Below are positions 1 to 12,568 of a DNA stretch of 12,568 bases, piece by piece (within the stretch, counting starts at the first letter, position 1; each line of letters begins with the position of its first letter). The stretch spans positions 1-12,568 of the forward strand of contig JAZDMQ010000024.1 in NCBI GenBank assembly GCA_043800755.1. The letters are read 5' to 3'. Under the pieces are notes generated by a model. It made no database searches. It was not told the DNA's origin and worked only from the letters and a program-made list of their open reading frames with translations. The DNA comes from a bacterium. Lineage in GTDB: Bacteria > Methylomirabilota > Methylomirabilia > CAVQYV01. The position numbers and the translations under genes were made by a program.

Positions 1-467
1 GAGGCGATTTTTTTCTGGAGGGTTCGGGTGCTCCACCGTTCAATTCGGCACATCTCGGCGTAAAAGTCCCGCTGAAGGGAATCCTGAAGGTAGATGATGG
101 ATAGGAAATGGGTCCAGCTCAATTGTCTCATCAGTGCTGAGACAATCCGTTCATCGGGAAAGGCCTCGGCAAAACGAAGCATGTGCCGCAGGCTTTTTTC
201 GGAGAATCCTCTCCCATAATCCGCCTCCAATTGACGCGACAGTATAGAGACAATTGCCTCCCCATACTCGGCACGCTCTCCTTTAAGAATCTCCTCGTTG
301 ACCCGCCGACCAACCCGCCAGTAGAGCATGGTCAAGGCGGAGTTGACAAAAACGGCGACGCCTTGGCGCGTCTCTTCGATCATCCGGCGAAGGTCTTTCA
401 GAAGCAGAGGCGCAGCTTCCGGCGGAGCCGGTTTCGCTTTCTCCAAATCTCCCTTTCTGACGGTCAT
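1..467 (-). CDS. yhcG: YhcG/DUF1016-family protein (N-terminal domain of a PD-(D/E)XK nuclease-family protein), truncated by the window edge
   Basis: Manual translation from ATG 467, preceded by GGAGGGG, is open to position 1: MTVRKGDLEK...LLKDLRRMIEETRQGVAVFVNSALTMLYWRVGRRVNEEILKGERAEYGEAIVSILSRQLEADYGRGFSEKSLRHMLRFAEAFPDERIVSALMRQLSWTHFLSIIYL...QRDFYAEMCRIERWSTRTLQKKIA. It has the DUF1016 N-terminal motifs VN...LYWxxG, YG, GFS..L..M..F, LSWTH and RxFY....W. Absent from the ORF track because there is no stop codon in the window. Confidence 0.92.
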   Translation of the reverse strand, partial: MTVRKGDLEKAKPAPPEAAPLLLKDLRRMIEETRQGVAVFVNSALTMLYWRVGRRVNEEILKGERAEYGEAIVSILSRQLEADYGRGFSEKSLRHMLRFAEAFPDERIVSALMRQLSWTHFLSIIYLQDSLQRDFYAEMCRIERWSTRTLQKKIA

Positions 468-525
468 GGCGTCCCCTCCAGCAACTTGACCACATTCTCC
501 GCGCTCCGCTCTTCCATGCTTCGCA

Positions 526-560
526 CCCTCACCCCGGCCCTCTCCCAGGGGGAGAGAGAG
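526..560. repeat. Palindromic repeat copy 1 (REP/BoxC-like)
   Basis: ccctcaccccggccctctccc-agg-gggagagagag: pyrimidine tail plus a CTCTCCC/GGGAGAG stem. Confidence 0.85.
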
Positions 561-638
561 TTCTTGCAATGGTTTCTCATCACTCCCTCTCCAACAACTT
601 GACCACATTTTCTGCGATCCGCTCTTCCATGCTACGCA

Positions 639-673
639 CCCTCACCCCGGCCCTCTCCCAGTGGGAGTGGGAG
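639..673. repeat. Palindromic repeat copy 2 (REP/BoxC-like)
   Basis: ccctcaccccggccctctccc-agt-gggagtgggag. Confidence 0.85.
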
Positions 674-690
674 TTTTCGATTAGCTTGGT

Positions 691-2772
691 TCATATGCCC
701 GCCTCCAGTAACAGGCTGATATTTTCGGCAATGCGTTGCTCTAACTCGCGGGCCTCGGCGTTGAGGGTTTCCAGCTCCTCGTTCTGCTCCTCCAGCCGCT
801 CTTTGAAGTCAAAGTCCTCCTCGGCGCGGGCGGCCACGCCCACATAGCGGCCGGGGTTGAGGCTCCAGCCCTGGGCTTCGATCTCGCTTAGAGTGGCCAC
901 TTTGCACAAGCCCGGTACGTCCACGTACCGGGCACCCTCACCCCTGGCCCCTTTCCCAGAGGTAGAGGGGAGGAAGCCGTATTCGGCCAGAAGCTTGGCG
1001 CTGCCATGCGCATCTTCCGGCGTCTCGCCGCGATAGAGCCGGGCGATGTTGGCCAGGAACTCGATCTGCGCCGGGGTCCAGTCGCGGTGGGCGCGGTCTA
1101 ATTGCCTGAAAATCTGGCGCCCGTCGATGAACAGAACAGTATCTCTGTACCGAGCGCCTTCCGTTCCGCAGTCGACCCGATCTTCAGGCAAACCCTCACC
1201 CCTGGCCCCTCTCCCACAGGGAGAGGGGGTTTCCGCACCCTGAGAGGTAGAGGGGAGGTTGGCCATGATCGTTTGGAGAACAGATTCGACGGAGTCGAAG
1301 ACTTGATGATTTGGAAAACGAAGAACACGATAACCCGAGGTGCTGAGATACGCATCGCGTTTCGCGTCCTGTTCACGTCGGCTGGCGTCATCGTGCACAC
1401 CGCCACCCAGTTCAACGACCAAGCCGTACTCCGGGCAGAAGAAATCAACGATGTAATCCCCTATCTGATGTTGGCGACGGAACCTGAGTCCAGCCAGTTT
1501 CCGGTCACGCAGCAAATTCCACAAGAGATCCTCGGCGGGGGTCTGATTCTTCCGGAGCTCGCGGGCCTCTTCCTTTAACCCCTGGAAGATGTAACCTCCT
1601 TTCCCGCCGGGAGAGGACTGAGGTGAGGGTGGACAAGGCGGAAGCGACGCTTTCGCCTTGTCCATGAACCATAGAGTGCAAGGCAAGATTACCGTATAGA
1701 AGAAGTTGGAGCCGACAGCAATCATCACATCAACTGCACTGCTCTGGATCAACTTCTGCCGGATCTCCAGCTCACTGGCCCGGGCATCGCTGGCAGAGTT
1801 AGCCATGACGAAGCCAGCCCGGCCCGTAGGACTCAGCGCGCTGTAGAAGACCTGAATCCAGAGATAGTTAGCATTATCCGCCTTGGGGAGGCCCAAGGGG
1901 AAGCGAGGGTCATCCTTGATCCGCTCTTTGTCCACCCGATCCACATTGAACGGAGGATTGGCCATGACGAAGTCGAATTTGCCCACGCTGCGGTGGATGT
2001 CCTCATAGTAGCTGTTTCCTTGGCGGATGTCGCCGGAGAGGCCATGAACAGCCAGGTTCATCTTGCACAGGCGGACGGTCTCCAGGGTTTTCTCCTGGCC
2101 ATAGACCATGATCTCGGCGCTCGGATTTCTCTTGTGATTCTCCACGAAGCGGGCGCTCTGGACAAACATGCCGCCTGATCCGCAGGCAGGGTCGAAGATC
2201 CGCCCATGGTAGGGCTCGATCACCTCGACGATGAGCTTCACGATGGAGGTGGGGGTGAAGAACTCCCCGCCCTTTTGCCCCTCACTCATCGCGAACTTGC
2301 CCAGGAAGTACTCATAGATCTTACCAAAGGCATCGCCCTCGATGTCCATGGGCACGGCAGCGAAGGTCTTGAGCAGGGTGAAGAGGGTGGCGTTGTCCAG
2401 GCGGGAATAGGTCTTGGGCAGGACATCTTTCAAATCTTCGTTTTCCGCCTCAATGGCCTTCATCGCCTCGTTGATGGCCTTGGCAACGTCAGCTCCCTCC
2501 GGCAAATTGAGCAGGGTGGAGAAGCGGGCCTGCGGCGGCAGGTACATGACTCCCCGGGCCTGATAGTCGTATTTCCCGACGCTGCGCCGACCGCTCCCTT
2601 GGCCCTGCAATTCCTGCTCCACCTGCGAGAACTTGTGGTCGGCATAGCGTAGAAAGATCAGGCCGAGGACCGGCACCGAGTATTCCGAGGACTTGAGCTT
2701 GGAATTGGCCCGCAGCTCATCCGCCGCGTCCCAGAGTCTCTTTTCGATCTCATTGTTATTCGCAACGGCCAT
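691..2772 (-). CDS. hsdM: Type I restriction-modification N6-adenine methyltransferase subunit M, carrying an in-frame DUF559-like insertion
   Basis: N-terminal [12 protein letters not shown]...[17 protein letters not shown], motif [10 protein letters not shown], motif IV NPPF and C-terminal [10 protein letters not shown]. Start placed at ATG 2772 (GAGG upstream) rather than TTG 2814. Confidence 0.96.
935..973. repeat. Palindromic repeat copy 3, in frame inside the hsdM C-terminal region (encodes [13 protein letters not shown])
   Basis: ccctcacccctggcccctttccc-aga-ggtagaggggagg, with the same tail and stem design as the other copies. Confidence 0.85.
1193..1229. repeat. Palindromic repeat copy 4 (encodes [12 protein letters not shown])
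   Basis: ccctcacccctggcccctctccc-aca-gggagaggggg, with a perfect CCCCTCTCCC/GGGAGAGGGG stem. Confidence 0.9.
1235..1258. repeat. Partial repeat copy 5 (internally deleted relative of copy 3)
   Basis: gcaccct-g-agaggtagaggggagg; 1243-1258 is identical to 958-973 (16 bp). Confidence 0.65.
1598..1629. repeat. Palindromic repeat copy 6, opposite orientation (encodes [11 protein letters not shown])
   Basis: cctttccc-gcc-gggagagg-actgaggtgaggg; its reverse complement ccctcacctcagtcctctccc... matches the family. Confidence 0.8.
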
Positions 2773-2814
2773 CCTGAACCTCGGTTTTCGAATGTTGTGT
2801 GGATACCCCGGCAA

Positions 2815-3016
2815 GCCTGGGGCACTTTCTCTTGCCGGTCCGGCCGGCTCCTGAGCGACCTTGTGCGCTTATGAGCGAGGAGAGCTCGGAGAAGTGAGGC
2901 CGAGCTGTCTGAGCCCTCCGCTGGGATTTGGAGGAGGGCGAGTTCTCGGCCGCCGAGATCGCACGAGCAAATGCACGCGGGAGCGAAGGGGACGGCCGGA
3001 CCGATGTGCCTTGGGC
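2815..3016. other. Putative structured non-coding element (nested long stem-loop; repeat/MITE-like element or ncRNA)
   Basis: Nested pairings by eye: 2815-2825/3006-3016 (3 G-U), 2836-2846/2993-3003 (perfect 11 bp), 2848-2852/2987-2991, 2885-2889/2953-2957, 2898-2904/2945-2951 and 2913-2919/2933-2939. No convincing ORF. Confidence 0.6.
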
Positions 3017-3134
3017 GCGAAGAACCCAATCACCCCCGGCTGAAGCCGGAAAACTCAAAGCAATTAGTTAGTAGTCAGAAATATATCAGGGTCGATTTCA
3101 AAGTAAAGCCTTTTTCCTGTTACGTCTTTTAGGG

Positions 3135-3162
3135 TTGACAATTTCCCAACTTGGCCGATAAT
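3135..3162 (+). promoter_or_regulatory. Candidate sigma70-type promoter for the glycosyltransferase-helicase genes
   Basis: TTGACA (3135-3140), 16-bp spacer, GATAAT (3157-3162), with AT-rich sequence upstream. Confidence 0.6.
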
Positions 3163-3170
3163 CGGGCGAA

Positions 3171-4733
3171 ATGGAAATGAGAATGGAGGGCGGAGGGCAA
3201 ATCGAATCAAGGGGGCTTTCCAGCGGATCATGGGGCATGGAGGGCGAGTCGGTTCGGAAATGGCAGATCCTCCTCGTCATTCTGGTCTTTGCCGTGGCGG
3301 CCTTCCTCCTCTTCTTCCGCCTGGGCGCGGGCAGCCTCCATTCCTGGACCGAGGCGATCTACGCCGAAATCTCCAAGGAGATCCTGGCCACCGGGGATTG
3401 GAACACCCTCCATCACAATGGAAGAGTCTACCTGAAGAAGCCCCCTCTCTTCATGTGGCTCACCGCCTTGGCCTATCAGGCCCTGGGAATCAGTGAGTTC
3501 TCCGCCCGCCTCGCCTCTCCCCTCTTCGCCCTGGGGATCTTTCTGCTCGTCTATCTATTCGCTCGCCGGATCGGCCCCTGGCCCGTGGGATTGGGGGCCA
3601 TCCTCCTCCTGCTCCACGGGGTCAAGGACTGGCAATATGCCCACCGTTTCAATTTCCTGGCCCTCTGCCGGGTGGGCAACCTGGAGATCCCCCTCACCTT
3701 TTTTATCGCCTGGGCGATGTATCTTTGTTGGAGGGGGCGCGAGCGCCCGCGCTGCCTTCTCTGGATGGGAATCCCCTTGGGTCTCGGAATCATGACCAAG
3801 AGCGCGGTGGGCCTGCTCCCCTTTCTCATGGCCCTCCTCTTCGTGTTCTTCACCCGAAAACGGATCGTCTGGAGTTGGCGCCATCTGGCAGCCGGCCTGG
3901 GCCTGGGGCTCCTCATCGCTGCCCCCTGGCACCTCGGCCAGCTCCTCCTCCACGGCCGCCATTTCTGGGACGATTATGTCTCGGTCACCCTATTCTCCCG
4001 GGTCAGCCATTATCTGACCCGCACCAAAGGCGAGACCTATTATCTGGCCATCCTCCGCAAGGGGTTCGGCCTGTCCGTCTATTTGCTTCCCCTCGCACTC
4101 CCCTATGCGCTGTACCAGGGGGCGCGAAGGCGGGACGATGCCAGCCTCCTCCTGCTCCTCTGGGCGCTGCTACCCCTCTTGCTCTTCTCCCTCTCCCGGG
4201 ACAAGAATGGATGGTATATTGCCCAGATCTATCCGGCCATGGCCCTCCTGCTCAGCCGATTTCTGTGGGGTGCCTCGAAGAGGCCCTGGGCCTTCGGCCT
4301 GGTCATTGCCTTGCTCTTCGCCTCTGGCCTGCGTTTTCCCCCGCCCGCCGACCCGGCACGGGACATCAAGGCCCTGGCCCCTTGCATCCAGGCCTGGGTC
4401 AAGCCAGGGGAGATCCTTTATGAATACGGGGTGGGGTTCGGTACCCCGGCCCCCAACCTGACCTTCTACGCCGATCGCTTCACCCGCTCGCTCAGAAAAA
4501 GGCCTCTGGCCGAGGCCCTGGAGACAGAGGGCCGCTTTTTAGCGACCACCACCGATTATTGGCACCAGGATGAGCAGGGAGGCAGATTGATCTGCCAATC
4601 GGGGAGATGGGTCCTGCTGAAGGCGGAGGGGCGGGGAACGGGCAAGGCCAGCCATGCCCAAGAGGTCGAGGCAGGAAAGGCACCCGCCCCTTCTGAAGGT
4701 GAAGAGGATGAAACCTCGTCGGAGGCCGAATGA
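3171..4733 (+). CDS. ArnT/PMT-like (GT-C fold) integral membrane glycosyltransferase
   Basis: Many hydrophobic segments; LFFRLG..SL.SWTEAIYAEISKEI...GDW, YLKKPPLFMW, GISEFSARL, GIMTKS..G, AAPWH and WYIAQIYPA.ALL. The start is uncertain (ATG 3171, 3177, 3183 or 3237). Confidence 0.85.
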   Translation: MEMRMEGGGQIESRGLSSGSWGMEGESVRKWQILLVILVFAVAAFLLFFRLGAGSLHSWTEAIYAEISKEILATGDWNTLHHNGRVYLKKPPLFMWLTALAYQALGISEFSARLASPLFALGIFLLVYLFARRIGPWPVGLGAILLLLHGVKDWQYAHRFNFLALCRVGNLEIPLTFFIAWAMYLCWRGRERPRCLLWMGIPLGLGIMTKSAVGLLPFLMALLFVFFTRKRIVWSWRHLAAGLGLGLLIAAPWHLGQLLLHGRHFWDDYVSVTLFSRVSHYLTRTKGETYYLAILRKGFGLSVYLLPLALPYALYQGARRRDDASLLLLLWALLPLLLFSLSRDKNGWYIAQIYPAMALLLSRFLWGASKRPWAFGLVIALLFASGLRFPPPADPARDIKALAPCIQAWVKPGEILYEYGVGFGTPAPNLTFYADRFTRSLRKRPLAEALETEGRFLATTTDYWHQDEQGGRLICQSGRWVLLKAEGRGTGKASHAQEVEAGKAPAPSEGEEDETSSEAE

Positions 4734-7087
4734 TGATGCAGCCTCCTGAAAGGCCCATGGAGAGCCTCCCCGGCGGTTCGATCTCGCAGACCATTTCCGA
4801 TTTCGCGGCCCGGTATCCCTTTCCTCTCGATGATTTTCAACTCCAGGCCCTCCGCCGGATCGCCGAAGGTTCCTCGGTCATCGTCTCCGCCCCCACCGGG
4901 GCCGGAAAGACGCTGATCGCCGAATTCGCCATCTGGCTCGCCTTATCCCGGCAGCGCCGTATCGGATACACCACCCCGCTCAAGGCCCTCAGTAACCAGA
5001 AGTACACGGACTTCCAGCGGGAGTTTGGGGAGGAGCAGGTCGGGATCCTCACCGGCGATGTGAAGGTCAATCCCCACGCCCCCCTGCTGGTGATGACCAC
5101 CGAGATCCTCCGCAATATGTTCTACGAGCGGGACTTCCCGCAGATGGCCTATGTGGTGCTGGATGAATGCCACTTCATCGGGGATGAGGGCCGGGGAACG
5201 GTGTGGGAGGAGATCATCATCAACTGCCCCCGCGACATCCGCCTGGTCGCCCTGTCCGCCACCGTCTCCAACATCCGGGAGATCGCGGACTGGATCGAGG
5301 AGGTCCACGGGCCGATGGAGGTCATCTATCACCCGGTGCGGCCGGTCCCGCTGGAATTCCTCTTCTGCGATCGGGAGGCAAAGATGGTCGCCCTGCAGGG
5401 GCTCACCCAGCGCCAGCTGGAGCAGAGCCTTTACAAAGGTAGCCCACGGCCGGAGCGCAGGGACCGCGGGAAGTGGGGTAAAAGCCGCGAGCGGTTCCCC
5501 TCCCCGCGGAGGCCTGTTAACCCCTCGCTGGTCATTCCTTCTCTGGAGGCCAGGGGCTGGCACCCGGCCATCTATTTCATCTTCAGTCGTGCCGGATGCG
5601 AACAGGCCTTGCAGAGGTTTTTGGAGGAGGGAGGGGATCTCCTCGATCTGGGCCAGAAGGAACAGGTCGAGGGGCTCATCGAGGAGACCCTGTTGGAGTT
5701 TCCCAGCATTAGCTTAGAGAGCGAGCTCAATACCACCTTGCTTTCCGGCCTGAAGCGGGGCGTGGGGGTCCATCATGCGGGCATCCTCCCGGCCCTCAAG
5801 CGCCTGACCGAGATCCTCTTCGAGAAGGGCCTGGTCAAGGTGGTCTTTGCCACCGAGACTATGAGCCTGGGGATCCATATGCCCGCCAAGTCGGTGGTGC
5901 TGCAAAGCCTGTCCAAGCGCTCGGATTATGGATTCCGCAATCTGACCCATAACGAGATCACCCAGATGGCGGGGAGGGCGGGCCGCAGGGGAATCGATCC
6001 GGAGGGCAAATGCGTCGTGGCCTTGGACTCCAAGGAGGCCATCGGCGAGGCCCTCCACCTGGTTCGAGGGAAGCCGGAGCCCATCGCCAGCCAATTCCGC
6101 ATCGGCTATAGCTCGGCTGCCCTGCTACTGCGAAATTTCCCCGACGATCAGTTGATCCGCAAGATCGTCGAATCCAGCCTGGGGCAATTCCAGAACCGGA
6201 AACGGATGGAAGTCTTAGAGGAACAGATTGAGCAGGCAGAAGAGCAAGCCAAGGAATCCAGGTCCTTCCAGCCCTTTTGCGGTGATCTACAGGAGATTCT
6301 CCAGTATCGGCAGGTCAGGGAGAGGGGAGAAGGATCAAAGGGCCAAAGGGAGAGGGAATCCTCCCGGTTGAAACTAACCGAGATAGCCTGCCATCGCTGC
6401 CCCAAGAGGGGGGAGTGCGAGCGGCGGCTCCGGCGATGGCGGCGCTGGGAGAGGAATCTGAACGCCAAGCGGCAGGATCTCAACCTGCTGGCCAATTCCT
6501 ATTGGGACCAGTTTCTGCGGGTGAGGGAGGTCCTGCAACATTTCGGTTATGTGAAGGATCAGGCGTTGACCGAAGAGGGCCATCTGATCGCCGCGTTGCG
6601 ACACGACAACGAGCTGCTGGTGGCCCGCATCGCCTTTTCAGGGGCGCTGGAGGGGTTGAAGCCCGCGGAGGTAGCGGCGGTCCTCTCCTGCGCGGTAGAG
6701 GAGCCGAGAAGTCGAGAGGCCCTTATCGCCAAGGTCTTTTTAAAGGGTCAACCTCTGCTCAAGAGGAGGGTTCACCAGATGGAGGGCCTGGCCGAAGAGA
6801 TCCTGCAGGTGCAGCAAGAAAGGGCGATCTTCATGCCCCTCAACCTCCATACGAACTTCATGGCGGCCGCCTATGAGTGGGCTTCAGGCGAGGAGGATTG
6901 GCTGGGCCTGGTGCGCAGGAGCTTCGGCGGCTACGAGGGCGACCTAATCCGCTCCTTCCGCCGGCTCATCGATCTGTGCCGGCAGCTCATCGATGCGCCC
7001 ACCCTGCCTACTGTCCTGCGGGAAAGGCTCTGGCAGGCCACAGAGATGTTAGACCGGGATATCGTCTGGGAGAGCGCGTTGATCTAA
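4730..7087 (+). CDS. helY: Ski2-like DExH-box RNA helicase (HelY family, DSHCT-type C-terminus)
   Basis: YPFPLDDFQ, APTGAGKT, PLKALSNQKY, LTGD, MTTEILRNM, DECH, LSAT, FIFSR, GVHHAG, ATETMSLG, QMAGRAGRRGID and C-terminal EGDLIR..RRLIDL..Q...LDRDIV. ATGA overlap with the upstream stop codon. Confidence 0.92.
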   Translation: MMMQPPERPMESLPGGSISQTISDFAARYPFPLDDFQLQALRRIAEGSSVIVSAPTGAGKTLIAEFAIWLALSRQRRIGYTTPLKALSNQKYTDFQREFGEEQVGILTGDVKVNPHAPLLVMTTEILRNMFYERDFPQMAYVVLDECHFIGDEGRGTVWEEIIINCPRDIRLVALSATVSNIREIADWIEEVHGPMEVIYHPVRPVPLEFLFCDREAKMVALQGLTQRQLEQSLYKGSPRPERRDRGKWGKSRERFPSPRRPVNPSLVIPSLEARGWHPAIYFIFSRAGCEQALQRFLEEGGDLLDLGQKEQVEGLIEETLLEFPSISLESELNTTLLSGLKRGVGVHHAGILPALKRLTEILFEKGLVKVVFATETMSLGIHMPAKSVVLQSLSKRSDYGFRNLTHNEITQMAGRAGRRGIDPEGKCVVALDSKEAIGEALHLVRGKPEPIASQFRIGYSSAALLLRNFPDDQLIRKIVESSLGQFQNRKRMEVLEEQIEQAEEQAKESRSFQPFCGDLQEILQYRQVRERGEGSKGQRERESSRLKLTEIACHRCPKRGECERRLRRWRRWERNLNAKRQDLNLLANSYWDQFLRVREVLQHFGYVKDQALTEEGHLIAALRHDNELLVARIAFSGALEGLKPAEVAAVLSCAVEEPRSREALIAKVFLKGQPLLKRRVHQMEGLAEEILQVQQERAIFMPLNLHTNFMAAAYEWASGEEDWLGLVRRSFGGYEGDLIRSFRRLIDLCRQLIDAPTLPTVLRERLWQATEMLDRDIVWESALI

Positions 7088-7152
7088 TGTGCCCTTGATC
7101 GGAGAAATGGACTGATGCCCTGAGTTCGTCCCACGCTTCCGGAAGTGCACTC

Positions 7153-7182
7153 CCTGAGCCCTTTCCTGGGAAAGGGCTCAGG
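7153..7182. terminator. Perfect 14-bp inverted repeat between the convergent helicase and RRM genes (possible bidirectional terminator or stabilising stem)
   Basis: CCTGAGCCCTTTCC-TG-GGAAAGGGCTCAGG. No U-tract on either side, so terminator function is uncertain. Confidence 0.55.
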
Positions 7183-7194
7183 CAACAGCCCCTT

Positions 7195-7539
7195 CTACCA
7201 CCTTCTCCCGCCGCGATCGCCGCCGCTCCCGCCGCGATCGCCGCCGGGCCGTCCGCCGCCTCCGCCGCCCCTTCGTCCGGAATCCCTCTGAGCTTCGGTC
7301 CGGGCCTCATTGACGACGATTTCCCGTCCATCGAGGTTTTGCCCGGTGAACTTGCGAATGGCCTCATCGGCCTCCTGCTGGGTCGACATCTCAACAAAAC
7401 CGAATCCCCTCGACTGTCCGGTGGAACGGTCGCTGATGAGGTTAACGGATTCCACGGTGCCAGCCTGAGAGAATAGATTCTCGAGGCTCTCCTTGGTGGT
7501 TGTATAAGACAAATTTCCCACATACAGCTTCTTCGGCAT
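7195..7539 (-). CDS. RRM-domain RNA-binding protein with a Gly/Arg-rich tail
   Basis: RNP2 LYVGNL, RNP1 RGFGFVEM, LDGREIVVNEAR and an RGG-rich C-terminus; purine-rich GGGGGA RBS upstream. Confidence 0.95.
   Translation of the reverse strand: MPKKLYVGNLSYTTTKESLENLFSQAGTVESVNLISDRSTGQSRGFGFVEMSTQQEADEAIRKFTGQNLDGREIVVNEARTEAQRDSGRRGGGGGGRPGGDRGGSGGDRGGRRW
7205..7246. repeat. Perfect 21-bp tandem duplication encoding the GGDRG-containing tail repeats
   Basis: ctcccgccgcgatcgccgccg at 7205-7225 and 7226-7246. Confidence 0.85.
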
Positions 7540-7783
7540 GATCCTGTCCCCCTATTCCTAAACCGCGAGCAAAGCCATTGAATAAAAATACGCGAGGCCA
7601 GAGAAAACCACGGAGGTCCTTTCACCACCAAGGAATTCAATGACTGACCGATCCTTATTCGATTTCTCCCAAATTGTCAAATGAAATATCAGAAAAAAGA
7701 AGGCGAGAAGAGGGAGAGGACAAAGGAGGTGAGGCAGATCGGGACCAAATGGCCGGCCCCCTTCTGTTCTCCTTCTGTTCTCC

Positions 7784-7813
7784 TTGACCGGAAGAGGCCC
7801 TCCATGTTATCTT
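7784..7813 (+). promoter_or_regulatory. Candidate promoter for thrC
   Basis: TTGACC (7784-7789), 18-bp spacer, extended -10 TGn-TATCTT (7805-7813). Confidence 0.35.
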
Positions 7814-7866
7814 GGACAGGGCGGGCGTATGCTCGCCTTCCATCTTCCACTCAAGAAAGGTCATCC

Positions 7867-9258
7867 ATGCGATACATCAGCACCCGCGGGGGAATAAGGC
7901 CAATCCCCTTCCGAGAAGCCGTGATGATGGGGCTCGCCCCCGATGGGGGCCTCCTCTTGCCCGAGGAGATCCCCGCCCTTTCTCCTGCGACTCTCCAGGC
8001 CTGGCAGAGGCTGCCTTATCAGGATCTGGCCTTTCAGATCATCTCCCGATATGCGGAAGATGTGCCCCCGGAGGTCCTGTGCGATCTCCTCGACGCCTCC
8101 TATGCCTCCTTCTCCCACTATGAGATCACCCCGGTGGTGCAGAAGGGGGGGGTTTATATCTTGGAGCTCTTCCATGGTCCCACCTTGGCCTTCAAGGATC
8201 TGGCCCTGCAATTCTTAGGCAACCTCTTTCAGTACCTCCTTTCCCAGACCGGTCAGAGGATGAATATCCTGGGGGCCACCTCCGGGGATACAGGCAGTGC
8301 TGCCATTTACGGGGTCAAGGGAAGGGCGAACATCCACATCTTCATCCTCCACCCCCATCAGAAGGTGAGCCGCATCCAGGAACTGCAGATGACCACAGTC
8401 CCGGATGCCAATGTCTTCAATATCGCCATCCGCGGGACCTTTGACGACGGCCAGGCCATCGTGAAGTCTATCTTCAACGATCTGCCCTTTAAGGAGCGCT
8501 TCGGCCTCGGCGCGATCAACTCTATCAATTGGGCACGGGTATTGGCCCAGGTGGTCTATTATTTCTATGCCTATTTTCGGGTGGCAGAGGAGAGGGGTGG
8601 GGGCGAGGTTCTGGTGTCGGTGCCCACCGGGAACTTCGGGGACATCTTCGCCGGATACATCGCCAAGAGGATGGGATTGCCCATCCGGCGCCTCATCCTG
8701 GCCACCAACGAGAACAATATCCTCACCCGCTTTGTCAGTCAGGGCGATTACTCCATCGGGGCCGTGGTTCCTACCTATAGCCCCTCCATGGACATCCAGG
8801 TCGCCAGCAACTTCGAGCGCTATCTCTACTATCTGTACGGTGAGGACCCCACCGCGCTGATAGAGGCCATGAAGATCTTCAAAAAGACGGGCAGACTGGC
8901 CTTCAAGGGGAAGGAGGCGGAGATGGCCCGGCGGGACTTCGCCTCTGCCTCAGTCGGGCAAGAGGATACCCTGGCCACCATTCGCGACTTCTACCTCAAG
9001 GAAGGCTATCTGCTCGATCCGCATAGCGCCGTGGGCCTGAGGGCGGGACTCCTTTGCCGGGAGGACTCTCTGCCACTGATCTGTCTGGCCACTGCCCATC
9101 CCGCCAAGTTCGGGGAGGCAGTGAAGAAGGCCATCGGAGCCAATCTCGAACTCCCGCCCGCTTTGGCGGACATCGAGAAGCAACCGGCCAGGTGCGTGGT
9201 CCTCGACGCTGCGGTCGAGGCGGTGAAGGGTTATATCGAGGCCAACGCCCTCAGGTAA
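7867..9258 (+). CDS. thrC: Threonine synthase
   Basis: MRYISTRG start, GLAPDGGL, PLP lysine motif LELFHGPTLAFKD, ATSGDTG, NSINWAR, VPTGNFG, SPSMDIQVASNFER and LATAHPAKF. AAGAAAGG RBS before ATG 7867; the longer ORF start at 7681 is rejected. Confidence 0.97.
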   Translation: MRYISTRGGIRPIPFREAVMMGLAPDGGLLLPEEIPALSPATLQAWQRLPYQDLAFQIISRYAEDVPPEVLCDLLDASYASFSHYEITPVVQKGGVYILELFHGPTLAFKDLALQFLGNLFQYLLSQTGQRMNILGATSGDTGSAAIYGVKGRANIHIFILHPHQKVSRIQELQMTTVPDANVFNIAIRGTFDDGQAIVKSIFNDLPFKERFGLGAINSINWARVLAQVVYYFYAYFRVAEERGGGEVLVSVPTGNFGDIFAGYIAKRMGLPIRRLILATNENNILTRFVSQGDYSIGAVVPTYSPSMDIQVASNFERYLYYLYGEDPTALIEAMKIFKKTGRLAFKGKEAEMARRDFASASVGQEDTLATIRDFYLKEGYLLDPHSAVGLRAGLLCREDSLPLICLATAHPAKFGEAVKKAIGANLELPPALADIEKQPARCVVLDAAVEAVKGYIEANALR

Positions 9259-9381
9259 TATCTTCCCCCGAGACCTCTTCATTGTTTTTTCATTCCCTTC
9301 ATCCGGGAAGTCCTTTCTGCATCATTAAAGGGTAGAGCCACTTTCGCCACGCCTCCCAGGTGGCAGCAGAGGAGGTCTTCG

Positions 9382-11883
9382 ATGAAGCACCCGGATATCC
9401 CATCTACCCCGACCCGGCAAGAGACCGCGACCTTGGCCATCTCGGGCATGCACTGTGCCTCCTGCGCCAGGGCCATCGAAAATGCCCTTTCGCAAAGGGA
9501 GGGGGTGTATCAGGCCTCGGTCAACTTCGCCTCGGAGAAGGCCCAGGTCGTATTCGATCCGGCCCGGGTGACCCGGGCTGCCCTGGAGCAGGTGGTGGAG
9601 GCGGTCGGCTATCAGATCATCCGCGCCCCGGGGGCGGAGAAGAACCTCCTTCGCCTGAAGGTCATCGGTATGGACAATCCTCATTGCCTGGGCACGGTGA
9701 AAGGCGCCTTGGGGGGCCTGCCCGGCATCCTCTCCCAGGAGCTCTCCCTCAACGAACGGGCCCTCATCAGCTTCGACCCTCAAATCATCACCGCCGAGGC
9801 CATCAAAGGGGCCATCCAACAGGCCGGGTATACCCCCCTGGAGGAAGAGGCGACCAGCCTGGAGGCAGAGGTGGCCGCCCGGGAGAGGGAAATCGGTGGT
9901 CTCAGGGCCCGCTTCACCACCTCGACCCTTCTCGGTCTCTTGCTCCTCTATGCGGCCATGGGGGCTCATTTGGGCCTGCCCCTGCCGCACCTGAGTCCTT
10001 CTTCCATGGCCCTCCTCCAATTCGCCCTCACCACCCCCATCCTCCTGGCCGGTTCCCTCTTCTACCGCCGGGGGATGCTCTCCCTCCTGAAGACCCGCAC
10101 CGCCAACATGGATACCCTGGTGGCCCTGGGGACGGGTTCGGCCTACCTCTGGAGCACCTATGTCTCCATCTCGCTCTGGCTGGGTCGGGGGGGCTACGGC
10201 GTCGGCGACCTTTACTACGAAGTGGCCGGCCTGCTGATCGCCTTCATCCTCTTGGGGAAGTGGATGGAGGCCAGGGCCAAGGGCAAGACAGGAGAGGCGA
10301 TCCGGGCCCTCATGGGCCTTCGGCCCCGCACGGCCGTGGTGATGCGGGAGGGAAAGGAGCAGGAGATCTCGATCGAGGAGGTGGCTGTGGGGGATGTCCT
10401 GATCGTGAGACCCGGAGAGAAGATCCCGGTGGACGGCCGCATCGTGGAGGGCGGATCTGCCGTGGACGAATCCATGATCACCGGAGAGTCCATTCCCCAG
10501 GAAAAGGGGCCCGGCGATATAGTCATCGGGGCGACCCTCAACAAGACCGGAAGCTTCAAATTCGCGGCCACCAAGGTGGGGAAGGAAACCGCGTTGGCCC
10601 AGATCATCCAATTCGTGGAGCAGGCCCAAGCCAGTAAGGCCCCCATCCAGGAGCTGGCCGACCGGATCTCCGCCTATTTCGTGCCGACGGTGGCCGGGAT
10701 TGCCATCCTGGCCTTCCTCATCTGGCTGTTGGCCGGAAAGGGCTTCCTCTTCGCCCTCACCATCTTCATTGCGGTGATGATCATCGCCTGTCCCTGTGCC
10801 CTGGGGCTGGCAACCCCCACCGCGGTGATGGTGGGGACTGGCATTGGGGCCCAGAATGGCATCCTCATTCGCAGTGCCCAGGCCCTCCAGAGGGCCCGTT
10901 CCATTCAGTGCATCGTCTTCGATAAGACCGGGACCTTGACCCGAGGCCGTCCGGAGATGACCGATGTGATTCCCTTGGGCGGATATGGAAGGGAGGAGGT
11001 CTTGGGCTGGGCGGCCGCCGCGGAAAAGCGCTCCGAGCACCCCCTGGGAGAGGCCATCTTGAAGGGGGCGGAGAGGGAAGGCGTACAAGTGAGGGATCCG
11101 GAGGCCTTTGAGTCCGTCACCGGCAAGGGAATCACCGCACGCCTGGAGGGAAGGGAAATCCTCCTGGGGAATCGCCGACTGATGGAGGAGAAGGGGATTG
11201 ACCTGTCCTCAACGGAGGTTGATCTGCAGCGCCTGGAGCAGGAGGGCAAGACGGCTGCCTTGGTGGCAGTCGAGGGAGGATTGGCCGGGATCGTCGCCGT
11301 GGCGGACACCCTCAAGGAGTTCTCCCGCGAGGCCATCCAGGCCCTGCAAAGGACGGGAAAGCAAGTGATCATGATCACCGGGGACAACGAGAGGACGGCC
11401 CGGGCGATCGCCCGTCAAGTAGGAATCGAAAGGGTCCTGGCCGAGGTCCTGCCCCAGGAAAAGGCACATCAGATCAAGATCCTACAGCAGGAGGGCCTTC
11501 ATGTCGCCATGGTGGGAGATGGGATCAATGACGCCCCGGCCCTGACCCAGGCCGATTTAGGGATCGCACTGGGCAGCGGCACCGATGTGGCCATCGAGGC
11601 CGGGGATATCGTGCTGATTAGAGATGATCTGCGGGATGTGGTGGTTGCCCTGGACCTCTCCGGATATGTGATGGGCAAGATCAAGCAAAACCTCTTCTGG
11701 GCCTTCTTTTATAACCTGGTGGGCATACCGGTGGCGGCGGGCATCCTTTATCCCTTCACCGGGTTCCTCCTCAATCCGATTATTGCCGGGGCGGCCATGG
11801 CCTTCAGCTCGGTTTCAGTCATCTCCAATGCCCTGCTGATGCGCCGCTACCGCCCCCGGATCAAGAGGGCTGCCATGGCTTGA
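9382..11883 (+). CDS. copA: Copper-translocating P1B-type ATPase
   Basis: HMA motif GMHCASC, TGES, CPC, DKTGT, SEHPL and GDGINDAP, plus the transmembrane YN and MAFSS motifs typical of P1B-1 Cu(I) pumps. AGAGGAGG RBS. Confidence 0.93.
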
Positions 11884-11900
11884 TTCCCTGCTTACACCCT

Positions 11901-11938
11901 GGGCTGGGAAATGCCTCTCGGAGTCATGACGCCAGCCC
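11901..11938. terminator. Imperfect stem-loop between the convergent copA and tatA genes
   Basis: GGGCTGG (11901-11907) pairs with CCAGCCC (11932-11938), with inner ATG/CAT and CTC/GAG pairs; no U-tract. Confidence 0.3.
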
Positions 11939-11941
11939 GCC

Positions 11942-12139
11942 TCAGGCCTTGGAATCCTTTTCCTTCTCCTTCTCCTCGGAGGAGATTGCATTCTGCTCGG
12001 GCTTCTCCTCGACTGCCCCCTTGAACTCTCGGATGGCCTTCCCCAGGGAACTCCCCACCTGAGGGAGTTTCCCTACCCCAAAGATCAATAGGGCGATCAC
12101 CAGGACGATGATCAACTCCGGCATACCAATTCCCATCAT
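11942..12139 (-). CDS. tatA: Twin-arginine translocase TatA/TatE subunit
   Basis: [42 protein letters not shown] helix, FG hinge, amphipathic helix and charged tail. AGAGGGGGTG RBS before ATG 12139. Confidence 0.95.
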
Positions 12140-12285
12140 CGTTTTCTCACCCCCTCTTCTCACTCAGAGGAGCGCAGGTTTCGCCCCCGCCTCTCTTGCT
12201 GCCGCGAAGCACTCTACCCCTTGCCTCCCTCTTCATCCGACCCATCTTCTCCGGGAGCAGACACCCACTCGATCCCTTCCCCATT

Positions 12286-12568
12286 TCACTGGCGAGACCT
12301 CGCTCGACTGTCCGGCCGAGGAGGCGGGAATGCGCTCTCCTTTGGCAGCTCCTCGATCGTCTGATCCCGAAGATACTTCATCCGGGAACGATAGACCCTC
12401 CGGGTCTCGCTGATCTCGAAGATGGGGCACAGAAAGAACCAGGCCGCTAGCAAAAAATGATCCCCCAATAGGTCAGGAACCGGGTCCCGGAGGGGGAAAA
12501 ATCGAGGAAATGGAGGCCCAAGAAGATCATCACCCCCAAGGCAACCAGGACGGCAGAGGTGAAGAGCC
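12286..12568 (-). pseudogene. 3' part of a small membrane-protein gene with an apparent 1-nt frameshift in a T6 run
   Basis: The frame entering from the edge reads LFTSAVLVALGVMIFLGLHFLDFSPSGTRFLTYWGIIFC* (stop 12449-12447). One extra T at 12452-12457 would continue it as YWGIIFLLAAWFFLCPIFEISETRRVYRSRMKYLRDQTIEEL... to the stop at 12286. Confidence 0.4.

Follow-up and report, generated by a model that had tools for sequence, protein, structure and literature searches.

[quoted passage not shown] The original prediction, that the hsdM terminus recurs downstream from ATG 630 and ATG 517, is borne out: both copies are present on the hsdM strand (RSMEERIAENVVKLLE from ATG 630 and RSMEERSAENVVKLLE from ATG 517, hereafter relic B and relic C), and the starts of the three tails (744, 630, and 517) are spaced by 114 and 113 nt, i.e., nearly constantly as predicted.

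The hsdM gene and the repeat units behind it

The window hsdM (Table 1) encodes a protein with both domains expected of a Type I RM methylase, HsdM_N (PF12161, 4e-20) and N6_Mtase (PF02384, 1e-75); the latter match is split, and a DUF559 domain (6e-35) sits in frame within it, as an equal insertion does in the homologs P0001, P0042, and P0039. The ORF caller places the start of the gene at TTG 2814 but the true start is likely ATG 2772. The closest alleles are P0001 (93% identity), which lacks the tail type of the window gene (tail A), and P0042 (91%), which shares it, as does P0006. The hsdM genes of taxonomic relatives are distant (at most 53% identity). GC content is even across the window (0.57-0.64) and, therefore, composition gives no hint of foreign origin. 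The DUF1016 fragment beyond the units is 72.5% identical to the DUF1016 of a related locus, L065. In tblastn searches of the assembly with the DUF1016 and HsdS of that locus as queries, the sole match was the DUF1016 fragment of the window itself and no hsdS was found; an hsdR fragment is located at the beginning of another contig, C68.

Table 1. Coordinates of hsdM, the repeat units, the palindromic-element copies, and neighboring features in the window
Feature	Positions	Strand	Remarks
DUF1016/YhcG, N-terminal part	3-467	-	Pfam DUF1016_N 9e-44; contig end cuts gene
Relic C, MEERSAENVVKLLEGTP + TGA	464-517	-	tail HMM 22.8 bits (E 2e-4)
38-codon ORF from ATG 580	464-580	-	TGA 466-464 overlaps DUF1016 ATG 467-465
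Half palindromic element, copy 2	523-562		inside 38-codon ORF
Relic B, 16-codon ORF MEERIAENVVKLLERE + TGA	580-630	-	tail HMM 28.8 bits (E 2.4e-6)
119-nt segment: tail A, stop, spacer, half palindrome, junction	630-748	-	absent from consensus-type hsdM
Half palindromic element, copy 1	636-675		outer arm GGGGTGAGGGTG + short inner hairpin
Live hsdM tail A + TGA	691-744	-	minority tail type
hsdM (Type I RM methylase)	691-2814	-	Pfam HsdM_N, N6_Mtase, DUF559 matches
Palindromic-element copy	934-973		read in frame in hsdM
Palindromic-element copy flanking DUF559	1192-1260		read in frame in hsdM
DUF559 (Vsr-like endonuclease fold)	1255-1578	-	Pfam, HsdM residues 413-520
Palindromic-element copy, inverted orientation	1593-1631		far side of DUF559

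A repeat search identifies two 99-nt direct repeats, 464-562 and 577-675, with 87% identity, each consisting of a truncated palindromic element joined to the last 16-17 codons of an hsdM gene, with a GGAG motif and a stop/ATG overlap. Tandem Repeats Finder reports the same array as 1.8 copies of a 113-nt period at 472-675 with 90% matches. The homology between the units covers 99 of the 113 nt, with the remaining 14 nt matching at 5 positions (563-576 is a 14-nt non-homologous stretch between the two 99-nt copies), and the longest exact match that they share is 27 nt. Other details of the original description are reproduced as well: the best 85-nt window contains 77 matches, in agreement with the 8 differences reported, and each copy finishes with GGAG(G) and a stop that overlaps a new ATG (GAGTGATGA in the first copy and CCATGACC, the start of DUF1016, in the second). 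The palindromic repeat described in front of each copy is also there, albeit as a truncated half-element with one outer arm missing. Relic B is in frame with hsdM, beyond the hsdM TGA, and terminates in a stop that overlaps the next ATG (TGATG); the 38-codon ORF that begins there spans spacer 2, the second half palindrome, and relic C, which corresponds in position to the junction of a live hsdM tail with the DUF1016 start in L065, L158, and G032. Because both units share one truncated palindrome and one palindrome/tail junction, they are, judging by their sequences, a single module present twice rather than two independent insertions.

A search of all six frames of the 2.43-Mb genome with an HMM built from the last 34 residues of 120 HsdM homologs yields scores for relics B and C (Table 1) that are far above the next-best match in the genome (only 8.7 bits) and, therefore, the tail copies are more than chance similarities.

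Resident tails, foreign tails, and relics in related loci

Both copies match the consensus tail of the family (EERIAENVVKLLEG, the end of which reads ...EARELEERIAENV(A/V)KLLEGE) but the live tail A does not. Among the best HsdM homologs listed, all 120 have a tail of this type, and 108 keep the RIAEN core. In a 36-nt comparison, relics B and C match the resident tail at 23 and 22 positions, respectively, compared with 34 for the live tail of L165, and of the 138 foreign live tails, 80 are closer than the resident one to relic B and 85 to relic C. Six of the 8 codons for the same residue in tail A and relic B differ synonymously (counted by eye). As originally noted, the copies are closer to each other than to the resident hsdM end, from which they differ at many synonymous positions. 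In consensus-type hsdM, the gene body (to 749) continues directly into a relic-B-like tail (from 629). In the blastn split alignments of six loci (L163, L172, L063, L083, L068, and L158), the gene body matches window positions 799/800-746 at 89-94% and the tail matches 629-578 at 81-92%, with 745-630 skipped; the joined form 629>749 is also found in contigs of the public runs X1, X2, and X4. At the level of sequence, these relics can be shown to be hsdM tails of a different allele type and not decayed local duplicates, and the segment 748-630 reads as an insertion that placed a new tail, together with a stop, a spacer, and a half palindrome, immediately upstream of the old one. The resemblance of relics to foreign tails holds for the window, L016, and L097, and fails for L053 and L079. 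The differences between relics and their own live tails are distributed 61:37:26 over codon positions 3:1:2.

Relics that score at least 12 bits with the tail HMM are present in 11 of 160 related loci, in every case downstream of hsdM and on its strand; over 1.085 Mb, the opposite strand yields no score above 9.9 bits. According to the original prediction, a lack of hsdM-end copies between variable genes in related loci would speak against displacement; such copies do occur, behind accessory genes, in these 11 loci, which come from many phyla. The cargo between the tails is DUF1016 in L065 and L158, a decayed DUF1016 in L165, PRiA4_ORF3 in L027 and L097, DUF6922 together with AbiEii in L016, Gp49/HTH_37 and others in Poribacteria, and a palindrome only in L079, which belongs to an unrelated genome and has an architecture equal to that of the window. 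Among the 25 loci with an hsdM-hsdS gap longer than 60 nt, relics are present in 9; given that the other 16 have none of at least 12 bits, either the displacement process is not universal or its relics decay. The left boundaries of the relics vary by locus (HMM positions 1, 13, 14, and 17-22), which argues against a site-specific system. Related loci are not independent, and the relic boundary is specific to the type of cargo, so that many of the relic loci may go back to a few old events. It is known that DUF1016, RhuM, and GIY-YIG genes are embedded between Type I RM core genes (Milman 2023, PMC9881135); the accessible part of that report makes no mention of hsdM-end copies flanking genes or of a fusion of the hsdM tail with DUF1016. 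No description of hsdM-end relics or hsdM/hsdS insertions was found in the literature searched, i.e., main texts outside the subscription journals.

The coupling signal appears to be carried along with the old end, as originally proposed: in all 9 relic cases outside Poribacteria, including the two in the window, there is a start codon that the relic stop overlaps or precedes by 6 nt. According to the accessible part of the EcoKI study (Roberts 2012, PMC3510504), hsdM and hsdS overlap by 1 nt in that system and are translationally coupled. The relics similarly keep the overlap of the stop with the next start and the preceding GGAG, and an EcoKI-like overlap with a Shine-Dalgarno motif is found in the window, L016, L027, L065, L079, L158, and L165. 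Unlike the single intact junction reported for EcoKI, the junction in the loci considered here is repeated and separated from the live hsdM, and three loci have it fused to the end of DUF1016. More generally, an NTG overlaps the hsdM stop in 101 of 138 loci, a weak indication considering that TGA gives NTG in 3 of 4 cases by chance. Among 120 DUF1016 homologs, 36 end in an hsdM-tail match of at least 12 bits, and 47 end in LEG[EK], of which 25 have lost the RIAEN core, compared with the 108 of 120 HsdM homologs that keep it; the Shine-Dalgarno-encoding end thus outlasts the helix. A terminator scan detects no terminator-like sites on the minus strand between hsdM and DUF1016, the Rfam search gives two chance-level matches only, far below the gathering scores, and a protein search with the 55-codon open stretch that includes relic C returned 17 candidates, none of them scored, the match being very short.

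Proposed displacement of hsdM ends and alternative explanations

We consider it moderately probable that the units are displaced consensus-type hsdM 3' ends that were pushed downstream by a piece of another allele and kept for coupling. A short piece of another hsdM allele, carrying its own tail, stop codon, spacer, and truncated palindromic element, would have been joined in just upstream of the resident tail, thereby shifting the older consensus-type 3' ends downstream; in this presumed order of events, the half palindrome with the old tail would have been doubled either through local duplication or when tails crossed over out of register. The recombination could have relied on the conserved 3' region of hsdM as a homology anchor at one side and on an illegitimate or unequal join at the other. 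Had two illegitimate joins taken place independently, an identical palindrome/tail junction in both units would not be expected. The LLEG codons spell GGAG, with the stop overlapping the next ATG, and the relics would persist because the final codons of an hsdM tail at the same time form the translation-initiation region for the gene that follows. A coupled chain from hsdM through the 16-codon ORF and the 38-codon ORF to DUF1016 would then carry ribosomes, and we infer that hsdM is translationally coupled to DUF1016 via the relics. Thus understood, the window looks like a nearly cargo-free local case of a family-wide process whereby accessory genes would come to separate hsdM from hsdS, with a new hsdM tail on one side and an old one on the other.

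Compared with the original prediction, the copies indeed are former ends pushed downstream (34 of 36 positions shared with the L165 tail versus 22-23 of 36 with the resident one), but a succession of two incoming cassettes is not supported because the units share the palindrome and the junction. For the loss of cargo, the decayed DUF1016 between the two tails of L165 is a fitting precedent but nothing shows cargo in the slots of the window.

Alternatively, an incoming hsdM, with or without cargo, could have landed upstream, after which the resident hsdM was deleted except for its last codons, which the next gene needed, a route that is unlikely. It is compatible with the two full hsdM ends about 5 kb apart in L052, with the long relic of L056, where HMM positions 1-33 are all covered within a 65-codon open stretch, and with the different left boundaries of relics among loci. 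However, consensus genes run on without a break from the body (to 749) into the relic, only 119 nt intervene in the window, there is no other hsdM remnant between the window tails, and both units have the same junction. Such decay of tandem hsdM genes is itself another form of displacement, through insertion followed by deletion instead of a single recombination event.

It is quite unlikely that the palindromes are attC-like or att-like sites for a dedicated recombinase, with the units being emptied cassettes. Integron cassettes and islands at gene 3' ends are characterized by direct repeats of gene ends that flank the inserted DNA, with imperfect palindromes next to the cassettes, and the hsdM loci are similar in that hsdM-end repeats flank the inserts and palindromes adjoin them: the relic comes immediately after a palindrome in the window (twice), L079 (z -5.84), L027 (15-bp perfect stem), and L097 (11-bp stem). 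Unlike in those systems, there is no conserved core site, no defined recombination site was found, the relic boundaries vary, the palindromes show no sequence relationship between loci, no inverted repeat precedes the relic in L016, L065, L158, L165, L053, or L056, and no integrase or other recombinase domain was found in the eight scanned ORFs of the window, where the contig ends inside the locus. Moreover, the copies in the units are half-elements, the hairpins of which are no more stable than those of shuffled sequences (z +0.6), whereas a full copy in hsdR folds well (z -4.85). Rickettsia palindromic elements and REP/MITE-like repeats insert in frame into genes, and the element of this genome is likewise read in frame in three places in hsdM and also in hsdR. 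Unlike those repeats, it is confined to the RM locus, on 2 of 166 contigs (5 copies on C41 and one on C68); with so few copies and without a stable hairpin in the units, it cannot be classified as REP/MITE-like.

An assembly artefact, in which strain variants of one palindrome-tail region were set in tandem or strains were joined via the repeat, is decidedly improbable. The array is located 464 nt from the contig end in a 166-contig metagenome assembly, and the summed contig depth of the palindromic element reaches ~1200, compared with ~5-30 in the bins just upstream; because the element is very abundant in similar metagenomes, assembly graphs break at it. The array is unbridged by public contigs: no public run contains half of the sampled words (best 0.31), no RNA run turned up in the same search, and among the contigs of four runs compared with window positions 1-1300, no listed piece bridges 556-580 (palindrome 2, spacer 2, and relic B). 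Conversely, the longest exact match between the units, 27 nt, is below the final k that common assemblers use, the flanks of the units differ, the 14-nt unrelated spacer lies between them, and the same architecture is present in the unrelated genome of L079. Furthermore, two other runs yield contigs that span 645-817 and 642-773 with 9 differences each, including tail A, the stop, the spacer, and palindrome 1, and one public-run contig covers 13-515 with 7 differences. The joint 476>626 in X3 and X4 (side 30) is ambiguous, the same 30 letters also fitting 513-542. The tandem arrangement is as it reads in this assembly, with the public reads neither confirming nor refuting it.

A simple tandem duplication of the resident hsdM end on the spot, with subsequent drift and without displacement, would account for the period of 113 nt and for the homology of all three tails but is very improbable in view of the 80-85 of 138 foreign live tails that are nearer to the relics than the resident tail, the synonymous differences in 6 of the 8 same-residue codons, and the continuation of the gene body into the relic in consensus genes. 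Finally, it is barely credible that the small ORFs are functional, with peptides that mimic the HsdM C-terminal helix and modulate HsdM-HsdS assembly: both relics have intact frames with an ATG made at the junction (CTG in live tails), but DUF1016-fused relics lose the helix core and keep the LEGE end, the core of relic C carries I>S, and no protein match was obtained for the ORF (a very short query).

Comparison with Rhs, CDI, and T6SS loci and implications

C-terminal displacement and orphan arrays reportedly occur in Rhs-CDI loci. The accessible part of a study of such systems (Kirchberger 2017, PMC5361080, citing Jackson 2009 and Poole 2011) describes, for Rhs, CDI, and type VI secretion (T6SS) loci, an incoming 3' end that takes the place of the resident one, with the latter moved downstream without a change of orientation, and proposes homology-facilitated illegitimate recombination as the displacement route. 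As far as this account extends, the hsdM loci are similar in that a conserved gene region would serve as the homology anchor, the fragments lie downstream in the same orientation and keep part of the conserved region, as orphans do (window 580-630 and 464-517), and the displaced pieces are nearer to the live ends of other strains than to the resident end (in the window, L016, and L097 but not in L053 or L079). Compared with the systems in the same account, the displaced hsdM piece differs in comprising only 16-33 methylase codons, with no toxin tip and immunity gene, and the hsdM tail is a conserved helix followed by DUF1016 or hsdS. The retained item seems to be the translation-initiation signal of the next gene rather than a protective gene, and the cargo consists of accessory defense-type genes or a palindrome alone.

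Accessory and defense genes are often embedded in Type I RM operons, and how they enter without silencing hsdS is unexplained in the searchable literature. The tail relics provide a readable scar of accessory-gene insertion events and suggest a rule under which an old hsdM end is preserved so that ribosomes can enter the gene that follows. The short tail HMM is a simple sequence signature that can be used for mapping insertions across genomes. The existence of a whole DUF1016 subfamily with a fused HsdM tail implies that these proteins, as annotated, contain a C-terminal segment of foreign origin. On the cassette reading, if it is true, defense genes would be exchanged at a defined hot spot, the hsdM/hsdS junction, which can be tested at the bench. 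A broader and more tentative, indeed somewhat doubtful, possibility is that the hsdM tail is a recombinase-free docking site for defense cassettes across phyla, with modules of cargo plus hsdM tail moving between Type I RM loci by tail-tail recombination. If so, each module would supply or retain the coupling signal and thereby maintain hsdS expression. The hsdM/hsdS junction would then serve generally as a platform for cassettes, with the array in the window as its empty, repeat-expanded form.

Remnants of hsdM ends in the window

The window comprises all of contig C41 of an assembly of 2.43 Mb in 166 contigs. The two direct repeats that separate hsdM from the DUF1016/YhcG gene (period 113, 1.8 copies according to Tandem Repeats Finder) each consist, on the minus strand, of a truncated palindromic element with the outer arm GGGGTGAGGGTG and an inner hairpin of 5-7 bp, a GCG(T/A)AGC junction, and an ATG followed by the final codons of an hsdM gene. 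For these detached ends, relics B and C, the spacings of 114 and 113 nt between successive hsdM-end starts and the 8 differences per 85 nt between the two copies that were given in the original prediction are reproduced; the palindromic repeat that it placed before each copy is present in both, but truncated and not as the whole element. The stop of relic B overlaps an ATG (TGATG) that starts a 38-codon frame terminating in relic C, and the stop of relic C overlaps the DUF1016 start (ATGA). The hsdS gene and the remainder of the DUF1016 gene are absent from the 166-contig assembly, the locus being cut by the end of C41. Farther along the contig, the spacer between the helicase and threonine synthase genes contains short tandem repeats that overlap a 210-codon minus-strand ORF without a Pfam match.

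Features of the window
Feature	Position	Strand	Remarks
hsdM	691-2814	-	HsdM_N, split N6_Mtase, in-frame DUF559
Live hsdM tail (tail A)	691-744	-	
99-nt direct repeats	464-562 and 577-675		between hsdM and DUF1016; 87% identity
Relic B	630-580	-	MEERIAENVVKLLERE, stop
Relic C	517-464	-	MEERSAENVVKLLEGTP, stop
DUF1016/YhcG gene	ATG at 467, off contig end	-	downstream of hsdM
DUF559	1255-1578	-	Vsr-like endonuclease fold; in frame within N6_Mtase domain
Palindromic element copies	1192-1260 and 1593-1631		bracket DUF559
Inverted repeat	911-932		perfect, 10 bp: CCCGGTACGT cc ACGTACCGGG
In-frame repeat	934-973		adjoins the inverted repeat
Short tandem repeats	7205-7269		GC-rich; periods 21, 12, 9, 3

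A search of the genome in all six frames with an HMM of the C-terminal 34 residues of the top 120 HsdM homologues identifies the live tail (56.9 bits), relic B (28.8 bits, E 2.4e-6) and relic C (22.8 bits, E 2e-4), the next-best match scoring 8.7 bits; relics B and C are hsdM tails beyond chance. This type of tail is present in all 120 homologues listed, and both relics agree with the consensus (...EARELEERIAENVAKLLEGE, with the frequent variant ...VVKLLEGE); the live tail A is of a minority type, found also in the homologs P0042 and P0006. Over the 36 nt compared, relics B and C have 23 and 22 nt, respectively, in common with the resident tail, and 34 nt each with the live tail of the related locus L165; 80 and 85 of 138 other live tails, respectively, are closer to them than the resident one. 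The tail parts of the two relics are about 90% alike (counted by eye from the alignment), and live tails elsewhere reach 90-93% with either, so that the B-C pair is no closer. Differences between relics and the live tails of their own loci are distributed 61:37:26 over codon positions 3:1:2, which fits divergence while both were coding.

In blastn comparisons, the hsdM bodies of six loci (L163, L172, L063, L083, L068 and L158) align to window positions 799/800-746 with 89-94% identity, and the same six genes continue onto 629-578 (81-92%). This continuity indicates that segment 748-630, which holds tail A, TGA, a spacer, the half palindrome and the junction, is an insertion relative to the consensus hsdM, directly upstream of the old tail. 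The joined form, 629 to 749 with GTTCC between and reading AEARELEERIAEN, occurs in contigs from three public metagenome runs that are taken to be hsdM genes from other organisms. The window HsdM shares 93% identity with P0001, whose tail is of the consensus type, and 91% with P0042, which ends in tail A; thus, the tail type varies inside one sub-lineage.

Relics and accessory genes in related loci

The 160 loci compared are split equally between species-representative genomes and metagenomes (80 each; hsdM 63-89% identical in the best segment) and span many bacterial phyla as well as some archaea. None of the conclusions depends on the unpublished genome G030. As originally predicted, copies of the hsdM end are found behind variable accessory genes: extra tails of at least 12 bits are detected in 11 of the 160 loci, in all 11 downstream of hsdM on the same strand. 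A twelfth, in L052, terminates a second hsdM that lies upstream, and no match on the opposite strand, over 1.085 Mb, exceeds 9.9 bits. The hsdM end is intact in 138 loci, with hsdS at most 60 nt away in 96. The gap exceeds 60 nt in 25, of which 9 contain a relic and 16 show none at 12 bits or higher; in 15, hsdS is absent from at least the next 600 nt (relic in 2), and 2 are too short for the call.

The cargo between live tail and relic is a DUF1016 gene in L065 and L158 (internally decayed in L165), PRiA4_ORF3 in L027 and L097, DUF6922 with AbiEii in L016, and Gp49/HTH_37 pairs, transposase-associated genes and unknown genes in Poribacteria; in L079, it is a strong palindrome and nothing else. 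In L065, L158 and L165, the cargo frame extends into the relic and takes its stop. Outside Poribacteria, the stop of every relic either overlaps the start codon that follows (both relics of the window, L016, L027, L065, L079, L158 and L165) or lies 6 nt ahead of it (L097). A single 873-codon frame in L027 (5163-7784) combines an HsdS domain (Methylase_S) with HsdR-type C-terminal domains (T1R_D3-like, T1RH-like_C) and represents a fusion or else a collapsed locus. In the poribacterial loci L029, L030, L031 and L041, short-chain dehydrogenase genes come after hsdM and hsdS was not found within about 4 kb; these hsdM genes may encode orphan methylases.

The palindromic element and DUF559

A palindrome directly precedes the relic in the window, L079, L027 and L097, and none was found ahead of it in six other relic loci; speculatively, palindromes may mark where incoming DNA terminates or promote its joining. 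P0001, P0042 and P0039 share the identical DUF559 insertion site in HsdM, and DUF559 with the repeat looks like a mobile unit tolerated within an HsdM loop. In three loci of the same class (L011, L012 and L014, from genomes G029, G036 and G014), the element lies on either side of stand-alone DUF559 frames, some of them interrupted by stops, so that repeat and DUF559 travel together outside RM loci too. In the window's own genome, the element is confined to RM genes on 2 of the 166 contigs; a complete copy (DNA fold z -4.85) lies in frame at 135-205 of contig C68, in an hsdR fragment at the contig start (L002). Sediment and soil metagenomes are very rich in the element (window 523-572 and 1189-1232): its summed contig depth rises to ~1200, compared with about 5-30 in the adjacent upstream bins, which indicates a high copy number in other organisms of these communities. 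As read from the sequence, the inverted repeat at 911-932 codes for the conserved HsdM stretch ARYVDVPG; it may belong to a target site or have arisen by chance.

Probable displacement of the hsdM tail and retention of the translation signal

One report describes a one-base overlap and translational coupling of EcoKI hsdM and hsdS (PMC3510504); in the family analyzed here, LLEGE, the last hsdM codons, hold GGAGG a few bases ahead of an overlapping start. The evidence, all of it comparative, fits, as the most likely reading, displacement of the resident hsdM tail. DNA from another allele would pair via the conserved hsdM 3' region, bringing its own hsdM tail plus whatever comes after, and its other end would be joined, illegitimately or out of register, to the resident tail or to a point immediately before it. 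After such a landing between hsdM and the next gene, the old tail would be kept before that gene, whose translation would otherwise be lost. The same combination of homology pairing and illegitimate joining is proposed (PMC5361080) for the orphan arrays of T6SS, Rhs and CDI; unlike C-terminal displacement elsewhere, the present case would be hosted by a Type I RM operon and would retain the translation signal. The identical truncated palindrome and junction imply that both units derive from one module, whose second copy could have arisen by local copying or spread via unequal crossing-over between tails.

Decay of a second hsdM would lead to this outcome by a variant of the route. A site-specific cassette system at the hsdM end would call for a recombinase, but none was found in the portion of the locus present on the truncated contig, and there is neither a common core site nor fixed boundaries. 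An assembly artefact behind the tandem units is unlikely: no contig of the public runs examined bridges the tandem arrangement, yet the longest exact match between units is 27 bases, the flanks differ, contigs from other runs cover 645-817 and 642-773 (9 differences each) and 13-515 (7 differences), and the arrangement recurs in L079. The closer foreign live tails and the blastn continuity from hsdM body to 629 contradict a purely local duplication of the resident end, and a peptide function for the small ORFs is without support.

Accessory genes between hsd genes are already known (PMC9881135), as is hsdM-hsdS coupling. A full-text literature search, subscription journals and supplementary files aside, turned up no account of relics of the hsdM end beside accessory genes or of a DUF1016 subfamily ending in an HsdM tail. 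Among the 120 best homologues (P0121-P0240) of the L158 DUF1016 protein (L158:4602-5714), an hsdM-tail match at the extreme C-terminus reaches at least 12 bits in 36 and at least 8 bits in 50. The ending LEG[EK] is present in 47 of these 120, 25 of which have lost the RIAEN core, whereas 108 of the 120 HsdM homologues keep the core and just 29 end in LEG[EK]; all these counts refer to mutually related sequences, not independent events. The comparison indicates that, in relics, GGAG and the stop/start overlap outlast the helix-forming part, a pattern that would be expected of selection on the translation signal. A DUF1016/YhcG subfamily thus carries a fused HsdM tail at its C-terminus, and its annotated members include a segment of foreign origin.

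Follow-up and report, generated by a model that had tools for sequence, protein, structure and literature searches.

Organization of the hsdM locus

The window, by which we mean the whole stretch of 12,568 nucleotides analyzed here, contains an hsdM gene (the methylase subunit of a type I restriction–modification [R-M] system) that runs as one open frame of 707 residues, with no stop codon, through all of its insertions. Its product matches the Pfam families N6_Mtase (1.4e-75, in two stretches with the insert between them) and HsdM_N (4.2e-20), and the presence of both domains in a single protein defines it as an HsdM. The features discussed below are as follows.

464..677, minus strand: two tandem 113-nt units past the hsdM stop (87% identity), without a real fold-back; each consists of a repeat copy (copy 1, 522-564; copy 2, 635-677) and a relic of the HsdM C-terminus
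691..2772, minus strand: hsdM (listed open reading frame 691-2814, likely ATG at 2772)
910..933, unstranded: junction palindrome after copy 3, with proximal arm 923-933 (A-R-Y-V) and host arm 910-920 (D-V-P-G)
934..972, minus strand: repeat copy 3, 39 nt, inserted alone and in frame at a second site in hsdM
1102..1139, unstranded: host arm of the right junction, HsdM codons
1161..1191, unstranded: new arm of the right junction, which repeats 1102-1139 in inverted orientation with gaps
1161..1646, minus strand: complete insert of 486 nt (162 codons) at the main site in hsdM, in frame and delimited by alignment with insert-free HsdMs
1189..1232, minus strand: repeat copy 4 (8.6e-10), forming the downstream end of the DUF559 element with its tail at 1192
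1243-1258: partial repeat copy 5
1255..1578, minus strand: DUF559 (Vsr-like nuclease) domain, residues 413-520 of the fusion protein
1592..1632, plus strand: repeat copy 6 (nhmmer 2.1e-09), upstream end of the DUF559 element in the hsdM sense direction, tail ...GGTGAGGGT ending near 1631
1630..1646, unstranded: new (proximal) arm of the left junction, translated as S-L-P-P-C-P and missing in 50 insert-free HsdMs
1648..1664, unstranded: host (distal) arm of the left junction, HsdM codons M-D-K-A-K-A

The repeat unit of about 40 nt consists of a 9-bp GC hairpin followed by ...GGGGTGAGGG(T), referred to here as the tail, and is the end of a mobile insertion family. In the long form of this family, a Vsr-like DUF559 domain lies between two units in inverted orientation with their tails outward; short forms lack the nuclease. 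Both forms occur in frame within type I R-M genes (hsdM and hsdR), in the window and in many other bacteria, and the in-frame forms are translated through, yielding Pro/Gly-rich linkers and, in the long form, a nuclease domain. Within the main insertion, the left arm is followed by an inverted repeat end, the DUF559 domain, the other repeat end, and the right arm, and copies 4 and 6, which are mutually inverted (79-80% over 20-24 nt), flank DUF559 as terminal inverted repeats. No transposase family was found, DUF559 being alone between the ends, and no Hint or protein-splicing domain was present among the seven Pfam matches.

The DUF559 (PF04480) match is strong (E 6.4e-35; 119.8 bits against a cut-off of 20.6). 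Its acidic motif, which in 30 of 32 related fusions reads E-[LI]-D-G, is E-L-G-G in the window rather than E-x-D-G. We take E-x-D-G to be the catalytic motif of DUF559, and the copy in the window may thus be inactive. A search with Rfam covariance models returned two chance matches only, far under the gathering scores. The idea that the insert is removed by RNA splicing or skipped by ribosome bypass was rejected because the reading frame is open through the insert, both in the window and in the related loci examined; 70 of 81 tail clusters lie within open frames of at least 200 residues.

Fold-backs at the repeat tails of the window

The first-pass annotation of this DNA had proposed that every full repeat copy is followed by a fold-back at its tail. 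This holds for three of the five full copies in the window, namely copies 3, 4, and 6. The arms following copy 6 (1630-1646/1648-1664) are 17 nt each and 94% complementary, those following copy 3 (910-920/923-933) are 11 nt each and perfectly complementary, and the core arms following copy 4 (1102-1117/1176-1191), part of the imperfect inverted host copy listed above, are 16 nt each and 88% complementary. Folded as single-stranded DNA, 1630-1664 reaches -16.7 kcal/mol (z = -7.66), 910-933 reaches -12.0 kcal/mol (z = -5.09), and 1102-1191 reaches -20.4 kcal/mol (z = -4.58), and in each case 0 of 200 shuffles was as good. For copies 1 and 2, the proposed fold-backs were the mini-hairpins TGC-GAA-GCA (z = +0.18) and TGC-GTA-GCA (z = +0.11), which 104 and 100 of 200 shuffles, respectively, equaled or bettered. 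The three large fold-backs are real, and the two mini-hairpins are chance.

In the 707-residue frame, the distal arms of the three fold-backs are HsdM codons, for M-D-K-A-K-A, D-V-P-G, and (Q)IFRQ..VLF. At the copy 3 site, protein alignment shows that insert-free HsdMs already have K-Y-V-D-V-P-G, and the inner TACGT/ACGTA pairing may for this reason be of host origin on both sides. The perfect hairpin described earlier for this copy is thus confirmed as a structure, whereas GCCCGG/CCGGGC alone is certainly a pair of new arm and host arm. A further argument, that G-T mismatches point to one particular strand, did not survive a larger sample: the 24 mismatches in 40 junction stems comprise 11 G.T, 5 A.C, and 8 others, and the G-T bias is not significant.

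Junction arms, host codons, and empty alleles

We compared the window with a set of 121 HsdM proteins made up of the window HsdM and 120 listed homologs. At the main site, 33 of these 121 carry the fusion, 38 a remnant lacking DUF559, and 50 are empty. The empty proteins have a minimal loop of 11-13 residues and no proximal arm; the remnant alleles still hold both arms, with DUF559 gone. The outer arm residues (LPPCP, EQR, LPED, or QPSR) are without counterpart in the empty proteins. At the DNA level, the arm of the filled locus L148 is missing in its empty relative L147, and the L148 insert stands in place of about 24 nt that are present in L147. The proximal arm is new at both levels of comparison.

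These data bear on the idea that the element prefers sites beside pre-existing host hairpins and that nothing is duplicated. Parts of the inner stems do appear to be host sequence on both sides (TACGT..ACGTA in Y-V-D-V at copy 3 and CGTG..CACG in R-A-D-T at the main site), but the loop of the 50 insert-free HsdMs leaves no room for a proximal arm, empty L147 lacks the arm seen in L148, and the outer arm residues have no precursor in the empty proteins. We consider this reading largely refuted and very improbable.

The arm sequence follows the host. The new arm of the right junction is also found in the relatives L127 and L129, fitted in each to its own codons, so that the arms match synonymously different codons: CCT/AGG in the window, CCG/CGG in L127, and ACG/CGT in L129 (15/15). 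Other paired arms are GAACAAAAC/GTTTTGTTC in L141 and AAACAGAAC/GTTCTGTTT in L152, and perfect arms lie on other host codons in L147 (9 nt), L154 (11 nt), and L158 (12 nt). By lineage, the distal arm falls on codons for VLF, DARH, HIFRQ, or KGNV. The first 6-25 nt or so past the tail are an inverted host copy, so the palindromes are centered near the boundary of host and insert. Because the tail-proximal arm mirrors the adjacent host coding sequence, the target copy is inverted, not direct, which upholds the earlier suggestion of an inverted target duplication; a direct target-site duplication was not found, the flanks being inverted host copies. In short, the proximal arm exists, is specific to the tail, is absent from empty alleles, and follows the host codons.

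The earlier proposal that targets are chosen by base pairing of a pre-existing variable arm is not supported, given this match to host-specific synonymous codons, with different host codons in different lineages. In a variant of this proposal, the arm would pair as a guide with a conserved host motif and so find, or prime on, the same site in new alleles, loosely like the guide segments in the ends of IS200/IS605 elements or the exon-binding sites of introns. Such a guide is in keeping with arms that travel with the element (LPPCP and LPEN-type arms are present in distant HsdM backgrounds) and with distal arms that often lie on highly conserved motifs (VLFIDAR, the DEAH box, AQGWS). However, an inverted arm abutting its target leaves unaccounted for both the host-specific synonymous match and the use of differing codons at one site, the arm sequence is not conserved across sites, and no RNA family matched the region; we regard a guide as improbable.

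Fold-backs are enriched at tails in R-M loci

A search with nhmmer found seven tails in the organism's own genome, five in the window and two on another contig, C68, where a tail-hairpin-tail insert within hsdR has host-mirroring arms at both tails. With only seven tails available, the comparison of tails and heads was run on related loci. The R-M sample comprised the window and 80 related loci, giving 81 nonredundant tail flanks, and a fold-back was called at an anchored fold-back score of at least 8 or, more strictly, at least 10. A score of at least 8 was reached at 38 of 81 tails (47%), compared with 1 of 88 heads and, for positions drawn at random from these loci, 24 of 1925 (1.2%). At the stricter threshold, the counts were 22 of 81 tails and 3 of 1925 random positions. 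In related type I R-M loci, the inverted host copy is thus a strong regularity specific to the tail, and fold-backs there are confined to in-gene insertions.

GC-rich sequence folds easily, and the two mini-hairpins of copies 1 and 2 are indeed chance. As an account of the pattern as a whole, chance palindromes in GC-rich coding DNA, or assembly artifacts, are refuted and have a negligible probability, given that no shuffle matched the three window stems, that scores of 8 are as rare at random positions as stated above, and that the pattern recurs across many independent assemblies with the reading frame preserved.

Broad samples show no enrichment

The tail bias does not extend to the repeat at large. 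A broad sample from many phyla comprised at least 124 loci with at least 130 copies matching a strict repeat pattern. Among the matches listed, the 79 clean tail flanks did not differ from 77 head flanks and shuffles (Mann-Whitney p = 0.3-0.76). With a looser repeat pattern on the same loci listed, a score of at least 8 was found at 5 of 181 tails and 1 of 164 heads. A same-phylum sample, with 28 loci drawn from 28 genomes, contained 51 tails, of which one reached a score of 8 or more; this tail again belongs to an HsdM::DUF559 fusion. Enrichment thus stands for R-M loci and fails in the broad samples, which is why the claim for every copy is wrong. Both broad samples look mostly intergenic; most of the "long open frames" of the same-phylum sample are spurious antisense frames or gene ends. 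Among the matches listed in the broad sample, 41 of 130 copies form tail-to-tail pairs, in which the complementarity of the spacer ends is weak; because the spacer bounds as delimited were off by 1-2 nt, this comparison was set aside.

Evidence for mobility of the insert and for inheritance and decay of its arms

On the HsdM tree, the fusion state changes at least eight times, and at least five of these changes are forced by well-supported branches; fusions and empty alleles occur together inside one well-supported clade of four members (P0006, P0007, P0049, and P0087). Identities of DUF559 and host are correlated with r = 0.54 and include strongly discordant pairs, such as P0008/P0111 (host 64%, DUF559 82%) and P0004/P0022 (host 75%, DUF559 50%). 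One conserved site, presence and absence among close alleles, and differing histories of element and host together make up a homing-type pattern. L147 and L148 agree at 54/57 positions to the left of the insert, at 31/50 in the stretch directly past the tail, and at 71/75 thereafter; the diverged tract on the tail side indicates co-conversion.

The LPPCP arm is common to many fusion proteins, and the arms are probably inherited with the element rather than remade at each transfer. They also decay. The right arm of the window is gapped, L147 is without most of the left arm that L148 retains, the left arms of L130-135 are likewise decayed or deleted, and some mismatches in the left arm of L148 are uncompensated.

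Origin of the junction palindromes

We propose that the palindromes are junctional inverted duplications made by snap-back or strand-switch DNA synthesis when the tail is joined to a broken host end, a reading to which we give a probability of about one half. A broken host end, or the 3' tail of the element, would fold back or switch strands at a short inverted repeat, be extended by a few to a few dozen bases, and then be joined to the tail, in a process resembling synthesis-dependent microhomology-mediated end joining (SD-MMEJ). Once made, the arms would travel with the element when homologous recombination with co-conversion carries it from one hsdM allele to another, and would afterward slowly decay or be partly deleted. 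Of the sources considered for the arm, template switching or a hairpin intermediate is still the simplest.

Several observations fit this proposal poorly. If snap-back were a general mode of insertion, intergenic copies should carry arms, and the broad samples are without them; the snap-back reading does not explain the in-gene restriction. Several stems have centers of 1-3 nt, too tight for an intramolecular snap-back primer; these are better accounted for by hairpin-capped ends or by a strand switch at the end of a duplex. Solo copies are armed on one side only, which leaves a symmetric break-repair model incomplete. The altered DUF559 motif of the window, with the possible inactivity of that copy, also counts against the proposal. 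Lastly, double compensatory differences are seen between orthologous junctions (L141/L152 and the left arm of L140), and these could come from selection or arm-to-arm correction instead.

Such differences also favor an unlikely alternative, in which the junction hairpins, however first formed, are functional structures kept by selection or arm-to-arm correction. As part of this alternative, the hairpin beside the tail, as a cruciform or in single-stranded DNA, would be the substrate of a structure-specific nuclease in mobilization or homing, with DUF559 as a candidate. Pairing is preserved in L141 versus L152 and across the window, L127, and L129, and in the left arm of L140, GCG->GGG is matched by CGC->CCC; moreover, the stems are highly stable, and the feature goes with tails and not heads (38/81 versus 1/88) and persists across HsdMs that are only about 60% identical. 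A maintained structure is harder to reconcile with a distal arm that shifts between host codons (VLF, DARH, HIFRQ, KGNV), with the uncompensated mismatches of the L148 left arm, with decayed or deleted arms (the window right arm at 88%; the left arms of L130-135 and L147), and with wobble-type mismatches lacking strand bias (11 versus 5). In addition, alleles without DUF559 retain their arms, and the apparently intergenic copies of the broad samples have none.

Extending the strand-switch proposal, we tentatively consider, as possible though doubtful, that the insertions represent an unrecognized class of bacterial mobile element. Its ends would be a hairpin plus a GGTGAGGG tail and its sole protein a Vsr-like (DUF559) nicking nuclease carried as an in-frame domain of a host protein. 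Such an element would colonize defense genes (type I R-M subunits) without inactivating them, its integration through a hairpin or strand switch would write the inverted target duplication, and the junction palindrome would be the nuclease substrate in the next round of homing.

Relation to known systems

Direct target-site duplications are the classic footprint by which transposable elements are recognized and classified. Regular inverted duplications imply a different integration chemistry, by copy-back synthesis or hairpin ends, and annotation pipelines that search for direct repeats would miss such a family. In the literature, we found no description of an inverted host-copy insertion scar for bacterial mobile elements. 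P nucleotides, which arise when hairpins are opened at V(D)J or hAT-type breaks, are likewise palindromic extensions of flanking DNA centered on a break; they are usually 1-4 nt long and occur at excision footprints, whereas the arms described here measure 6-25 nt or more, in many cases enclose loops of 12-72 nt, and lie at filled sites. Inteins resemble the long form in being selfish, nuclease-bearing inserts placed in frame inside a conserved host protein. Unlike inteins, the insert has no Hint or splicing domain by Pfam and appears to stay in the mature protein.

In-frame palindromic repeats of bacterial genes, such as Rickettsia palindromic elements, BOX, and others, and MITEs have been described (Delihas 2011, PMC3184786). 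These are also short, hairpin-forming, and multicopy, with inverted ends and possible in-frame translation, and they too come as a pair of autonomous and nonautonomous forms. In contrast to the direct target-site duplications of MITEs (PMC3184786), the element in the window has an inverted host copy at the tail only; its cargo is a Vsr-like nuclease domain without its own start or stop codon, not a transposase, and, unlike MITEs and palindromic repeats, its in-gene copies in our samples lie in type I R-M genes.

Dassa et al. (2009, PMC2677866) reported genes for Vsr-fold nucleases that occupy defined positions in conserved host genes, have a patchy distribution, and are inferred to be mobile; as here, hairpin regions adjoin the nuclease ORF. 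In those systems the ORF stands free, either splitting the host gene (usually with split inteins) or lying in an intron (PMC2677866), whereas the nuclease in the window is an in-frame internal domain with no intein and no intron. That article has 0 occurrences of DUF559 and makes no mention of junction palindromes (PMC2677866).

In snap-back SD-MMEJ, a 3' end folds on a short inverted repeat and primes limited synthesis (Khodaverdian et al. 2017, PMC5728401). This leaves a templated insertion in inverted orientation next to the break, frequently together with a small deletion (PMC5728401). Our junctions are similar in that the L148 insert replaces about 24 nt. SD-MMEJ is described as a eukaryotic break-repair process that leaves sporadic scars (PMC5728401); the window-type scar, in contrast, is systematic, always abuts one defined element end, and is inherited.

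A translated nuclease domain, or what remains of one, is present in 71 of 121 HsdM proteins (the window and 120 listed homologs), so that among environmental bacteria a large fraction of HsdM and HsdR genes bears such sequence. This has a bearing on how defense genes tolerate, or perhaps exploit, selfish inserts. It also assigns a testable role to DUF559, a very common domain of unknown function, and supplies natural cases in which long domains are inserted in frame into type I R-M subunits at defined loops.

DUF559 is reported as enriched among predicted programmed inversions (PMC9881135). This prompted the idea of a flip switch in the window. In silico inversion between the two ends truncates hsdM at 185 of 185 breakpoints; no inverted form was seen, and the switch stays an idea. 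In no contig from the sequencing runs was the DUF559 insert cleanly excised or inverted; two contig joints, 1089-1845 and 1040-2039, were set aside because their sides are 25 and 20 nt with a likeness below 95%, and joints with a side under 30 nt or a likeness below 95% often stem from other organisms or repeats. In contigs from two sequencing runs, position 516 is joined to position 746 without the tandem 113-nt units.

The hsdM gene and its insertions

The 707-codon frame encodes a type I restriction–modification (R-M) methylase subunit with Pfam matches to HsdM_N and N6_Mtase, the latter split into two stretches. The repeat is about 40 nt long, is present in five full copies in the window, and consists of a 9-bp GC hairpin followed by a conserved tail ending in GGGGTGAGGGT; the opposite end is referred to as the head.

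Features of the window (position, strand, description)
691–2814, minus: hsdM open frame, 707 codons in one frame, likely ATG at 2772
1255–1578, minus, within hsdM: complete, in-frame DUF559 (Vsr-like nuclease) domain, residues 413–520 (Pfam)
Copies 4 and 6: mutually inverted, tails outward, bracketing DUF559
Copy 3: solo 39-nt in-frame insertion, more downstream in hsdM
Copies 1 and 2: beyond the hsdM stop codon
691–745: functional copy of the HsdM C-terminal helix
Within 577–634 and within 464–521: relic copies of this helix, each after a repeat copy

The DUF559 domain reads E-L-G-G, and E-x-D-G is found in 30 of 32 related fusions (HsdM with in-frame DUF559); judging by these residues, the window's nuclease is possibly inactive. 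The gene 3' of hsdM (3–467) matches a DUF1016 N-terminal domain (9.1e-44) and is truncated by the contig edge, and hsdS is absent from the contig.

Fold-backs in the window and in its own genome

The three large inverted repeats lie where the first-pass annotation placed them (1630–1664, 910–933, and 1102–1191), and in each the arm distal to the repeat is HsdM coding sequence. Folded as ssDNA, the stems gave z values of −7.66, −5.09, and −4.58, respectively, and none of 200 shuffles folded equally well. The same annotation had assigned a fold-back to every full copy, but the mini-hairpins that follow copies 1 and 2 fold much as shuffled sequences do (z = +0.18 and +0.11), so that a real fold-back is present at three of the five copies. 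The HsdM C-terminal helix occurs three times in direct order within 464–745, and the repeats past the hsdM stop thus come with a direct, not an inverted, host duplication. The relic helix within 464–521 overlaps the start of the next gene. In contigs from two sequencing runs (X1 and X2), position 516 is joined to 746 with two letters between, which corresponds to an allele that lacks both repeat units and whose HsdM ends in the last relic.

Outside the window, its own genome has just two more tails, both belonging to one tail–hairpin–tail insert. This short insert is in frame within hsdR, at the edge of another contig (C68:1–480); the adjoining hsdR codons recur in inverted form after both tails, giving palindromic host copies on each side. 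The same hsdR is empty at the site that holds DUF559 in four related loci (L162, L168, L169, and L170).

Which arm is new

A set of 121 HsdM proteins was assembled from 120 relatives found by protein search (7999 scored candidates) and the window protein. At exactly the window's main site, 33 of the 121 carry DUF559, 38 carry a DUF559-less remnant of 18 to 49 residues, and 50 have a minimal loop of 11 to 13 residues. In these 50 empty proteins, the loop is too small for the proximal arms (the palindrome halves adjoining the tails) and holds no counterpart of their residues, S-L-P-P-C-P on one side and L-P-E-D... on the other. For the host arms, D-K-A-K-A and V-L-F-I-D-A-R..I-F-R-Q, the empty proteins do have homologous residues. 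It follows that the proximal arms are inserted DNA. At the copy 3 site, K-Y-V-D-V-P-G is already present in empty proteins; by this alignment the palindrome may be partly host on both sides, and only for its outer 6 bp is one arm certainly new and the other host.

The 38 remnants, for example ...L-P-P-C-P-S-G-E-G-Q-R-V-R-A-S-D-T in P0017, P0026, P0046, and other homologues, keep both junction arms and lack DUF559 and the hairpins; they look like products of deletion between the inverted ends.

Arm sequences follow the host

On the downstream side of the main site, the tail runs directly into an inverted copy of host codons found 4 to 70 nt farther along. These arms fit the synonymous codons of each host, with CCT/AGG in the window, CCG/CGG in locus L127, and ACG/CGT in L129 (15/15 overall). 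In L141, the arm GAACAAAAC stands opposite GTTTTGTTC, and in L152, AAACAGAAC opposite GTTCTGTTT; perfect arms on still other codons occur in L147 (9 nt), L154 (11 nt), and L158 (12 nt). Across 40 stems, ungapped arms span 8 to 18 nt and loops 2 to 72 nt, several of the "large loops" being longer palindromes broken by a bulge.

A plausible rival explanation, the main one, holds that the hairpins persist through their use by a structure-specific nuclease. At the upstream junction, an L-P-P-C-P arm is common to many fusions and missing or decayed in others, with a change in L140 that is compensated and one in L148 that is not. Downstream, the partner codons vary by lineage (V-L-F, D-A-R-H, H-I-F-R-Q, and K-G-N-V), a variation that speaks for several independent origins at this site and against a single conserved structure.

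Tails and heads across samples

Fold-backs were scored by the top ungapped inverted repeat with a near arm beginning at most 3 nt from the tail. Set B comprises metagenome loci encoding relatives of the window's insert: about 36 HsdM::DUF559 fusions, others with in-frame DUF559 at other HsdM sites or within HsdR (by Pfam and reading frames), and a few more distant loci with free-standing DUF559 genes. It was scored on 81 de-duplicated tail flanks.

Fold-back scores in set B (position; score ≥8; score ≥10)
Tails; 38/81; 22/81
Heads; 1/88; 0/88
Random positions, same loci; 24/1925; 3/1925

An open frame of 200 codons or more runs through the copies of all 38 positive tails (38 of 70 such copies); among copies outside such frames, 0 of 11 were positive. 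Set A, with the same repeat in at least 124 loci from all phyla, gave no enrichment (5/181 tails versus 1/164 heads, among the matches listed), and DUF559 lay within the sequence stretch in only 3 of 124 loci, again among the matches listed. In set C (28 genomes of the window's phylum, one locus each), 1 of 51 tails was positive, and that one is an HsdM::DUF559. The repeat motif itself is common, occurring in 107 of 251 genomes of the phylum (a tally including two unpublished genomes with one match each) versus 0 matches for a reversed control pattern. With the repeat so widespread and sets A and C without enrichment, the fold-back belongs to in-gene insertions and not to the repeat at large; those sampled are in type I R-M genes.

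Origin of the junctions

The junctions run from the tail to an inverted host copy, a small or larger host loop, and then host sequence. The inverted copy is confined to the tail side, and host bases were lost at least once. This order would result from limited DNA synthesis once a strand had folded back or switched at a short inverted repeat; stems with 1- to 3-nt centers are better accounted for by a hairpin-capped end, or by strand switching at a duplex end, than by a primer within the same molecule. A described analogue, outlined in PMC5728401, is the snap-back synthesis of microhomology-mediated end joining. A templated, insertion-linked origin of the arm is well supported; that the chemistry is specifically snap-back is our inference.

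The best reading is the one that the first-pass annotation proposed, in which insertion leaves behind an inverted duplication of the target, with the qualifications that it does not apply to every copy, that the arm is also inherited with the element, and that the argument from G-T-compatible mismatches does not hold. The original observation thus stands in part, and that part is far stronger than could be known from a sequence-only reading.

In the open full-text literature on DUF559, largely as represented by titles and abstract openings, we found no DUF559-linked repeats or in-frame insertions. The openly available literature yielded nothing relevant on inverted or palindromic target duplication in bacteria or on in-frame palindromic elements within R-M genes. 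In the portions considered, the putative homing endonucleases of Vsr-like type in Dassa et al. 2009 (PMC2677866) are free-standing genes located in introns and fractured genes; the MITEs in Delihas 2011 (PMC3184786) have direct target duplications, and that paper also covers repeats joined to genes in frame.

DUF559 proteins are reported, in a table of Milman et al. 2023 (PMC9881135), as enriched among predicted programmed inversions, and an inversion on/off switch is conceivable for the DUF559 insert. An in-silico flip between the two ends (1192–1631) truncates hsdM at 185 of 185 breakpoints; no inverted form of the insert was seen in the sequencing-run contigs.

Mobility and joint inheritance of arms

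On a host-part tree of the 121 HsdMs, the fusion state requires at least 8 changes, 5 of these being forced by well-supported branches, and fusions and empties lie side by side in tight clades. DUF559 and host identities correlate moderately (r = 0.54); in some pairs the nuclease is far more alike than the host, and in others the opposite holds. At an N-terminal hsdM site, an empty locus (L147) and a filled one (L148) are identical at 54 of 57 positions left of the insert, at 31 of 50 in the 50 nt past the tail, to the end of the distal arm, and at 71 of 75 beyond it. The diverged tract encodes nearly the same peptide and, from this comparison, looks like donor-allele sequence that arrived with the element. 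Such co-transfer would explain both the joint inheritance of complementary arms and the same arm type in distant HsdM backgrounds.

Single HsdM and HsdR genes (P0014, P0022, L136, L139, L140, L144, L148, L152, L162, L168, and L169) each have several more in-frame repeat insertions in other loops, some of them tandem partial copies; R-M subunits seem to accumulate them. Among the set A matches listed, the 20-nt hairpin-plus-tail motif is also found in Pseudomonas, Xanthomonas, Acinetobacter, Chloroflexota, Planctomycetes, Myxococcota, cyanobacteria, and others, and this non-coding sequence is very similar between phyla. Also among the matches listed, 41 of 130 set A copies have an inverted second copy, tail to tail, within 150 nt, versus only 6 with a direct one; this pairing is the reverse of the tails-outward layout around DUF559.

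Follow-up and report, generated by a model that had tools for sequence, protein, structure and literature searches.

How a nuclease domain came to be translated within the methyltransferase subunit of a Type I restriction-modification system is the question raised by this locus, which we analysed in a window of 12,568 nucleotides, the whole stretch of DNA at hand. The initial annotation had read the domain as a DUF559 endonuclease, inserted in frame in HsdM between inverted palindromic repeats, and had put it forward as a candidate selfish in-frame mobile element. The host gene, the insert and the nuclease domain are placed as follows.

Positions 691 to 2772, minus strand: hsdM, Type I restriction-modification methyltransferase subunit, 693 codons including the insert, open reading frame intact (translation, Pfam, PADLOC).
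Positions 1147 to 1647, minus strand: in-frame insert of 501 bp or 167 codons, between LWFMDKAKA and RDTVLFID (translation and homologue comparison).
Positions 1255 to 1590, minus strand: DUF559/Vsr-like PD-(D/E)xK nuclease domain with no evident start codon of its own (Pfam, PDB match, AlphaFold).

Translation placed hsdM in a minus-strand open reading frame at 691-2814, with its ATG at 2772. The protein belongs to the HsdM family, as it combines HsdM_N (residues 23-150) and N6_Mtase (E 1.4e-75, the Pfam match being cut in two by the insert) with an AdoMet motif and the catalytic NPPF motif (NPPFN), and it matched PADLOC MTase_I with 739 bits over three stretches. The insert comprises residues 390-556 of the window protein (P0001) with no stops and no frameshifts, and in empty homologues the aligned host sequence is contiguous across the site; the in-frame split of about 167 codons proposed earlier was reproduced at exactly the same coordinates. 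Based on the AlphaFold model, the insert site is predicted to be a loop between two beta-strands of the methyltransferase fold, with the flanking host strands at residues 365-371 and 545-550. The DUF559 part forms an alpha/beta domain at residues 399-504 with a pLDDT of about 70-88 per 10-residue block, and values below 50 were obtained at residues 384-398 and 508-537, which are the loop and the linkers. The repeat arms described below occupy these low-confidence Pro/Gly/Ser stretches, which are probably disordered, and the host reading frame is therefore unbroken. The DUF559 segment shares the orientation and the reading frame of its host.

A Pfam scan confirmed the DUF559 identity (PF04480, residues 413-520, E 6.4e-35; score 119.8 bits, cut-off 20.6; positions 3-108 of the 109-position profile), and DUF559 and REase_MTES_1575 were the only non-methylase Pfam models that matched the insert. 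The best PDB match of the domain was 3HRL (E 1.6e-17) rather than 3R3P. With NCBIfam PRK09767 the DUF559 part scored 83.5 bits, under the equivalog cut-off of 218, and neither PADLOC nor NCBIfam gave it a system-level name. The active site of the window copy differs from that of its relatives at one codon.

Positions 1405 to 1407, minus strand: GGT codon (Gly) replacing the near-invariant Asp of E-L-D-G (alignment with 234 DUF559 relatives).

The motif reads ELGGGVH in the window, and the Asp is kept in at least 90% of the 234 aligned cores and in P0002, a homologue that is 92% identical overall; the corresponding motif in 3HRL is EADGGQH. Of the full acidic/His core set (D ... E-x-D-G-x-x-H ... 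D) only this Asp is missing and the other conserved positions are present. Active-site residues were assigned by setting the motif order against the Vsr/I-Bth0305I site given in the available part of PMC3239194, and function was deduced from that comparison. Judged by its sequence the window copy probably lacks nuclease activity and, because a near-invariant acidic residue has been lost, the cassette in the window is probably decaying and immobile. Other active-site substitutions appeared in the alignment in P0003 (KLDG) and in the genome locus L006 (ELNG), and hsdM itself is frameshifted in L004 and L006.

In the three pairs for which dS could be measured, DUF559 had dN/dS values of 0.080, 0.056 and 0.046, which have to be read with dS between HsdM-borne copies near or at saturation (about 1 to more than 1.5); for the window and the DNA locus closest to it dS was saturated, so that this pair gave no usable dN/dS. 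By these codon comparisons, DUF559 is under strong purifying selection. Values as low as those of the host parts, together with a core motif (...ELDG..H...KRD) that is conserved in HsdM-borne copies, favour an explanation in which DUF559 is a working restriction-modification module, for example an extra nicking or cleavage head on M2S or a Vsr-type repair or self-protection function, with the repeats as mere linkers and selection acting at the level of the host. We consider such a domesticated fusion unlikely: the active-site substitutions in the window, P0003 and L006 speak against it, and so does the finding that the DUF559 core matched no named defence-system component in PADLOC except for a weak match to DpdF.

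The repeats on either side of the domain, and those around it, are the following.

Positions 1593 to 1631, minus strand: upstream (gene-sense) terminal repeat, with the tail CACCCTCACC and then a degenerate hairpin, translated into 13 residues (repeat scan).
Positions 1192 to 1258, minus strand: downstream terminal repeat, with the perfect hairpin CCCCCTCTCCC-TGTG-GGAGAGGGG and the tail GGGGTGAGGGT at 1192-1228 and an outer half copy at 1243-1258, translated into 22 residues (repeat scan, folding).
Positions 934 to 970, minus strand: second, solo repeat, inserted in frame towards the C-terminus of HsdM and translated into 13 residues (repeat scan).
Positions 464 to 675, minus strand: two tandem 113-nt units 3' of the hsdM stop, each a repeat (523-559 and 636-672) plus about 60 nt resembling the hsdM 3' end (direct repeat of 99 nt, 87%).

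The unit is a GC-rich hairpin plus tail of about 37 nt. Copies at 523-559, 636-672, 934-970 and 1192-1228 and the 16-nt half copy at 1243-1258 share one orientation, and a single copy, at 1593-1631, is inverted; its arms of 33-39 nt are 77-82% complementary to the other copies. The tails (CCCTCACCC / GGGTGAGGG) face outward on either side of DUF559. The bracketing of the nuclease by inverted, outward-tailed repeats (1593-1631 against 1192-1228) and the four further full or partial copies nearby, now located within 523-1258, were thus found as first described. As every full hairpin-plus-tail unit of the 12.5-kb window falls within 523-1631, and as the same oriented layout, CCCTCACCC upstream and GGGTGAGGG downstream, recurs in 14 of the 14 closest DNA loci, the arrangement exceeds chance. 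The site of the solo repeat is patchily filled or empty among 121 HsdM homologues, and the model has a pLDDT below 50 there (residues 605-611). Each of the tandem 113-nt units encodes a mini-ORF, MEERIAENVVKLLERE followed by a stop, and the last of them shares an ATGA overlap with the beginning of the following gene.

The occupancy of the HsdM loop was determined in these 121 proteins, the query and its 120 best matches of 7999 scored. Three states were found, with DUF559 plus repeats in 34, repeats only in 28 and an empty loop in 59. The repeat-only loops hold one or two repeats, and the two-repeat form matches the cassette ends minus DUF559 (P0025 versus P0002); nuclease-less footprints of this kind in the same loop argue against a domesticated fusion. 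On a host-only tree the DUF559 state requires 8 changes, at least 5 of them forced by the starred branches, against a mean of 29.9 after shuffling (0/500 as low), and filled and empty proteins are sisters at 99% support (P0006/7 with P0048/87; P0010 with P0057). Host and insert also differ in their relationships: in the host N-part P0004 and the window share 81% identity and in the insert 64%, the values for P0004 and P0071 being 63% and 78%, respectively, and the host C-terminal part of P0004 travels together with the insert. Vertical conservation across a wide HsdM clade was therefore not seen, although one clade of 21 members is uniformly filled. The pattern, with a site either occupied or empty and at least 5-8 changes of state along the host phylogeny, is patchy and of the homing type. 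On this comparison, the cassette and its nuclease-less derivatives have entered this loop, been exchanged at it or left it several times. The patchiness and the incongruence between host and insert could also have arisen without any nuclease, through ordinary homologous recombination between hsdM alleles, and strong purifying selection together with the uniform 21-member clade, which counts in favour of domestication, fits a host-useful domain as well as a selfish one.

DUF559 is a large family (25,988 clusters at E ≤ 1e-3), and 67 of the 150 nearest cluster representatives are embedded in larger proteins. The hosts of these 67 are restriction-modification proteins (HsdS, HsdM, HsdR and Type IIG/ISP among them) in 54 cases, other proteins in 4 and unknown in 9; for part of the 234 DUF559 sequences host labels came from regular expressions on the flanks, not from Pfam. 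The share of restriction-modification hosts, and the presence of hsdS directly after the filled hsdM in L002, L003, L004, L006 and L007, because of which these loci look like ordinary operons, support a domesticated module, and the host bias may reflect function rather than target choice. The same cassette with its terminal repeats was, however, also found in MetRS (L013) and HemD (L014), next to HsdR (L011), and on plasmids of Synechocystis sp. B12 it lies out of frame in genes for PglX and a DUF1156 methylase, splitting both; neither is expected of a domesticated fusion, nor are linkers that are DNA palindromes and occur between genes too. Between the two Synechocystis copies identity is only 75% over 163 nt; the plasmid collection from which they come gave 7 records at E ≤ 1e-15, none of which is a close relative. 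In both Synechocystis loci and in each of the 13 genome loci that have this repeat type (L002-L014), DUF559 is co-oriented with its host.

DUF559 is strongly associated with the repeat. The density of the tail sequences in the 14 closest DNA loci was 3.9 per kb near the domain and 0.38 far from it, and the translated repeat motif occurred in 207/287 DUF559 flanks compared to 80/1491 control windows. The survey of DUF559 domains that had been suggested returned both flanking repeats and in-frame insertions in many unrelated proteins. More distant DUF559 loci have flanking C-run/G-run hairpins of their own (24 of 39 testable loci, above all 20 null comparisons), and the specific 9-mer tail was not enriched near those genes, with any match in 11/42. 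The same hairpin-plus-tail type was found in Proteobacteria, Nitrospirota, Verrucomicrobiota, Lentisphaerota, Cyanobacteriota and one genus of Bacteroidota, whereas other Bacteroidota, with more distant DUF559, carry different hairpins. Repeat type appears to follow the DUF559 clade and not the host phylum. The DUF559 tree itself (109 columns, FastTree) was poorly resolved; host labels clustered on it yet were not monophyletic, HsdM needing 13 changes versus 50.4 when shuffled.

These data bear on a further possibility, that the repeats are the active agent and DUF559 is cargo, with REP- or MITE-like hairpins being moved or recombined by another enzyme and the nuclease trapped between two of them as a composite. 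Both HsdM hot spots, and the DNA between genes, often hold single or paired repeats without DUF559, L002 and L009 have very similar DUF559 cores (pN 0.064) with different flanks and junction types, and the tails in L013 face inward instead of outward, all of which is in line with this possibility. It seems to us quite improbable, as repeat type tracks the DUF559 clade and no transposase domain was detected in the 9 window ORFs scanned with Pfam, as the initial annotation had stated, or in the 31 neighbouring ORFs scanned. Near-identical cassettes at different sites of one genome were not found in loci of up to 8.3 kb, which gives no direct sign of recent movement. As for the initial reading of the insert as a selfish in-frame mobile element, a mobile-type cassette rather than an ordinary domain fusion was borne out by the three loop states, the tree incongruence, the many hosts and the repeat association; the uniform 21-member clade and the dN/dS values are compatible with long-term retention too, and so with the domesticated fusion that had been named as the alternative.

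At the junctions we discovered that the host flank is repeated in inverted orientation directly next to each repeat tail, as listed here for the window.

Positions 1630 to 1664, minus strand: left junction palindrome, 1630-1646 being the reverse complement (16/17) of the host MDKAKA codons at 1648-1664, translated as SLPPCP (repeat scan; fold z -3.95).
Positions 1147 to 1191, minus strand: right junction, a degenerate inverted copy of 15 host codons at 1102-1146, translated into 15 residues (1102-1117 versus 1176-1191, 88%; fold z -4.91).
Positions 910 to 933, minus strand: perfect 11+2+11 palindrome next to the solo-repeat tail, with ARY codons that are the reverse complement of the host VPG codons (sequence; fold z -5.10).

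The left-junction palindrome is shared by L002, L008 and L012, with a longer version in L003; the arm at the right junction is TTGCCTGAAGATC, and its extension past 16 nt was judged by eye. A junction palindrome score of at least 9 was reached at 15 of 28 junctions compared to 2.0% of 2100 random positions. Compensatory changes were seen in 4/14 helix pairs and in none of the slid controls; these represent few independent events, since only two lineages are separated by them. At 8/28 junctions there was no palindrome, in part because the outermost tail was taken where several repeats were present. By eye we saw no direct target-site duplication at the junctions despite the terminal inverted repeats, the host flank being copied in inverted form instead. 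This inverted-flank scar is predicted by no mechanism that we can name.

Excision after transcription or translation, as an intein or an intron, would leave a mature HsdM without the insert. Vsr-like nucleases are known from group I introns and from between split inteins, according to the available parts of PMC3239194 and PMC2677866, and the first residue of the insert is Ser, its only intein-like feature. The junction (...GARY|RDT) has no preceding HN, its +1 residue is Arg rather than C, S or T, Pfam found no Hint/intein domain in the window, and the flanks are short repeats; within 300-3200 no Rfam intron or other family matched at E ≤ 0.1, apart from two sub-threshold chance matches. The lack of intein splice residues noted earlier was in this way corroborated, and with the junction residues, the Pfam result and the Rfam result we rejected splicing, the probability of which we put close to nil.

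Recombination between the inverted repeats could alternatively flip the DUF559 segment and switch the host gene off and on by phase variation. The arms are inverted and 33-39 nt long, and predicted targets of programmed inversion were enriched for 'DUF559 domain-containing protein' (odds ratio 14.3), N-6 DNA methylase, PglX and Eco57I-type methylases in the material available from PMC9881135, one supplementary file of which had no DUF559 entry. The arms are, however, short and imperfect, Pfam found no recombinase in the window, and the uniform co-orientation of DUF559 with its hosts, described above, is at odds with inversion, which makes such a switch very improbable.

In our literature search we found no published description of DUF559 cassettes with flanking repeats inside restriction-modification genes. 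An S. suis preprint that seemed to report DUF559 was set aside, its domain being DUF5590, and a Thermosynechococcus paper merely names an EDxHD gene and was not accepted as a precedent. A similar layout is that of REP/RAYT (REPIN), with a single-copy gene between inverted hairpin repeats, dispersed solo or paired copies (here the gene-free doublets in HsdM homologues and E. coli) and a repeat type that appears to co-vary with the enzyme clade. RAYTs are HUH/Y1 transposases. In the cassette the enzyme is instead a PD-(D/E)xK Vsr-like nuclease, Pfam found no HUH/Y1 (IS200/IS605-like) transposase in the insert, and the elements lie in frame inside genes. The EDxHD or Vsr-like homing endonucleases such as I-Bth0305I belong to the same nuclease superfamily and have a site-specific presence/absence pattern of this kind; as described in the available part of PMC3239194, they are found at conserved positions within conserved genes, and cleavage of the empty allele is how they spread. 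They reside in self-splicing introns or between split inteins, with NUMOD/HTH DNA-binding domains, and homing endonuclease genes in general are carried in an intron or intein of this kind or stand free between genes, whereas the window cassette is unspliced, read through in frame and repeat-flanked, with neither a Hint domain nor an Rfam intron, and its best PDB match is 3HRL and not 3R3P.

Inteins also insert in frame into host proteins and often hold a homing endonuclease, but the window insert has no Hint fold or splice residues and presumably stays in the mature protein. Rickettsia palindromic elements are short palindromic mobile repeats in frame in coding genes, translated as a fold-compatible extra peptide (PMC10969869); they are about 150 bp long, limited to Rickettsia and contain no enzyme, whereas the unit studied here is about 37 nt, occurs in many phyla, is placed on either side of a nuclease domain and leaves the host flank copied in inverted form. 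The coding palindromes of Nematomorpha mitochondria are inverted repeats within coding sequence with both arms translated (PMC6649704), but they are long, perfect, mitochondrial and without an associated nuclease cassette; the arms in the window are 11-26 nt and adjoin a mobile repeat.

Based on these comparisons, we incline, with somewhat better than even confidence, to see in the insert a local member of a widespread family of small mobile cassettes, in which a DUF559 coding segment is enclosed by inverted hairpin-plus-tail repeats. Sister cassettes are found in loops of HsdS, HsdR, Type IIG/ISP, PglX and DUF1156 methylases, and now and then in housekeeping genes. The nuclease would make a cut or nick in the repeat tail or the empty target, or right next to either, after which repair or recombination would carry the cassette, in a homing-like manner, to conserved sites in defence genes that are exchanged horizontally; the homing-like or transposon-like mode of movement is inferred. 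Selection on the host may retain an insertion only if it is co-oriented, in frame and in a loop of an indispensable gene. Fold-back or template-switch synthesis at the cut could have left the inverted host-flank copies at the tails as scars, and solo and paired repeats would be non-autonomous derivatives.

More tentatively, and on balance we doubt it, DUF559 and its cognate hairpin-plus-tail repeats (BoxC-like in enterobacteria) may represent an unrecognised, phylum-spanning class of mobile DNA. Such a class would be driven by a PD-(D/E)xK nickase, with non-autonomous repeat derivatives and without its own promoter or start, would be translated as an internal host domain, would preferentially occupy conserved loops in genes for restriction-modification and other defence methyltransferases, and would insert via a hairpin or fold-back intermediate that leaves inverted host flanks instead of a target-site duplication. 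If true, this would give a function and a partner to two orphans, the DUF559 family (including E. coli YcjD) and the BoxC-type GC-rich hairpin repeats, and would add read-through as a loop domain as a third way, besides splicing and translational bypass, in which a nuclease-bearing selfish element can reside in a gene and leave it functional. It would also explain the odd extra domains and Pro/Gly-rich 'linkers' (PSPxGRGxGGEG) annotated in HsdM, HsdS, HsdR, Type IIG, PglX and others, and point to one origin of defence genes that are split or inactivated. The scar of inverted host flank may reflect a chemistry, of insertion or of repair, that is undescribed for bacterial elements.

Additionally, 35-37-nt matches to the repeat, at about 92% identity, were found in unannotated intergenic DNA of 4305/5426 E. 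coli genomes. These may be the BoxC-type palindromes to which the initial annotation had likened the repeat. BoxC is listed in the available part of PMC2267715, where its sequence is not given. In E. coli the repeats are intergenic and ycjD is free-standing, in contrast to the in-gene cassette of the window. An outward-tailed inverted pair lies, for example, between flgG and flgH, and in K-12 the DUF559 gene ycjD continues at its 3' end into a hairpin of this kind, with a full hairpin+GGGTGAGGGG unit about 170 nt downstream.

Translation, Pfam and a repeat search bore out, at its stated coordinates, the claim of the initial annotation that HsdM carries an in-frame DUF559 insert between inverted repeats. 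The features concerned are the following.

691-2772, minus strand: hsdM, Type I methyltransferase subunit of 693 residues (HsdM_N and N6_Mtase)
1147-1647, minus strand: insert of 167 additional codons between LWFMDKAKA and RDTVLFID, without stop or frameshift
1593-1631 and 1192-1228: repeat copies flanking DUF559, mutually inverted, tails outward
1243-1258: half copy of the repeat
934-970: repeat copy in frame within the HsdM C-terminal region
523-559 and 636-672: repeat copies 3' of the hsdM stop
3-467, minus strand: DUF1016_N / YhcG-like protein gene downstream of hsdM (Pfam E 2e-43), incomplete as it extends past the window end; product matches PADLOC candidate defence family PDC-S02 (E 8e-66)

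The AdoMet motif and the catalytic motif NPPFN are undamaged in the translated HsdM, and the centre of the insert is the DUF559 domain, as predicted earlier (Pfam E 6.4e-35; nearest solved structure 3HRL, E 1.6e-17). An AlphaFold2 model from 48 aligned sequences (mean pLDDT 72.7) placed the DUF559 fold at residues 399-504, flanked by host strands 365-371 and 545-550, with pLDDT below 50 at 384-398 and 508-537, which the repeats encode, and also at the second repeat (605-611). We read the model as suggesting a loop insertion carried on disordered linkers. Window scans revealed no Hint domain, splice residues, Rfam intron or transposase, which upholds the earlier statement on splice residues and transposase, and splicing of the insert is hardly credible.

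The insert site was compared in the query and its 120 best HsdM hits of 7999 scored. DUF559 with translated repeats, including PSPSGRGAGGEG, was present in 34 of these 121 proteins, one or two repeats without DUF559 in 28, and the site was empty in 59. The two-repeat forms look like the cassette minus exactly the nuclease (homologue P0025 against P0002). On a tree of host columns only, with the insert left out, the DUF559 state required 8 changes, of which well-supported branches forced at least 5; filled and empty sequences occurred as sisters with 99% support, and one clade of 21 was uniformly filled. The homologue P0004 shared 81% identity with the window protein in the host N-terminal part and 64% in the insert, compared to 63% and 78%, respectively, with P0071, and its C-terminal host part grouped with its insert. 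These discordant identities indicate transfer of the insert from one hsdM backbone to another, by recombination if nothing else. Insert and host, whose phylogenies the initial annotation had proposed to compare, disagree. A second HsdM loop (...EYGF, LPSTSGRGAGGEG, ARYVDVPG) was also patchily filled and empty among homologues. At this second hot spot, in the C-terminal region (window 934-970), many homologues had one or two translated repeats and many had none; P0003 was 96% identical to the window protein in the N-terminal part, yet differed here.

A full HMMER scan gave 25,988 DUF559 cluster representatives (E<=1e-3). Among the best 150, the domain was embedded in larger proteins in 67, with HsdS (30), HsdM (8), Type IIG/L (7), HsdR (4), Type ISP (2), N6_N4 methylase (2), DUF1156 (1), other (4) and unknown (9) hosts, labelled by Pfam for 68 proteins and by flank patterns for the rest. 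The translated repeat motif occurred in 207 of 287 DUF559-flanking 60-residue windows, compared to 80 of 1491 control windows from the same proteins. The supposed association with flanking repeats was therefore recovered, as was in-frame residence in unrelated proteins, MetRS and HemD included.

Of 55 DUF559 loci from a genome scan, 13 (L002-L014) had at least 51% identity and came from Lentisphaerota, Nitrospiraceae, Gallionella, Verrucomicrobiota, Kiritimatiellales, Deltaproteobacteria, Nitrosomonadales and Leeuwenhoekiella. In all 13, DUF559 was co-oriented with the host sequence in a single ORF (hsdM in 10; hsdR, metG and hemD in one each), and with the window included, all 14 loci had CCCTCACCC upstream and GGGTGAGGG downstream. 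The tails point inward in L013, because each repeat unit is flipped there. An invertible switch, for which a published table has DUF559 proteins among predicted inversion targets, is very improbable, as DUF559 was co-oriented in 15 of 15 loci seen.

The cassette of L013 (2-1573, Nitrosomonadales MAG) lies in frame in methionyl-tRNA synthetase, where it separates the anticodon-binding domain from tRNA_bind, and that of L014 (3884-5038, Leeuwenhoekiella MAG) in the HemD N-terminus directly after hemC; both hosts are essential housekeeping genes. Extra solo or paired in-frame repeats are common in cassette-bearing HsdM genes (L002, L005, L007, L008, L012), e.g. at 3258, 3470, 3514 and 4584 in L007, and also reach neighbouring genes, such as hsdS of L002 (4480).

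Near distant stand-alone DUF559 genes the tail GGGTGAGGG was mostly missing (any hit in 11 of 42), and other C-run/G-run hairpins flanked DUF559 in 24 of 39 testable loci, exceeding all null comparisons. Qualitatively, these sequences suggest that repeat type tracks nuclease clade rather than host phylum. The hairpins (L015-L056) are lineage-specific, have the form C4-5...G4-5 (e.g. TCCCCCTTAAAAAAGGGGG, TTCCCCTCCTTGGAGGGG) and stand on both sides of the gene, often with a G-rich tail behind; in Bifidobacterium choloepi (L047) the inverted arms reach 62 nt. In cultured Synechocystis sp. B12, a window-type DUF559-repeat unit interrupts both a DUF1156 methylase and PglX, the BREX methylase (plasmids CP101712.1 and CP101716.1), partly out of frame, leaving host pieces as separately annotated ORFs. 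Host-frame stop codons lie within the repeats there.

The three states at one site with tree incongruence, the single terminal architecture shared across many unrelated hosts, the repeat type following the nuclease clade, and the existence of decayed and gene-splitting copies fit a selfish nuclease cassette accompanied by non-autonomous derivatives. Host selection would filter its insertions down to co-oriented, in-frame, loop-located survivors. We lean slightly towards this reading; the loci examined yielded no recently duplicated copies in any single genome. The alternative that the repeats drive the process, with DUF559 as their cargo, seems rather doubtful. In 4305 of 5426 E. coli genomes, intergenic DNA matched a 37-nt stretch of the window repeat at about 92% identity.

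Between HsdM-borne DUF559 copies dN/dS was 0.080, 0.056 and 0.046 (dS about 1-1.5) and the core motif ...ELDG..H...KRD was retained, which indicates selection on the nuclease protein. A domesticated function of the domain would fit this strong purifying selection, the long retention in one HsdM clade and the marked bias to restriction-modification genes, and is considered unlikely. By motif order, following PMC3239194 and PMC1189080, the E-x-D position corresponds to (D/E)xK of canonical PD-(D/E)xK enzymes and F-x-H of Vsr. As the window copy reads ELGG at this conserved position (codon 1405-1407), its nuclease has probably lost activity, barring a sequencing error at the G; P0003 has KLDG and L006 ELNG. 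L004 (2658-4816) and L006 (2698-4804), two of the ten loci with hsdM as host, have the hsdM N-terminal part in another frame than the rest, by frameshift or assembly error.

The DNA next to the outer edge of each repeat tail matches host coding sequence from close by in reverse complement. In the window this applies to 1630-1646, a mirror of 1648-1664 that gives the MDKAKA codons, read inverted, as SLPPCP; 1147-1191 is a degenerate mirror of 1102-1146, and a perfect 11+2+11 palindrome adjoins the solo repeat at 934-970. Palindrome scores were at least 9 in 15 of 28 junctions (2.0% of 2100 random positions) and at least 12 in 10 (0.3%), and 8 yielded no palindrome. Arm length and loop size vary by lineage, and other HsdM families (L010, L012) have the scar as well. 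Pairing held for 96% of cells in the right-junction helix, where 4 of 14 pairs showed compensatory changes between two lineages and slid controls showed none. No direct target-site duplication was seen at the junctions. The scars may stem from fold-back or template-switch synthesis, or from hairpin-capped ends, at a cut at the element edge; to our knowledge, no mechanism described so far predicts them.

REP/RAYT systems have single-copy enzymes flanked by repeats, a known kind of part. The same holds for Vsr-like homing nucleases (PMC3239194) and for RPE, in-frame palindromic elements (PMC10969869). Not found in the literature searched was their combination as seen here: hairpin repeats on either side of a nuclease that is translated as a loop domain of its host, inverted scars of the host flank, and a concentration in defence methyltransferase systems.

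The repeat unit consists of a hairpin, CCCTCTCCC-N4-GGGAGAGGG, and the tail GGGTGAGGG, with no full unit outside the listed copies across the 12.5 kb. Directly past the hsdM stop lies a tandem pair of 113-nt units (464-675), each with one repeat and about 60 nt containing a mini-ORF similar to the HsdM C-terminus (MEERIAENVVKLLERE or MEERSAENVVKLLEGTP, then a stop); the final unit shares ATGA with the start of the next gene. They look like remnant 3' ends of former hsdM alleles, or direct duplications from repeat insertion. The DEAD/DSHCT helicase gene (4730-7087) contains two GGGAGAGGG motifs spaced 30 nt apart (6318-6356), which could be what is left of a repeat insertion or a coincidence. 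Upstream of hsdM, the intergenic DNA at 2836-3003 holds an inverted repeat whose arms, 31 nt long and separated by 106 nt, are 74% complementary. The DUF559 gene ycjD of E. coli K-12 ends in a window-type hairpin, with a full repeat unit about 170 nt downstream. About 45 nt of its 3' end (...ETVLENI...LN...) recur about 60 nt past this hairpin (NC_000913.3 1351000-1351840). The hairpin seems to be an insertion in the former 3' end, accompanied by direct duplication.
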